From: Pseudomonas aeruginosa PAO1
GTDB taxonomy: Bacteria > Pseudomonadota > Gammaproteobacteria > Pseudomonadales > Pseudomonadaceae
Length of the DNA: 64,000 bases
Assembly: GCF_000006765.1 (NCBI RefSeq)
Contig: NC_002516.2
Strand: one strand, 5' to 3'
Part shown: one piece after another, positions 1-64,000 of the stretch
Numbering within the stretch: the first letter of the stretch is position 1
Layout: the number at the start of each line of letters is the position of its first letter
Made by a program: the position numbers and the translations under genes
Notes under the pieces: generated by a model
What the model was told of the DNA's origin: nothing
Database searches by the model: none
What the model saw: only the letters and a program-made list of their open reading frames with translations

Positions 1-306
1 GAACGTGGTGGAGACCGTCGACACCAGGCCGATCCGCGAGGTTTCGCGGGCGACCGCGGCAAGCAGTACGGTGGGATCCAGGCTGGCGAAGCCGGAGCCG
101 GTCTCCAGCACGTCCAGTGGCAGGCTGCTGACGTCCGGGCGAAACACGAAGTCGAGGTGGGCGGCTTCGGAGCGCCTGGCGATGTCGACGGCGAAATCGC
201 TGCCGAAGATGCCTTCGATGTTGCTGTCGGGGCGCCGCCAGGCATCGCCGCTGAGCCAGGTGGGGGCCAGCGACATGCCGATGTGCAGGCGTTTCGGGGT
301 ACTCAT
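1..306 (-). CDS. NtaA/DmoA-family FMN-dependent monooxygenase, N-terminal part (runs off window; PA4155-like)
   Basis: Manual translation from ATG at 306: MSTPKRLHIGMSLAPTWLSGDAWRRPDS...ARRSEAAHLDFVFRPD...LDPTVLLAAVARETSRIGLVSTVSTTF, typical of the luciferase-like NtaA/DszA family. AGGAGA RBS upstream. Confidence 0.8.
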   Translation of the reverse strand, partial: MSTPKRLHIGMSLAPTWLSGDAWRRPDSNIEGIFGSDFAVDIARRSEAAHLDFVFRPDVSSLPLDVLETGSGFASLDPTVLLAAVARETSRIGLVSTVSTTF

Positions 307-373
307 CGTGCCAATCTCCTGTATGGGCTCTGGGGCTGGGCCAGCCCTGCGCGGGGCCGGCTTCTCGGGGCGC

Positions 374-2458
374 CTAGAAGGTGCCCTTGATGCCGATGCC
401 GAGGGTCCGCGGCTGCGTCATGCTCGCCTCGATGCCGCCGATCCCCCGGTTTTCCTGCATGTAGGTGGGCGAGCGGTCGTCGAACACGTTCTTCACGTAG
501 CCATAGAGCTGCACCTGGTCGTTGAAGCGGTAGCTGGCGCGGGCGTCGGTGAGGGTGTAGGCCTTGATCGAGTAGGCCTTGGTGTTGGCGGTGTCCGAGT
601 AGTAGCCGTCCAGGTAGCGCACCTGGGCGTTCAGGTTGAGTCGCTCGGTGACGTCCCAGCTCGGTCCGAAGCTGAGGGTATAGCCCGGCGAGCGGGCGAA
701 CTCGTTGTGCTCGTAGCCGGTATTGCCGGACATCTCGTCGATCCGGGTGCGTAGCACGCCGGCGCTGGCCTTCAGCCGCAGGTCGTCGCGCAGGCGGTAG
801 TCGAGGTCCAGCTCCATGCCGTAGGCGTGGGCCTTCTCGGCGTTGATGGTGTACGACTGCGCCACCCCCGGCGAAACCACCACCGGGATGTTGTACTGGG
901 CGTCCTTGAAATCCATGAAGAACAGGTTGCCGTTCAGCAGCAGGCGGCCGTCGAGCAGGCTGGCGCGGGTGAACAGTTCGTAGTTCCAGATGGTTTCTTC
1001 CTTGAAGTAGGCCCAGTTGCGGGTAGTCAGGTTGAGCGACACGCCGCCGGGGTTGTAGCCGCGGCTGACCAGGCCGCCGACGGTCCAGTCCGGGGTTGCG
1101 GCGAAGGCCAGGGAGACTTTCGGCAGGAAGGCCGAGAAGGTCTTCTGGTAGTCCAGCGGACGCGGCGCCAGCACCGAGTTGCCGCTGCGCTCGATGCGAT
1201 CCTCCTGGTAGCGCAGGCCGGTGGTCAGGGTCCAGCGGTCGCTCAGGCGGTAGTTCAGCTCGCCGAACACACCGAGGTTCTTCTTCGTGTCGTCGAAGGC
1301 CGACAGCCCGCGCAGGTGCAGTGTCTCGTCGGTGCGGGTGCGGGCGTAGTAGACCCCGCCCATGCCGCTGATCCGGTCCTCCTGCTCGCCGAAGCTGATC
1401 CGCGATTCGTTGGAGGCGTTCTTCTGGCGGATGTCGGCGTCGCCCTCGCCGCCCGCGCCGGTGGTGCGGTGCACCGAGGACAGCGAGTACTGCGCCTGGT
1501 TGAACAGGCGGATGCCGTTGTCGAGGTCATAGGCGACGTCGAGGATGCTGGTGTTGGTGTCCTGCTCCCAGCTGGGCATGGTGGTCGAGCGATGGTCGAG
1601 CTTGTCGAACGGGCGGGTCGCCGCTTCCTGGGTCGGGCGGTTGTTGTCGTTGTGGGAGAAGGTGAACTTGCTCTCCAGGCCCGGAATTCCGCTGGGCAGC
1701 CAGAGCAGCTTGGCGCGCGCGTTGAGGGCGCGGAAGTCCTGGTCGGTGCCGCTGTCCTGGAACTTCGGGTTGTCGTAGTCGATGAAGGTGTCGCGGCCCG
1801 CGTAGTCCACCGCCAGGCGCCCGGCGAAGTCCTGCGCCAGCGGGCCGGACACTGCGATCGAGCTGCGCCGCGAATGGTAGCTGCCGATCTCCGCCTGGTA
1901 GGCAGCCTCGGGGCTGAAGGTCGGGTCCTTGGTGTTGACGATGATCGCCCCGGCGATGGCGTTGGCGCCCTGGGAGGTGGTCTGCGGGCCGCGGAACACC
2001 TCGATGCTGTCGACGTCCCAGACCGAGGTCGCGCCGAAGAACATCTCGTTGTAGTTCAGGTAGTGGCCATCGAGGTTGATCGTCGCCCGCGGCACTGTGC
2101 CGCCCCAGAACACGTTCTGCCCGTTGTTCGGGCCCTGGGTGTCCTGGCCGCGGATGATCGGCGCGCCCACCGAGTCGGTGTAGACCACGTTGGGACTGCC
2201 ATTGATCACCTCGGCGACCGAGGCGTTGCCGGTCTGCTTGCGGTCGATGTCGCGGGCGCTGGTGAGCGATACCGAGGACGCCGTGTCCTTCAGCGAGCGT
2301 TCACGTTTCTCGCCGGTCACGACCAGCGCCTCGAGGGCGGCGGGTTCGTCCTCGGCGGGCGGGTTTTCCCGGGCCAGTGCCGATGGCGAGGCGAGCAGGG
2401 TGGACAGCGTGACGACGCCGATTCCCCGGTTGAGCTTGCGGTGCGTGCGGGCGTTCAA
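374..2458 (-). CDS. fvbA: TonB-dependent catechol siderophore (vibriobactin) receptor
   Basis: Plug motif IEVFRGPQ..QGANAIAGAI, C-terminal PRTLGIGIKGTF, signal peptide. TTG start at 2458 with GGAG RBS gives 694 aa. Lies next to fep genes. Confidence 0.85.
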   Translation of the reverse strand: MNARTHRKLNRGIGVVTLSTLLASPSALARENPPAEDEPAALEALVVTGEKRERSLKDTASSVSLTSARDIDRKQTGNASVAEVINGSPNVVYTDSVGAPIIRGQDTQGPNNGQNVFWGGTVPRATINLDGHYLNYNEMFFGATSVWDVDSIEVFRGPQTTSQGANAIAGAIIVNTKDPTFSPEAAYQAEIGSYHSRRSSIAVSGPLAQDFAGRLAVDYAGRDTFIDYDNPKFQDSGTDQDFRALNARAKLLWLPSGIPGLESKFTFSHNDNNRPTQEAATRPFDKLDHRSTTMPSWEQDTNTSILDVAYDLDNGIRLFNQAQYSLSSVHRTTGAGGEGDADIRQKNASNESRISFGEQEDRISGMGGVYYARTRTDETLHLRGLSAFDDTKKNLGVFGELNYRLSDRWTLTTGLRYQEDRIERSGNSVLAPRPLDYQKTFSAFLPKVSLAFAATPDWTVGGLVSRGYNPGGVSLNLTTRNWAYFKEETIWNYELFTRASLLDGRLLLNGNLFFMDFKDAQYNIPVVVSPGVAQSYTINAEKAHAYGMELDLDYRLRDDLRLKASAGVLRTRIDEMSGNTGYEHNEFARSPGYTLSFGPSWDVTERLNLNAQVRYLDGYYSDTANTKAYSIKAYTLTDARASYRFNDQVQLYGYVKNVFDDRSPTYMQENRGIGGIEASMTQPRTLGIGIKGTF

Positions 2459-2525
2459 GGATCTTCTCCAAATGGGAATGACTCTCTTTTCCATTCAGGC
2501 TATCACGCCACCAGAACATTCCTCA

Positions 2526-2545
2526 ATGGGGAATAGATTCCTCAT
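2526..2545. promoter_or_regulatory. Palindromic operator ATGGGGAATAGATTCCTCAT (putative IclR site) upstream of fvbA
   Basis: Imperfect inverted repeat, 16/20 identical to the palindrome at 4336-4355. Confidence 0.55.
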
Positions 2546-2683
2546 TGCGAAATATGAAATCTCCTACGCCCGTCCCTTCCGCGGCGCCCCACCGCCCCGG
2601 GGAATCGGTATCATGGGCGCCGCCCGCGCCACCGCAGCGCGGACCGAAGCCTATGGATCAACCGTGGTGAGGAGACCGAGCCG

Positions 2684-3502
2684 TTGAATACTTCGCAGCC
2701 CCCGGCGGACGAGATGCCGGACGCCCCGGGCGAAAAGCGCTCCGGCACCATCCAGTCGGTGTCCATCGCCGCGCGCTTCCTGAAGACCCTGGCCAACGCC
2801 GAAGGCGAACTGGCCCTCGGCGAAGTGGCCCGGCGCACCGGCACCGGCGGCTCCACCGCGCACCGCTACCTGCAGAGCCTGGTGAAGGAAGGCCTGGCCC
2901 GCCAGGACCCGCTCAGCGGTCTCTACGACCTCGGGCCGGCGGCGCTGAGCATCGGCATAGGCGCGCTGAAGCGGATCGACGCGGTGGATATCGCCGCCCG
3001 CCACATGAAGGCCCTGGCCCAACGGCATGCCGCCAGCGGCGGGGTGGCGATCTGGACCGAGCGCGGCCCGACCCTGGTGCGCTGGTACCGCAGCGCCTAT
3101 TTCTCGATCAACCCGCTGGCCCTGGGCGATATCCTGCCCATCGACAATACCGCTTGCGGCCTGGTGTTCCAGGCCTTCCTGCCGAAGGCCGTGGTCGACG
3201 CCGCGCGCAAGCAGCAACCGGCGCACTTCCGCGGCAGCCCGCCGAGCCGCGCGCTGCTCGACGAGGTGCGTGAGCGCTGCTGGGCCGAACTGACCAGCCA
3301 CCTGCTGTCGAATGTCACCGGCCAGGCGGCGCCGGTGTTCGACGCCCAGCAGGAGATCGTCTGCGCCATGACCACGGTGACCGATCTCGGCCAGTTGCAG
3401 TCGGCGGAAGACCGCGACGCGCTGTTCCACGAGGCGCTGCAGGTCAACCAGTCCACCGGTGGCCTGGTACTCCACCCCGGCATGCGGCCGCCGCCGCGCT
3501 GA
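2684..3502 (+). CDS. IclR-family transcriptional regulator
   Basis: N-terminal HTH (TIQSVSIAARFLKTL...LGEVARRTGTGGSTAHRYLQSLVKEG...YDLG) and IclR effector domain. TTG start with GAGGAG RBS. Confidence 0.9.
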   Translation: MNTSQPPADEMPDAPGEKRSGTIQSVSIAARFLKTLANAEGELALGEVARRTGTGGSTAHRYLQSLVKEGLARQDPLSGLYDLGPAALSIGIGALKRIDAVDIAARHMKALAQRHAASGGVAIWTERGPTLVRWYRSAYFSINPLALGDILPIDNTACGLVFQAFLPKAVVDAARKQQPAHFRGSPPSRALLDEVRERCWAELTSHLLSNVTGQAAPVFDAQQEIVCAMTTVTDLGQLQSAEDRDALFHEALQVNQSTGGLVLHPGMRPPPR

Positions 3503-3508
3503 GCCACC

Positions 3509-4306
3509 TCAGCCCGGCGCGTCGGCGGCGATCCCGCGCGGCACCAGCAGCGGCGTGCCGCTGACCGGGTCGGCGATGATCAACGAGCGCAAGCCGAACA
3601 CCTCCTCCACCAGACGCTCGGTGAAGATATGCGCCGGCGCGCCCTCGGCGAGGATCGCGCCGTCACGCATGGCGATCAGGTGCGAGGCATAGCGGCAGGC
3701 CTGGTTGAGGTCGTGCAGCACGGCGACGATGGTGCGCCCCTGGCGATTCAGCTCGGCGAGCAGTTCGAGCAATTCGATCTGGTGGACGATATCCAGGTAG
3801 GTGGTTGGCTCGTCGAGCAGCAGCAACGGGGTTTCCTGCGCCAGCACCATGGCGATCCACACGCGTTGCCGCTGGCCGCCGGAGAGCGCATCGAGCGGTC
3901 GCTCGGCCAGGCCGTCGACCCGCGTGGCGCGTAACGCCGCCGCTACCGCGCGCTCATCCGCCGGCGACCACTGGCGCAGGAACGACTGGTGCGGATAGCG
4001 CCCGCGCGCCACCAGCTCGGCCACCGTGATGCCATCCGGCGCCAGCGCGCTCTGCGGCAGCAGGCCGAGACGCCGCGCCACTTCCCGTCCCGGCAGGCTG
4101 TGGATATCCCTGCCGTCCAGCACCACCCGGCCCTCGGCCGGCGCCAACAGGCGCGACAATGCCGCCAGCAGGGTCGACTTGCCGCAGGCGTTGGGCCCGA
4201 CGATCACACTGAACGAACCCTCGGGGATGGCCAGCGAGAGATTCCGCGAAACGGTCCGCGCGTCGCGGCGCAAGGTCACGGCGTCCGCGTGCAGGCGATG
4301 GGTCAT
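3509..4306 (-). CDS. fepC: Ferric siderophore ABC transporter ATP-binding subunit
   Basis: Walker A GPNACGKST, signature LSGGQRQR, Walker B LLLLDEPT, HDLNQA. Confidence 0.92.
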   Translation of the reverse strand: MTHRLHADAVTLRRDARTVSRNLSLAIPEGSFSVIVGPNACGKSTLLAALSRLLAPAEGRVVLDGRDIHSLPGREVARRLGLLPQSALAPDGITVAELVARGRYPHQSFLRQWSPADERAVAAALRATRVDGLAERPLDALSGGQRQRVWIAMVLAQETPLLLLDEPTTYLDIVHQIELLELLAELNRQGRTIVAVLHDLNQACRYASHLIAMRDGAILAEGAPAHIFTERLVEEVFGLRSLIIADPVSGTPLLVPRGIAADAPG

Positions 4307-4335
4307 GGGAGGTTCCTGGATGAGATGGCTCGAAT

Positions 4336-4355
4336 ATGTGGAATCGATTCTACAT
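4336..4355. promoter_or_regulatory. Palindromic operator ATGTGGAATCGATTCTACAT between divergent fepC and fepB
   Basis: 18/20 self-complementary; matches the site upstream of fvbA. Confidence 0.6.
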
Positions 4356-4366
4356 TATGGAATAGA

Positions 4367-4385
4367 CTGCATGAGAAGCATTATC
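4367..4385. promoter_or_regulatory. Fur box
   Basis: CTGCATGAGAAGCATTATC, 13/19 match to GATAATGATAATCATTATC with a perfect CATTATC half, between iron-uptake genes. Confidence 0.65.
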
Positions 4386-4431
4386 ATATGAATCCGTCCG
4401 CCCGGCTTCCCCTACAGCGAAAACAGCCTTC

Positions 4432-5337
4432 ATGCCGACCCGCCGCCGCTCCGCCCTGCCATTACTCGCCCTCGCCCTGAGCCTGTTCGCCATCCTCGCC
4501 GCGGCCGGGGAGCCGAAGCCGGCGCGGATCGTCTCCACCACCCCGAGCGTCACCGGCATCCTGCTGGCGATGGACGCGCCGCTGGTGGCCAGCGCCGCCA
4601 CCACGCCAAGTCGCCTGACCGACGCCAAGGGCTTCTTCTCGCAATGGGCGAAGGTCGCCGACCAGCGTGGCGTCGAGGTGCTCTACCGCAACCTGCGCTT
4701 CGACATCGAAGCGGTGATCGCCCAGGATCCGGACCTGCTGGTCGCCTCCGCCACCGGCGCCGACAGCGCCGCGCCATACCGTGCGGAGCTGGAGGCGCAG
4801 GGCGTACCGACGCTGGTGGTCGACTACTCGAAACACAGCTGGCAGGAACTGGCTACCGAGCTGGGCCGGCACACCGGCCTGGAACGCCAGGCGCAGGCCG
4901 CCATCCAGCGCTTCGACGCCTACACCGCCGAAGTCGCCGCGGCCATCGCGCCGCCGCAGGGCCCGGTCAGTGTGGTCGGCTACAACATCGCCGGCAGCTA
5001 TTCCATCGGCCGCCAGGCCAGCCCCCAGGCACGCCTGCTCGAAGCCCTCGGCTTCCAGGTGGCGGAACTACCGGAGGCGCTGGCGGGCAAGGTGACGCGC
5101 GCCTCGGACTTCCAGTTCATCTCGCGGGAAAACCTGCCCGCCGCCATCGCCGGCGACAGCGTGTTCCTGCTCGGCGCCAGCGACGACGACGTGCAGGCGT
5201 TCCTCGCCGACCCGGTGCTGGCCAACCTGTCGGCGGTGCGCGAAAAGCGCGTGTACGCTCTGGGCCCCAGTTCCTTCCGCATCGACTACTACTCGGGGCG
5301 GCAGATGATCGACAACGTCGCCCGCCATTTCCGCTGA
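4432..5337 (+). CDS. fepB: Ferri-catecholate siderophore periplasmic binding protein
   Basis: Signal peptide; RIVSTTPSVTGILLA, EAVIAQDPDLLV and SFRIDYYS motifs of FepB. Confidence 0.9.
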   Translation: MPTRRRSALPLLALALSLFAILAAAGEPKPARIVSTTPSVTGILLAMDAPLVASAATTPSRLTDAKGFFSQWAKVADQRGVEVLYRNLRFDIEAVIAQDPDLLVASATGADSAAPYRAELEAQGVPTLVVDYSKHSWQELATELGRHTGLERQAQAAIQRFDAYTAEVAAAIAPPQGPVSVVGYNIAGSYSIGRQASPQARLLEALGFQVAELPEALAGKVTRASDFQFISRENLPAAIAGDSVFLLGASDDDVQAFLADPVLANLSAVREKRVYALGPSSFRIDYYSGRQMIDNVARHFR

Positions 5338-5367
5338 GCCATGCGCCCGTTCGCAGGAAGTCCGCTT

Positions 5368-6390
5368 ATGCAAGCGTCCCCGATGCGCCGCCGGCGCCTG
5401 CGCGCCTGGGGCCTGCTCGCCGGCGCGCTGCTGCTCGCGCTGGCGGCCCTGGCCAGCCTGGCGCTGGGCTCGCGGCCGGTGCCCCTGGCGGTCACCCTGG
5501 ATGCCCTGCAAGCCGTCGATCCGCACGATGATCGCCACCTGGTGGTACGCGAACTGCGCCTGCCGCGCACCCTGGTGGCGCTGCTGGCCGGTGCGGCACT
5601 GGGAGTGGCCGGCGCGCTGATGCAGGCGCTGACGCGCAATCCGCTGGCCGAACCCGGCCTGCTGGGAATCAACGCCGGCGCGGCGCTGGCGGTGATCGTC
5701 GGGGTCGCGCTGTTCGACCTGGCGAGCATGGGCCAGTACCTCGGTTGCGCCTTCCTCGGCGCCGGCCTGGCCGGCATCGCCGTATTCCTTCTCGGCCAGG
5801 CCCGCGAGACCGGCACCAACCCGGTGCGCCTGGTGCTGGCGGGTGCCGGCTTGTCGGTGATGCTCGCCTCGCTGACCGGGATCATCGTGCTGAACGCCCC
5901 GCCGGAAGTCTTCGACCGCTTCCGCCACTGGGCCGCCGGCTCGCTTTCCGGCAGCGGCTTCGCCCTGCTCGGATGGCCGGGCCTGGCCATCGGCGCCGGG
6001 CTGGCCGCCGCCTTCGCCCTCGCCGCCAGGCTCAATGCCCTGGCCCTGGGCCAGGAGATTGGCCAGGCGCTCGGCGTCGACCTGCGCCTGACCTGGTTGC
6101 TCGCCTGCCTGGCGGTGATGCTGCTGGCCGGCGCGGCGACCGCCCTGGCCGGGCCGATCGCCTTCGTCGGCCTGGTCGCCCCGCACCTCGCGCGACTGCT
6201 GGCCGGACCGGACCAGCGCTGGATCCTGCCTTTCTCGGCGCTGATCGCCGCCGGCCTGCTGCTCGGCGCCGACATCCTCGGGCGGCTGCTGGCGGCGCCG
6301 ACGGAGATCGCCGCCGGAATCGTCGCTTTGCTGCTCGGCGGACCGGCCTTCATCGTCCTGGTCAGGCGCTTCCGCCTGAGCCGCCTGTGA
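5368..6390 (+). CDS. fepD: Ferric siderophore ABC permease
   Basis: FecCD family: LRLPRT, QALTRNPLAEPGLLG, GPIAFVGLVAPH. ATG at 5368 has an AGGA RBS. Confidence 0.9.
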   Translation: MQASPMRRRRLRAWGLLAGALLLALAALASLALGSRPVPLAVTLDALQAVDPHDDRHLVVRELRLPRTLVALLAGAALGVAGALMQALTRNPLAEPGLLGINAGAALAVIVGVALFDLASMGQYLGCAFLGAGLAGIAVFLLGQARETGTNPVRLVLAGAGLSVMLASLTGIIVLNAPPEVFDRFRHWAAGSLSGSGFALLGWPGLAIGAGLAAAFALAARLNALALGQEIGQALGVDLRLTWLLACLAVMLLAGAATALAGPIAFVGLVAPHLARLLAGPDQRWILPFSALIAAGLLLGADILGRLLAAPTEIAAGIVALLLGGPAFIVLVRRFRLSRL

Positions 6391-7418
6391 ACGGTCTCCA
6401 CGCCCTGCGCCAGGGTTCCCTGTCGCTGCGTTGGCGGCCACGGGCGGCGCTGGCCTGCCTGGTCCTCGCGGGGATCGGGCTGGCGCTGGCGGCGGCCCTG
6501 CTGGGGACCGGCAGCCTGGCGCTGGGCCCGGCAGAGGTGTTCGCCAGCCTACTCGGCCAGGGCCAGGACCCCACCGCCCAGCGCATCGTCCAGCGCGTGC
6601 GCCTGCCACGGGTGCTCACCGCCTGCCTGGTCGGCGCCGCGCTGGGCATGGCCGGGGCGATCTTCCAGTCGATCTCGCGCAATCCGCTGGGCTCGCCCGA
6701 CGTCATCGGTTTCACCACCGGCGCCGCCAGCGGCGCCATCGTGCAGATCATCCTGTTCGATGCCGGCCCGCTGGCCACCTCGCTGGCGGCGCTGGCCGCC
6801 GGCCTCTGCACGGCGCTGGCGGTGGTGCTGCTGGCGCGCCGGGGCGCCACCGCCGGCGGCTACCGCCTGGTGCTGGTGGGCATCGGTGTCGGCGCCAGCC
6901 TGTCGGGCCTGAACAGCCTGCTGCTGGTCACCGGCAACCTCGACCAGGCGATGTACGCCCAGCTCTGGCTGGCCGGCTCGCTGAACACCCGGACCTGGTC
7001 GCACGTCGTCCCGGCAGCGCTGGGCCTGCTCGCCAGCGTGCCGCTGGCGCTGTACCACGGTCGTCGCCTGGAAGTGCTGGAGCTGGGCGATGCCAGCGCC
7101 GCCCAGCTCGGCGTGGCGGTGGAGCGCGTGCGCTTGCAGATGGTCCTGGTCGCCGTCGGCATGACCGCCATCGCCACCGCCGCGGCCGGCCCCATCGCCT
7201 TCATCGCCCTGGCCGGCCCGCAACTGGCCCGGCGCCTGACCCGCTCGGCCGGGGTGCCGTTGCTGTCCGGCGCATTGATGGGCGCGGTCCTGCTGCTGGC
7301 CGCCGACCTGCTCGGCCAGCGCCTGGCATACGTCGCCAACCTGCCGATCGGCCTGATGACCGGCCTGCTCGGCGGTTTCTACCTGCTCTGGCTACTGCTG
7401 CGCAGCCGCCGGATCTGA
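6387..7418 (+). CDS. fepG: Ferric siderophore ABC permease
   Basis: GTG start overlaps the fepD stop (GTGA). VRLPRV, QSISRNPLGSPDVIG, GPIAFIALAGPQ. Confidence 0.9.
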   Translation: MNGLHALRQGSLSLRWRPRAALACLVLAGIGLALAAALLGTGSLALGPAEVFASLLGQGQDPTAQRIVQRVRLPRVLTACLVGAALGMAGAIFQSISRNPLGSPDVIGFTTGAASGAIVQIILFDAGPLATSLAALAAGLCTALAVVLLARRGATAGGYRLVLVGIGVGASLSGLNSLLLVTGNLDQAMYAQLWLAGSLNTRTWSHVVPAALGLLASVPLALYHGRRLEVLELGDASAAQLGVAVERVRLQMVLVAVGMTAIATAAAGPIAFIALAGPQLARRLTRSAGVPLLSGALMGAVLLLAADLLGQRLAYVANLPIGLMTGLLGGFYLLWLLLRSRRI

Positions 7419-7428
7419 AGCCCCGGCC

Positions 7429-8145
7429 TCAACGACCGCCCAGGCTGCCGCCGCCGTCGACACCGATCACCTGGCCGGTGACGAACGAAGCGCCCTCGCT
7501 GAGCAGGAACTCGATCAGCGCGGCCACTTCGTCCGGCCGCCCGAGCCGCTGCATGGGGATGGTCGAGAGAATCCGCCGTTCCTCCTCGCCGCCGACCGGG
7601 CGGGTCTGGCGGAACAGCTCGGTCTCGATCGGCCCGGGCGCCACCGCGTTGACCGTGATGCCCAGCGGCGCCAGCTCCAGCGCCCAGGTGCGAGTCACCC
7701 CGACCAGCGCGCTCTTCGCCGCGGCGTAGGCGGTGCGTTCGCGGGCGCCGTGGATCGCCCGGCTGCACAGGTTGACGATGCGGCCCGCCGGCGAACGCTT
7801 GAGCCCCGGCAGGCAGGCCTGGGCAAGCTGCACGGCGACCCGCACGTTGAGGTCGAAGACCTGTTGCAGAGCGGCCAGGTCGAGGTTCTCCAGGCTTTGC
7901 GGCAAGGCGATCCCGGCGTTGTTGACCAAGGCATCCACGGCGCTTTCCGAGAGCAATCCGCGCAGCGTCTCGGCGGTTTGCGCAGGATCGGCCAGGTCGC
8001 AGCACAGCAGACGTCCAGGAAAGTCGTCGCTCGCATGGCGGGCGATGCCCACTACACTCCAGCCGGAGGCCGCCAAGCGCCTGGCCAGGGCCAGGCCGAT
8101 GCCACGGGTGGCGCCGGTGACCAGCGCGGTACGATGATTCGTCAT
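7429..8145 (-). CDS. Short-chain dehydrogenase/reductase
   Basis: [17 protein letters not shown] catalytic motif, [17 protein letters not shown]. Confidence 0.9.
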
Positions 8146-8449
8146 GACGATTCCCCTGTGTGAAATGGTCCCCCCGACGCCGCACCTTACGCCTCGCCGG
8201 CGGCCGGCGACAGCCCGCGGACTTTCTCCGACGCCGCGCTTCGGCGGCAACCCCAGACACTGGCCAGGACCTGCGAGGCCGTTGCCGCGCCCCGCCAGGG
8301 AAGCCGCGAGCGCCGGCCAGGATGTACACTGCATCCCCTGTATCGACCCGGCCGCCTCGCGGCCCCCGTCGCAGCAAGCAGAGAACAAGAGGAACGATGA
8401 TGAGCGTCGCTAACGGTCTCCCCGTCTCCATTCGCCAGGCGGTGACAGC

Positions 8450-10159
8450 ATGATCGAGGTCACCGAGGTTTCCATCGCCGAGCTGCGTGACGCGCTCGAG
8501 TCCGGTCGTACCACGGCGGTCGAACTGGTCCAGGCCTACCTGGCGCGGATCGACGCCTACGATGCACCCGGCACGCCCACCGCGCTGAACGCGGTGGTGG
8601 TGCGCAATCCCGATGCGCTGGCCGAAGCGCAGGCCTCCGACGCCCGCCGGGCGCGTGGCGAGCCCCTCGGTCCGCTGGACGGCATTCCCTACACTGCCAA
8701 GGACAGCTACCTGGTCAAGGGCCTCACCGCGGCTTCCGGCAGCCCGGCGTTCAAGGACCTGGTGGCCCAGCGCGATGCCTTCACCGTCGAGCGCCTGCGC
8801 GCCGCCGGGGCGATCTGCCTGGGCAAGACCAACATGCCGCCCATGGCCAACGGCGGCATGCAGCGCGGCGTCTACGGCCGCGCGGAGAGCCCGTACAATG
8901 CCGCCTACCTCACCGCGCCCTTCGCCTCGGGGTCCTCCAATGGCGCCGGCACCGCCACCGCGGCCAGCTTCGCCGCCTTCGGCCTGGCCGAGGAAACCTG
9001 GTCGAGCGGGCGCGGCCCGGCGTCGAACAACGGCCTGTGCGCCTACACCCCTTCGCGCGGGGTGATCTCGGTGCGCGGCAACTGGCCGCTGACGCCGACC
9101 ATGGACGTGGTGGTGCCCTATGCGCGGAGCATGGCCGACCTGCTGGAAATCCTCGACGTAGTGGTCGCCGACGATCCCGATACCCGCGGCGACCTCTGGC
9201 GCATGCAGCCCTGGGTGCCGATCCCCAAGGCCTCCGAGGTACGCCCGGCGAGCTACCCGGCCCTGGCCGCAGGCGCCGAGGCCCTGGCCGGCAAGCGCTT
9301 CGGCGTGCCGCGCATGTTCATCAACGCCGACCCCGATGCGGGCACCAGCGAGTCCCCCGGGATCGGCGGCCCGACCGGCCAGCGCATCCATACCCGGCCC
9401 TCGGTCATCGCCCTCTGGGAACAGGCGCGCAAGGCCCTGGAAGCCGCCGGCGCCGAAGTGATCGAGGTGGACTTCCCGCTGGTGTCGAACTGCGAGGGCG
9501 ACCGACCCGGCGCGCCCACCGTGTTCAACCGCGGCCTGGTGTCGAAGGAATTCCTCCACGACGAGCTGTGGGAACTCTCGGCCTGGGGCTTCGACGACTT
9601 CCTGCGCGCCAATGGCGATCCGAAGCTGAACCGCCTGGCGGATGTCGACGGCCCGCAGATCTTCCCCCACGACCCCGGCACCCTGCCCAACCGCGAGGGC
9701 GACCTGGCCGCCGGCATGGACGAATACGTGCGGATGGCCGAGCGCGGCATCAAGCCCTGGGACCGGATCGCGACCCTCCCCGATGGCCTGCGCGGCCTCG
9801 AGGAAACCCGGCGGATCGACCTCGAGGAGTGGATGCGACGCCTGCGCCTGGACGCCGTGCTCTTCCCCACCGTCGCCGACGTCGGCCCGGCGGACGCCGA
9901 CGTCAACCCGGCCTCGGCCGACATCGCCTGGAGCAACGGTGTCTGGGTCGCCAACGGCAACCTCGCCATCCGCCACCTCGGCGTGCCGACGGTCACCGTA
10001 CCGATGGGGGTGATGGCCGACATCGGCATGCCGGTGGGCCTGACCTTCGCCGGCCGCGCCTACGACGACTCGGCGCTGCTGCGCTTCGCCGCGGCCTTCG
10101 AGTCGACCGGCTCGCGGCGTATCGTGCCGCCGCGTACTCCACCGCTGGCAAGCAAGTGA
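8450..10159 (+). CDS. Amidase-signature family amidase
   Basis: GPLDGIPYTAKD (catalytic Lys), GKTNMP, GSSNG, and ETWSSGRGPAS (nucleophile Ser region). Confidence 0.9.
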   Translation: MIEVTEVSIAELRDALESGRTTAVELVQAYLARIDAYDAPGTPTALNAVVVRNPDALAEAQASDARRARGEPLGPLDGIPYTAKDSYLVKGLTAASGSPAFKDLVAQRDAFTVERLRAAGAICLGKTNMPPMANGGMQRGVYGRAESPYNAAYLTAPFASGSSNGAGTATAASFAAFGLAEETWSSGRGPASNNGLCAYTPSRGVISVRGNWPLTPTMDVVVPYARSMADLLEILDVVVADDPDTRGDLWRMQPWVPIPKASEVRPASYPALAAGAEALAGKRFGVPRMFINADPDAGTSESPGIGGPTGQRIHTRPSVIALWEQARKALEAAGAEVIEVDFPLVSNCEGDRPGAPTVFNRGLVSKEFLHDELWELSAWGFDDFLRANGDPKLNRLADVDGPQIFPHDPGTLPNREGDLAAGMDEYVRMAERGIKPWDRIATLPDGLRGLEETRRIDLEEWMRRLRLDAVLFPTVADVGPADADVNPASADIAWSNGVWVANGNLAIRHLGVPTVTVPMGVMADIGMPVGLTFAGRAYDDSALLRFAAAFESTGSRRIVPPRTPPLASK

Positions 10160-10220
10160 AAGGCGCGGGCGGAAGGCTTCGCGTCTTGCGCCCACGCTCT
10201 TCCGTTCAAGGGAGTTATCG

Positions 10221-10547
10221 ATGCAGCGACTCTTCGTCTACGGCAGCCTCGGCCCCGGCCGTCCCAACGAACACCTGATGCAGAAGATCGGCGGGCAATG
10301 GCAGGCGGCCAGCCTCCGCGGTCGCCTGCTGGAAAAGGGCTGGGGTGCCGGGATGGGCTTTCCGGGCCTGGCGATCGACGCCGACGGCGAGGAAATCCAC
10401 GGCCATGTGTTCGTCTCCGACCGCCTCGCCGAGCACTGGCCCGCGCTGGATGAATTCGAAGGCAGCGAATACCGGCGCGTGGCGACCCGGGTAACGCTGG
10501 CCGACGGCGCCCAGGTCGATGCCTACGTCTACGCCCTGCGCGACTGA
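10221..10547 (+). CDS. Gamma-glutamylcyclotransferase (AIG2-like) protein
   Basis: LFVYGSL, FPGL, LDEFEG..YRR motifs. Confidence 0.8.
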   Translation: MQRLFVYGSLGPGRPNEHLMQKIGGQWQAASLRGRLLEKGWGAGMGFPGLAIDADGEEIHGHVFVSDRLAEHWPALDEFEGSEYRRVATRVTLADGAQVDAYVYALRD

Positions 10548-10562
10548 GCGCTTGCCGGCGGC

Positions 10563-12053
10563 CTAGGGATTCGCACGCAAACCGCGCAGGGTCTTCGCGA
10601 GGACCCCGACCGCCGCCTCCAGCTCGTCCGTGGTGTAGGCGGCGAAGCCCATCAGGAAACCCGCTCGCGGTGGCGCGGCGAGATGCAGGGCGCTGAGCCC
10701 GACCAGCTCGACACCGGCGCGGTATGCCGCCGCGATGGCGCGCGTTTCGTCGATTCCCGCGCAAAGCAGCCCGGGCATCTGTAGCCCGCCGGCCGGCACG
10801 CGCGGCTCGACCAGGCCGCCCAGACGCTTGCCCACCCGCTCCGCGAGGAATCCCAGGCGCTCGCCGTAGAGATTGCGCATGCCGCGCACGTAGGCGCCGA
10901 AGTGGCCGCCGGCGATGAAGCGCGCCAGGGTCAGTTGCGCCAGCGAGGCGTTGTGCCCGTCCTGCAGGGAGCGGGCGACGGTCATCGGCGCCACCAGCGC
11001 CGGCGGCAGGACCATGTAGCCGATGCGCAGGCCGGGAAACAGCGACTTGGTGAACGTGCCGATGTAGAGCGTCCGCTCGTGGGCGTCCAGGCCTTGCACG
11101 CAGGCGGTGGGCCGGCCGGCGTAGTGGAACTCGCTGTCGTAGTCGTCCTCGATGATCCATGCCTGCTGCCGCTGCGCCCATTCGATCAGCGCCAGGCGGC
11201 GCTCCAGCGACAGGGTCACGCCGGTCGGGTAATGGTGCGACGGGGTCAGGCACAGCGCCCGCGCCGCCTGCGGCTGGGCGAGGATCGGCTCGGGCCGCAG
11301 GCCCTGTTCGTCGACCGGGACCGGCAGGCACTCCAGGCCTGCGGCCTCGAAGGCCTTGCGCGCGCCGTAGTAGGCCGGGTCCTCGACGAATATCCGCTCG
11401 CCGGCGTCGAGCAGCACGCTGGCGCAAAGACCCAGCGCCTGTTGCGAACTGGTCAGCACCAGTACCCGGTCGGCCGTGGCCCGTGCGCCACGCTCCAGGT
11501 TGACGTAGTCGGCGATCGCCTGGCGCAGCGGTTCGGCACCCTGCGGGTCGCCATGGGTCAGGGCGCGCGCGCCGTATTCCTTGAGGACCTGGCGCTGCAG
11601 GCGCTCCCAGGTCGCCAGGGGAAAGGTGCGGGTCTCCGGCACGCCGGGAGCGAAGGGGCGCGGGACGAGCTGCTCGCGAACCCCGCCGCCAGCCTGCATC
11701 GCCTCGCCACGCCGGCTCAGTCGCGGCGCGCCGCCGCCCCGTCGTGGAGCGCCCGCGCCGCGCCGGCCGGGGGACAGCCGGGTAGCCGCGGCGACCACGC
11801 TGCCGCTGCCGACCCGACGCTCGATGAAGCCCTCGGCATGCAGGTGCGAATAGGCCGCTTCGACGGTGTCGCGGGATACCCCCAACGACTGCGCCAGCGC
11901 CCGCGAGGCCGGCAACGGATTGCCCGGCGCCAGCGCACCGTCGAGGATCAGTTGGCGGATCGCGCGCTGGATTCGCGCATGCAGCGGCAGGGCCTGGAGC
12001 TGTGGATGGAGGAGGCGCGCCTTGACCGACTCGAGCAGTGACTGCCTGAACAA
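10563..12053 (-). CDS. MocR/GabR-family (GntR HTH + PLP domain) regulator
   Basis: GntR wHTH (LPASRALAQSLGVSRDTV), IIEDDYDSEF, TFTKSLFPGLRIGY with the PLP lysine. TTG start. Confidence 0.9.
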   Translation of the reverse strand: MFRQSLLESVKARLLHPQLQALPLHARIQRAIRQLILDGALAPGNPLPASRALAQSLGVSRDTVEAAYSHLHAEGFIERRVGSGSVVAAATRLSPGRRGAGAPRRGGGAPRLSRRGEAMQAGGGVREQLVPRPFAPGVPETRTFPLATWERLQRQVLKEYGARALTHGDPQGAEPLRQAIADYVNLERGARATADRVLVLTSSQQALGLCASVLLDAGERIFVEDPAYYGARKAFEAAGLECLPVPVDEQGLRPEPILAQPQAARALCLTPSHHYPTGVTLSLERRLALIEWAQRQQAWIIEDDYDSEFHYAGRPTACVQGLDAHERTLYIGTFTKSLFPGLRIGYMVLPPALVAPMTVARSLQDGHNASLAQLTLARFIAGGHFGAYVRGMRNLYGERLGFLAERVGKRLGGLVEPRVPAGGLQMPGLLCAGIDETRAIAAAYRAGVELVGLSALHLAAPPRAGFLMGFAAYTTDELEAAVGVLAKTLRGLRANP

Positions 12054-12184
12054 ATGGTCTGCCCTCGATTATCTAATTGGTGGGGTATGGCAAGCCATTA
12101 GGCGGCTATAAAAACAGCCGGGTCAAGACCCTCGGTCCCGGCCTCCGCCGGATCGCCCCATCAAGCCAAAGAAGGAAGCACTGG

Positions 12185-12643
12185 ATGCAATCCCTGCACA
12201 CACTGGTATCGGTACGCCCCGTGGCACACGAGGACTTCGAGCAGTGGCTCGAATACTGGAAGGCCTACCAGGCGTTCTATGAAGTCGAACTCTCGGCACA
12301 GGCCACCGAGGCCACCTGGCGGCGCTTCTTCGACGAGGGCGAACCGATGCACTGCGCCGTGGCCAGCGACGGTAGCCGCCTGCATGGCATCGTCAACTTC
12401 CTCTACCACCGCTCGACCTGGGCGGCACAGGACGTCTGCTACCTGGAAGACCTCTATGTCTCGCCCGACGTGCGCGGCCAGCAGATCGGCAAGCAGTTGA
12501 TCGAGTACGTCCGCCGGCAGGCCGAGGAACGTCGCTGCGCGCGGCTCTACTGGCATACCCAGGAAAGCAACCACAGGGCACAGCGCCTGTACGACTGGGT
12601 AGCGGACAAGCCGGGTGTGATCGAATACCGCATCGAGCTCTGA
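12185..12643 (+). CDS. GNAT-family acetyltransferase
   Basis: YLEDLYVSPDVRGQQIGKQL acetyl-CoA motif; N..AQRLY. Confidence 0.88.
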   Translation: MQSLHTLVSVRPVAHEDFEQWLEYWKAYQAFYEVELSAQATEATWRRFFDEGEPMHCAVASDGSRLHGIVNFLYHRSTWAAQDVCYLEDLYVSPDVRGQQIGKQLIEYVRRQAEERRCARLYWHTQESNHRAQRLYDWVADKPGVIEYRIEL

Positions 12644-12692
12644 ACCGGCCGCGCGACCGGAGCCTCGGCGCGGCGGACCCTCGACGCGGTTC

Positions 12693-13511
12693 TCAGTCCC
12701 AGGCCGGCGCCAGGCCCTGCGGACTGACCTCGCGGCCGTTACGCTCGAGGCCGGCGATGCGCGCCATGTCCTCGGCGTCCAGGCGCAGGTCGCGCGCCAG
12801 CAGGTTGCTGGCGAGGTTCTCGCGGCGGGTCGAGGACGGAATCACCGCGTAGCCCAGTTGCATCGCCCAGGCCAGCGCCACCTGGGCGACCGTGGCCCGG
12901 TGCCTGGCGGCTATCCCGGCCAGCGTCGGGTCCTTCAGCACCTTGCCGTAGGCCAGGGTCATGTACGAGGTGACCGCGATGCCCTGCTCCTCGAGGTAGG
13001 CGGTCAGCGCGCGGTTCTGCAAGTAAGGGCTGAGTTCGATCTGGTTGGTGGATATCTCGCCCGCACCGACCGCGGCGATGGCCTGGCGGGTCAGTTCGAT
13101 GTTGAAGTTGGAGACGCCGATCCGCCGGGTCAGGCCCAGGGACTTGGCTTCCGCCAGCGCCGCCATGTACTCCCCCAGCTCGACGCCGTTGCCGGGTGCC
13201 GGCCAATGGATCAGGACCAGGTCCAACCGGTCGGTGCGCAGTTTCTCCAGACTCTCGCGCAGGCTGGCGAGCAGCTTTTCGCGGGCGTAGTTGTCGACCC
13301 AGACCTTGGTGGTGAGGAACAGCTCGGAACGCGGTACGCCGCTCTCGGCGATCGCGCGGCCGATATCCGCCTCGTTGCCGTAGATCTGCGCGGTATCGAT
13401 GGCGCGATAGCCCAGTTCGAGGGCGCTGCGCACCGAGTCGACGACGACCTGGCCAGTAAGGCGGAAGGTGCCGAGACCGAAGGACGGGAGGGGGTGGATG
13501 GTGGACGACAT
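12693..13511 (-). CDS. dkgB: Aldo-keto reductase (DkgB-like)
   Basis: [38 protein letters not shown]. Confidence 0.8.
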
Positions 13512-13706
13512 GGCTGCGCTCCGTGGGCGGGATGGCTCGAATGAAGCGCAGTGTGGCGGCTTACTTCTCTTCGATTAAGACCCGAATCGAGCAAATTCAT
13601 TTGCGCTGGAGTCACGAATCCAGACGGCCTTCACGGGAGATATCCAGCGGAAATCCCCGTCAGCCGCTGGCAGGACGCAGTTCATCGGATTCCTGCGAAT
13701 ACTACT

Positions 13707-13725
13707 GATAACGATAATCTCTATC
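13707..13725. promoter_or_regulatory. Fur box upstream of fpvB
   Basis: GATAACGATAATCTCTATC, 16/19 match to the Fur consensus. Confidence 0.85.
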
Positions 13726-13853
13726 ATTTACTCCATTTTTACATTTACATACACTTGCCCCGCCGCGAATTCCTACGCCGGTTTCCCACATAAACAAGAA
13801 ACGCAGCCGGTCGCGCCAACGGCCTGCCTGCGCCGCCATCCAGGACACTGCAG

Positions 13854-16262
13854 ATGAAACACGTCGTTTCCAGTGCGTTATTGCTCGGTCTCTCCTCGCT
13901 TTCCCTGGCCGCCCAGGCCGCTCCCATCGCCCTTGACCTTCCCGCCCAGCCCCTGGCCGCATCCCTCGAGCAATTGCAGGGCGCCAGCGGCCTGCGCATC
14001 CGTTTCGACCGCGCGGCCGTGGCCGACCGGCGCGCACCGGCCCTACGCGGCACGCTGGAGCCAAGCGAGGCACTGCAGCGTCTGCTCGCAGGTTCCGGAC
14101 TGAGCGGGGAGGTTCGGGGCGGCGACGCCTGGGTCGAGGCCGCGGCGACAGGTGCCGGCATCGCCCCCGGCGACAGCGTCGACCTCGGCGCGCTCAGCGT
14201 GGTCGCCACCCAGGACCCGGCCACCGCCGCCATCACCGAAGACAGCGGCTCCTACACCACGCGGGCGATGCGCACCTCGACCAAGCTGGCGATGTCGATC
14301 CGCGAGACCCCTCAGTCGGTCAGCGTGGTCACCCGCCAGCGCATGGACGACCAGGGCATGCGCGACCTCAACGACGCGGTGAAGGGCGTCACCGGCCTCA
14401 CCGTGCAACAGTACGGGCCGGCCCGGGTGAAGTACGCGGCGCGCGGCTTCGACGTCGACAACATCATGTACGACGGCCTGCCGACGAGCATTTCCACCTA
14501 TACCCAGGACGTCATTTCCGCCGCCGACCTGGCCATGTTCGACCGCGTCGAAGTGGTGCGCGGCGCCACCGGACTGATGCAGGGCGCAGGCAACCCGGCG
14601 GCGGCGATCAACATGGTGCGCAAGCGTCCGACCCAGGAGTTCCGCGCCTCCCTGCAAGGCAGCGTCGGCACCTGGGACCGCTATCGCAGCGAGGCCGACG
14701 TTTCCGGCCCGCTGAACAGCGAAGGAACCCTGCGCGGCCGCGCGGTGGTCGCCTACCAGAAAGGCAACAGCTTCCAGGACCACGTCAGCAGCGAACGCGG
14801 CGTGTTCTACGGGATCGCCGAAGCCGACCTGAGCCCGGACACCACCTTCGCCATCGGCGCCTCGAACCAGAACGACAACCGCAACGACAACTGGGTAGGC
14901 CTGCCCAGCCCGCTGGGCGGCCGCCACCTGGACCTCAAGCGCTCGTCCTATTACGGCGCCGACTGGTCCTACTGGGATACCGACACCACCCACCTGTTCA
15001 GCGACCTGACCCACCGCTTCGCCAACGGTTGGCAGATGAAGCTGGCCGCCGACAAGCTGTGGGCGCGAATCAACATGCTCGGGCTGTACAACGACTGCTA
15101 CTACTCGACCACCGGCTGCGCCAGCATGACCCAGAACCCCGGCGACTACAGCTACACCGACGACCACGACAGCTATGACGCCTATGCCAACGGTCCCTTC
15201 CAGTTGCTCGGCCGCGAGCACGAGCTGGTGGTCGGCGCCAGCTATCGCCAGGAACGCTTCGACGGCCACGGCGGCTGGGGCAGCCTGTTCAACAAGGACG
15301 GCACCCCCACCGGGCCGATGGACCCGACCCAGTGGGACCCGAGCTCGACTCTCAAGCCGAGGCTGAACACCAGCCTGTGGGGCATGAAGCTCGACCAGGA
15401 ACAGAAAGGCGCCTACCTCACCACCCGGTTGAACCTCGCCGACCCGCTGAAAGTGATCCTCGGCGGGCGCCTGGACTGGTACAAGGCCGACGCCGATACC
15501 GACAGCTACAAGGTCACCCGCAACGTCACCCGCTATGCCGGGGTGATCTACGACCTGAACCAGACCTACTCGGTCTACGCCAGCTATACCGACATCTTCA
15601 AGCCGCAGAGCAACTTCGACGCCGGCGGCGGCCTGCTCGACCCGATCACCGGCAAGAACTACGAGATCGGCCTGAAGGGCGAACACTTCGGCGGCGCGCT
15701 CAATTCGCAGATCGCGCTGTTCCAGATCGACCAGGAAAACCGCGCCACCGAGGACGTCGGCGGCCCCTCGCCATGCCCCTTCAGCCCCACCTCGCGCTAT
15801 TGCTCGCGCGCTTCGGGCAAGGTCCGCAGCCAGGGCGTCGACCTGGAGCTGAGCGGTGCGCTGAGCGACGACTGGCAGATGATGGCCGGCTATACCTACG
15901 TCGACGCCAAGTACAAGCACGACAGCAACAAGGCCAACGAGGGCAAGCCATTCGACGCGGCCAAGCCACGCCACCTGTTCAAGCTCGCCACCAGCTATAC
16001 GCTACCCGGCGAACTGCACAAATGGCGCGTCGGCGGCGACCTGGCCACCCAGAGCAAGACCGAGGACAGCAGCACCGGTTTCCAGCAGGGCGGCTACACC
16101 GTGGTCAACGCCATGCTCGGCTACAAGGTCAACGAACGGATCGACACGCGGCTGAACTTCAACAACCTGTTCGACAAGTACTATTACAGCGGCATCGACT
16201 TCGGCAACCTCAACTACGGCGAGCCGCGCAACCTGATGTTCACGGTGAAGTACTCGCTCTGA
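13854..16262 (+). CDS. fpvB: TonB-dependent ferri-pyoverdine/xenosiderophore receptor FpvB
   Basis: 802 aa; signal peptide, STN domain, plug (IRETPQSVSVVT; DRVEVVRGATGL), C-terminal YGEPRNLMFTVKYSL; Fur box upstream. Confidence 0.9.
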   Translation: MKHVVSSALLLGLSSLSLAAQAAPIALDLPAQPLAASLEQLQGASGLRIRFDRAAVADRRAPALRGTLEPSEALQRLLAGSGLSGEVRGGDAWVEAAATGAGIAPGDSVDLGALSVVATQDPATAAITEDSGSYTTRAMRTSTKLAMSIRETPQSVSVVTRQRMDDQGMRDLNDAVKGVTGLTVQQYGPARVKYAARGFDVDNIMYDGLPTSISTYTQDVISAADLAMFDRVEVVRGATGLMQGAGNPAAAINMVRKRPTQEFRASLQGSVGTWDRYRSEADVSGPLNSEGTLRGRAVVAYQKGNSFQDHVSSERGVFYGIAEADLSPDTTFAIGASNQNDNRNDNWVGLPSPLGGRHLDLKRSSYYGADWSYWDTDTTHLFSDLTHRFANGWQMKLAADKLWARINMLGLYNDCYYSTTGCASMTQNPGDYSYTDDHDSYDAYANGPFQLLGREHELVVGASYRQERFDGHGGWGSLFNKDGTPTGPMDPTQWDPSSTLKPRLNTSLWGMKLDQEQKGAYLTTRLNLADPLKVILGGRLDWYKADADTDSYKVTRNVTRYAGVIYDLNQTYSVYASYTDIFKPQSNFDAGGGLLDPITGKNYEIGLKGEHFGGALNSQIALFQIDQENRATEDVGGPSPCPFSPTSRYCSRASGKVRSQGVDLELSGALSDDWQMMAGYTYVDAKYKHDSNKANEGKPFDAAKPRHLFKLATSYTLPGELHKWRVGGDLATQSKTEDSSTGFQQGGYTVVNAMLGYKVNERIDTRLNFNNLFDKYYYSGIDFGNLNYGEPRNLMFTVKYSL

Positions 16263-16326
16263 TCCCGGACCGCCGGCGTGCCTCCGCAGGCGCGGCGGCG
16301 GTGTCCGAACGGCCCTTCGAGGCGCC

Positions 16327-16755
16327 TCAGCAGGGCCGATAGCGGCGCTCGAACTCGCTCGCCAACTGCTCCAGCGTGACGCTCCCCAGGCGCTCCAGGA
16401 GCAACGCCTGCGCCGCCTCGAACGCCTCGCCGAGCGCTTCGTTGACCGCCTGCTCGACCAGGCATTCCGGATGATCGGTAGACAGGCCGATGGCGAAGAT
16501 CGAGGACGCTCCCAGCGCCTGGTGGATATCCAGCAAGGTGATGTCCGCCAACGGCTTGGCCAGCCGCCAACCGCCGCGATGGCCCTTCTCCGAACTCACG
16601 TAGCCTTCGTTCTTCAGCAGCGCCATGGTCCGTCGCACCACCACCGGGTTGGTGCCGAGCATCTGCCCGATGGCTTCGGACGTCGCCGGCCCTTCGTGGC
16701 GGGCCATATGGATCAGCACATGGAGCATGCGCGAGAGGCGGGTGTCGTTTCTCAT
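16327..16755 (-). CDS. Rrf2-family transcriptional regulator (YwnA/SifR-like, no three-Cys Fe-S motif)
   Basis: SEAIGQMLGTNPVVVRRTMALLK..GYVSSEKGHRGGWRLAKPLADITLLDI; single Cys in HPECLV. Confidence 0.88.
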   Translation of the reverse strand: MRNDTRLSRMLHVLIHMARHEGPATSEAIGQMLGTNPVVVRRTMALLKNEGYVSSEKGHRGGWRLAKPLADITLLDIHQALGASSIFAIGLSTDHPECLVEQAVNEALGEAFEAAQALLLERLGSVTLEQLASEFERRYRPC

Positions 16756-16791
16756 GAACGGCGGGCTCGTGACGGAAAGACCATGAGTATG

Positions 16792-16858
16792 TCTCGCTAC
16801 AGAAAAAGTTACGAGAGCGTTGACAAGCGCATCTCATGAAACTTACGTTGTTTCGTGA
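16792..16858. promoter_or_regulatory. Two 25-bp inverted-repeat operators flanking a TTGACA -35 element
   Basis: TCTCGCTAC-N7-GTTACGAGA (16792-16816), TCATGAAAC-N7-GTTTCGTGA (16834-16858), TTGACA at 16820-16825. Confidence 0.6.
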
Positions 16859-16880
16859 CTATCCGAATGGGAGATACGCC

Positions 16881-17768
16881 ATGACTTTCGACGTGATCAT
16901 CGTGGGTGGCAGCTACGCCGGCATCTCCGCGGGCATGCAACTGGCGCGGGCGCGGCGCAGGGTGCTGGTGATGGATACGGGACTGCGACGCAACCGCTTC
17001 GCCCGGGCCTCCCACGGCTTTCTCGGCCAGGACGGCCGCGATCCGGCGGCCATCGCCGATGACGCCCGCGCGCAGTTGCTGGCCTATCCCAGCGTCGAGT
17101 GGCTGTCCGAAGCCGCCGTCGCGGCGAAGAAGGAGGCGGACGGTTTCGTGGTGAAGGCCGCCAACGGAGAACGTTTCACCGCGCGCCGGCTGATCCTCGC
17201 CAGCGGGGTCGCCGACGAGCTGCCGGAGATCCCCGGTCTTGCCGAGCGCTGGGGACGGCACGTGTTCCATTGCCCGTATTGCCACGGCTACGAACTGGAC
17301 GGCGGGCCGATTGGCGTACTGGCGGCCTCACCGCTGGCCATCCACCACGCCCTGATGTTGCCCGACTGGGGAGCGACCACCTTTTTCCTCAACGGCGTCT
17401 TCGAACCGGATGCCGAGCAAATGTCCAGGCTGGACCGGCGCGGCGTGACGATCGAGCGCGAAGCCGTGGTCGCGCTGGGCGGCGCGCGCGCCGACGTGAC
17501 CCTGGCCAGTGGCCGCACGATTACGCTCGCGGGGTTGTTCACCCAGCCGCGTACGCGCATGGCCAGCCCGCTGGCGGCGTTGCTCGGCTGCGAGTTCGAG
17601 GACGGCCCGAGCGGGCCGTTCATCAGGACCGACGGCATGCGCGAAACCAGCGTTCCCGGCGTCTTCGCCTGCGGCGACGCGGCGCTGGCGGCCGGCAACG
17701 TCGCCATCGCGGTGGGCGACGGCGCGCGCACCGGTGGCGCGGCGCATCATTCGCTGCTGTTCCGCTGA
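16881..17768 (+). CDS. Thioredoxin-reductase-like FAD/NAD(P) oxidoreductase
   Basis: IIVGGSYAG, LILASG, HCPYCHG redox motif, TSVPGVFACGD. Confidence 0.88.
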   Translation: MTFDVIIVGGSYAGISAGMQLARARRRVLVMDTGLRRNRFARASHGFLGQDGRDPAAIADDARAQLLAYPSVEWLSEAAVAAKKEADGFVVKAANGERFTARRLILASGVADELPEIPGLAERWGRHVFHCPYCHGYELDGGPIGVLAASPLAIHHALMLPDWGATTFFLNGVFEPDAEQMSRLDRRGVTIEREAVVALGGARADVTLASGRTITLAGLFTQPRTRMASPLAALLGCEFEDGPSGPFIRTDGMRETSVPGVFACGDAALAAGNVAIAVGDGARTGGAAHHSLLFR

Positions 17769-17903
17769 CGCCGGAGGCTGACAGGCCAAGGATCCGGCCC
17801 ACCGCCCGGCAAATCTTTCGAACTCCCCGGCGCTCCAGCTTTCCACTCTCCTGCATGTCACGCCACGGCGCCCGCCACGGGCGCCCCAGCAGAGGAGAAA
17901 ACC

Positions 17904-18467
17904 ATGAGCGCGAAGCTGCAAGGCAAGAACGTCCTGGTCATCACCGCCAACACCGGCATCGAGCGCGACGAGCTGCTCGAACCGCTGAAGACCCTGAAGC
18001 AACAGGGCGCCACGGTCACCCACGCGACCATCGAGGGCGGCGAAGCGCAGACCTGGGTGCACGACAGCGAGAAGGACCTGATCGTCAATTCCGACGCCAG
18101 GCTGCAAGGCCTGCGCGCCGAGGACTACGACTTGCTGCTGGTCCCCGGCGGCACGGTGAATGCCGACACCCTACGCCAGGACAGCGAGGCCCGGCGCCTG
18201 GTCAGGGAATTCAGCGAAGCAGGCAAGACGGTCGCCGCCATCTGCCACGGCCCCTGGCTGCTGATCGACGCCGGTGTCGCCCGCGGCAAGACCCTGACCT
18301 CCTATTCCAGCGTGCGTATCGACCTGACCAACGCCGGCGCGGACTGGGTCGACACGCGGGTGAAAGTCTGCCCGGCGAACGGCTGGACCCTGATCACCTC
18401 GCGCAACCCGGGTGACTTGCAGGCGTTCAACGAAGCCATCGGCGAAGCCCTGCAGGCGGCCGCCTGA
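17904..18467 (+). CDS. PfpI/DJ-1-family protein (type 1 glutamine amidotransferase-like; glyoxalase III/deglycase)
   Basis: LLVPGG, AAICHGPW nucleophile elbow, ITSRNPGDL. AGGAG RBS. Confidence 0.88.
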   Translation: MSAKLQGKNVLVITANTGIERDELLEPLKTLKQQGATVTHATIEGGEAQTWVHDSEKDLIVNSDARLQGLRAEDYDLLLVPGGTVNADTLRQDSEARRLVREFSEAGKTVAAICHGPWLLIDAGVARGKTLTSYSSVRIDLTNAGADWVDTRVKVCPANGWTLITSRNPGDLQAFNEAIGEALQAAA

Positions 18468-18489
18468 TCGTCATTCGCGGAGGCGACCG

Positions 18490-19290
18490 GTGGACACCCT
18501 GAAGATCGCCACCTTCAACGTCAACGGCATCCAGACCCGGCTGGCCGCGCTGCTGGCCTGGCTGGAGCGGGAAGCGCCGGACATCGTCTGCCTGCAGGAA
18601 CTGAAAACGCCCGACGCGCGCTTCCCCGCCGCGGCGCTGGAGAAGGCCGGATACGGCGCGATCTGGCAGGGCCAGTCGGCGTGGAACGGCGTCGCCATCC
18701 TCGCCCGCGACAGCCAGCCGCTGGAGGTACGCCGCGGCCTGCCGGGCAACGCCAGCGATCCCCACAGCCGCTACCTCGAAGCGGCCGTCGACGGCCTGCT
18801 GGTGGCCAGCCTGTACCTGCCCAATGGCAATCCCCAGCCGGGACCGAAGTTCGACTACAAGCTGGCCTGGTTCGAGCACCTCATCCGACACGCCGCCGAG
18901 CTGATGGAGAGCGGCCATCCGGTGGTGCTGGCCGGCGACTTCAACGTGGTGCCCAGCGACTTCGATATCTACGACACCCGCTCCTGGAAAAAGGACGCCC
19001 TGCTCCAGCCGGAGTCCCGCGAGTGCTTCGAGCGCCTCCTGCGGCAGGGCTGGGTGGACGCGCTACGCCAGCGTTTCCCCGACCGGCGCCTCTATACCTT
19101 CTGGGACTACTTCCGCCAGCACTGGCAACGCGACGCCGGGCTGCGCATCGACCACCTGCTGCTCAGCGCCAGCCTGGCGGACCACCTGGAAGACGCCGGG
19201 GTGGATCGCTGGGTGCGCGGCGAGGAGCACGCCAGCGACCACGCGCCGGCCTGGGTAAGCCTGCGGCGTCCCTCAGAGCCCCGGCGCTAG
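18490..19290 (+). CDS. Exodeoxyribonuclease III (Xth family)
   Basis: KIATFNVNG, VCLQELK, YLPNG, GDFNV, GLRIDHLL, SDHAP. GTG start. Confidence 0.9.
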   Translation: MDTLKIATFNVNGIQTRLAALLAWLEREAPDIVCLQELKTPDARFPAAALEKAGYGAIWQGQSAWNGVAILARDSQPLEVRRGLPGNASDPHSRYLEAAVDGLLVASLYLPNGNPQPGPKFDYKLAWFEHLIRHAAELMESGHPVVLAGDFNVVPSDFDIYDTRSWKKDALLQPESRECFERLLRQGWVDALRQRFPDRRLYTFWDYFRQHWQRDAGLRIDHLLLSASLADHLEDAGVDRWVRGEEHASDHAPAWVSLRRPSEPRR

Positions 19291-19321
19291 CCGAGCTGGC
19301 CCCGGCACTGCGCATCGGCTC

Positions 19322-19720
19322 TCACCGCCCCTCCGGCAACCTCGCGACCACCTTGATCTCGAAGCTGAAGCCATACAGCCAGTTCACCCCCACCGCCGTC
19401 AGCGTGGGGTACGGCGCCTCGCCCCAGTACTCCGGGACGATCTTCCAGATGCGCTCGAAGTTGGCCTCGGCGTCGACCATGAACACGGTGACGTCGAGCA
19501 CATCGTCGAACCCGCAACCGGCCGCGGCGAGCACCGCATTCAGATTGTCGAAGGCGCGGCGGACCTGGGTCTCCAGCTCGGGTTCGGGAGAGCCGTCGTC
19601 GCGGCTGCCGACCTGGCCGGAGACGAACAGCAGGCCGTCGCTGCGGACCGCCGGGGAATAGCGGTTGCGCTCGTAGAGGGCCTGGCGGCCGGCGGGGAAA
19701 ACCACGTCGCGTACAGTCAT
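19322..19720 (-). CDS. RidA/YjgF-family protein
   Basis: YSPAVRSDGLLFVSGQVG, FEIKVVA. Confidence 0.85.
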   Translation of the reverse strand: MTVRDVVFPAGRQALYERNRYSPAVRSDGLLFVSGQVGSRDDGSPEPELETQVRRAFDNLNAVLAAAGCGFDDVLDVTVFMVDAEANFERIWKIVPEYWGEAPYPTLTAVGVNWLYGFSFEIKVVARLPEGR

Positions 19721-19818
19721 GCGATACCTCCATCCTGGGGCTCCCGGCCCCGTCATCGTCGATGGAAGAACGGTAAGGTCGTGCGCGCCGTGGATAAACG
19801 CGCAACCCTGGCCATGAC

Positions 19819-19837
19819 TGTTTGTAGAATCCAAACA
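19819..19837. promoter_or_regulatory. LysR-type operator TGTTTG-N7-CAAACA
   Basis: Perfect inverted repeat containing T-N11-A, between the divergent RidA and LysR genes. Confidence 0.6.
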
Positions 19838-19860
19838 ATCCCCGACGACCCGGAGTCCCG

Positions 19861-20784
19861 ATGGACCGTTTCGATGCGATGCAGGCCTTTGCCCGTGTGG
19901 TGGATACCGGCAGCTTCACCAAGGCGGCGGAGACGCTGCACATGAGCCGCACCAGCGTCACCCAGTTGGTCCAGCAACTGGAAGCGCGGCTGCGGGTACG
20001 CCTGCTCAACCGCACCACGCGCAAGCTCAACCTGACCGCCGACGGCGCCGCCTACTACGAGCGGGTGGTACGTCTGCTGGCGGAACTGGACGATGCCGAG
20101 ACCAGCCTCTCCAGCGCCGCCCTGGCGCCCCGCGGGCGTCTCCGGATCGACGTACCGAGCCCGCTGGCGCGGCTGCTGCTGATCCCGGCGTTGCCCGAGT
20201 TCCATGCGCGCTATCCGGAGATCCAGATCGACCTGGGCGTGAGCGATCGGCTCGTCGACCTGATCGACGAGAACGTCGATTGCGTCATCCGCGGCGGCGA
20301 ACTGCGCGACCAGTCGCTGATGGCGCGGCGGGTCGGCGACCTGCAACTAGGGGTCTACGCGGCACCGGCCTACTTGCAGCGCGCCGGCGTGCCGAGCCAC
20401 CCGCGCGAACTGGAGGACAGCCACCAGCGTATCGTCGGCTTCCTCTGGGCGCGCACCGGCAAGGCCCTGCCCTACGCCATGCGCAGGGGCGAGGAATGCC
20501 TGCGGGTGGCGGGCCGTCATGTGCTGGCGGTGGACGACGGCAACGCCTACCTGGCGGCCGGGCTGGCCGGCCTGGGCATCCTCTGGCTGCCGCACTACAT
20601 GGCGCGCGAGCCCCTCGCCCGCGGCGAGCTGCTGCCGCTGTTCGAGGACTGGAGCCTGGAGCCGATGCCGCTGTACCTGGCGTTCCCGCCGAACCGCCAC
20701 GTCAGCGGCAAGCTGCGGGTGTTCATCGAGTGGGTCGCCGAACTGATCGCGCGGCATGCGCCGCCGTTGCATCCGCCGCTCTGA
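19861..20784 (+). CDS. LysR-family regulator (CrgA-like)
   Basis: FARVVDTGSFTKAA...LEARLRVRLLNRTTRKLNLT; CrgA-like effector domain. Confidence 0.92.
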   Translation: MDRFDAMQAFARVVDTGSFTKAAETLHMSRTSVTQLVQQLEARLRVRLLNRTTRKLNLTADGAAYYERVVRLLAELDDAETSLSSAALAPRGRLRIDVPSPLARLLLIPALPEFHARYPEIQIDLGVSDRLVDLIDENVDCVIRGGELRDQSLMARRVGDLQLGVYAAPAYLQRAGVPSHPRELEDSHQRIVGFLWARTGKALPYAMRRGEECLRVAGRHVLAVDDGNAYLAAGLAGLGILWLPHYMAREPLARGELLPLFEDWSLEPMPLYLAFPPNRHVSGKLRVFIEWVAELIARHAPPLHPPL

Positions 20785-21222
20785 AACAAGGGCGGCGGCG
20801 TATCCTGGAAAACCCTGGAGTAATGGTAAGCGGCCAGGGCTCTATATATGCCCCGCGATTATAGAGATGACTTATACGACCATAAGCCGGATATCCTGGA
20901 ATTCAACCAAGCCAACATCGGAACGGTTTCCGAGCGGTGAATGGAAGATTCACCCAGCCTTATATTCGGCAGTGGTCAAACCGGATAACTTGAAAATCAG
21001 GATTTCGTTAACCCGATCACATCGACAGCTGCACCAGTAAAGCACTCATGCACTACATCCTGCACCTCTCTGAAGCAAACCGAAGGCTCTGCAGAGCCAC
21101 TCCAGACCAAACTTTAGTTGGTAGAGAGAGCAATCCAACATCAATGGCAAGTGAAGGAAATAGCTATCTATTCTGCTATCCACAAACGCTTCTTCATATT
21201 TAATAGCTAGCAGAAACGAATA

Positions 21223-21246
21223 TAAAAAATATTTGAACGACTCCGT
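21223..21246 (+). promoter_or_regulatory. PvdS-type iron-starvation promoter TAAAA-N16-CGT upstream of piv
   Basis: Exact N16 spacing of the TAAAT-N16-CGT consensus with one mismatch; piv/prpL is known to be PvdS-regulated. Confidence 0.6.
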
Positions 21247-21318
21247 CACACCTGCATATCTTTCGCCACGCGAACGATTGAGGAAGTTGCCCTCCCAAAA
21301 AACTGAAGGAGTCGATTC

Positions 21319-22707
21319 ATGCATAAGAGAACGTACCTGAATGCATGCCTGGTTCTGGCGTTGGCTGCCGGCGCGAGCCAGGCCTTGGCGGCGCCCGGTG
21401 CGAGCGAAATGGCTGGCGACGTCGCCGTGCTCCAGGCCTCTCCGGCGAGCACCGGTCACGCCCGCTTCGCCAACCCCAACGCGGCGATCTCGGCGGCCGG
21501 CATCCACTTCGCCGCGCCCCCCGCCCGCCGCGTGGCCCGCGCCGCGCCGCTGGCGCCGAAACCGGGTACGCCGCTGCAAGTGGGCGTGGGCCTGAAAACG
21601 GCGACTCCGGAAATCGACCTGACAACCCTCGAATGGATCGACACTCCGGACGGGCGCCACACCGCGCGCTTCCCGATCAGCGCTGCGGGGGCCGCCAGCC
21701 TGCGCGCCGCGATTCGCCTGGAAACCCACAGCGGCTCGCTGCCCGACGACGTGCTGCTGCACTTCGCCGGCGCCGGCAAGGAAATCTTCGAGGCCAGCGG
21801 CAAGGACCTCTCGGTCAACCGTCCCTACTGGAGCCCGGTCATCGAGGGCGATACCCTGACCGTCGAACTGGTGCTGCCGGCCAACCTGCAACCGGGCGAC
21901 CTGCGCCTGTCGGTACCCCAGGTATCGTATTTCGCCGACTCCCTGTACAAGGCCGGCTACCGCGACGGCTTCGGCGCCAGCGGCAGCTGCGAGGTGGATG
22001 CGGTCTGCGCGACCCAGAGCGGCACACGGGCCTACGACAACGCCACCGCAGCGGTGGCGAAGATGGTCTTCACCAGCTCGGCGGACGGCGGCAGCTACAT
22101 CTGCACCGGCACCCTGCTGAACAACGGCAACTCGCCCAAGCGCCAGTTGTTCTGGTCGGCCGCGCACTGCATCGAGGACCAGGCCACCGCCGCGACGCTG
22201 CAGACCATCTGGTTCTACAACACCACCCAGTGCTACGGCGACGCCTCGACCATCAACCAGAGCGTCACCGTGCTGACCGGCGGGGCGAATATCCTGCACC
22301 GCGACGCGAAGCGCGACACCCTGCTGCTGGAACTCAAGCGCACTCCGCCGGCCGGCGTGTTCTACCAGGGCTGGAGCGCCACGCCGATCGCCAACGGCTC
22401 GCTCGGCCATGACATCCACCATCCGCGCGGCGACGCCAAGAAGTACTCGCAGGGCAACGTCTCGGCAGTGGGCGTCACCTACGACGGGCATACCGCCCTG
22501 ACCCGCGTCGACTGGCCGTCGGCGGTGGTCGAAGGCGGCTCGTCCGGCTCGGGCCTGCTGACCGTCGCCGGCGACGGCTCCTACCAGCTGCGCGGTGGCC
22601 TGTACGGCGGCCCCTCGTACTGCGGCGCGCCCACCTCACAGCGCAATGACTACTTCTCCGATTTCAGCGGCGTCTATTCGCAGATCTCCCGCTACTTCGC
22701 GCCCTGA
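21319..22707 (+). CDS. piv: Protease IV (lysyl endopeptidase, PrpL) preproenzyme
   Basis: 462 aa; signal peptide and propeptide; SAAHC (His), RDTLLL (Asp), GGSSGSG (Ser) chymotrypsin-type triad. Confidence 0.97.
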
Positions 22708-22734
22708 GGCCAGCCAGGCTATCGATCGCGCACC

Positions 22735-22994
22735 GGCGGATAACCGCGCAGCGGTTATTCGCCCTACGCCCGGATTGGCGCCTGGAAGTGCGGCTTCTTT
22801 CGTCGTCCGGGACAGGTAGGGCGCATAACGCCAACGGCGTTATCCGCCGTCTATCCCGCGCAATGGTTATTCGCCCCACGCCCGGATTGGCACCTGGAAG
22901 TGCGGCTTCTTTCGTCGTCCGGGACAGGTAGGGCGCATAACGCCAACGGTGTTATCCGCCGTTTATCCCGCGCAATGGTTATTCGCCCCACGCC
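22735..22994. repeat. REP/BIME-like array: two 112-bp tandem units plus a partial third
   Basis: Units start at 22753, 22865 and 22977. They contain inverted GTAGGGCGCATAAC / GTTATTCGCCC(T/C)AC REP halves, between convergent piv and ppiC2. Confidence 0.9.
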
Positions 22995-23037
22995 TGGATC
23001 GGCGCGTGGAAGAGGGGCGTTATGCGCCGCCGTACGT

Positions 23038-23319
23038 TCAGTCCTGGCGGCTGGTGACTTCCAGCAGGTGGTAGCCGAACTGGGTCTTCACCGGCCCCTG
23101 GACCACGTTCAGCGGCGCGCTGAAGACCACCTGGTCGAACTCGCGGACCATCTGGCCGGGGCCGAACGAGCCCAGGTTGCCGCCGTCGCGGCCGGAGGGG
23201 CAGGAGGAATGCTCGCGGGCGACTTCGGCGAAGTCGGCACCGCCTTCGATGGCGGTCTTCAGTTCGTTGCACTTGGCTTCGCTGGAAACCAGGATGTGGC
23301 GGGCAGTGGCTCGGGCCAT
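23038..23319 (-). CDS. ppiC2: Parvulin-type peptidyl-prolyl isomerase C
   Basis: ARHILV, FAEVAREHSSCPSGRDGGNLG, MVREFD, TQFGYHL. Confidence 0.93.
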   Translation of the reverse strand: MARATARHILVSSEAKCNELKTAIEGGADFAEVAREHSSCPSGRDGGNLGSFGPGQMVREFDQVVFSAPLNVVQGPVKTQFGYHLLEVTSRQD

Positions 23320-23461
23320 GGGGAAATACTCCTAGGGTGAAACGGCAGAGCCTAGCAGACATCGACGCCCGCACCGACAGCCCGCGACCGGAGGAGGCGC
23401 TCGACAAGCGTGGCGAGGGCTGCTTGACTCGCCGCCTTTGCGAATCCGGGAACGCCCTCCG

Positions 23462-23863
23462 ATGAGCCAGACCTTCCACGGCAGTTGCCTGTGCGGCGCG
23501 CTGCACTACCGACTGTCCTCGCCCCCGCGCGCACTCTCTCACTGCCACTGCGGCCAGTGTCGCAAGGCCCATGGCGCGGCATTCGCCAGCTATGGCAGCG
23601 TCCCCGTCGCGGACCTGCACATCGACCACGGCGCCGACCTGCTCGCCGCGTTCCGCTCCTCACCCGCCGTGCTCCGGCGCTTCTGCTCGCGCTGCGGCTC
23701 GCCGCTGTTCTGGTCGAGGAGCGAAGGCGAGTTCGCCGACTGGGTATCGGTCGCCCTCGGCAGCCTGGACACGCCCTTCCCGGCGGCGAAACAGAAGCAT
23801 GTCCAGGTCGCATCGATGGCCTGCTGGTGCAGGATCGCCGACGACTGGCCGCGTTTCGACTGA
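23462..23863 (+). CDS. GFA (glutathione-dependent formaldehyde-activating, Zn-binding) family protein
   Basis: GSCLCG, CHCGQCRK, FCSRCGSPL. Confidence 0.85.
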   Translation: MSQTFHGSCLCGALHYRLSSPPRALSHCHCGQCRKAHGAAFASYGSVPVADLHIDHGADLLAAFRSSPAVLRRFCSRCGSPLFWSRSEGEFADWVSVALGSLDTPFPAAKQKHVQVASMACWCRIADDWPRFD

Positions 23864-23962
23864 AGTCCGCCCGCGATCCGCCGGCCGGTGCCTGTTTTTT
23901 CGCCGGCAAGGCCCGGGCCTGGGGTACCATGCCGCGCCCTTCGCCGCCGGTCCTTGCCGCCC

Positions 23963-24706
23963 ATGTCCGCCACCGCGCTGTACACCGACCTGTCCCACTA
24001 TTACGACCTGATGTGCGCCGACATCGACTACCAGGCGCAGAGCCACTGCGTGCGTCGCCTGCACCAGTTGTTCGGCAACCAGGGCCGGCGGCACCTGGAC
24101 CTGGCCTGCGGTACCGGCCCTCACGTGCGGCACTTCCTCGATTTCGGCTATCGCAGCGCCGGCCTGGACATCAACCAGCCGATGCTCGACCTCGCCCGAC
24201 AGCGCTGCCCCGAAGCGCACTTCAGCCGGCAGGACATGGCCGGCTTCCAGGTGGACGAGCCGCTGGACCTGATCACCTGTTTCCTCTATTCGATCCACTA
24301 CAACGCAGGGCTGGAGCGCTTGCGCGCATGCCTGGCCAGCGTGCATGGCGCACTGGCGGATGGCGGCGTGTTCTGTTTCAACACGGTGGACAAGGGGCAG
24401 ATCGACAATCGCTCGTTCGTCCGCCATTCCGTGGAGCATCGAGGCAGCCGCTTCACCTTCGGTTCCGGCTGGTACTACAGCGGCGAGGGCGAGCGCCAGG
24501 CGCTGCGCCTCGGTATCGAGAAAACCACGGACGGAACGACCCAGACCTGGGAGGACGAACACCCCATGGTCGCCCTCGGCTTCGCCGAGCTGCAGCACCT
24601 GTTGCAGACGCATTTCGAGGTGCAGGTCTTCGAACACGACTACGAACGGATCACGCCCTGGGCCGGCAGCTCCGGGAATGCCCTGTTCGTCTGCGTGAAG
24701 CGCTAG
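23963..24706 (+). CDS. eftM: SAM-dependent EF-Tu lysine methyltransferase EftM
   Basis: Motif I LDLACGTG (Gly50 intact); 247 aa; recognised sequence and position. Confidence 0.82.
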   Translation: MSATALYTDLSHYYDLMCADIDYQAQSHCVRRLHQLFGNQGRRHLDLACGTGPHVRHFLDFGYRSAGLDINQPMLDLARQRCPEAHFSRQDMAGFQVDEPLDLITCFLYSIHYNAGLERLRACLASVHGALADGGVFCFNTVDKGQIDNRSFVRHSVEHRGSRFTFGSGWYYSGEGERQALRLGIEKTTDGTTQTWEDEHPMVALGFAELQHLLQTHFEVQVFEHDYERITPWAGSSGNALFVCVKR

Positions 24707-24943
24707 CCTCCGGAGATCCTGGCGCAAACGTGACGATCAGGCTGGCACGGGCGGGGCAGCGTTTCACAGGGGGCTGCGGAGGATTCTTCGTCGCTTTCGG
24801 CACGCTGCGTCCGACCCGCTAGAGGCCTGCCTGGCCGACGATCCGTGCGCGCCTTCTCGGCTAGACCAAGGTCGCAAAGACCCCGCCGGCCATCTGTGAC
24901 ACCTTCGCGCGCTTTTTTACCCCCCGCTGTCGAGAGTCACCGC

Positions 24944-26239
24944 ATGTCCTCCCCGTTTTCCCCCCGTTCGCCCCGCACCCTTCGCGGCCTGGGCGCCCTC
25001 GCCCTGTGCGGCGGATTCGTCGCCCCGGCCCCTGCCGCCTTCCTCGAGGACGGCAGCGCGCGCCTGGAAGCGCGCACCGTCTACTTCAACCGCGACTTCC
25101 GCGACGGCAGCTCGGCCAACCCGCAGGGCGCCTCCAAGCGCGAGGAAGCCGCGCAGGGCTTCATCCTCGACCTGCGCTCGGGCTATACCGAGGGCGCGCT
25201 GGGCTTCGGCGTGGATACCCTGGCGATGCTCGGGATCAAGCTCGACTCCAGCCCCGCGGACAGCAACAGCGGCCTGCTGCCTTCCAGCGGCCACGATCCG
25301 CGTCGCTCGGTCGACCAGTACGCCAAGGCCGGCGTTGCCGGCAAGATGCGCTTCTCGCAGACACAGTTCAGGTACGGGGCGATGCTGCCGGACATGCCGT
25401 TGCTGAAATACAACGACGGACGCCTGCTGCCGACCCTGTTCCACGGCGCCCAGCTGACCAGCGAGGAGATCGCCGGGCTCAGGTTCTCCGCCACCCGCCT
25501 GGAGCGCTACACCGCGCGGGACTCCAGCGACGCCCAGGACATCCGCCTGCACTGCAAGAACAAACGCTACGCCTGCGACACCACCGGCAACCGCTTCGAC
25601 GCCTACCAACTCGACTACCAGGTCAACGACGGCCTGCTGCTGCAATACGCCCAGGGCGGCCTGCGCAACGTCTATCGCCAGCGCTACCTCGGTGCCGTGG
25701 GCAAGCGGCAGGTCGGCGCCGGCAAGCTGAGCGCCGACCTGCGCTGGTTCGACAGCGAGGACGCCGGCGCGGCCCGCGCCGGCAAGATCGACAACCGCGC
25801 CCTCAGCCTGCTGCTCGCCTACGCCCAGGGCGGCCACACGCTCAGCGCCGGCTGGCAGCGGATGAACGGCGCCAGCTCGATGCCCTACCTCGACGGCAGC
25901 AATCCGTACCTGGCCAACTACCTGCAGGTGAACGACTTCGCCAACCCCGAGGAACGCTCCTGGCAACTGCGCTACGACTTCGACCTGCGCAGCGTCGGCG
26001 TGCCCGGCCTGAGCTTCATGACCCGCTACGTCAACGGCGACCATATCCGCCTGGCCAACGGCGACGAGGGCAAGGAATGGGAGCGCGACATCGAGCTGAA
26101 GTACATCGTGCAGAGCGGCCGCTTCAAGGACCTCAGCCTGCGCCTGCGCAACGCCACCTACCGCACCGACTTCGAGCGCTCGGCGCGCGACGTGGACGAG
26201 GTGCGCCTGATCGCCAGCTACAACCTGTCGCTGTTCTGA
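24944..26239 (+). CDS. opdN: OprD/Occ-family outer-membrane porin (OpdN/OccK10)
   Basis: YFNRDF, SGYTEG..GFGVD, NDGRLLP, ERSWQLRYD, LSFMTRYVNG, terminal aromatic residue. Paralog name assigned from recalled synteny. Confidence 0.75.
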   Translation: MSSPFSPRSPRTLRGLGALALCGGFVAPAPAAFLEDGSARLEARTVYFNRDFRDGSSANPQGASKREEAAQGFILDLRSGYTEGALGFGVDTLAMLGIKLDSSPADSNSGLLPSSGHDPRRSVDQYAKAGVAGKMRFSQTQFRYGAMLPDMPLLKYNDGRLLPTLFHGAQLTSEEIAGLRFSATRLERYTARDSSDAQDIRLHCKNKRYACDTTGNRFDAYQLDYQVNDGLLLQYAQGGLRNVYRQRYLGAVGKRQVGAGKLSADLRWFDSEDAGAARAGKIDNRALSLLLAYAQGGHTLSAGWQRMNGASSMPYLDGSNPYLANYLQVNDFANPEERSWQLRYDFDLRSVGVPGLSFMTRYVNGDHIRLANGDEGKEWERDIELKYIVQSGRFKDLSLRLRNATYRTDFERSARDVDEVRLIASYNLSLF

Positions 26240-26241
26240 GC

Positions 26242-26271
26242 CGTCGCGCCGGAACGCACGCCGGCGCGACG
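26242..26271. terminator. Hairpin between convergent porin and ALS genes
   Basis: CGTCGCGCCGG / CCGGCGCGACG 11-bp stem, 8-nt loop. Confidence 0.6.
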
Positions 26272-26281
26272 CTCCGGCGGT

Positions 26282-27925
26282 TCAGACCGCCAGGGCGCGT
26301 TCGCGCAACTCGACGTTGAGGATGCGGTCGTTCTCCGAGTAATCCACCGGGCAATCGATCACATGCACCCCGGGCGTGCCCAGGCAGCGCTCCAGCAGCG
26401 GCAGGAAGCCCTCGGCGCTGTCGACCCGGTGGCCGTGGGCGCCGTAGGCCTCGGCGTAGTGCACGAAGTCCGGGTTGCCGTAGTCCAGCCCGAAGTCGGC
26501 GAAGCCCATGTTCGATTGCTTCCAGCGGATCATCCCGTAGCCGTTGTCGCGCAGGATGATCACCGTCAGGTTCATCTTCAGCCGCACCGCGGTTTCCAGT
26601 TCCTGGCTGTTCATCATGAAGCCGCCATCGCCGCACACCGCGACGATCGGCCGGTCCGGGTAGACCAGGTGCGCGGCCATCGCCGAGGGCAGGCCGGCGC
26701 CCATGGTGGCGAGGGCGTTGTCCAGCAGCACGGTGTTGGGCATGTGTGCCTTGTAGTTGCGGGCGAACCAGATCTTGTACATGCCGTTGTCCAGGGCGAC
26801 GATTCCCTGCGACGGCAACGCCCGGCGCACGTCGGCCACCAGGCGCTGCGGGTAGAGCGGGAAGCGCGGGTCGTCGGCGCCTTCGGCGACCTGCGCCTCG
26901 TTGGCCTCGCGGATCGCCAGCAGGCGGGTGAAGTCCCAGTGCGCGGTATCGTCCAGCGCCTCGCCGATCTGCCAGATGGCGTTGGCGATGTCGCCCACCA
27001 CTTCGATCTGCGGGAAATACACCGGGTCCACCTCGGCGGAACGGAAGTTCACGTGGATCACCTCGGTACCGCCGCGAACCATGAAGAACGGCGGCTTCTC
27101 GATCACGTCGTGGCCGACGTTGACGATCAGGTCGGCCGCCTCCACCGCGCGATGCACGAAGTCGCCGGCGGACAGCGCGGCGTTGCCGAGGAAGCGCGGG
27201 TGACGCTCGTCGACCACGCCCTTGCCCATCTGGGTGGTGACGAAGGGAATGCCGGTCTTGTCGATCAGTTGCTTGAGGACCTTGGCGGTCATCTTGCGGT
27301 TGGCCCCGGCGCCGATCACCAGGATCGGGCTGCGCGCGGCGCGCAGCTTCTCCACCGCGGCGCAGATCGCCTTGTATTCCGCCAGCGGCCGGCGGCTCAG
27401 GCTCGGCGGGATGGGCAGGCTGTCGGTCTGCTCGGCGGCGATGTCCTCCGGCAGCTCCAGGTGCACCGCGCCGGGCTTCTCTTCCTCGGCCAGGCGGAAC
27501 GCCTCGCGGACCCGCGAGGGAATGTTGTCGGCGGAGGCCAGTTGGTGGGTGTACTTGGTCAGCGGCTGCATCATGCCGACCACGTCGAGGATCTGGAAGC
27601 GGCCCTGCTTGGACTTCTTGATCGGCTTCTGCCCGGTGATCATCAGCATCGGCATGCCGCCCAGGTAGGCGTAGGCGCCGGCGGTCACCAGGTTGGTGGC
27701 GCCTGGGCCGAGGGTCGACAGGCTGACCCCGGTCTTGCCGGTGAGGCGCCCATAGGTGGCGGCCATGAAGCCGGCCGATTGTTCGTGGCGGGTGAGCACC
27801 AGCCGGATCTGCGACTTGCGCAGGGACTCCAGCAGGTCGAGATTCTCCTCGCCGGGAATTCCGAAGACGTACTGCACGCCCTCGTTTTCCAGGCATTGCA
27901 CAACCACATCGGCTGCCTTGGCCAT
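26282..27925 (-). CDS. ThDP-dependent enzyme, acetolactate synthase large subunit family
   Basis: VFGIPGEE, RHEQSAGFMA, TLGPGATN, GDGGFMMN...RDNGYGMI. Confidence 0.9.
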   Translation of the reverse strand: MAKAADVVVQCLENEGVQYVFGIPGEENLDLLESLRKSQIRLVLTRHEQSAGFMAATYGRLTGKTGVSLSTLGPGATNLVTAGAYAYLGGMPMLMITGQKPIKKSKQGRFQILDVVGMMQPLTKYTHQLASADNIPSRVREAFRLAEEEKPGAVHLELPEDIAAEQTDSLPIPPSLSRRPLAEYKAICAAVEKLRAARSPILVIGAGANRKMTAKVLKQLIDKTGIPFVTTQMGKGVVDERHPRFLGNAALSAGDFVHRAVEAADLIVNVGHDVIEKPPFFMVRGGTEVIHVNFRSAEVDPVYFPQIEVVGDIANAIWQIGEALDDTAHWDFTRLLAIREANEAQVAEGADDPRFPLYPQRLVADVRRALPSQGIVALDNGMYKIWFARNYKAHMPNTVLLDNALATMGAGLPSAMAAHLVYPDRPIVAVCGDGGFMMNSQELETAVRLKMNLTVIILRDNGYGMIRWKQSNMGFADFGLDYGNPDFVHYAEAYGAHGHRVDSAEGFLPLLERCLGTPGVHVIDCPVDYSENDRILNVELRERALAV

Positions 27926-28209
27926 CTGCGTTCTACCTCGGGTGGTGGCGGTTCTGACCGCTCGAACACTGCGCCCCTCGCGTCTCACTGTCCAGCCCCT
28001 CCCGGCCGGCGGAAGGCTCTGGCGCCGGCTTCGCCGGCAAGCGAACGCCGCTCCCGCCATTAGCGCAGCTGAACCCGACCACCCGATCATCAGCACAGCT
28101 AATAATTCATTCGCTGATTTCATGGTGAGGGCGGAGCCCGGATGGTAGAAATCCACCTACCGCTTTACGCGCCGCGCCCCCTCCATCTCACCGAACCCTG
28201 AAGACGACC

Positions 28210-28929
28210 ATGCCCGAGCACGCCCCGATCCTCCCCGTCATCGCCGCCGAGGTGGCCGCCCTCGCCCCCGGTTTCCGCGCCCTGAGCCTCACCGTCGAGG
28301 CGGCGCCGATCGTTCGTCCGGAAATCGCCGGCCGCGCCGTAGAGCGCGCCTGCCAGGCGCTGGCGCGTGGCGAACCGGACTGGGCCGAGGCGCACCTGGC
28401 AGCCTGGGCCGAGGCGTTCCGCCGCTTCGGCGCCAAGCCGCAGCGTACCCCCTGCTCCGCCGAAGCCCTGCGCAAACGCGCGCTGCGCGACGGCGGGCTG
28501 CCGAGCATCGACCCGGTGGTGGACCTGTACAACGCCATCAGCGTGCAATTCGCCATTCCGGTAGGCGGCGAGAACCTCGCCGCCTATGCCGGCCCGCCGC
28601 GCCTGGTGGTCGCCGACGGCAGCGAGACCTTCGACACCCTGAAGAACGGCGAGGCGCTCGACGAATCCCCCGACCCCGGCGAGGTGGTCTGGCGCGACGA
28701 CCTCGGCGTCACCTGCCGCCGCTGGAACTGGCGCCAGGGCGTGCGCACCCGCCTGGACGCCAGCGCCCGGCGCATGTGGTTCATCCTCGAGAGCCTGCCG
28801 GAAATGCCGCTGGCGGCCCTGCACGAAGCGGGCGGCCTGCTGCTCGACGAATTGCGCCTGATGATGCCCGGCATGCGCGCCGACTCGCGCCTGCTGTGCG
28901 TGGCGACGGAATCCGCCGACAGCGTATAA
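28210..28929 (+). CDS. Free-standing B3/B4 (PheRS-beta editing-like) domain protein
   Basis: WAEAFRRFGAKP..TPCSAEAL.KR, LPSIDPVVDLYNAIS, CRRWNWRQ. Confidence 0.85.
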   Translation: MPEHAPILPVIAAEVAALAPGFRALSLTVEAAPIVRPEIAGRAVERACQALARGEPDWAEAHLAAWAEAFRRFGAKPQRTPCSAEALRKRALRDGGLPSIDPVVDLYNAISVQFAIPVGGENLAAYAGPPRLVVADGSETFDTLKNGEALDESPDPGEVVWRDDLGVTCRRWNWRQGVRTRLDASARRMWFILESLPEMPLAALHEAGGLLLDELRLMMPGMRADSRLLCVATESADSV

Positions 28930-28956
28930 GGACCCAGTCCCCGAGGAGAACAGAAC

Positions 28957-29595
28957 ATGTACCTGCCTTCGCATTTCGAAGAGTCCGACCCGCAGGCGCT
29001 GCACGCGCTGATCCGGGACTATCCGCTGGGCCTGCTGGTCAGCCACGGCGAAGCGGGCCTGGACGCCAACCACCTGCCGTTCGAGCTGAGTCCGGCAAAG
29101 GGCGCGCAAGGCACCCTGGAAGCCCATGTCGCGCGCAACAACCCGGTTTGGAGCGAGCTGCGCGACGGCGACGAGGTGCTGGTGGTGTTCCGCGCCGGCG
29201 ATGCCTACATCTCGCCGCAGTGGTACCCGAGCAAGCAGGAGCACCACCGCCAGGTGCCGACCTGGAACTACCGGGTGGTCCACGCCCACGGCCGGGTGCG
29301 GATCCGCGACGACGAACGCTATGTGCGCGGCCTGGTGGCGCGCCTGACCCGCACCCACGAGGCGACCCAGGAAACGCCCTGGAAAATGACCGACGGCCCC
29401 GCCGACTACATCGACGAGATGCTCCGGCTGATCGTCGGCATCGAAATCGAGATCACCCGCCTGGTCGGCAAGTTCAAGCTCAGCCAGAACAAGGAAGCCC
29501 GCGATATCCGCGGCGCCAGCGCAGCGCTGCTGGCGCGCGGCGAACAGGCGATCGGCGCGGCCATGGACGATTGCGCCGCCCGGCGCGACGGCTGA
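28957..29595 (+). CDS. PaiB-like FMN/heme-binding split-barrel protein
   Basis: MYLPSHF, HVARNNP, YISPQWY, VPTWNY..VHAHG, KFKLSQNK. Confidence 0.88.
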   Translation: MYLPSHFEESDPQALHALIRDYPLGLLVSHGEAGLDANHLPFELSPAKGAQGTLEAHVARNNPVWSELRDGDEVLVVFRAGDAYISPQWYPSKQEHHRQVPTWNYRVVHAHGRVRIRDDERYVRGLVARLTRTHEATQETPWKMTDGPADYIDEMLRLIVGIEIEITRLVGKFKLSQNKEARDIRGASAALLARGEQAIGAAMDDCAARRDG

Positions 29596-29598
29596 GGT

Positions 29599-30021
29599 TC
29601 AGGCCTCGCCCGGCTGCGGCCGGTGGTGGACGAACTCGACCACCGTGCCGTCCGGCAGCAGCGCATTGAAGCAGGCGCCGGTGGGCGCGCGCGCCGGCCC
29701 GAAGATGATCTGCGCGCCGGCAGCCAGCAACCGCCGGTGATAGGGCTCGATGTCGTCCACCAGCAGGGTGCCAGTGGTGCTGCGGAACGGCGCCAGCGCC
29801 TCGTCGCTGCCCTCCAGCAGGAGGAAGGCGCCGACTGCGGCGAGTGTCAGGCGTTTCTCGGGAAAGTCGAAGCGCATGTCGTGGGCGACGCCCTGCAGGT
29901 CTTCGTAGAAAGCGATGGCCGCATCGATGCTGCCCGGTTCCAGGTAGACACGGATGAACACCCGCGGCTCGGCGAAACCGGACGAGTCGTTGACGCGACG
30001 CCAGAGAAAAGGCTGGGACAT
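29599..30021 (-). CDS. VOC/glyoxalase-family protein
   Basis: AAIAFYEDLQG, LLVDDIE, LPDGTVVEFV paired beta-alpha-beta-beta-beta pattern. Confidence 0.7.
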   Translation of the reverse strand: MSQPFLWRRVNDSSGFAEPRVFIRVYLEPGSIDAAIAFYEDLQGVAHDMRFDFPEKRLTLAAVGAFLLLEGSDEALAPFRSTTGTLLVDDIEPYHRRLLAAGAQIIFGPARAPTGACFNALLPDGTVVEFVHHRPQPGEA

Positions 30022-30091
30022 GGCGCAGGACCTCCGCAGGCCAGGGCGAAAGGTCCGTTCTAGCATGCCGGCCGCGTCCGGCGAAACGCCC

Positions 30092-31114
30092 TCATTTCGT
30101 CGAGCGGACGTTGCCGTAGCGCACTTCTTTCGACGGCGGGTAGCCGTAGAAGGCGGTGTAGCACTTGCTGAAGTGGCTGGGCGAGACGAAGCCGCAGGCG
30201 ACCAGGACCTCCAGCATGGTCAGGTCGGAATGTTGCAGCAGGCGCCGGCACTCGGTGATCCGCAACTCCAGGTAGTAGCGCACCGGCGTGGTTCCGAGCT
30301 GCTGCTGGAACAATCGCTCGATCTGCCGCCGCGAGCGCCCCACGTAGTGGGCGAGCTGCTCCTGGCTGAGCGGTTCCTCGATATTCGCCGACATCAGGTT
30401 GATCACTTCGCGCAGCGGCTCGCTCATCTTCTCGTGCAGGGCGGGGCGCACCCGCCGGTAGCGCGACTCCTCGAAGGCGAGGATATCCACCACCGCCTCC
30501 ACCAGGTCGCGCCCGTGGCGCCGGGCGATCCACTCCAGCGCCAGGTTGAAGGCGCCGGTGGGGCTGGCCGCGGTCAGGCGGTCGCGGTCGACCATATAGC
30601 TGTCGCTGGTCACCTGGCTGTTGCGGGCGATCTCGGCGAGGGCGGCGCGGTGCTCGGGATGGATGCAGCAGCGGTAGCCATCCAGCAGGCCGGCGTCGCC
30701 GAGGAACCAGGCACCGTTCCACAGCCCGGCCAGGGCGACGCCGCGCGACGCCACGTCCTGCAACGCTTCCCGCAGCGCGGCGGACGAGCGCAGGGGCGTG
30801 CGCAAACCGCCGCAGACCACCAGCAGGTCGAGTCCTTGCAACGCCGCCGAGGCGAGCGCCAGGTCCGGGCAGATCAGCAACCCGAGGTCGCTGGTCACCG
30901 GCTCGCCGCTCAGGCTGAAGTTGCTCACCGCGAAGGACTCGCTGCGGATCAGGTTGGCGGTCACCAGGGTGTCCAGCGCCTGGGTGAAGGCCGGCAGGGA
31001 AAAGTGTTCGAGCAGCAGGAAGCCCACCCGCGCCCGTGCCGAGCCCCCCTCCCCGGCCCCGGTGAACCTGAGGTTCTGCCCTTGCAGGGCGGCGCTGAAA
31101 CGCCTTCTTTCCAT
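30092..31114 (-). CDS. souR: GATase1-containing AraC-family regulator SouR (sarcosine utilisation)
   Basis: GlxA-type N domain (FSLPAFTQALDTL; LWNGAWFL lacks the Cys nucleophile) plus AraC double HTH. Gene name from recalled synteny. Confidence 0.82.
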   Translation of the reverse strand: MERRRFSAALQGQNLRFTGAGEGGSARARVGFLLLEHFSLPAFTQALDTLVTANLIRSESFAVSNFSLSGEPVTSDLGLLICPDLALASAALQGLDLLVVCGGLRTPLRSSAALREALQDVASRGVALAGLWNGAWFLGDAGLLDGYRCCIHPEHRAALAEIARNSQVTSDSYMVDRDRLTAASPTGAFNLALEWIARRHGRDLVEAVVDILAFEESRYRRVRPALHEKMSEPLREVINLMSANIEEPLSQEQLAHYVGRSRRQIERLFQQQLGTTPVRYYLELRITECRRLLQHSDLTMLEVLVACGFVSPSHFSKCYTAFYGYPPSKEVRYGNVRSTK

Positions 31115-31340
31115 CGATTCGTGCCTCTTGTTCTTCTTGTTCCCGGCCAGCGGGCCGCGACGCCTGCCGTCACGGCGAAAACCCCGGGCGCTCCATCATA
31201 TGCGCAAGCCATGTGACTTGGCGCCTCCCTGGCGCGCCGGGGGAATGTGCTCAAATACGCCCTCGGGGGGCTGCCCCTTTCACACGCCACGGCGTCAGCG
31301 GAAACAGCGCGGACGAACGGTGCGGAGACGCCCCGAAAAC

Positions 31341-31393
31341 CTGTAGACATATTGTCTAACAGAACCCTATAGTCATTATACAAACTGTAGACA
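31341..31393. promoter_or_regulatory. GntR/FadR-type boxes (CTGTAGACA x2; TAGACA-TAT-TGTCTA)
   Basis: 9-bp direct repeat at 31341 and 31385 with TGT-N2-ACA symmetry, immediately upstream of the GntR gene. Confidence 0.55.
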
Positions 31394-31399
31394 AAGCCC

Positions 31400-32149
31400 A
31401 TGACAAGTAGAAAGGCCTCCATGAAAGCCCAACCCGACGTCGACTCGAACAGCGCCGATGCCCCCTTCGACCGCAAGGCGGTGCTGGGCGATGCGCTGCG
31501 CCGGCGGATCCTGAGCATGGAACTGGCGCCCGGCGCGGTCGTCGACGAACTCGCCCTGTGCGACGAGTTCGGCCTCTCGCGCCCGCCGGTGCGCGAACTG
31601 CTGCGGCAGATCGCCGCCGAGGGCTACATCGAACTGGAAGCCAACCGTGCGCCGCGCGTCGCGGCCATGAGCCACGACTCGCTGCACGCCTTCTTTCTCG
31701 CCGCGCCGCTGATCTACATCGCCACCACGCAACTGGCGGCCACCCATGCCAGCGAAGCGGAGATCGAGACGCTCAAGGCGATCCAGGAAGATTTCCGCAA
31801 GGCCATCGAAGAGAAGCATGTGGAAAACCGCGTCATCCACAACGACGCCTTCCACCTGGAGATCGGCAGGATGGCCCACAACGACTACCTCATGCCGAGC
31901 CTGCGCCGCTTGCTGATCGACCATGCGCGGCTGGGCAAGATCTTCTACCGCCATCCGACCACCGACGACATGCAACGCGACCTGGAACTCGCCTGCGACC
32001 AGCACGACCAGATCGTCGATGCCATCCAGCGGCGCGATCCGGATGCGGCGGCGGACATCGTCCGCGCGCATTTCGAGCTGTCGCGCCGGCGCATGGCCGA
32101 GTACGCGGCACCGGCCGGAGTGGAGGTGGCGCTGGTCTACGAGGGTTAG
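31400..32149 (+). CDS. GntR/FadR (FCD) family regulator
   Basis: LAPGAVVDELALCDEFGLSRPPVRELL HTH; FCD domain with NDAFH..I...AHN and EH-type QHDQIVDAI. Confidence 0.9.
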   Translation: MTSRKASMKAQPDVDSNSADAPFDRKAVLGDALRRRILSMELAPGAVVDELALCDEFGLSRPPVRELLRQIAAEGYIELEANRAPRVAAMSHDSLHAFFLAAPLIYIATTQLAATHASEAEIETLKAIQEDFRKAIEEKHVENRVIHNDAFHLEIGRMAHNDYLMPSLRRLLIDHARLGKIFYRHPTTDDMQRDLELACDQHDQIVDAIQRRDPDAAADIVRAHFELSRRRMAEYAAPAGVEVALVYEG

Positions 32150-32241
32150 CGAGCCCCCGCGCCACGGCCCCGCCCGAGAAGCGGAGGCGGTCACGCAGGG
32201 GATGGTTACCGGGTTCCAATAACAAGAGTCAGGTCCCTGCG

Positions 32242-33561
32242 ATGACGAAAGTAACCCACCTTCCGGCCGACGACCGTTCCTGCGGCTGGTATCACCTCAG
32301 CCCGCCGCGGCGGCCGAAGCCGGCCCACTACGGCAGGAGCGCCGCCCGTTGGGTGGTGGTCGGCGCCGGCTTCACCGGCCTCGCCGCCGCGCGCCAGCTG
32401 GCGCTGCATTTTCCCGACGAGGAGATCGTCCTGGTCGAGGCCCAGGAAGTCGGCTTCGGTACCGCCGGGCGCAACGCCGGCTTCGCCATCGACCTGCCCC
32501 ACGACATCGGCGCCGACGACTACATCGGCGACATAGCGACCGCCCGGATCGGCCTGAAGCTCAATCTCGCCGGCCAGTCGCTGCTCCGCGAACAGGTGCA
32601 GCGCCATGCCATCGACTGCCAGATGAAAGCCTGCGGCAAGTACCAGGCGGCCGTCGAGGCGCGCGGCGTGGCTGTGCTCGACGCCTACCGGCGCGGCCTC
32701 GATCGGCTCGGCCAGGCCTACGAGGTGATCGAGGCGGACGACCTCCCGGGAAACATCGGCACCGCTTTCTATCGCAAGGCCCTGTTCACCCCCGGTACCC
32801 TGCTGGTGCAGCCCTCGGCCCTGGTCAAGGGCCTGGCCGACAGCCTGCCGGGCAACGTCAGCCTCTACGAACACACACCGATCACCGCCGTGGAATATGG
32901 CGACAGGACCCTGCTGAGCCATCCCCACGGCAGCATCCTGGCCGACCGCCTGGTCCTCGCCAACAACGCCTTCGGCATGAGCTTCGGCTTCCTCCAGGGG
33001 CGGATGCTGCCGATCTTCACCTACGCCAGCCTGACCCGGCCGCTCGATGCCGAGGAGCAGGCCCGCCTCGGCGGGCGCCCCTACTGGGGCCTGATCCCGG
33101 CCAACCCTTACGGCACCACGGTGAGGCGTACCCCGGACAACCGCCTGCTGATCCGCAACAGCTTCAGCTTCAACCCTGACGGACGCAGCGCCGGGAAGTA
33201 CCTTGAGCGCTTCGCCGTACGCCATCGCGCCTCGTTCCGCCAGCGCTTCCCGATGCTCCCGGAAGTCGGCTTCGACTACACCTGGGGCGGCTCGCTGGCG
33301 CTGTCGAGGAACCACATGGGGCACTTCGGCGAGCTGGCGCCCAACGTCTATGGCGCCCTGTGCTGCAACGGCCTGGGGGTAACCCGCGGGACCGTCACCG
33401 GGAAGCTGCTGGCCGACTGGCTGGCGGGCGAACGCAACGAGCTGATCGACTTCCTGCTGCGCGCGCCCGGTCCCAGCGGCAATCCACCCGAACCACTCCT
33501 TTCCCTTGGCGTGAACCTCAACCTGAGGTGGGGGCAGTATCGAGCAGGTAGAGAAAGCTAG
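32242..33561 (+). CDS. FAD-dependent amine/amino-acid oxidoreductase (PuuB/OrdL-like)
   Basis: VVVGAGFTGL, LVEAQEVGFGTAGRNAGF, YTWGG, CNGLGV. Confidence 0.88.
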   Translation: MTKVTHLPADDRSCGWYHLSPPRRPKPAHYGRSAARWVVVGAGFTGLAAARQLALHFPDEEIVLVEAQEVGFGTAGRNAGFAIDLPHDIGADDYIGDIATARIGLKLNLAGQSLLREQVQRHAIDCQMKACGKYQAAVEARGVAVLDAYRRGLDRLGQAYEVIEADDLPGNIGTAFYRKALFTPGTLLVQPSALVKGLADSLPGNVSLYEHTPITAVEYGDRTLLSHPHGSILADRLVLANNAFGMSFGFLQGRMLPIFTYASLTRPLDAEEQARLGGRPYWGLIPANPYGTTVRRTPDNRLLIRNSFSFNPDGRSAGKYLERFAVRHRASFRQRFPMLPEVGFDYTWGGSLALSRNHMGHFGELAPNVYGALCCNGLGVTRGTVTGKLLADWLAGERNELIDFLLRAPGPSGNPPEPLLSLGVNLNLRWGQYRAGRES

Positions 33562-33696
33562 GCATCCCTAGGAACGCGCCCGCGGGCGCCGACTTCGATT
33601 CAGACGGCCATTGAAGACCGGAGCTGGAGAGCGTTCCAGCCTCGCGGATTCGCTCGGCCCGAATTCACCGGCAGCGGTTAGAACCAGGAGACAATA

Positions 33697-35025
33697 ATGA
33701 CAAATCCTACGACCTCGATCGAAGACGTACCCCTCAACGCCTTCCACCGGCTGTTGACCCTGCGCTCCGGCGGCGGCTCCTTCGTCGACGGCTACGTGCT
33801 GAGCATCATCGGCGTGGCGATGCTGCAGATGACCGCGGCATTGCAACTGAGCAGTTTCTGGCAGGGCATGATCGCCGCCTCGGCGCTGGTCGGCATCTTC
33901 TTCGGCGGTTTCCTCGGCGGCTGGCTGACCGACCGCCTGGGCCGCCGCAGGCTGTTCTTCGTCGGCCCCAGCCTGTTCGTCCTCGCTTCCCTGGCGCAGT
34001 ACGGGGTCGACTCGGCGGCGGCGCTGTTCGTCCTGCGCTTCCTGATCGGCGTGGCGGTGGGCATCGAGTACCCGGTCGCCACCGCCTTGCTGGTGGAGTT
34101 CTTGCCGAAGAAGTATCGCGGACCGCGCCTGGCCACCCTGACCATCCTCTGGTTCGCCGGCGCCGCCTTCGCCTACCTGGTCGGCGACCTGATCCTGCGC
34201 AGCGGCGGCGAGGACGCCTGGCGCCTGGTACTGGCCAGCACCGCGGCGATCGGTGCCGTGCTGTTCCTGCTACGCATCGGCACCCCCGAGTCGCCGCGCT
34301 GGCTGCTGAGCAAGGGCCGCGACGCGGACGCAGAACGGGTCATCCGCCAGGTCTACGGAGAAGCCTTCTCGCTGGAGAACCTGCCCGAACAGGCGCTGGA
34401 ACGGAAGGTCACCATCTGGCACCTGCTCTACGCCGGCTACGGCAAGCGCATGCTCTTCGTCACCCTGTTCTGGACCTGCTCGGTGATCCCCGTGTTCGCC
34501 GTCTACGCCTTCGCGCCCAAGGTGCTGCTGGCGCTGAACCTGAAGGGCGACTGGGCCTCCTACGGTTCGGTGGCGATCACCCTGCTGTTCGTCATCGGCT
34601 GCATCATCGCCACCCGCCTGATCAACCGCATCGGCCGGCGCTGCATGCTGCTGCACAGCTTCCTCTGGTCCGGCCTGGCGCTGCTCGGGCTGGGCGTCTT
34701 CCACGCCGGCTCGGAGGCGACCATCCTCGGCCTGTTCGGTGCCTACGCGCTGTTCATCGGCGGCGCCCAGGTGCTGCAACTGGTCTACCCGAACGAACTG
34801 TTCCCCACCGAGATCCGCGCCTTCGCGGTCGGCGTCGGCACCTCGTTATCGCGCGTCGGCGCCGCGGTGGGCACCTACCTGGTGCCGCTTTCCCTGGAAA
34901 CCCTGGGTACCGCCCAGACCATGTACGCCGCCGCGCTGGTGACCCTGCTCGGGCTGCTCGTGACCTGGGCCCTGGCGCCGGAAACCCGTTCGCTGAACCT
35001 GCAGCAGGCGGCTTCGCTCACCTGA
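33697..35025 (+). CDS. MFS transporter (YaaU-like metabolite:H+ symporter)
   Basis: GSFVDGYVLSIIG, DRLGRRR, LVEFLPKKYRG, PESPRWL, ELFPTEIRA. Confidence 0.9.
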   Translation: MTNPTTSIEDVPLNAFHRLLTLRSGGGSFVDGYVLSIIGVAMLQMTAALQLSSFWQGMIAASALVGIFFGGFLGGWLTDRLGRRRLFFVGPSLFVLASLAQYGVDSAAALFVLRFLIGVAVGIEYPVATALLVEFLPKKYRGPRLATLTILWFAGAAFAYLVGDLILRSGGEDAWRLVLASTAAIGAVLFLLRIGTPESPRWLLSKGRDADAERVIRQVYGEAFSLENLPEQALERKVTIWHLLYAGYGKRMLFVTLFWTCSVIPVFAVYAFAPKVLLALNLKGDWASYGSVAITLLFVIGCIIATRLINRIGRRCMLLHSFLWSGLALLGLGVFHAGSEATILGLFGAYALFIGGAQVLQLVYPNELFPTEIRAFAVGVGTSLSRVGAAVGTYLVPLSLETLGTAQTMYAAALVTLLGLLVTWALAPETRSLNLQQAASLT

Positions 35026-35089
35026 ACCACCCGCCGCGGCAGCGTCCGCCGGGTGCGCCGCGGCCCAGCATCCCACAGGAGGAAACCCC

Positions 35090-36001
35090 GTGAAATTCGA
35101 AGGTATCTATACCCCCGCCATCACCCCGCTGAGCGCCGACGGCAGCATCGACACCCAAGCCTTCGCCGAGGTCCTGGAGTTTCTCGTCGAGTCGAAGGTG
35201 CACGGCATCGTGATCGGCGGCTCCACCGGCGAGTACTACGCGCACACCGCCGAGGAACGCCTGGCCCTCGCCGCCCACGCCAGCGAAGTCATCGCCGGGC
35301 GCCTGCCGCTGGTGGTGGGAACCGGCGCGATCCGCACCGAGGACTCGCTGGCCTACGCCGAAGCCGCCCGCGCCATCGGCGCCGACGCCATCCTGGTCGG
35401 CTCGCCGCCCTACGCGCTGCCGACCTCGCGGGAGATCGCCGAGCACGTGCTGGCGGTGGATCGCGCCGCCGGCCTGCCGATCATGCTCTACAACTATCCG
35501 GCGCGGATGGGCGTGGAGATGGACGAGGCGTTCTTCGCCGCCGTCGCCGGCTGCCGCAACATCGTCGCGATCAAGGAAAGCTCCGGCTCCACCGCGCAAT
35601 TGCACCGCCTGGCCTGCCGCCACCCGCGGATCGCCTTGTCCTGCGGCTGGGACGACCAGGCCCTGGAGTTCTTCGCCTGGGGCGCGCGCAGTTGGGTCTG
35701 CGCCGGCTCCAACTTCATCCCTGGCGAACACCTCGCCCTGTACCAGGCCTGCGTGGTCGAGAACGACTTCGCCAAGGGCCGGCGCATCATGGCGGCGATG
35801 ATGCCGCTGATGGACTTTCTCGAAAGCGGTCACTTCGTCCAGTCGATCAAGCACGGCTGCGAGCTGGCCGGCCTGCGCGCCGGCGGCGTACGTGCGCCGC
35901 TGAAGGCGCTGGACGAGGCCGGCAAGGCGGCACTGGCGGAGATCGTCGCCAGGCTCAAGGGCGAGGTCGCGCGGATCGTCGAGGGTGGCCGCCATGACTG
36001 A
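35090..36001 (+). CDS. DapA/NanA-family class I aldolase/deaminase
   Basis: GGSTGE, LYNYP, Schiff-base IKESSG. GTG start with AGGAGG RBS. Confidence 0.9.
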   Translation: MKFEGIYTPAITPLSADGSIDTQAFAEVLEFLVESKVHGIVIGGSTGEYYAHTAEERLALAAHASEVIAGRLPLVVGTGAIRTEDSLAYAEAARAIGADAILVGSPPYALPTSREIAEHVLAVDRAAGLPIMLYNYPARMGVEMDEAFFAAVAGCRNIVAIKESSGSTAQLHRLACRHPRIALSCGWDDQALEFFAWGARSWVCAGSNFIPGEHLALYQACVVENDFAKGRRIMAAMMPLMDFLESGHFVQSIKHGCELAGLRAGGVRAPLKALDEAGKAALAEIVARLKGEVARIVEGGRHD

Positions 36002-37484
36002 GCTGCTGAGCCGGGAGGAATACGCGGCCATCGCCGCGACGCTGGACCTTCCCCAGCGCGCCTTCATCGACGGAGGGTTCCGCGATGCCTGCGGCGGCCG
36101 CACCTTCGCCTCGACCAACCCGGCCACCGGCGAGCTGCTGGCGCAGGTCGCCGCCTGCGACGCGGAGGACGTCGGGCACGCCGTGGCCAGCGCGCGGCGG
36201 GCGTTCGAGGACGGCCGCTGGCGCTCGCGCACGCCCGCCGAGCGCAAGGCGGCGCTGCTGCGCCTGGCCGAGCTGCTGGAAGAGCACCTGCTGGAACTGG
36301 CGGTGATGGAGAGCCTCGACAGCGGCAAGCCGATCCGCGAATGCCAGCACACCGACCTGCCGGAAACCATCAATACCCTGCGCTGGCATGCCGAACTGAT
36401 CGACAAGATCTACGACAGCACCGCCCCGGTCGGTTCGGCGGCGCTGGCCATGGTGGTGCGCGAGCCGATCGGCGTGGTCGGCCTGGTGCTGCCGTGGAAC
36501 TTCCCGCTGCTGATGCTCGCCTGGAAGATCGGCCCGGCGCTGGCGGCAGGCTGCTCCGTAGTGGTCAAGCCGGCCCCCGAGACCAGCCTGACCGCCCTGC
36601 GCGTCGCCGAACTGGCCAGCCAGGCGGGGATCCCCGCCGGGGTGTTCAACGTGGTCCCCGGCGGCGGCCGCGAGGCCGGCGAACCGCTGGGCCGCCACCC
36701 GGACGTGGCGATGGTCAGCTTCACCGGCTCCACCGCGACCGGCCGCCTGTTCCTCAAGTACGCCGCCGAGTCCAACCTCAAGCGGGTGGTACTGGAGTGC
36801 GGCGGCAAGAACCCGGCGGTGGTGATGAACGATGTCGAGGACCTCGACCTGGTGGCGCAACACGTGGTCAACGGCGCGTTCTGGAACATGGGCGAGAACT
36901 GCTCGGCGTCCTCGCGGCTGATCGTCCACGCCGAGGTCCGCGAGGCGCTGCTCGAACGCATCGGCGCGCAGCTCCGCGAGTGGCGCATGGGCGACCCGCT
37001 GGATCCGCGTAATCGCCTCGGCGCGCTGGTCAGCCCGGCGCACTTCGAGAAGGTCCGCGCGTACCTCGACCAGGCCAGGACGGAGCGGTTGGCGGTGCGC
37101 TTCGGCGGCGCCACCGAGGCTGGCATCTTCGTCGAGCCGACCGTGGTCGATGGCGTCTCGCCGCACAGCCGGCTGTTCCGCGAGGAAATCTTCGGCCCGC
37201 TGCTCTCGGTCACCTCTTTCGACGACATCGACGAAGCCATCGCCCTGGCCAACGACACCGTCTACGGCCTCGCCGCCTCGGCCTACACCGGCAGCCTGCG
37301 CCACGCACTGCGCCTGTCGCGGGAGATCCGCGCGGGGATCGTCACCGTCAACTGCTTCGGCGAGGGCGACGCCTCGACGCCCTTCGGCGGCTACAAGGAG
37401 TCAGGCTTCGGCGGTCGCGACAAGTCGGTCTGGGCACACGACCAGTACACAGAGTTGAAGACCATCTGGATCGACGCTTCCTGA
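35994..37484 (+). CDS. NAD-dependent aldehyde dehydrogenase (PuuC-like)
   Basis: PWNFP, FTGST, LECGGKNP, GENCSASSR, EEIFGP, PFGGYKESG. Confidence 0.92.
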   Translation: MTELLSREEYAAIAATLDLPQRAFIDGGFRDACGGRTFASTNPATGELLAQVAACDAEDVGHAVASARRAFEDGRWRSRTPAERKAALLRLAELLEEHLLELAVMESLDSGKPIRECQHTDLPETINTLRWHAELIDKIYDSTAPVGSAALAMVVREPIGVVGLVLPWNFPLLMLAWKIGPALAAGCSVVVKPAPETSLTALRVAELASQAGIPAGVFNVVPGGGREAGEPLGRHPDVAMVSFTGSTATGRLFLKYAAESNLKRVVLECGGKNPAVVMNDVEDLDLVAQHVVNGAFWNMGENCSASSRLIVHAEVREALLERIGAQLREWRMGDPLDPRNRLGALVSPAHFEKVRAYLDQARTERLAVRFGGATEAGIFVEPTVVDGVSPHSRLFREEIFGPLLSVTSFDDIDEAIALANDTVYGLAASAYTGSLRHALRLSREIRAGIVTVNCFGEGDASTPFGGYKESGFGGRDKSVWAHDQYTELKTIWIDAS

Positions 37485-37651
37485 AGCTGTCCGGCCCGCA
37501 AGGGCCGGCACTCCCGCCTGGCGGCGAGACCGGACAACCGGGCCGGACAGGCGACCAAGTGCAGACAACACCCATTCTGCATAACGTTCCGTCGCTATGC
37601 TGCTGCCTCCACCCTTCCCTTTTCCGCCAGGAACGACACGGAGACTCATCC

Positions 37652-38848
37652 ATGACGGACAACCATATCGATGTACTGATCAACGGCTGCGGCATCGGCG
37701 GGGCGATGCTCGCCTACCTGCTCGGCCGCCAGGGCCACCGCGTGGTGGTAGTGGAACAGGCACGGCGCGAACGCGCGATCAACGGCGCCGACCTGCTCAA
37801 GCCGGCCGGCATCCGGGTGGTCGAGGCGGCCGGGTTGTTGGCCGAGGTGACCCGTCGCGGTGGGCGGGTCCGCCATGAGCTGGAGGTCTATCACGACGGC
37901 GAGCTGCTTCGCTATTTCAACTATTCCAGCGTCGACGCGCGCGGCTATTTCATCCTCATGCCCTGCGAGTCGCTGCGCCGCCTGGTACTGGAAAAAATCG
38001 ACGGCGAAGCGACCGTCGAGATGCTGTTCGAGACCCGCATCGAAGCGGTGCAGCGCGACGAGCGCCACGCGATCGACCAGGTGCGCCTGAACGACGGCCG
38101 CGTGCTGCGTCCGCGGGTGGTGGTGGGAGCCGACGGTATCGCCTCCTACGTGCGCCGCCGGCTGCTCGATATCGATGTGGAACGCCGCCCCTACCCGTCG
38201 CCGATGCTGGTCGGCACCTTCGCCCTGGCGCCCTGCGTGGCCGAGCGCAACCGCCTGTACGTGGACTCGCAGGGCGGGCTGGCCTACTTCTATCCGATCG
38301 GTTTCGACCGCGCGCGACTGGTGGTGAGCTTCCCCAGGGAGGAGGCGCGCGAGCTGATGGCCGACACCCGCGGCGAGTCGCTGCGCCGGCGCTTGCAACG
38401 CTTCGTCGGCGACGAGAGCGCCGAGGCGATCGCCGCCGTCACCGGCACTTCGCGCTTCAAGGGCATCCCCATCGGCTACCTGAACCTGGACCGCTACTGG
38501 GCGGACAACGTGGCGATGCTCGGCGACGCCATCCACAACGTGCATCCGATCACCGGCCAGGGCATGAACCTGGCCATCGAGGACGCCAGCGCCCTGGCCG
38601 ACGCCCTCGACCTGGCCTTGCGCGACGCCTGCGCGCTGGAGGATGCCCTGGCCGGCTACCAGGCCGAGCGCTTCCCGGTGAACCAGGCGATCGTCTCCTA
38701 TGGCCATGCGTTGGCCACCAGCCTGGAGGATCGCCAGCGCTTCGCCGGGGTCTTCGACACCGCCCTGCAGGGCAGCAGCCGTACGCCGGAAGCCCTGGGC
38801 GGCGAGCGCTCCTACCAGCCGGTGCGGTCGCCGGCGCCGCTCGGCTGA
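37652..38848 (+). CDS. pqsL: Flavin-dependent monooxygenase PqsL (HQNO biosynthesis)
   Basis: 398 aa; NGCGIGG, VVGADG, MLGDAIHNVHPITGQGMN. Confidence 0.93.
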   Translation: MTDNHIDVLINGCGIGGAMLAYLLGRQGHRVVVVEQARRERAINGADLLKPAGIRVVEAAGLLAEVTRRGGRVRHELEVYHDGELLRYFNYSSVDARGYFILMPCESLRRLVLEKIDGEATVEMLFETRIEAVQRDERHAIDQVRLNDGRVLRPRVVVGADGIASYVRRRLLDIDVERRPYPSPMLVGTFALAPCVAERNRLYVDSQGGLAYFYPIGFDRARLVVSFPREEARELMADTRGESLRRRLQRFVGDESAEAIAAVTGTSRFKGIPIGYLNLDRYWADNVAMLGDAIHNVHPITGQGMNLAIEDASALADALDLALRDACALEDALAGYQAERFPVNQAIVSYGHALATSLEDRQRFAGVFDTALQGSSRTPEALGGERSYQPVRSPAPLG

Positions 38849-38856
38849 ACCCGCCA

Positions 38857-38886
38857 GCGCGGCCGGAGCGTAGCGTCCGGCCGCGC
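38857..38886. terminator. Hairpin between convergent pqsL and oxygenase genes
   Basis: GCGCGGCCGGA / TCCGGCCGCGC 11-bp stem. Confidence 0.6.
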
Positions 38887-38888
38887 GC

Positions 38889-39893
38889 CTAGAGCAGGTC
38901 GCGGCGCAACTGCGGGAATACCTTGGCCACCTTGTTCAGCAGGTAGTCGCCGTACTCGCCGTGGAAAGCGTGGACGTTGGCCTGGTCCCAGCGACGGGCG
39001 CTGTCATCCTGTTCCGGCACCTCGGGCAGCCCTTCGATGGGCTGCACGCGGGCATGGAAGTTCGGATCGAAGAACAGCGGGAACGACAGGCGGTCGCGCC
39101 CCGAAGTGTTGCGTGCCACCCGGTGCGGCGTGCTGCGGTAGAGGCCGCCGGTCATGCGTTCGAGCATGTCTCCGAGGTTGCAGACGAACGAGCCCGGTAT
39201 CGGCGGAGCCTCCAGCCAGCCCTGTGGGGTGCGCACCTGCAGGCCGCCGATGGCGTCCTGGTGGAGCAGCGTGAGCAGGCCGTAGTCGGTGTGTTCGCCG
39301 ACGCCCCACTGCACGTCGAGGCCCTCCGGCACTGGCTGGCTCGGGTAATTGAACAGGCGGAAGAGGATCAGCGGATCGCCGGTATAGCGCGCGGCGAAGT
39401 AGTCGGCTTCCAGTCCCAGACCGAGGGCGATGCCCTCCATCAGCCGGTGGCCGACGCGGGTGGTTGCGTCCAGGTACTCCAGCAGCGTCTCGCGCAGGCC
39501 GGGCACCTCGGGGAACAGGTTGGCTCCATGCAGCGGCGTCCCGGCGCGCACTTCGGGATGCTCAGCGTCCAGTTCGCTGCCCAGGTACAAGCCTTCCTTC
39601 CAGTCCGGGCGGTTGGAGGTCAGTTCGCCGCCAAGAGGGAAATAGCCGCGCCAGGCGCGCCCGCCAAGCTCCATGCGCCAACGCAGCTTGCTCGTCTCGT
39701 CGAGGGCGAAGAACTGCCGCGCCAGGCGCTCCAGGCGCTCGACCAGTTGCGCCTCGACGCCGTGCCCGACCACGTAGAAGAAGCCCTGCTCGCGGCAGGC
39801 GCGGTCGATTCGCACGGCGACCGACCGTCGCGCCGCCGGGTCGCTGCCGGCAAGGGCGGCGATATCGATGATCGGCAGACTCGGAGTGCTCAT
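38889..39893 (-). CDS. IPNS-family Fe(II)/2-oxoglutarate oxygenase
   Basis: [21 protein letters not shown] (HxD), STPHRV, RLSFP (RxS). Confidence 0.92.
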
Positions 39894-39901
39894 GGCGTTC
39901 C

Positions 39902-40645
39902 TCACAGGGGTTGGGCGAAGGGGGTGCGGATGTCGGCGAGGAACTTCCGCGCACGCGGGTGCTGCGGGCGGTTGAAGAAATCGTCGGGGCTGGCGCGCTC
40001 CAGCACCCGGCCGGCGTCCATGAACAGCACGCGGTCGGCGACGTCGTGGGCGAAGCCCATCTCATGCGTTACCACCACCATGGTCATGCCGTCGCGGGCC
40101 AGGTCGCGCATCACCAGCAGCACCTCGCCGACCATCTCCGGGTCGAGGGCGCTGGTCGGTTCGTCGAACAGCATCAGCGGCGGCTCCATCGCCAGCGCGC
40201 GGGCGATCGCCACGCGCTGCTGCTGGCCGCCGGAAAGCCGCGCGGGGAACGCCGCCGCTTTGTCCGCCAGGCCGACCCGCTCCAGCAGCGCCATGGCCTG
40301 GCGGCGTGCCTCCGCGGGTTTCAGGCCGCGCAAACGGAGCGACGCCAGGGTGCAGTTGTCCAGCACGTTCAGGTGCGGGAACAGATTGAACTGCTGGAAC
40401 ACGAAGCCGATGTGCGAGCGGAAGCGATTGAGGTCCAGGCCGGGAGCGTGGATGTCCTGGCCATCGATCAGGATGCGCCCGCCCTGGATCGGTTCCAGGC
40501 GGTTCAGGGTACGGATCAGGGTGGATTTTCCGGAGCCCGAGGGTCCGCAGACCACCACCACCTCACCGCGGCCGACCTGTTCGTCGACATCCGCCAGGGC
40601 GTGGTAGGCGCCGTACCATTTGTTGACCTTTTCCAGCCGGATCAT
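39902..40645 (-). CDS. Polar amino acid ABC transporter ATP-binding protein
   Basis: [35 protein letters not shown]. Confidence 0.93.
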
Positions 40646-41346
40646 CGGGCCTCCTTGGGATTGCCACGCTGCGCCTGGCGGCGTTCGAGCCAGAAGGCGA
40701 AACGCGACAGGCCGAAGCACAGGATGAAATAGGTGAGGCCGAGGATCAGGTAGACCTGGGTCGGCAGGGTGAACACCTGGGTATTGATCTGCGAGGCGAT
40801 GAAGCTGACTTCGGCCAGGCCGATGATGTAGCCCAGGGAGGTCTCCTTGATCGTCGAGACGAATTGGTTGACCAACGACGGCAGCATGTTGCGCAGCGCC
40901 TGCGGGAGGACCACCAGGCGCATGCTCGCCAGGTAGCCCAGGCCGAGCGAACGCGCCGCCTCGAACTGGCCACGGTCGAGGCCCTGGATGCCGGCGCGGA
41001 CGATCTCGGCCAGGTACACCGCGTCGAACAGCACAAGCGCCAGCAGCATGGTGGTGAACTGGTCGGTGCGCTGGCCGGTGAGGGTCGGCAGGAAGAAATA
41101 GGCCCAGAAGATCACCATCAGCAACGGCACCCCGCGCACCACGAAGACCAGCGCGGTGACCGGCCAGCGCAGCCAGCGCCAGGGGCTGACCCGCGCCAGG
41201 CCGAGCAGGATGCCCAGCGGCAGCGCCAGCAGCAGCGCCAGCGAGGCCAGGACCAGGGTCAGGGCCAGCCCGCCCAACGGCCCGTTGGGGTACTGGCCGA
41301 CGAGGAAGTACAGCCAGTAGCTATCGATCAGTTCCAGGGTGGTCAT
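40642..41346 (-). CDS. Polar amino acid ABC permease (HisM-like)
   Basis: [30 protein letters not shown]. Confidence 0.9.
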
Positions 41347-42041
41347 CGCCGTTCGACTCCCGGATAGCGCTGCTGGTACCAGGCAGCGGCGCCGGTGATC
41401 AGCAGCGATACGCTGAGATAGGCCGCGGTGGCGAAGGCAAAGGACTCGAAGCTGCGGAAGGTCGAACTCTCCACCTGGCCGGCCTGGTACATCAGCTCGG
41501 CGACGCCGATCACCGTGGCGATGCTGGTGTTCTTCCACAGGTTGAGGGTTTGCGAGATCAGCGGCGGTACGGTGATCCGCAAGGCCTGCGGGAGGATCAC
41601 CAGTCGCATGCTCGCCAGGTAGCCGAAGCCCAGCGCGCGGGCGGCCTCCAGTTGCACCGTGGGCACCGCGCGGATGCCGCTGCGCATGTCCTCACTCATG
41701 AACGCGGCGGTGTACAGGGTCAGCGCGACGATAGCGCTGGCGGCCTCGATGTTGCCGGCGTAGAGCCAGGCCTTGAGGTCCTCGGGTAGCCATTCCGGCG
41801 CGGCGAAGTACCAGAACAGCATGTGCGCCAGCAGCGGTACGTTGCGGATGCTCTCGACATAGGCGAAACCGAGCCATTGCAGGGCGCGGAACGGCGCCAG
41901 GCGCAGCAGCGCCACCAGCATCGCCAGCGGCACGGCGAAGACCAGGGTGACGGCGGCCAGCTTCAGCGACAGCAGCAGGCCGGCGACCAGCATCTCATGG
42001 TACTGGCCGCGCAGCAGCAGGGAGAAATCGAACTCGAACAT
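41343..42041 (-). CDS. Polar amino acid ABC permease (HisQ-like)
   Basis: IRNVPLL, SEDMRSGI, EAARALG, ILPQA. Confidence 0.9.
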   Translation of the reverse strand: MFEFDFSLLLRGQYHEMLVAGLLLSLKLAAVTLVFAVPLAMLVALLRLAPFRALQWLGFAYVESIRNVPLLAHMLFWYFAAPEWLPEDLKAWLYAGNIEAASAIVALTLYTAAFMSEDMRSGIRAVPTVQLEAARALGFGYLASMRLVILPQALRITVPPLISQTLNLWKNTSIATVIGVAELMYQAGQVESSTFRSFESFAFATAAYLSVSLLITGAAAWYQQRYPGVERR

Positions 42042-42125
42042 GGGAAAGGCGCACGCTGTCCGCGAGGACTCACAGGGGACGGGCGGCGACGCGCATGGTC
42101 GCCGTCACGCAGAGACGTCAGGCGC

Positions 42126-42956
42126 TCACTCGGGGATCCGGTCGGAATCGATCTTGAAGTGGCGCTCGCTGAGGTTGGACTTGGTGCCCGGCCCGTACCA
42201 CTTGAGGTACAGCTGCTCCGCCGCGCCGCTGCGCTCCAGGCCGGCGAGGGTCGAGTCGACCAGTTGCTTGAGTTGCGGATTGCCCTTGCGGAAGGCGATG
42301 GCCAGGGCCTCGGTACTCAGGTTCTCCGGCAGGATGGCGTAGCCGCCGGCCGCCGCGCCGAGCTTGCCGAAATCGTTGACCAGTGCCGACTCGTCGTCGA
42401 CGAAGGCCTGACCCTTGCCCTGCTGCAACGCCAGCAGCGCCTGCTGGCTGGTCTCGAAGGTGACCACCTGGGCGTTGGGCAACGCCTTGCGGATGTTCGG
42501 CTCCTGGGTGCCGCCCTTGACCGTCAGCACCTTCTTGCCGTCGAGGTCATGCAGCGAGGCGAAGCCGGCGTTCTTCTTCACCAGGGCCTTCTGCCCGGTG
42601 ACGATGATCGAATAGGAGAAATCCACCAGCGCCTCGCGCTCCTTGTTGTGGGTCAGCGAGGCGGCGAGCAGGTCCACGTGGCCCTGCTGCAACTCCGGGA
42701 TACGCGCCGCCACGGAAATCTGCTTGAACACCGGCTTGACCCCGATGGCCTTGGCGATCTCGGTACCAAGATCGACCTCGTAGCCGATGATCTGACGGGT
42801 CTTCGGGTCGATGAAGCTGTTCGGCTCGTCGGTGCCAAGGGTGCCGATGACGATCTCGCCCTTTTTGCGGATGTCGGCCAGGTCGTCGGCATGGGCAGCG
42901 CTGCCGATCAGGGTGAACACAGCCGCCAAGGCTGCGCCAAGCAGGCGAATCTTCAT
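42126..42956 (-). CDS. Family 3 ABC substrate-binding protein
   Basis: Signal peptide; IIGYEVDLG, RIPELQQGHVDL, REALVDFS. Confidence 0.9.
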   Translation of the reverse strand: MKIRLLGAALAAVFTLIGSAAHADDLADIRKKGEIVIGTLGTDEPNSFIDPKTRQIIGYEVDLGTEIAKAIGVKPVFKQISVAARIPELQQGHVDLLAASLTHNKEREALVDFSYSIIVTGQKALVKKNAGFASLHDLDGKKVLTVKGGTQEPNIRKALPNAQVVTFETSQQALLALQQGKGQAFVDDESALVNDFGKLGAAAGGYAILPENLSTEALAIAFRKGNPQLKQLVDSTLAGLERSGAAEQLYLKWYGPGTKSNLSERHFKIDSDRIPE

Positions 42957-43111
42957 GATGGGTATCTCGCGGAGGAATGGGGTTCGACGTCGGGCGCCGG
43001 GTGGGCCGCAGTCTATTAATAACCAAACATCCGGTGAAATATGGTTTTCATATAACCATATGAGATATCAAACTATGCCACTTCCCGCCCCGCGCCAGGG
43101 CCCGCGCGCGC

Positions 43112-43756
43112 TCAGGTGCCCTCGCGCAAGCGCAGCGGGTCCACCAGCCCGGCGGCGATGGCCATGCCCACCAGCTCCGGCAGGGTCTGGGCCTGCATGC
43201 GCTTCATCACCCGCGCGCGGTAGAGGTCGACGGTCTTCACGCTGACTTCCAGTTGCTCGGCCACCTCGCGGCTGGTATAGCCGCGCACCAGCGGCAAGAG
43301 CACGTCGCGCTCGCGCGGGGTGAGGCTGTCCAGGCGTTCGTGCAACCCGGCGTCGAGATCGTGGTGCCGGCGCCGACGGGCGTGGCGATCGAGGGCCTGC
43401 TGCACGCTGTCGAGCAGCAATTGTTCGTTGTAGGGTTTCTCGATGAAATCCACCGCACCGGCCTTGAAGGCGCGCACCACGATGGGCACGTCGGCATGGC
43501 CGCTGACGAAGATCACCGGCAGGTCGATGCCGCGCGCCAGCAGTTCGTCCTGCACGTTCAGCCCGCCCATGCCGGGCATCCGCACGTCGAGCAGGACGCA
43601 GGCATGGCGGCCGCCCTCGCAGGCATCGAGGAAGTCCCGGCCCTGGGTGAAGGGCCGTGCCTTGAGGCCGACCGATTCCAGCAGCCAGACCGTCGATTCG
43701 AGCATGCCCTGGTCGTCGTCGACCACGTAGACCAGCGCTTCGTCAGGCATAGCCAT
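43112..43756 (-). CDS. bfiR: FixJ-type response regulator BfiR
   Basis: YVVDDD, LLDVRMPG, DFIEKP, LTPRERDVL LuxR-type HTH. Confidence 0.88.
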   Translation of the reverse strand: MAMPDEALVYVVDDDQGMLESTVWLLESVGLKARPFTQGRDFLDACEGGRHACVLLDVRMPGMGGLNVQDELLARGIDLPVIFVSGHADVPIVVRAFKAGAVDFIEKPYNEQLLLDSVQQALDRHARRRRHHDLDAGLHERLDSLTPRERDVLLPLVRGYTSREVAEQLEVSVKTVDLYRARVMKRMQAQTLPELVGMAIAAGLVDPLRLREGT

Positions 43757-43758
43757 CG

Positions 43759-46035
43759 TTACCCTCCCGTGGCGCCGGCGGCGAGCGGCAGCCGGCAGTT
43801 CATGAGCAACCCGCCATCCGCCGGCAGCTCGGCTTCGAGGGTGCCGCCGAAGCCCTCGACGATGCTGCGGCTCATCGACAGGCCCAGGCCCAGCCCTTCC
43901 GGCTTGCTGGTGTGGAACGGCGTGAAAATGTGTTCCAGCTGATCCGCCGGCACTCCCGGTCCCTGGTCGCGAACCCACAGGCAGAGCAGCCCGCCGGGCT
44001 CGACGCGGCTACCGATGACGACCCGCGACGGCGAGCCGGGATGCGCCTCGCGGTTGGCTTCGATGGCGTTGCGCAGCAGATTGAGGAACACCTGTTCGAG
44101 CAGCACGCGGTCGGCATACAGCGGCGGCGGATTGTCGGTCATCGCCTCTTCCACCGCCACTTGCCAGTGCCCGGCTTCCCACGCGCAGAGGCCGATGGCC
44201 TCGCGTGCCACCTGGTTGAGGTCGAGCGCCTGCAGGCGCCGCTGGCCCTTGCGCAGGAAGGCGCGCAGGCGCTTGATCACCTCCGCCGCGTGGCCGGCGT
44301 GCTCGCCGATCCGCGCCAGCCCCTCGGCCACCCGCCCGGCGGCCTCGGGCTGGCTGCCGAGGACGGCCAGGTAACGCTGGCTGGTGCTGGCGTAGTTCAT
44401 CACCGCCGCCAGCGGCTGGTTGATCTCGTGGGCGATGCCCGAGGCCAGTTCGCCGAGAGTGACCAGCCGCGCAGTGTGCGCCAGTTCGTCCTGGTGACGG
44501 CGCTGCTGGGCCTCGCGCAGTTCGCGTTCGGTCATGTCGCGGGCCACCAGCGAGTAATAGCGCTCCTCGCCGCGGCCGCGATGGGCCAGCAACACCAGCG
44601 AGACTGGCAGCGACGGACGTCCGTCCTGCGGTTGCAGGCGCCCCTCGCGGCTCCAAACGCCGCCATCGCGCGCCTGTCGCCAACCCTCTTCGGCCAGCCG
44701 CGCCGGAGTGTCGCCGGCCAGCAGGCGTTCCAGCGCCGGCGCCTCCTGCCCGTCGGCGATGCCGAGGGCGGCACGTGCCGAAGGATTGAGGTAGGTGACG
44801 CGGCCGCCATGCTCGACGAACAGCACCAGGTCGGTGTTCGCCTCGACCACTTCGGCCAGGCGCCGGCGGTTCTCCTCCGCCTCGACCCGCCGGGTGACAT
44901 CGCGGGACACGCTGACCACCTCCACCACCGCCCCGGTGTAGGTCTCGCGGATCGCCCGGCTGGCGGTCTCGAACCAGCGGTAGCGGCCGTCGCGGTGGCG
45001 GATACGGTAGGTGATGGTCAGGTAGCCGTCCTGCTCCAGCGCTTCGCGCGCGCGCAGCGCCACCTGGCCGCGGTCCTGGGGGTGGAACAACGCCTGCGCC
45101 GGACGCCCGCGCAGTTCCTCCGGCCAGTAGCCGAGCAGGGTCCAGGAGGCCGGCGAGGCGTCGAGGAAAATGCCGTCGAGGGTATGCCGGGAAATCAGGT
45201 CGGTGGTGTTCTCGGTGATCAGCCGGTACAGCCGGCTGGCCCGCGCCGCCTCGCGCTCGCCGCGCAGGCTGGCGGTGGCGTCGCGGCAGCGCGCCAGCAC
45301 CCGGGCCTCGGCGCTGTCGGGAATGAACTGCCAGAGCAGGATGCGCCCGTCGCACTCCGCCTCCACCTCGCCGAGGGCCCGCGCCTGCCCCAGGCTGGCG
45401 CGCACCAGTTGCCCATGGTTGGCCGGGAGGTAAGCGCGCCAGGCCTCGCGCGGCCGCTCGCCAAGCAAGGCAAGGAAGGCCTGGTTGAGTTCCACCGCCT
45501 GCGCCTCGCCGTCGAGCAGCAGCGCCGGCTGCGGGTCGGCCGCGAGGAACGGCGCAGCGCGGGTGACGCCACGGGCGGCGGCGAGCAACGGTGCGAGGAG
45601 CAGGCCGAGCCAGTCCAGCGCAGCGCTCTGCGGCGTATCGCTGGCCACCAGCAGCAGGCCTTCGTCGCCGGCCTGCAGGTCGAGGGCGAAGGCCATGCCA
45701 TGCTCCACGCCGGCACGCCGCAAGCGCGCGCCGAGCCAGGACGCGGAACGCCGCAATTCGTCCAGAGCCAGCCGGCCGTCGCGCACCAGCCGCTCGCGCA
45801 ACGCCAGGTCGCTGGCCCGGTTCGGCTCGCCGGCGCCCGGCGGCAGCGCCGGCGACGGCGGCACCGGGGTATAGGTCTGCGCCTGCGGCTGCCAGGCCAG
45901 GTACCAGGCCTGGCGCGTGCCCGGATGTTCGAGCAGCAAGCGGCGCAGCGCACCGACCCGCTCGACCAGCGGCGCGCCCTCGCGCAGCAGGCGCAGGAGG
46001 CTGTTGAGGGCAGGCGAAGCGGGAAGCGGACTCAT
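43759..46035 (-). CDS. bfiS: PAS-domain sensor histidine kinase BfiS
   Basis: 758 aa; PAS repeats, H-box SGIAHEINQPL, N-box NLLRNA, DQGPG, GLGLGL. No evident TM segment. Confidence 0.88.
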   Translation of the reverse strand: MSPLPASPALNSLLRLLREGAPLVERVGALRRLLLEHPGTRQAWYLAWQPQAQTYTPVPPSPALPPGAGEPNRASDLALRERLVRDGRLALDELRRSASWLGARLRRAGVEHGMAFALDLQAGDEGLLLVASDTPQSAALDWLGLLLAPLLAAARGVTRAAPFLAADPQPALLLDGEAQAVELNQAFLALLGERPREAWRAYLPANHGQLVRASLGQARALGEVEAECDGRILLWQFIPDSAEARVLARCRDATASLRGEREAARASRLYRLITENTTDLISRHTLDGIFLDASPASWTLLGYWPEELRGRPAQALFHPQDRGQVALRAREALEQDGYLTITYRIRHRDGRYRWFETASRAIRETYTGAVVEVVSVSRDVTRRVEAEENRRRLAEVVEANTDLVLFVEHGGRVTYLNPSARAALGIADGQEAPALERLLAGDTPARLAEEGWRQARDGGVWSREGRLQPQDGRPSLPVSLVLLAHRGRGEERYYSLVARDMTERELREAQQRRHQDELAHTARLVTLGELASGIAHEINQPLAAVMNYASTSQRYLAVLGSQPEAAGRVAEGLARIGEHAGHAAEVIKRLRAFLRKGQRRLQALDLNQVAREAIGLCAWEAGHWQVAVEEAMTDNPPPLYADRVLLEQVFLNLLRNAIEANREAHPGSPSRVVIGSRVEPGGLLCLWVRDQGPGVPADQLEHIFTPFHTSKPEGLGLGLSMSRSIVEGFGGTLEAELPADGGLLMNCRLPLAAGATGG

Positions 46036-46280
46036 GGGCGGAAGATGATCCTGGGAATTTATATGGTATTTATACTATAAGCTTATGGTTTAACTTCCAT
46101 ATATTTTTCATCGTTGCTATAAATCGCCCCAACCCAAGGAGCGCTTCGCCTGGTCCTTGGAAGCTGTTCACGATCTGCCGAGCCAGAGAAACCAGCCGTT
46201 TTCGACGCAGTCTCTCCGCGCGCGGCAGATCGTGACCCTTACCCAGAACAGAGCTAACAATCAGCCACGGGGTACTCTTC

Positions 46281-47903
46281 ATGTCGATCTTCGAACAGGG
46301 TCTCGCGCCCGCCGCCGTCAACCACATCGCCCTGACGCCGCTGAGCTTCATCGAGCGCACCGCCAGCGTCTATCCGCACTACCCCGCGGTGATCCACGGC
46401 AACATCCGCCGCGACTGGGCGCAGACCTACCAACGCTGCCGACGCCTGGCCTCGGCCCTGGCCGGGCGCGGCATCGGCCAGGGCGACACGGTGGCGGTGA
46501 TGCTGCCGAACATCCCCGAGATGCTCGAGGCGCACTATGGCGTGCCGATGATCGGCGCGGTGCTGAACACCCTCAACGTACGCCTCGACGCCGAAGCCAT
46601 CGCCTTCATGCTGCAACACGGCGAAGCCAAGGTGCTGATCACCGACTACGAATTCCACGAGGTGATCCATGCCGCCATCGGTATGCTCGACCACCCGCCG
46701 CTGGTGGTCGACGTCAACGACCCCGAGTATGGCGAAGGCCGCCCGGTTGGCGAACTGGACTACGAGGCGCTGCTCGCCGAGGGCGACCCGCAGTTCGCCT
46801 GGGAATGGCCCCGGGACGAGTGGCAGGCGATCTCGCTGAACTACACCTCGGGCACCACCGGCAACCCCAAGGGCGTGGTCTACCATCACCGCGGCGCCTA
46901 CCTGAACGCGCTGGGCAACCAGATGACCTGGTCCATGGGCCAGCACCCGGTGTACCTCTGGACCCTGCCGATGTTCCACTGCAACGGCTGGTGCTATCCG
47001 TGGACGGTGACCGCGCTGGCCGGCGTCCACGTCTGCCTGCGGCGGGTCGATCCGCAAAAGGTCCTCACCCTGATCCGCGAGCACCAGGTCAGCCACCTGT
47101 GCGGCGCGCCCATCGTGCTCAACGCCCTGATCAACATGCCCGACTCGGCCAAGGCCGCCATCGACCACCCGGTGCATGCCATGGTCGCCGGCGCCGCGCC
47201 ACCGGCCAAGGTGATCGGCGCGGTGGAAGAGATGGGCATCCGCGTCACCCATGTCTACGGCCTCACCGAGGTCTACGGCCCGGTCACGGTCTGCGCCTGG
47301 CACGGCGAGTGGGACGACCTGCCGCTGGAGCGACGCGCCGCGATCAAGTCGCGCCAGGGCGTGCGCTACCCGACCCTCGAAGGGGTGATGGTGGCCGACC
47401 CGAAGACCCTCGAGCCGGTGCCGCGCGACGGCCAGTCCATCGGCGAGATATTCATGCGCGGCAATACCGTGATGAAGGGCTACCTGAAGAATCCCAGCGC
47501 CACCGAGGAAGCCTTCGCCGGCGGCTGGTTCCATACCGGCGACCTGGCGGTCTGCCATCCGGACGGCTACATCGAGATCCGCGACCGGCTCAAGGACATC
47601 ATCATCTCCGGCGGCGAAAACATCTCCACCATCGAACTGGAGGGCGTGCTCTACCGCCACCCGGCGGTGCTGGAGGCGGCGGTGGTGGCGCGGCCCGACG
47701 AAAAGTGGGGGGAAACGCCCTGTGCGTTCATTACCCTGAAGAGCGATCATCAGGGGCTCGCCGAGAGCGAGATCGTCGCGTTCTGTCGCGAACACCTGGC
47801 CGCGTTCAAGATTCCGCGTACCGTGGTGTTCTCGGAACTGCCGAAGACCTCCACCGGCAAGATCCAGAAATACGTGCTGCGCGAGTGGGCCGCCGCCCTC
47901 TGA
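46281..47903 (+). CDS. dmdB: Acyl-CoA ligase, 3-methylmercaptopropionyl-CoA ligase (DmdB)-like
   Basis: YTSGTTGNPKG AMP-binding motif, YGLTE, GWFHTGD, PKTSTGKIQK. DmdB assignment recalled for this locus. Confidence 0.72.
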   Translation: MSIFEQGLAPAAVNHIALTPLSFIERTASVYPHYPAVIHGNIRRDWAQTYQRCRRLASALAGRGIGQGDTVAVMLPNIPEMLEAHYGVPMIGAVLNTLNVRLDAEAIAFMLQHGEAKVLITDYEFHEVIHAAIGMLDHPPLVVDVNDPEYGEGRPVGELDYEALLAEGDPQFAWEWPRDEWQAISLNYTSGTTGNPKGVVYHHRGAYLNALGNQMTWSMGQHPVYLWTLPMFHCNGWCYPWTVTALAGVHVCLRRVDPQKVLTLIREHQVSHLCGAPIVLNALINMPDSAKAAIDHPVHAMVAGAAPPAKVIGAVEEMGIRVTHVYGLTEVYGPVTVCAWHGEWDDLPLERRAAIKSRQGVRYPTLEGVMVADPKTLEPVPRDGQSIGEIFMRGNTVMKGYLKNPSATEEAFAGGWFHTGDLAVCHPDGYIEIRDRLKDIIISGGENISTIELEGVLYRHPAVLEAAVVARPDEKWGETPCAFITLKSDHQGLAESEIVAFCREHLAAFKIPRTVVFSELPKTSTGKIQKYVLREWAAAL

Positions 47904-48020
47904 GCGCCGCCAGCCGAATTGCCCGTGCAGCGGCCGTGCCACGGCGGCCGTAGGCAGGATGCGCACGGGCAACCCTGTACCTGCGGCCGTCCCGCCGGCC
48001 GTTCACCGACGAGGTGTGCA

Positions 48021-49802
48021 ATGCCTGAATACAACGCCCCGCTGCGCGACATGCGCTTCCTGCTCAACGACGTGTTCGACGCCCCCGCCCTGTGGCAGCG
48101 CCTGCCGCGACTGGCCGAGCGGATCGACGCCGACACCGCCGACGCCATCCTCGAGGAAGCGGCCAAGGTCACCGGCGGCCTGCTCGCGCCGCTCAACCGC
48201 AGTGGCGACGAAGAAGGCGCGCAGTGGCAGGACGGCGCCGTGCGCACCCCGGCCGGCTTCCGCGAGGCCTACGCGACCTACGCCGAGGGCGGCTGGGTCG
48301 GCCTCACCGGCAATCCGGCCCATGGCGGCATGGGCATGCCGAAGATGCTGGCAGTGCAGTTCGAGGAGATGATGTACGCGGCCAACGCCAGCTTCAGCCT
48401 CTACTCGACCCTTTCCGCCGGCGCCTGCCTGGCCCTCGATGCGCACGGCAGCGAGGAGCTGAAGAACAGGTACCTGCCGAACATGTACGCCGGCACCTGG
48501 GCCGGCTCCATGTGCCTGACCGAACCGCACGCCGGCACCGACCTGGGCATCATCCGCACCAAGGCCGAGCCGCAGGCCGACGGTTCATACAGGATCAGCG
48601 GGACGAAGATCTTCATCACCGGCGGCGAGCAGGACCTCACCGAGAACATCATCCACCTGGTGCTGGCCAAGCTGCCCGACGCGCCGGCCGGTTCGCGCGG
48701 CATCTCGCTGTTCCTGGTGCCGAAGTTCCTGGTCGGCGACGACGGCGCGCTCGGCGCACGCAACGCGGTGCACTGCGGCTCCATCGAGCACAAGATGGGG
48801 ATCAAGGCCTCGGCCACCTGCGTGATGAACTTCGACGGCGCCAGTGGCTGGCTGGTCGGCGAAGTCAACAAGGGCCTGGCGGCGATGTTCACCATGATGA
48901 ACTACGAGCGCCTGTCCATCGGCATCCAGGGCATCGGCTGCGCCGAGATGTCCTACCAGAGCGCCGTCGCCTACGCCCGCGAGCGCCTGCAAAGCCGCGC
49001 GCCGACCGGCCCGGTGGCCAGGGACAAGGCCGCCGACCCGATCATCGTGCACCCCGACGTGCGCCGCATGCTGCTCACCATGAAGGCGCTGACCGAGGGC
49101 GGCCGCGCCTTTTCCACCTATGTCGGGCAGCAGCTCGACCTGGCCAAGTACGCCGAGGACCAGGAAGAACGCAGCCAGGCCGAAGCCCTGGTGGCCCTGT
49201 TGACCCCGGTGGCCAAGGCCTTCTTCACCGATACCGGCCTGGAGAGCTGCGTGCTCGGCCAGCAGGTGTTCGGCGGCCACGGCTACATCCGCGAATGGGG
49301 CCAGGAGCAACTGGTGCGCGACGTACGCATCGCGCAGATCTACGAAGGCACCAACGGCATCCAGGCGCTCGACCTGATGGGCCGCAAGGTGGTCGCCAAC
49401 GGCGGGCTGTTCCTCTCCATCTTCAGCCGCGAGGTGCGAGCCTTCGCCGCCGGCGCCAACGCCGAACTGGCGGAGTTCGTCACCCCGCTGCTGACCGCCC
49501 TGGACCTGCTGGACAACCTCACCCAGGGCATCGTCGCCCGCGCCGGCAACGACCCGCGCGAGATCGGCGCAGCCTCGGTGGAATACCTGCATCTGTTCGG
49601 CTATACCGCCTACGCCTACCTCTGGGCGCGCATGGCCGCCGCCGCGCAGCGCCAGCGCGAGGTCGACCCGGCGTTCCACGACGGCAAGCTGGCCACTGCG
49701 CGCTTCTACTTCGCCCGCATCCTGCCCCGCGTGCACTCCCTCGCCGCCGCCGTCGAAGCCGGCAGCGAAAGCCTGTACGGCCTGGAGGCGGAACAGTTCT
49801 GA
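48021..49802 (+). CDS. Acyl-CoA dehydrogenase, DmdC-like long form
   Basis: MCLTEPHAGTDL, GTKIFIT, EHKMGIKASAT, GGHGYIRE, IYEGTNGIQALDL, plus C-terminal extension. Confidence 0.88.
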   Translation: MPEYNAPLRDMRFLLNDVFDAPALWQRLPRLAERIDADTADAILEEAAKVTGGLLAPLNRSGDEEGAQWQDGAVRTPAGFREAYATYAEGGWVGLTGNPAHGGMGMPKMLAVQFEEMMYAANASFSLYSTLSAGACLALDAHGSEELKNRYLPNMYAGTWAGSMCLTEPHAGTDLGIIRTKAEPQADGSYRISGTKIFITGGEQDLTENIIHLVLAKLPDAPAGSRGISLFLVPKFLVGDDGALGARNAVHCGSIEHKMGIKASATCVMNFDGASGWLVGEVNKGLAAMFTMMNYERLSIGIQGIGCAEMSYQSAVAYARERLQSRAPTGPVARDKAADPIIVHPDVRRMLLTMKALTEGGRAFSTYVGQQLDLAKYAEDQEERSQAEALVALLTPVAKAFFTDTGLESCVLGQQVFGGHGYIREWGQEQLVRDVRIAQIYEGTNGIQALDLMGRKVVANGGLFLSIFSREVRAFAAGANAELAEFVTPLLTALDLLDNLTQGIVARAGNDPREIGAASVEYLHLFGYTAYAYLWARMAAAAQRQREVDPAFHDGKLATARFYFARILPRVHSLAAAVEAGSESLYGLEAEQF

Positions 49803-49813
49803 AGCTTCCGTCG

Positions 49814-49839
49814 CGCGGCCCGTGGGCCGCGTGTTTTTT
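49814..49839 (+). terminator. Rho-independent terminator after the acyl-CoA dehydrogenase
   Basis: CGCGGCCC/GGGCCGCG stem followed by TGTTTTTT. Confidence 0.8.
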
Positions 49840-49884
49840 CCGGGACAGCATGCAACGCGCTGTCCGCCGACAGCCCGCGATAAC

Positions 49885-49918
49885 GGCGGATAACCGCGAA
49901 GCGGTTATTCGCCCTACG
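49885..49918. repeat. Single REP element
   Basis: GGCGGATAACCGCGAAGCGGTTATTCGCCCTACG, near-identical to 22735-22768. Confidence 0.85.
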
Positions 49919-49999
49919 ACGCCCGGGAAGCCGGCCAGGCATTCTTGAAAAACGACGCAACCGCCGGTTATTCGCTAGACCAGGAACAAGGACATATCC

Positions 50000-50866
50000 A
50001 TGCGAACCCTCACCACCCTCCTCGGCAACAGCCAGAAACTCGACGGCGGCGCCATGTTCGGCAATGCCCCGCGCGCGCTCTGGTCACGCTGGATGCAGCC
50101 CGATGCGGAGAACCGCATCGACCTCGGCTGCCGTGCCCTGCTGGTGCGCGACGGCGAGCGCAACGTACTGGTGGAGGCCGGCATCGGCGCGTTCTTCCCG
50201 CCCGCCCTGCGCCAGCGCTACGGCGTCCAGGAAGAGCGCCACGTACTGCTCGACAGCCTCGCCGCGGTCGGCCTGGACGACGCCGACATCGACGTGGTGC
50301 TGCTCACCCACCTGCACTTCGACCACGCCGGCGGCCTGCTCGCCGCCTGGGAAGAAGGCCAGCCGGCGCGCCTGCTGTTCCCCAACGCGCATTTCGTCAG
50401 CGGCCGCCGCCACTGGCAGCGCGCGCGCCAGCCGCACCCGCGCGACCGAGCCTCGTTCGTGCCGGAACTGCTCGACCTGCTGCAGGCCAGCGGACGCCTG
50501 GAACTGCTCGATGACGGCGAGCGCTCGGCGCACCTGGGCGAGGGCTGGCGTTTCCATTTCAGCGAAGGCCATACCCCGGGCCAGATGCTCCCGGAGATCG
50601 CCATGCCCGACGGCCCGGTGGTATTCAGCGGCGACCTGATCCCCGGCGCACCCTGGGTACACCTACCGCTGACCATGGGCTACGACCGCTTCCCGGAAGG
50701 CCTGATCGAGGAAAAGGAACGCCTGCTGGACAGCCTCATCGCCCGCAACGGCCGACTGGTCTTCACCCATGATCCATGCGTCGCCATGGGCCGGGTGCGA
50801 CGCGACGAACAGGAGCGCTACAGCCTCTACGACACCCTCGAGCGGGTCGAGAACCTCGAGGCCTGA
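50000..50866 (+). CDS. Metallo-beta-lactamase-fold hydrolase, YtnP-like
   Basis: [34 protein letters not shown]. Confidence 0.88.
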
Positions 50867-50874
50867 GCGAAAGG

Positions 50875-50901
50875 CGCGGCCCGCCCCGGCGGCGGGCCGC
50901 G
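50875..50901. terminator. Hairpin between convergent MBL gene and ddlA
   Basis: CGCGGCCCGCC/GGCGGGCCGCG 11-bp stem. Confidence 0.6.
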
Positions 50902-50905
50902 GGAA

Positions 50906-52012
<1,107 letters not shown>

Positions 52013-52041
52013 TCATCGTCGCGCGCAGCGAACGGCCTCCC

Positions 52042-53097
52042 TCAGCCGCGCAGTTCCTCGACCAGCGTGCGCAGCAGTTCGGCGGCCGGCAGCTCCCGCG
52101 CCAGCGCCGCGCCCTGGCCGGCCCACTGGGCGGCGAAATCATGGTTGCCGCGAGCCAGAGCGGCGGTCTGCAACGCTTTGGTCGCGTCGTAGACGAACGG
52201 ATAGTCCGGCAAGGGCGGCACTCCAGGCGCGGCGGCATCGAAGAACATCCGGTTGGGCAGGCCGCGGGCGCTGCGCCCGGACATGGTCACGGTCAGCGCG
52301 GTGCGCGCCGCGCGCGGCCCCTTCAGCGCCTCGCGGTAGGCGGCGTTGGCCGAGGACTCCGGACAGAGGACGAAGGCGGTGCCCATCTGCACGGCGCTCG
52401 CGCCCAGCTCCAGGGCGGCGCGGATGCCCCGTCCGTCCATGATCCCGCCGGCAGCCACCACCGGTAGCGAACCGCGCGCCGCCAGCAGGCGGACCAGCGC
52501 CAGGGTGCCGATGGCGGCGTCGCCGCGCTCCGGCTCGAACACCCCGCGATGGCCACCGGCCTCGATGCCCTGGGCGACCACCGCATCGGCGCCGGCGGCC
52601 TCCACCAGGGCTGCTTCCTCCGGCGTGGTGGCACAGACCAGTACGCGGATGCCCACCGCCTGCAACGCGCGAACCTGGTCGCGGGGCGGCGCGCCGAAAT
52701 GGAAGCTGACCGCCGCCGGCCGCTCTTCCAGCAGCATCGGCAGCAGGGTCGGGTCTTCGAGGAAACTCAGGTAGATGTTCTTCAGCCGCACCGGCGGCTC
52801 GGCGCCGAACTCGGCGAACAGCGGCTTCAGGTAGTCCAGCCAGGCGCGCTCGCGGGCCGGGTCGGCCTGACCCGGGCGGTGGCAGAACAGATTGACGTTG
52901 AACGGCTTGTCGGTCAGCCCGCGCACCTCGCGGATCAGCGCCCGGCCCTTCTCGGCGGCGCTACCGGTGATGGCGATCGAACCGAGCCCGCCGGCGTTGG
53001 ATACGGCGGCGGCCAGCGCCGGCGTGGAGACGCCGAGCATGGGTGCCTGGATGATCGGCTGCTGGATACCGAGCAGGCGCGTGAAGCGGTCAGTCAT
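52042..53097 (-). CDS. nmoA: Nitronate monooxygenase
   Basis: PIIQAPM, VSNAGGLG, PFNVNLF, QGIEAGGHRG, AAGGIMDG; 351 aa. Confidence 0.9.
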   Translation of the reverse strand: MTDRFTRLLGIQQPIIQAPMLGVSTPALAAAVSNAGGLGSIAITGSAAEKGRALIREVRGLTDKPFNVNLFCHRPGQADPARERAWLDYLKPLFAEFGAEPPVRLKNIYLSFLEDPTLLPMLLEERPAAVSFHFGAPPRDQVRALQAVGIRVLVCATTPEEAALVEAAGADAVVAQGIEAGGHRGVFEPERGDAAIGTLALVRLLAARGSLPVVAAGGIMDGRGIRAALELGASAVQMGTAFVLCPESSANAAYREALKGPRAARTALTVTMSGRSARGLPNRMFFDAAAPGVPPLPDYPFVYDATKALQTAALARGNHDFAAQWAGQGAALARELPAAELLRTLVEELRG

Positions 53098-53153
53098 GGC
53101 GATTCCCTCTCCCGGTCGGACGACACCGCGTCGGCCGACGCTTGACCAATATA

Positions 53154-53197
53154 TCTTCATAAAAGAATATTTTTAACAATTCATTCTCATAAAGAGA
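53154..53197. promoter_or_regulatory. Two T-N11-A LysR boxes (TCTTCATAAAAGA; TCTCATAAAGAGA)
   Basis: Dyad-symmetric 13-mers in the AT-rich nmoA/nmoR divergent intergenic region. Confidence 0.6.
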
Positions 53198-53204
53198 TAG
53201 ATCG

Positions 53205-54059
53205 ATGGACCTTTCCTCCCTCGAAATCTTCCGCGCGGTCGCCCACGAGGCCAGCGTCACCCGCGCCGCTCAGCGGTTGCAGCGAGCGCAGTCGAACGTC
53301 ACCACGCGGATCCGCCAGCTCGAGGAGGACCTGGGCGTCGAACTGTTCCTGCGCGACGGCAAGCGCATGAGCCTGACCGAACGCGGCAGCGAATTCCTCG
53401 CCTACGCCGAGCAGTTGCTGGCTCTCGCCGACGAGGCGCGTCAGTCGATGCATCCCGCCGAGCCCGGCGGGCGCCTGCGCCTGGGCAGTATGGAAAGCAC
53501 CGCGGCCAGCCGCCTGCCGGCGCTGCTGGCGAGCTATCACAAGGCCTGTCCGCGGGTCGCCCTGGAAGTCTCCACCGGCACCAGTCACGCGTTGTTCGAT
53601 GGGGTGCGGGCGCGGCGCCTGGACTGCGCGCTGGTGGCCGCCGGCCCGGGCTGGGCCGGCGAACTCGATGGCAGCGGCCTGCGCGGCGAGCCGCTGTTCC
53701 GCGAGGAACTGCTGATGATCCTGCCGGCCGAACACCCGCCGGTCCACGACGTCGCCGAGGTGCGCCTGCGCACCCTGGCCGGCTTCGCCCGTGGCTGCAC
53801 CTACCGGCAACTGGCCGAGGACAGCCTGGGCACGCCGCTGACGGTGCAGGAAGTCGGCTCCTACCATGCGATCCTCGCCTGCGTCGCCGCCGGCGCCTGT
53901 GTCGGCGTGCTGCCGCGCTCGGTGCTGCAACTGCTCGGCACGCCGCCGCTGCGCAGCCTGCCCCTTGCCGAAGTAGACACCTGGCTGGTCTGGCGCGAAG
54001 GCTACGCGACCGCCGCCTTCGAACGCTGGCGCGGCGTGCTGGGCCAGGCCGGCGACTGA
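53205..54059 (+). CDS. nmoR: LysR regulator NmoR
   Basis: [37 protein letters not shown]; divergent from nmoA. Confidence 0.85.
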
Positions 54060-54138
54060 GCGGCCAGGGGCGAACCCAACGGCCTGGCTCCGGTCCAACC
54101 CCGAGCCATCAGAACAATAGCGAGCCAAGGAGTTGCCC

Positions 54139-55305
54139 ATGAGAAGACTGCCCACCCTCTGCCTGCTGGCCCTCGCGCCGCTCACCGGCGTGGCGCCCCA
54201 GGCCCAGGCCGCCAGCCTCTACAACCTGCTGGTGGGGACCTATACCGAAGGCTCCAGCGAAGGCATCCAGGTATACCGCTTCGACGGCGCCGACGGCTCG
54301 GTGAAAGGCCCGCTGCGCGTGGCCCATACCAGCAACCCCTCGTACCTGACCTTCGCCCCGGACCAACGCACTCTGTTCGTGGTCAACGAGAACGGACGGG
54401 GCGGCAAGGGCGATACCGTCGGTCGCGCCACGTCCTACCGTTTCGATCCGATCAGCGGCCGCCTGCAACAGATCAGCCAGGTCCAGACCCTCGCCGATCA
54501 TCCGACCTACAGCAGCCTCAGCCACGACGGCCGCTACCTGTTCGTCGCCAACTACTCGGTACAGCCGGAAGGCTCGGTGGCGGTACTGCCGGTGCGCGCG
54601 GACGGCTCGCTGGCGCCGGTGGTGCAGGTGGAGTCGCACCAGGCCAGCAAGGTGCATCCGCGCCAGGTTTCCGGTCATGTGCACTCGGTGGTGTCCTCGC
54701 CCGACGGCCAGTACCTGTTCGCCCCCGACCTCGGCGCCGACAAGGTATTCGTCTACCGCTACGCCCCGGAACAGGCCGAACGTCCGCTGCAGGCGGCCGA
54801 TCCGGCATTCGTCCCGACCCCGCCCGGCAGCGGCCCGCGCCATCTGATCTTCAGCGCCGACGGGCGTTTCGCCTACCTGACCCTGGAACTGAGCGGCCAG
54901 GTGATGGTGTTCGCCCATGAGGGCAATGGCCGCCTGCGTCAGTTGCAGACCCACGACCTGGCGCCTGCCGGCTTCCAGGGCAAAGTCGGCGCCGGCGCCC
55001 TGCACCTGTCCGCCGACGGCCGCTTCCTCGGCGTGCTCAATCGCGGCGACGACAACCAACTGGTGACCTTCGCCGTCGACCCGGCCAGCGGCCAGTTGCG
55101 TTTCGTCGAACGGCGCTCGGTGGAAGGCACCGAGCCGCGCGAATTCGCTTTCTCGCCCGGCGGGCGCTTCGTCCTCGTGGCCAACCAGAACAGCGACCAG
55201 TTGCGGGTGTTCGCCCGCGATCCGCAGAGCGGCCAGGTGGGCAAGACGCTGCAAAGCGTCGAGGTGGGGTCGCCGAGCGATCTGCGCTTCGTGGCGGTGC
55301 CGTGA
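54139..55305 (+). CDS. ppgL: Periplasmic gluconolactonase (beta-propeller lactonase)
   Basis: Signal peptide; VGTYT, NPSYL, LFVANY, DLGADK, GSGPRH, PREF. Confidence 0.9.
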   Translation: MRRLPTLCLLALAPLTGVAPQAQAASLYNLLVGTYTEGSSEGIQVYRFDGADGSVKGPLRVAHTSNPSYLTFAPDQRTLFVVNENGRGGKGDTVGRATSYRFDPISGRLQQISQVQTLADHPTYSSLSHDGRYLFVANYSVQPEGSVAVLPVRADGSLAPVVQVESHQASKVHPRQVSGHVHSVVSSPDGQYLFAPDLGADKVFVYRYAPEQAERPLQAADPAFVPTPPGSGPRHLIFSADGRFAYLTLELSGQVMVFAHEGNGRLRQLQTHDLAPAGFQGKVGAGALHLSADGRFLGVLNRGDDNQLVTFAVDPASGQLRFVERRSVEGTEPREFAFSPGGRFVLVANQNSDQLRVFARDPQSGQVGKTLQSVEVGSPSDLRFVAVP

Positions 55306-55449
55306 CCTTGCGCTCGGCCATCCGCCGATACGCCGCTGGGCCGGCGGATCGGCGCTAAGCGGTCATCCGCACTACGGAGCCAGAGCCGAAGCCCGCCCTG
55401 GCTCCAAGGCCCACAGGCATGGAGCTTCCGCCCACATACGGCAAGTCCT

Positions 55450-55530
55450 GTAGGGCGAATAACGCCAGGGGCGTTATCCGCCGCTGTCCCGGAGAACCGG
55501 CGGATAACCGCAAGCGGTTATTCGCCCTAC
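55450..55530. repeat. REPIN: two inverted GTAG-type REPs
   Basis: Begins GTAGGGCGAATAAC and ends GTTATTCGCCCTAC (perfect 14-bp inverted termini); each half has an internal palindrome. Confidence 0.9.
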
Positions 55531-55827
55531 GGAACCAGGATCCGCCACGTAGAGGTTTGCCATGCTTGCCCTCCAGACGATGGGGTAGCTAACTCGCCCC
55601 GGCAGGAGGTCGAATCGTCGCGCAGCGGGTCGAGCGACAGTGATGCCGCGAAGGCGTCTCGCTCCAGGGGGAACCGTCGCGACGGGTTGCCCGCAAGCTA
55701 CACCCAGCCCCTCCCCCAATAGTCCCCGCGACCAATCGTCAGCCCCTCATCCCACCGTCCCGCGGCACCAACGAATCCACCTGAAACCCACGCCCAGCAA
55801 GGCCTATAGCACTAATCACAGACGCCC

Positions 55828-55857
55828 TTGACCTCAACTTAACTTGAGGTTTTATAG
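55828..55857 (+). promoter_or_regulatory. SoxR-activated mexG promoter with SoxR box CCTCAACTTAACTTGAGG (55832-55849)
   Basis: TTGACC...TATAGT with the dyad in the spacer; near-identical to the E. coli soxS box. mexGHI-opmD is an established SoxR/phenazine target. Confidence 0.92.
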
Positions 55858-55955
55858 TCCCCGCTGCGGTCATACCGCCCCGTTTCCCCAGGACCACGAA
55901 CCGCCCCCACGGCCGCTTCGCGGCGCCGGATGGCGACCAGCACAAGGAACGACCC

Positions 55956-56402
55956 ATGCAGCGCTTCATCGATAACTCGCTCGAAAGCAACTGGCTCTGG
56001 CTGACCGCCCGGATCTGCCTGGCCCTGATGTTCGTCGCCTCGGGACTGGCGAAGCTGTTCGACTATCAGGCCAGCCTGGAGGAAATGCGCGCCGCCGGCC
56101 TGGAGCCGGCCTGGCTGTTCAACATCGCCACCGCCGTGACCCTGCTGGCCGGCTCCGCGCTGGTCCTGCTGGACCGCAAGCTATGGCTCGGCGCCGGGGC
56201 GCTGGCGGTGTTCCTGCTGCTGACCATCCTCATCGTCCACACCTTCTGGAGCAAGACCGGCGTCGAAGCCAAGCTGGCGATGTTCTTCGCCCTCGAACAC
56301 ATCGCGGTGATCGGCGGCCTGATCGCCACGGCCATCGCCAGCGCGCAACGCCAGCGGCTGCGCCAGGACGTCTCCGTGGCCGCCACCTACCAGAAGGCCT
56401 GA
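55956..56402 (+). CDS. mexG: MexG (DoxX-family membrane protein)
   Basis: Four hydrophobic segments; first gene of the operon. Confidence 0.95.
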   Translation: MQRFIDNSLESNWLWLTARICLALMFVASGLAKLFDYQASLEEMRAAGLEPAWLFNIATAVTLLAGSALVLLDRKLWLGAGALAVFLLLTILIVHTFWSKTGVEAKLAMFFALEHIAVIGGLIATAIASAQRQRLRQDVSVAATYQKA

Positions 56403-56409
56403 GGCGATC

Positions 56410-57522
56410 ATGCAGAAACCCGTCCTGATCGCCAGTGCCGCGCTCATCTGCGCGGCGGTTATCGGCATCGCCGTCTACGCCACCGGCTCGGCGAAGAAAG
56501 ACGCCGGCGGTTTCGCCGGCTACCCGCCGGTGAAGGTCGCCCTCGCCTCGGTGGAGCGGCGGGTGGTGCCGCGCGTCTTCGATGGCGTCGGCGAGCTGGA
56601 GGCCGGTCGCCAGGTCCAGGTGGCCGCCGAAGCGGCAGGACGGATCACCCGCATCGCCTTCGAATCGGGCCAGCAGGTGCAGCAAGGGCAGTTGCTGGTG
56701 CAACTCAACGACGCGGTGGAACAGGCCGAGCTGATCCGTCTCAAGGCGCAGTTGCGCAATGCCGAGATCCTCCATGCCCGTGCGCGCAAGCTGGTAGAGC
56801 GCAACGTCGCCTCGCAGGAACAGCTGGACAACGCCGTCGCCGCCCGCGACATGGCGCTCGGCGCGGTGCGCCAGACCCAGGCGCTGATCGACCAGAAGGC
56901 GATCCGCGCGCCCTTCTCCGGCCAGCTCGGCATCCGCCGCGTGCACCTCGGCCAGTACCTCGGCGTCGCCGAGCCGGTGGCCAGCCTGGTGGATGCGCGG
57001 ACCCTGAAAAGCAATTTCTCCCTGGACGAAAGCACCAGTCCCGAGCTGAAGCTCGGCCAGCCCCTCGAGGTCCTGGTCGACGCCTATCCGGGGCGCAGCT
57101 TCCCGGCGCGCATCAGCGCCATCGACCCGCTGATCGGCAAGTCGCGCACGGTGCAGGTCCAGGCCTTGCTGGACAACCCCGAAGGCCTGCTCGCCGCCGG
57201 CATGTTCGCCAGCATCCGGGTCTCGCGCAAAGCCGACGCGCCGTCGCTGAGCGTGCCGGAAACCGCGGTCACCTATACCGCCTACGGCGACACCGTGTTC
57301 GTCGCCCACCAGGACGGCGACCGGCCGCTCAGCGCCAAGCGCGTCTCGGTGCGGATCGGCGAGCGCTGGGACGGTCGCGTGGAAATCCTCCAGGGCCTCG
57401 CCGAGGGCGACCGGGTAGTGACTTCCGGACAGATCAACCTGAGCGACGGGATGGCCGTGGAACCGGTCAAGGAAGACACCCTGAGCAGTGCCGCGCCCCC
57501 CGTGCCGGTCGCCGGCCGCTGA
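56410..57522 (+). CDS. mexH: RND membrane fusion protein MexH
   Basis: Biotin-lipoyl-like/hairpin MFP; IRAPFSG, GLAEGDRVVTSGQ. Confidence 0.95.
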   Translation: MQKPVLIASAALICAAVIGIAVYATGSAKKDAGGFAGYPPVKVALASVERRVVPRVFDGVGELEAGRQVQVAAEAAGRITRIAFESGQQVQQGQLLVQLNDAVEQAELIRLKAQLRNAEILHARARKLVERNVASQEQLDNAVAARDMALGAVRQTQALIDQKAIRAPFSGQLGIRRVHLGQYLGVAEPVASLVDARTLKSNFSLDESTSPELKLGQPLEVLVDAYPGRSFPARISAIDPLIGKSRTVQVQALLDNPEGLLAAGMFASIRVSRKADAPSLSVPETAVTYTAYGDTVFVAHQDGDRPLSAKRVSVRIGERWDGRVEILQGLAEGDRVVTSGQINLSDGMAVEPVKEDTLSSAAPPVPVAGR

Positions 57523-57534
57523 AGGAACCCCGCG

Positions 57535-60500
57535 ATGACCTTTACCGACCTGTTCGTCCGCCGGCCGGTGCTGGCGCTGGTGGTCAGCACGCTGATCCTG
57601 CTGCTCGGCCTGTTCTCCCTGGGCAAGCTGCCGATCCGCCAGTACCCGCTGCTGGAAAGCTCGACCATCACCGTCACCACCGAGTACCCCGGCGCCTCCG
57701 CCGATCTCATGCAAGGCTTCGTCACCCAGCCGATCGCCCAGGCGGTGTCGTCGGTGGAGGGCATCGACTACCTTTCCTCGACCTCGGTGCAGGGGCGTAG
57801 CGTGGTGACCATCCGCATGCTGCTCAACCGCGATTCGACCCAGGCGATGACCGAGACCATGGCCAAGGTCAACTCGGTGCGCTACAAGCTGCCCGAGCGT
57901 GCCTACGACTCGGTGATCGAACGCTCTTCCGGCGAGACCACCGCGGTAGCCTACGTCGGCTTTTCCAGCAAGACCCTGCCGATCCCGGCGTTGACCGACT
58001 ACCTGTCGCGGGTGGTCGAGCCGATGTTCTCTTCCATCGACGGCGTGGCCAAGGTCCAGACCTTTGGCGGCCAGCGCCTGGCCATGCGCCTCTGGCTCGA
58101 CGCCGACCGCCTCGCCGGGCGCGGCCTGACCGCCTCCGACGTGGCCGAGGCGATCCGCCGCAACAACTACCAGGCGGCGCCGGGGATGGTGAAGGGGCAG
58201 TACGTGCTGTCCAACGTGCGGGTCAACACCGACCTGACCAACGTCGACGACTTCCGCGAGATGGTCATCCGCAACGATGGCAACGGCCTGGTGCGCCTGC
58301 GCGACGTCGGTACCGTCGAACTGGGCGCCGCGGCCACCGAGACCAGCGCACTGATGGACGGCGACCCGGCGGTGCACCTGGGGTTGTTCCCGACGCCCAC
58401 CGGCAACCCGCTGGTGATCGTCGACGGCATCCGCAAGCTGCTGCCGGAGATCCAGAAGACCCTGCCGCCGGATGTCCGCGTCGACCTCGCCTACGAGACT
58501 TCGCGCTTCATCCAGGCCTCCATCGACGAGGTGGTGCGGACCCTGGTGGAAGCGCTGCTGATCGTGGTGCTGGTGATCTACCTCTGCCTCGGCTCGCTGC
58601 GCAGCGTGCTGATCCCGGTGGCGACCATTCCCCTGTCGATGCTCGGCGCCGCCGCGCTGATGCTGGCCTTCGGCTTCAGCGTCAACCTGCTGACCCTGCT
58701 GGCGATGGTGCTGGCCATCGGGCTGGTGGTGGACGACGCCATCGTGGTGGTGGAGAACGTCCACCGCCACATCGAGGAAGGCAAGTCGCCGGTGGCGGCG
58801 GCGCTGATCGGCGCCCGCGAAGTGGCCGGCCCGGTGATCGCCATGACCATCACCCTGGCCGCCGTGTACACCCCCATCGGCCTGATGGGCGGCCTCACCG
58901 GCGCGCTGTTCCGCGAGTTCGCCCTGACCCTGGCGGGCGCGGTGATCGTGTCCGGGGTGGTGGCGCTGACCCTGTCGCCGGTGATGAGTTCGCTGCTGCT
59001 CCAGGCGCACCAGAACGAGGGGCGCATGGGCCGCGCCGCCGAGTGGTTCTTCGGCGGCCTGACGCGGCGCTACGGGCAGGTCCTGGAGTTCTCCCTGGGC
59101 CACCGCTGGCTGACCGGCGGCCTGGCATTGCTGGTGTGCATCAGCCTGCCGCTGCTGTATTCGATGCCCAAGCGCGAACTGGCGCCGACCGAGGACCAGG
59201 CCGCGGTGCTCACCGCGATCAAGGCGCCGCAGCACGCCAACCTCGACTATGTCGAACTGTTCGCGCGCAAGCTCGACCAGGTCTACACCAGCATCCCGGA
59301 AACCGTGAGCACCTGGATCATCAACGGCACCGACGGACCGGCGGCGAGCTTCGGCGGGATCAACCTGGCGGCCTGGGAAAAACGCGAGCGCGACGCCTCG
59401 GCGATCCAGTCCGAGCTGCAAGGCAAGGTCGGCGATGTCGAGGGCAGCAGCATCTTCGCCTTCCAGTTGGCCGCCCTGCCCGGCTCCACCGGCGGCCTGC
59501 CGGTGCAGATGGTGCTGCGCAGCCCGCAGGACTATCCAGTGCTCTACCGGACCATGGAAGAGATCAAGCAGAAGGCCCGACAGAGCGGGCTGTTCGTGGT
59601 GGTCGACAGCGACCTCGACTACAACAACCCGGTGGTCCAGGTCCGCATCGACCGCGCCAAGGCCAACAGCCTGGGCATCCGCATGCAGGACATCGGCGAG
59701 TCGCTGGCGGTGCTGGTGGGCGAGAACTACGTCAACCGCTTCGGCATGGAGGGCCGCTCCTACGACGTGATCCCACAGAGCCTGCGCGACCAGCGTTTCA
59801 CTCCGCAAGCGCTGGCACGACAGTTCGTGCGCACCCAGGACGGCAACCTGGTGCCGCTGTCGACGGTGGTCCGGGTGGCGCTTCAGGTCGAACCGAACAA
59901 GCTGATCCAGTTCGACCAGCAGAACGCCGCGACCCTCCAGGCGATCCCCGCGCCCGGCGTCTCCATGGGCCAGGCGGTGGCCTTCCTCGACGACGTGGCG
60001 CGCGGCCTGCCGGCCGGCTTCAGCCACGACTGGCAATCCGACTCGCGGCAATACACCCAGGAAGGCAACACCCTGGTGTTCGCCTTCCTCGCCGCCCTGG
60101 TGGTGATCTACCTGGTGCTCGCCGCGCAGTACGAGAGCCTGGCCGACCCGCTGATCATCCTGATCACCGTGCCGCTGTCGATCTGCGGCGCGCTGCTGCC
60201 GCTGGCGCTGGGCTACGCGACGATGAACATCTATACGCAGATCGGCCTGGTCACCCTGATCGGCCTGATCAGCAAGCACGGCATCCTCATGGTCGAGTTC
60301 GCCAACGAACTGCAACTCCACGAGCGCCTCGACCGCCGCGCGGCGATCCTGCGCGCCGCGCAGATCCGCCTGCGGCCGGTGCTGATGACCACCGCGGCAA
60401 TGGTCTTCGGCCTGGTGCCGCTGCTCTTCGCCAGCGGCGCCGGCGCCGCCAGCCGCTTCGGCCTGGGCGTGGTGATCGTCTCCGGGATGCTGGTCGGCAC

Positions 60501-60624
60501 CCTCTTCACCCTGTTCGTGCTGCCCACCGTCTATACCCTGCTGGCGCGCAACCACGCGGAAGTCGACAAGAGCCCGCGCAGCCGGCAACTGGCCGAGGCC
60601 GATCTGCTGGTGAACAAGGCATGA
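57535..60624 (+). CDS. mexI: RND transporter MexI
   Basis: 1029 aa; GLVVDDAIVVVEN, RLRPVLMT. Confidence 0.96.
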   Translation: MTFTDLFVRRPVLALVVSTLILLLGLFSLGKLPIRQYPLLESSTITVTTEYPGASADLMQGFVTQPIAQAVSSVEGIDYLSSTSVQGRSVVTIRMLLNRDSTQAMTETMAKVNSVRYKLPERAYDSVIERSSGETTAVAYVGFSSKTLPIPALTDYLSRVVEPMFSSIDGVAKVQTFGGQRLAMRLWLDADRLAGRGLTASDVAEAIRRNNYQAAPGMVKGQYVLSNVRVNTDLTNVDDFREMVIRNDGNGLVRLRDVGTVELGAAATETSALMDGDPAVHLGLFPTPTGNPLVIVDGIRKLLPEIQKTLPPDVRVDLAYETSRFIQASIDEVVRTLVEALLIVVLVIYLCLGSLRSVLIPVATIPLSMLGAAALMLAFGFSVNLLTLLAMVLAIGLVVDDAIVVVENVHRHIEEGKSPVAAALIGAREVAGPVIAMTITLAAVYTPIGLMGGLTGALFREFALTLAGAVIVSGVVALTLSPVMSSLLLQAHQNEGRMGRAAEWFFGGLTRRYGQVLEFSLGHRWLTGGLALLVCISLPLLYSMPKRELAPTEDQAAVLTAIKAPQHANLDYVELFARKLDQVYTSIPETVSTWIINGTDGPAASFGGINLAAWEKRERDASAIQSELQGKVGDVEGSSIFAFQLAALPGSTGGLPVQMVLRSPQDYPVLYRTMEEIKQKARQSGLFVVVDSDLDYNNPVVQVRIDRAKANSLGIRMQDIGESLAVLVGENYVNRFGMEGRSYDVIPQSLRDQRFTPQALARQFVRTQDGNLVPLSTVVRVALQVEPNKLIQFDQQNAATLQAIPAPGVSMGQAVAFLDDVARGLPAGFSHDWQSDSRQYTQEGNTLVFAFLAALVVIYLVLAAQYESLADPLIILITVPLSICGALLPLALGYATMNIYTQIGLVTLIGLISKHGILMVEFANELQLHERLDRRAAILRAAQIRLRPVLMTTAAMVFGLVPLLFASGAGAASRFGLGVVIVSGMLVGTLFTLFVLPTVYTLLARNHAEVDKSPRSRQLAEADLLVNKA

Positions 60625-62084
60625 AGCGCTCCTACCCGAACCTTTCGCGCCTGGCGCTGGCCCTGGCGGTCGGCACCGGCCTGGCCGCCTGCAGCGTCGG
60701 CCCCGACTACCAGCGTCCGCAGTCGCCGCCGCCACGCGTCGCCAGCGAGCACCTCGGCGAGTTCTCCGGCGAGCGGCGGGAAGCGCCCTGGTGGAGTTTC
60801 TTCGACGATCCGCAACTGGTGCGCCTGGTCGACCAGGCGCTGGCGCGCAACCACGACATCCGCGAGGCCCGCGCCAACCTGCGCAGCGCCCGCGCGCTGT
60901 TCGACGACCGCTGGCTCGACCAGTTGCCGCAGGTCACCAGCCAGGCCGGCTACAGCCGCAGCATCGAACAACAGCTGGACTACGACGGCGAGCCGCGCCG
61001 GCGCCTGGCGGAGAGCTACCGCGCCGGCTTCGACGCGCAGTGGGAAATCGACCTGTTCGGCCGCCTCGGCCGACTTTCCGACGCCGCCTTGGCCCGCGCC
61101 GAAGCGGCCGACGCCGACCTCCGGCTGGTACGCCTGAGCATCGCCGCCGACACCGCCCGCGCCTACTTCGAGATCCAGGGCTACCAGCGCCGGCTGGACG
61201 TGGCGCGCGCCCAGGTGCGCAGTTGGCGCGACACCCTGGAGCTGACCCGCAGCAGCCTGCAACTGGGCAGCGGCCTGCCGGAGGACGTGGAGAACGCCCA
61301 GGCCAACCTGCTGCGCAGCGAAGCGGCGATTCCGCCACTGACGACCGCGCTGGAGAGCGCCCGCTATCGCCTCGACGTGCTGCGCGGCGAGGCACCCGGC
61401 AGCGGCGCGCCGATCCTCGACGGCGGCGCCGCCGCGCCATTGGCGAAGAACCTGCCGCTGGGCGACGTCGACCGCCTGATCCTCCAGCGCCCCGACGTAG
61501 TCAGCGCCGAGCGGCAACTGGCAGCGAGCACCGAAGACGTCGGCGCGGCCACCGCCGAACTCTATCCGCGCCTCGACCTGGGCGGCTTCATCGGTTTCTT
61601 CGCCCTGCGCAGCGGCGACCTCGGCAGCGCCTCGCGCGCCTTCGAACTGGCGCCCAGCGTCAGTTGGCCGGCGTTCCGCCTGGGCAACGTGCGGGCCCGC
61701 CTGCGCGCCGTCGAGGCGCAGTCCGACGCCGCGCTGGCGCGCTACCAGCGCTCCCTGCTGCTGGCCCAGGAGGACGTCGGCAACGCGCTCAACCAACTGG
61801 CCGAACACCAGCGTCGGCTGGTCGCCCTGTTCCAGTCCGCGACCCATGGCGCGAACGCCCTGGAGATCGCCAACGAACGCTACCGCGCCGGCGCCGGCAG
61901 CTACCTGGCGGTGCTGGAGAACCAGCGCGCGCTGTACCAGATCCGCGAGGAACTGGCGCAGGCGGAGACCGCCTCGTTCGTCAACGTCATCGCGCTCTAC
62001 AAGGCGCTCGGCTGGGGCAGCGGCGACCTGGCGCCGGGCGCCGGCCAACTGGCCGCCGGCGAAACCGCCGGGGCCAACCGTTGA
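60621..62084 (+). CDS. opmD: Outer-membrane factor lipoprotein OpmD
   Basis: ATGA overlap with mexI; lipobox LAAC-SVGPDY; WEIDLFG; LYKALGWG. Confidence 0.95.
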   Translation: MKRSYPNLSRLALALAVGTGLAACSVGPDYQRPQSPPPRVASEHLGEFSGERREAPWWSFFDDPQLVRLVDQALARNHDIREARANLRSARALFDDRWLDQLPQVTSQAGYSRSIEQQLDYDGEPRRRLAESYRAGFDAQWEIDLFGRLGRLSDAALARAEAADADLRLVRLSIAADTARAYFEIQGYQRRLDVARAQVRSWRDTLELTRSSLQLGSGLPEDVENAQANLLRSEAAIPPLTTALESARYRLDVLRGEAPGSGAPILDGGAAAPLAKNLPLGDVDRLILQRPDVVSAERQLAASTEDVGAATAELYPRLDLGGFIGFFALRSGDLGSASRAFELAPSVSWPAFRLGNVRARLRAVEAQSDAALARYQRSLLLAQEDVGNALNQLAEHQRRLVALFQSATHGANALEIANERYRAGAGSYLAVLENQRALYQIREELAQAETASFVNVIALYKALGWGSGDLAPGAGQLAAGETAGANR

Positions 62085-62094
62085 AAGTTCCGAT

Positions 62095-63099
62095 TCAGGC
62101 CCTGGCAGCGACGATCATGCGGGTTTCCATCGGCAGGTCGACGATCCGCTCCACCGCGAAGCCGCCGCGCCCGAGCAGGTCGACCACCTCCTCGGTGGTG
62201 CGGTGACGGCCAGCGCAGGCCATGAACAGGTGCACGTCCCAGAGCACCGACATCGGCGACGGCTCGCTGGCCGAGATGGTCCGCTCGATCACCACCACCC
62301 GGCCGTCGCCGGCCATCGCCTCGCGGCAATTGCCGAGCAACCGCAGGCTGGCGGCTTCGTCCAGATCGCCGATGATCCGCGACAGCAGGTAGATATCGCC
62401 GTTGGACGGCACCTCTTGCAGCATGTCGCCGCCCACCAGGCTGACGCGCTCCCCTGCCAACAGGCTGGAAAGGTTGTCGCGGGCCACGCCGAGGGAACCC
62501 TCGCGGTCGAGCATCACGCCCCGGGCGCTGGGCTCGGCCTGCAGGATGGCCTTGGTCAATTCGCCGGAACCGCCACCGACGTCGACGAAGCTACGCCCGC
62601 GGAAATCCAGGAGCCTGGGGATCTCGTGGAATGCCAGGTTGCTCGCCTTCATCGCCAGCAGGAAGCGCCGGCCGGCATCCGGGCAGCGCTTCAGGTAGCT
62701 GTAGAAGTCTTCGCCGAACGCCAGCTCGAAGCCTGGGGTACCGCTGAGCAGCGCCTCGCAGGCGGGCGTCCAGGCGGCGTGGAACTCCTCGCCGTAGAAC
62801 AGCACCATGTCGCGGAAGGAGCCCTCGACATCCCTCAGCAGGTGGCTGGTGGGGGTATTGGCGTAGCCGTCGCGGGTATCGCCCTGGAAGATCTCGAAGG
62901 CCACCAGCAGGCGCATCAGTCGATGGATGCGCTCGGCATCGGAACCGACCGCGGCGGCCAGCGTCTCGTCGCTGTCGATCCCGCTCTCGATCAGATCGGC
63001 CAGCCCGAGGCGCGTAGCGACGTAGACGCAACGGGACTTCCATTCCCCGGTAACAACTTGTATCAAATTACGCGCAGCAGCAAGATTCGAATTATTCAT
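62095..63099 (-). CDS. phzM: Phenazine N-methyltransferase PhzM
   Basis: 334 aa; dimerisation domain plus VDVGGGSG SAM motif. Confidence 0.97.
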   Translation of the reverse strand: MNNSNLAAARNLIQVVTGEWKSRCVYVATRLGLADLIESGIDSDETLAAAVGSDAERIHRLMRLLVAFEIFQGDTRDGYANTPTSHLLRDVEGSFRDMVLFYGEEFHAAWTPACEALLSGTPGFELAFGEDFYSYLKRCPDAGRRFLLAMKASNLAFHEIPRLLDFRGRSFVDVGGGSGELTKAILQAEPSARGVMLDREGSLGVARDNLSSLLAGERVSLVGGDMLQEVPSNGDIYLLSRIIGDLDEAASLRLLGNCREAMAGDGRVVVIERTISASEPSPMSVLWDVHLFMACAGRHRTTEEVVDLLGRGGFAVERIVDLPMETRMIVAARA

Positions 63100-63405
63100 C
63101 TTTTATTCTCTCTCGTTACACATTTCCGTAACCCGAGAAGTACCCAAGCGCTCTATTTCGCACTTCTTGCCCGCTCGGCGAGAAATACCGCAGAACACCC
63201 CGGTTCATTCGGAACTTTGAGAAAAAATACGCTCATCCCCCGGATCAGCGCTCCCTGGATCTCGTTGCGGAAACAACCCTGGAACTTTCCAACTGCCTGT
63301 TCCAGAGCCTTTTCCTGCGTACCGAAAGAATAAAATTACAACTTGGCTACAACCTCCGGCATTGCAGGAAGCATCAGCTTAGCAATCCCGCATACCCTGT
63401 CTGGC

Positions 63406-63425
63406 ACCTACCAGATCTTGTAGTT
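63406..63425 (+). promoter_or_regulatory. las/rhl box of the phz1 promoter
   Basis: ACCTACCAGATCTTGTAGTT fits CT-N12-AG; the well-known phzA1 box. Confidence 0.92.
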
Positions 63426-63795
63426 GAGCCGGTACGAGCGTTCTGTGTTTTATGCAATCCACATCAGCGACCAGGGATGCTGGCTATTTGAAACACTTCA
63501 CGGAATGACGCTGAAAGTCTTCGCGACCTCGTCTGTCGCACCTTAACGAAAGCATTGCGAATCCATTACCGACAGGTTTCCAAAAGAAACCCGGGATGAA
63601 ACTCCTATTGCCTTTCGAAAATTGGAAACGACAGGCGAACATATGTAACGCGAAATTTCACCCTACGTATAAACAATGCGCCCAGCGAATATCGCTCCCT
63701 TACCGAGCGACGAACTCCTGCGCGCCAGCGAATAACCGATGCCGCGAGGGAAAAGTTTCTCCGGCATACCTGGAGAGCCCTCTCGGAGGCGGCGC

Positions 63796-64000
63796 ATGAA
63801 CGGTCAGCGGTACAGGGAAACACCCCTCGACATCGAGCGTCTGCGGCGCCTGAATCGCGCCACGGTGGAGCGCTACATGGCAATGAAGGGGGCCGAACGG
63901 TTACAGCGGCACAGCCTGTTCGTCGAGGACGGCTGCGCCGGCAACTGGACCACGGAAAGCGGCGAACCCCTGGTTTTCCGGGGCCATGAGAGCCTCAGGC
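63796..64000 (+). CDS. phzA1: Phenazine biosynthesis protein PhzA1 (5' part, runs off window)
   Basis: MNGQRYRETPLDIERLRRLNRATVERYMAMKGAERLQRHSLFVEDGCAGNWTTESG; GGAGG RBS. Confidence 0.96.
   Translation, partial: MNGQRYRETPLDIERLRRLNRATVERYMAMKGAERLQRHSLFVEDGCAGNWTTESGEPLVFRGHESLR

Follow-up and report, generated by a model that had tools for sequence, protein, structure and literature searches.

In the TodS/TodT and StyS/StyR systems, a cytoplasmic PAS sensor acts with a GerE-HTH (NarL/FixJ-type) regulator, and palindromic boxes lie at the activator-dependent promoter of the adjacent catabolic genes. FixL/FixJ, the oxygen-sensing system of rhizobia and Burkholderia, pairs a PAS-PAS-DHp-CA kinase with a REC/GerE-type regulator. 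Two-component control of short-chain acid:CoA activation and of a monocarboxylate symporter is exerted by AtoS/AtoC, CrbS/CrbR, and MctS/MctR; in RpfR/RpfB (DSF-BDSF) signaling, a medium-chain fatty acid is the ligand of a cytoplasmic PAS domain, and the signal is turned over by an acyl-CoA ligase encoded beside the signaling genes. BfiSR, a textbook step in the biofilm development of Pseudomonas aeruginosa, shares features with each of these systems.

FixL and FixJ match BfiSR in architecture and are its best family and fold matches, but BfiSR falls below both equivalog cut-offs, lacks a proximal histidine in Fα and any haem-PAS sequence match, and goes with an acyl-CoA ligase operon where FixL/FixJ has fixK/nifA-type targets. 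TodS/TodT and StyS/StyR resemble the regulatory scheme proposed here for BfiSR; they differ in that BfiS is a single kinase, not a double kinase, and its substrate is apparently an aliphatic carboxylate instead of an aromatic hydrocarbon. The likeness to AtoS/AtoC, CrbS/CrbR, and MctS/MctR lies in the proposed target functions: BfiSR gives weak AtoS and MctR matches, all far below the cut-offs, and the operon of its relatives has DUF485 and SSF symporter genes, whereas the regulator class is different, AtoC being σ54-dependent and CrbS carrying an SSF domain of its own. With RpfR, a c-di-GMP enzyme where BfiS is a kinase, the likeness is drawn at the level of the PAS fold only. We hold it moderately probable that bfiSR makes up a single regulatory cassette with the divergent ligase operon, in which BfiR activates transcription through palindromic sites and a short- or medium-chain acid is the likely cue.

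The window, a stretch of 64,000 nucleotides from P. aeruginosa PAO1, has genes for a GerE-type regulator and a PAS kinase directly beside PA4198, which identifies the locus as PA4196-PA4199. BfiSR has been assigned to PA4196-4197 (PMC2774163), and the published PA4198 cloning primers (PMC3667196) match the window at 46192-46211 and at the start of the downstream dehydrogenase gene. On the minus strand, bfiR (PA4196; 43112-43756) encodes a 214-aa response regulator with a REC domain and a GerE/LuxR-type HTH; its true ATG, read directly in the sequence, is at 43756, 2 nt past the bfiS stop, and the 43112 given earlier is the correct 3' end. The bfiS gene (PA4197; 43759-46035, minus strand) encodes a 758-aa cytoplasmic sensor kinase with the domain order GAF-like, PAS, PAS, PAS, DHp, CA. 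On the plus strand, PA4198 (46281-47903) encodes a 540-aa acyl-CoA ligase with AMP-binding and AMP-binding_C domains (PRK08162 subfamily), and PA4199 (48021-49802; true start 48021) encodes a 593-aa FadE2-like acyl-CoA dehydrogenase. The first-pass annotation had placed bfiSR head-to-head with a ligase gene followed by a dehydrogenase gene, and this layout is accurate, the divergent region (46036-46280) being exactly 245 bp. No terminator was found in the 117-nt spacer between the ligase and dehydrogenase genes; an intrinsic terminator of the operon lies at 49812-49843 (plus strand; a 9-bp stem with eight GC pairs, then a T-run). Beyond it, PA4200 (50000-50866, plus strand) encodes an MBL-fold hydrolase (Pfam Lactamase_B) that is YtnP-like but below the cut-off of that model (152 bits, cut-off 425); PA4200-type genes are frequent, not constant, members of the cluster in many genera. 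Genome-wide scans used G001, a 6.3-Mb P. aeruginosa genome that is near-identical to that of the window (95% shared words) and encodes the same proteins at 99-100% identity.

Of the 201 Pseudomonadaceae genomes sampled, 85 have a BfiS orthologue, and these belong to 12 genera. In 83 of the 85 the ligase gene is its divergent neighbor on the contig; the other two loci are cut by contig ends. The same arrangement is found in 15 of 16 loci from three to four other families of the order, and in 78 of 80 named loci (the two exceptions being contigs of 1-3 kb), which include Zobellella, Photobacterium, the betaproteobacterium Kerstersia, and Alloalcanivorax. Within the aeruginosa-group genus, BfiS and the ligase are present or absent together. 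The ligase is 76-90% identical across Pseudomonadaceae genera and 71% identical in one small genome. Conservation of the linkage had been set as a check on the first-pass annotation, and it held in every locus where contig ends allowed it to be followed. Operon partners in relatives are DUF485 and SSF symporter genes (ActP/MctP type), a 457-aa permease, an OprD porin, and an acetoacetyl-CoA-type thiolase; the symporters, porin, and thiolase fit a pathway that takes up a short- or medium-chain acid and degrades it by β-oxidation. The regulator genes thus lie beside the target operon and are inherited with it, as in a two-component catabolic divergon, and to judge from the sequences the cassette has passed between orders as a whole.

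One P. putida strain has its genes arranged as bfiR<bfiS< >lig>acad, which fits the locus numbering of PP_3553/PP_3554, the butyrate genes of P. putida in RB-TnSeq; these are candidate counterparts of PA4198/PA4199, as a lead only. The RB-TnSeq work names other two-component systems for butyrate, which are not neighbors of PP_3553. PP_0763, which has DUF1302/DUF1329 and LuxR genes as neighbors and which we take to be of the PA3924 type, is unlikely to be the PA4198 orthologue.

BfiS was described in the first-pass annotation as having no apparent transmembrane helix, and its hydropathy profile agrees: the best 19-residue Kyte-Doolittle window scores 1.5 (usual threshold 1.6), and this segment (residues 139-157) is Leu/Ala-rich, contains Asp and Pro, and falls inside a GAF-like domain that several lineages lack. 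This facultative N-terminal domain (residues 1-160; 45556-46035, minus strand; AF2 pLDDT 87) resembles GAF domains and the ligand-binding domains of LuxR receptors in Foldseek (TM 0.5-0.6) and is missing from forms of about 480-630 aa in other genera. Of the sensor parts, the tandem PAS core (residues 160-395; 44851-45558, minus strand; AF2 pLDDT 93) alone is shared by all BfiS orthologues, and its second PAS domain (residues 265-390) is nearly invariant in the alignments. A third PAS domain (residues 396-510; 44506-44850, minus strand), whose sole PDB sequence match is the MmoS PAS, is dispensable in several lineages, being missing in G005, g14, g5, family f24, and part of family f57. The DHp (Pfam HisKA) and catalytic ATPase (HATPase_c) domains (residues 511-758; 43762-44505, minus strand) are FixL-like, scoring 153 bits against the FixL kinase module of the PDB chimeras 8a7f and 4gcz.

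These matches bear on the possibility that BfiSR senses oxygen or redox state in the manner of FixLJ and that its β-oxidation neighbors are among the respiration-dependent functions that it tunes. A 2025 review proposes oxygen sensing by BfiSR and states that it has not been demonstrated (PMC12071387). FixL and FixJ are the best family matches and the kinase core is FixL-like; the best global fit to the tandem-PAS model is the FixL PAS-A/PAS-B tandem dimer 8js5 (TM 0.62), short BfiS forms of about 480-500 aa share the FixL domain order, and there are weak matches to the flavin-PAS proteins NifL and MmoS. In the biofilm core transcriptome, PA4198 and PA4200 are down together with the denitrification (nir/nor/nos) genes (PMC6954232), a joint fall that would suit an oxygen or redox cue equally well. 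Against this, BfiS reaches 184.4 bits with the FixL equivalog NF041777 (NCBIfam; cut-off 850), and BfiR reaches 203.5 bits with FixJ (NF006900), its best NCBIfam match, where the cut-off is 255. The BfiS PAS domains match no haem-PAS chain in the PDB by sequence, and the Fα helix of the invariant PAS (residues 319-335; model residues 160-176) has no histidine, His318 standing only at the N-cap. A haem FixL-type sensor therefore seems unlikely on both sequence and model. The kinase-adjacent PAS of the long form is dispensable, and so strict a coupling to ligase and uptake genes is what substrate-induced catabolic operons typically show. For these reasons an oxygen or redox sensor is, in our judgment, an unlikely reading of the locus.

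The first-pass annotation read the ligase and dehydrogenase as a DmdB/DmdC-like module for methylmercaptopropionate (MMPA); in the specific form considered here, BfiS would sense MMPA or MMPA-CoA. The ligase scores 1007.9 bits with the PRK08162 subfamily model NF006020 (cut-off 677) but only 311.8 bits with the DmdB equivalog NF005426 (cut-off 822). On the DmdB model it is outscored by a paralogous ligase of G001 (463 bits), and no ligase in that genome passes the cut-off; the position of the 463-bit paralogue suggests PA3924/FadD6. Its best PDB match is the Thermus LC-FACS (297 bits), and it is homologous to DmdB (6IHK, 239 bits). PA4199 has four ACAD domains (PF12806, Acyl-CoA_dh_C, plus N, M, and 1; Pfam), an architecture shared with FadE2 (PA0508) and DmdC, and with its full-length similarity this places it in the DmdC/FadE1-FadE2 clade. 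It scores 981 bits to 8PNG, 661 to 8PNS, and 592 to DmdC 6IJC; 8PNG is taken to be FadE2/PA0508 because the chain carries Met130, Glu296, and Gln303. PA4199 keeps the Glu296/Gln303 tunnel block of FadE2 but has Thr130 in place of Met130, and it sits in the BfiSR cassette, not in the PA0506-0508 cluster. FadE2, which acts on medium-chain acyl-CoA, is a much nearer match to it by sequence than DmdC.

These scores do not support the module as first proposed. In its favor, PA4199 is a full-length homologue of DmdC (E 9e-177), and MMPA, being about the size of valerate, could be a substrate for a short/medium-chain ligase and dehydrogenase; activity on MMPA has also been reported for extracts of PAO1 and for one of its DmdB homologues. 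The ligase nevertheless falls far below the DmdB cut-off, the dehydrogenase lies far closer to FadE2, no dmdA or dmdD-type gene is among the conserved neighbors in the mapped loci, and the operon partners are generic monocarboxylate uptake and thiolase genes; a dedicated MMPA module is highly doubtful. A published screen for rescue of E. coli fadD mutants on C10/C18 included cloned PA4198, which is not among the four genes reported there as encoding FACS; the same study leaves the P. aeruginosa butyrate ligase still to be identified (PMC3667196). We nominate PA4198 as a candidate for this missing butyrate/short-chain acyl-CoA ligase.

The divergent region contains two palindromes. P1 (TATGGTA-TTTA-TACTATA; 46062-46079) is a perfect 7-4-7 palindrome centered at about -60 of the ligase promoter and is a proposed BfiR dimer site; P2 (TATGGTT-TAAC-TTCCATA; 46084-46101), the second proposed BfiR site, lies 22 bp from P1, is centered at about -38, and overlaps the -35 position. 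The ligase promoter has an extended -10-like box, TGCTATAAAT (46115-46124, plus strand), within a block, cTATAAa, conserved in 33 loci, and no -35 consensus. A σ70 scan of the region found no complete promoter, which fits an activator-dependent promoter. P1, P2, and the -10 box are common to all 33 aligned loci (12 genera) and to families f57 and f24, and P2 and the -10 box stand a fixed, ungapped distance apart in nearly all of the 33, two having an insertion between them. The palindrome, with a chance expectation of 0.15 within the window, occurs (at most one mismatch) exactly once per genome, always at this spot, in five genomes of five other genera. G001 has one more one-mismatch site, at 4488748, which is inside an ORF and is taken as chance; at up to two mismatches it has four sites, two of them P1 and P2, and a reversed control pattern gave 10. 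On sequence grounds these features describe a conserved, specific operator at the target promoter, with BfiR as the protein presumed to bind it. Together with the conserved linkage, this palindromic operator upholds the earlier suggestion that the ligase and dehydrogenase are functionally tied to BfiSR.

BfiR itself has Response_reg (1.2e-24) and GerE (3.4e-15) domains in Pfam, the REC and GerE architecture of FixJ. Its recognition helix, KT[VI][DN]LYR, is kept in every lineage that retains the palindrome. In family f50, BfiR is merely 42-45% identical and EVH replaces DLY in the recognition helix; there the palindrome is replaced by a different conserved motif. In genomes G126 and G157, bfiS and the receiver domain are gone; what is left of BfiR there is a 101-aa stand-alone HTH gene, and the palindromes persist beside ligase-permease-dehydrogenase-MBL genes. 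A scan of the roughly 1.4 kb upstream of rng/cafA, the published direct target of BfiR, found no palindrome-like site at up to three mismatches. BfiR would then have to recognize a second, different or weaker, kind of site, or else the palindrome serves some other protein. The papers retrieved on PA4198, PA4196, and BfiS/BfiR gave no report of PA4198/PA4199 as BfiR-regulated. That the neighborhood is kept for other reasons, the palindrome serving another regulator or only bfiSR autoregulation with the ligase controlled elsewhere, would suit the 26 bp between palindromes and bfiS start codon (from where they could act on bfiS alone), the motif-free cafA region, and this lack of a published experimental link, but is quite improbable given the fixed P2 to -10 spacing across genera, the two genomes that have no bfiS to autoregulate yet keep the sites and the HTH gene beside the ligase operon, the movement of the cassette between orders as a unit, and the change of the motif together with the recognition helix.

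The 5' UTR of the ligase gene holds two further elements. A long hairpin (46169-46234, plus strand) with perfect 11-bp arms (MFE -56 kcal/mol, z -2.45) is species-specific, the segment being an insertion found, among the aligned loci, in the window and L036 only; hairpin and intergenic region matched no Rfam family, with sub-threshold noise only. The second element, GAGCTAACAATCAGCCACGGGG (46251-46272, plus strand), is conserved across genera and includes an A-rich AACAAUCA element beside the ribosome-binding site, a candidate Hfq/Crc catabolite-repression motif. PA4198 is listed among catabolic genes under post-transcriptional Crc control (PMC6235884).

In the proposed cassette, the tandem-PAS core of BfiS would detect a cytoplasmic cue, most likely the substrate of the operon, a short- or medium-chain carboxylic acid, or the CoA thioester of that acid, and BfiS would phosphorylate BfiR. 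BfiR dimers would then bind both 7-4-7 palindromes and switch on the ligase and the FadE2-like dehydrogenase; activation, as opposed to repression, is suggested by the geometry of the sites relative to an unmapped transcription start. The two palindromes, so close to the bfiS start, probably also autoregulate bfiSR. The ligase promoter of relatives would also drive the monocarboxylate symporter or permease, the OprD porin, and the thiolase, and the conserved A-rich block probably puts the ligase mRNA under Hfq/Crc catabolite repression. BfiSR would be first of all a regulator of carboxylic-acid catabolism, probably so on the comparative evidence.

The linkage of BfiSR to the ligase points to the BfiS signal. 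The first-pass proposal, that BfiS senses MMPA or a short acyl metabolite, stands in part: the conserved linkage and the genome-unique operator make a short- or medium-chain acyl metabolite a reasonable candidate signal, and the specific choice of MMPA is not supported by the enzyme scores. A further scheme, offered tentatively, is that the invariant PAS binds a fatty-acid-type molecule (either a nutrient, as short-chain acid or acyl-CoA, or a medium-chain signal of the DSF kind), which gates irreversible attachment via BfiR and which the ligase and dehydrogenase consume to reset the signal. Any link from an acid cue to the published cafA/rsmZ biofilm output is one that we infer.

The accessible literature yielded neither a BfiS signal nor a BfiR DNA motif, the 2025 review proposing oxygen. 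The present analysis offers a candidate operator (46062-46101) and a probable primary BfiR regulon, PA4198-PA4199 and perhaps PA4200, and narrows the candidate ligand class to carboxylates of C4-C8, among them MMPA, and the corresponding CoA esters. It also suggests that BfiSR is by origin an old catabolic regulator, widespread in Pseudomonadaceae, on which the biofilm role was elaborated in this species; if so, bfiS phenotypes, and bfiS variants in isolates, if any, would need to be read differently.

In P. aeruginosa PAO1 the biofilm-initiation two-component system BfiSR is encoded on the minus strand by bfiR (PA4196, 43112-43756), specifying a REC domain and a GerE helix-turn-helix, and bfiS (PA4197, 43759-46035), specifying a 758-residue sensor kinase; between the TAA that ends bfiS and the ATG that opens bfiR lie just two nucleotides, CG. 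On the plus strand lie PA4198 (acyl-CoA ligase, 46281-47903), PA4199 (acyl-CoA dehydrogenase, 48021-49802), a strong terminator (49812-49843), and PA4200 (MBL-fold hydrolase, 50000-50866). The first-pass annotation placed BfiSR head-to-head with the ligase and dehydrogenase across a 245-bp divergent region, which the gene calls bear out in every detail; only the bfiR and dehydrogenase start codons are corrected here. Published PA4198 cloning primers (PMC3667196) map to 46192-46211 and to the opening codons of the gene that follows. Proteins of a near-identical 6.3-Mb P. aeruginosa genome, G001, are 99-100% identical to those of the window, and 95% of window words are common to both. Upstream of bfiR, two genes for ABC permeases of the amino-acid type (GltK/EhuC-like, 40642-42041, minus strand) are not conserved together with the bfiSR-ligase cassette.

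The linkage itself, for which a synteny comparison had been proposed, is conserved. Within the aeruginosa-group genus a BfiS orthologue occurs in 18 of 34 species, with the ligase divergent and adjacent in all 18. Across the Pseudomonadaceae sample BfiS is found in 85 of 201 genomes (12 of 21 genera), and in 83 of the 85 the ligase lies on the same contig and opposite strand, 150-340 bp away; in the other two the locus is broken by contig ends. The divergent arrangement recurs in 15/16 fetched loci from other families of the order, including the distant family f50 (BfiS about 38%, BfiR 42-45%, and ligase 64-66% identical), and in 78/80 named loci of a species-representative collection, the two exceptions being contigs of 1.1 and 2.9 kb. 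Since the named loci include Azotobacter, Aquipseudomonas, Zobellella, Photobacterium ganghwense, Kerstersia similis, and Alloalcanivorax, the cassette has also been transferred between orders as a unit. The dehydrogenase directly follows the ligase in the aeruginosa group; elsewhere a DUF485 + SSF symporter (ActP/MctP type) or a 457-residue permease is inserted, and an acetoacetyl-CoA-type thiolase, an OprD-family porin, and an MBL hydrolase are common additions. By predicted gene content this is an operon for taking up an exogenous monocarboxylic acid and degrading it by beta-oxidation. The transporter genes of other genera sit exactly at the position of the ligase-dehydrogenase spacer (47904-48020), which here is 117 nt long and GC-rich, with hairpin potential and without a T-run.

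When the 300 nt preceding the ligase start codon are aligned for 33 loci, three conserved blocks stand out in an otherwise freely drifting spacer. The first contains two 7-4-7 palindromes, P1 (TATGGTA-TTTA-TACTATA, 46062-46079) and P2 (TATGGTT-TAAC-TTCCATA, 46084-46101), centred 22 bp apart. The second is an extended -10-like box, TGCTATAAAT (46115-46124), whose distance from the palindromes is ungapped in nearly all loci, so that P2 covers the -35 position; a sigma-70 scan returned no complete promoter. The third, GAGCTAACAATCAGCCACGGGG (46251-46272), lies at the ribosome-binding site, and its A-rich core resembles an Hfq/Crc target, for which it is a candidate; PA4198 is listed among post-transcriptionally Crc-controlled genes (PMC6235884). 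Between these blocks, the ligase 5'UTR contains a hairpin (46169-46234; perfect 11-bp arms, MFE -56 kcal/mol, z -2.45) that the window shares with its closest relative alone; it has no Rfam match, and the corresponding position in other species of the genus is occupied by a different hairpin.

The palindrome, expected by chance 0.15 times in the window, also occurs in families f57 and f24, and at ≤1 mismatch each of five genomes, from five genera, has a single copy, always at this locus. At ≤2 mismatches G001 has four sites, two of them P1 and P2, versus ten for a reversed control pattern. Two observations tie the palindromes to BfiR. In f50 the BfiR recognition helix reads EVH versus DLY, and a different conserved motif replaces the palindrome; two relatives with small genomes lack bfiS and the part of bfiR for the receiver, while the palindromes remain beside ligase-permease-dehydrogenase-MBL genes together with a 101-residue gene for the BfiR output domain alone (L183 9167-9472 and L184 8911-9264, minus strand). 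These stand-alone genes could represent a natural constitutive version of the switch. The sole other near-perfect copy in G001, AATAGTAGTTTTACTATA (one mismatch; G001:C1:930345-930362, L068 3046-3063), lies outside the window, beside fimbrial (cupB-like) genes; the surrounding spacer is AT-rich, and a 214-residue LuxR-type orphan response regulator is encoded about 195 bp downstream. This copy could be a further BfiR site relevant to attachment.

The ligase and dehydrogenase had been likened to DmdB/DmdC of methylmercaptopropionate (MMPA) degradation, a label left unsupported by a failed DmdB equivalog and closer FadE2 kinship. PA4198 clearly belongs to the PRK08162 subfamily of acyl-CoA synthetases (1008 bits versus a 677 cut-off) but scores only 312 against 822 bits on the DmdB (MMPA-CoA ligase) equivalog; another ligase of the genome, whose position suggests PA3924/FadD6, exceeds it at 463 bits, and none reaches the cut-off. 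Among solved structures Thermus LC-FACS (297 bits) outscores DmdB 6IHK (239 bits). PA4199 falls in a clade with DmdC (592 bits to 6IJC) but is much nearer 8PNG (981 bits), whose chain has Met130, Glu296, and Gln303 and is therefore FadE2/PA0508, which accepts medium-chain acyl-CoAs only; PA4199 keeps the tunnel-blocking Glu296 and Gln303 but has Thr at 130. When cloned genes were screened in an E. coli fadD mutant for rescue on C10 and C18, four scored and PA4198 was not one of them; that study left the butyrate-activating ligase of P. aeruginosa unassigned (PMC3667196). Taken together, subfamily membership, the FadE2-like dehydrogenase, the failed DmdB model, and the rescue data make the pair look like a module for activation and dehydrogenation of short or medium-chain acids; MMPA is a possible substrate by size, and nothing singles it out.

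BfiS was reported in the first-pass annotation as having no apparent membrane helix, in agreement with a maximum 19-residue hydropathy of 1.5. From an orthologue alignment (12 genera) and two AlphaFold models, it comprises a GAF-like domain (residues 1-160, 45556-46035, minus strand; pLDDT 87; matching GAF and LuxR-receptor domains), a tandem PAS core (160-395, pLDDT 93), a third PAS (396-510), and a C-terminal FixL-like DHp/CA kinase. The GAF-like domain, the third PAS, or both are missing from some lineages, whose proteins are roughly 480-640 residues long, so only the tandem core and kinase are universal among the aligned orthologues and other mapped loci; the GAF-like domain may be an extra input that only some species possess. 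Its modelled fold also resembles the autoinducer-binding domain of LasR/CviR. Many members of the 2194-member 90%-identity BfiS cluster (43762-46035, minus strand) are shortened (546-689 residues), which could reflect truncated alleles of some isolates or start codons called differently. Between genera the second PAS (265-390) hardly varies, and it is the likely signal-receiving element.

Other PAS-kinase/GerE-regulator pairs adjoin catabolic operons, and by analogy this PAS would most economically read the substrate of the operon or its CoA ester; a cue of the short or medium-chain acid or acyl-CoA type appears about as likely as not. A flavin or another redox cofactor in BfiS is possible. 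PA4198 and PA4200 are each about 2.5-fold lower, alongside denitrification genes, in the core transcriptome of biofilms (PMC6954232), which shows that they respond to biofilm state and fits an oxygen/redox cue as well as a nutrient cue. FixL-type haem oxygen sensing, proposed without demonstration in a 2025 review (PMC12071387), is unlikely despite a best fit of the tandem PAS model to FixL PAS-A/PAS-B (TM 0.62), because the F-alpha helix (319-335) lacks a His, none of the BfiS PAS domains resembles a haem-PAS chain of the PDB in sequence, and the FixL (184 versus 850 bits) and FixJ (BfiR, 203.5 versus 255 bits) cut-offs are both missed by far.

In the most likely mechanism, P1 and P2, at about -60 and -38, would be occupied by BfiR~P dimers, which would activate the ligase operon; P1 lies 26 bp from the bfiS ATG, so the sites probably also affect bfiSR transcription. 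Control of the operon by BfiR through these predicted sites is highly probable, and the whole scheme, with the PAS reading the substrate, is somewhat favoured. According to published work, BfiSR activates cafA (RNase G) and lowers rsmZ. In G001 the roughly 1.4 kb upstream of rng contain no palindrome-like site, so cafA regulation would need a weaker or different site or an indirect route. The literature reached reports neither a signal for BfiSR nor a DNA motif for BfiR. Although the MMPA label is not supported, conserved linkage and operator strongly indicate a real, ancient regulatory tie of BfiSR to an acyl-activating operon. The locus is a well-defined two-component-controlled catabolic divergon, newly described though of a known kind, and it matters because the regulator of this catabolic operon is the biofilm-initiation system.
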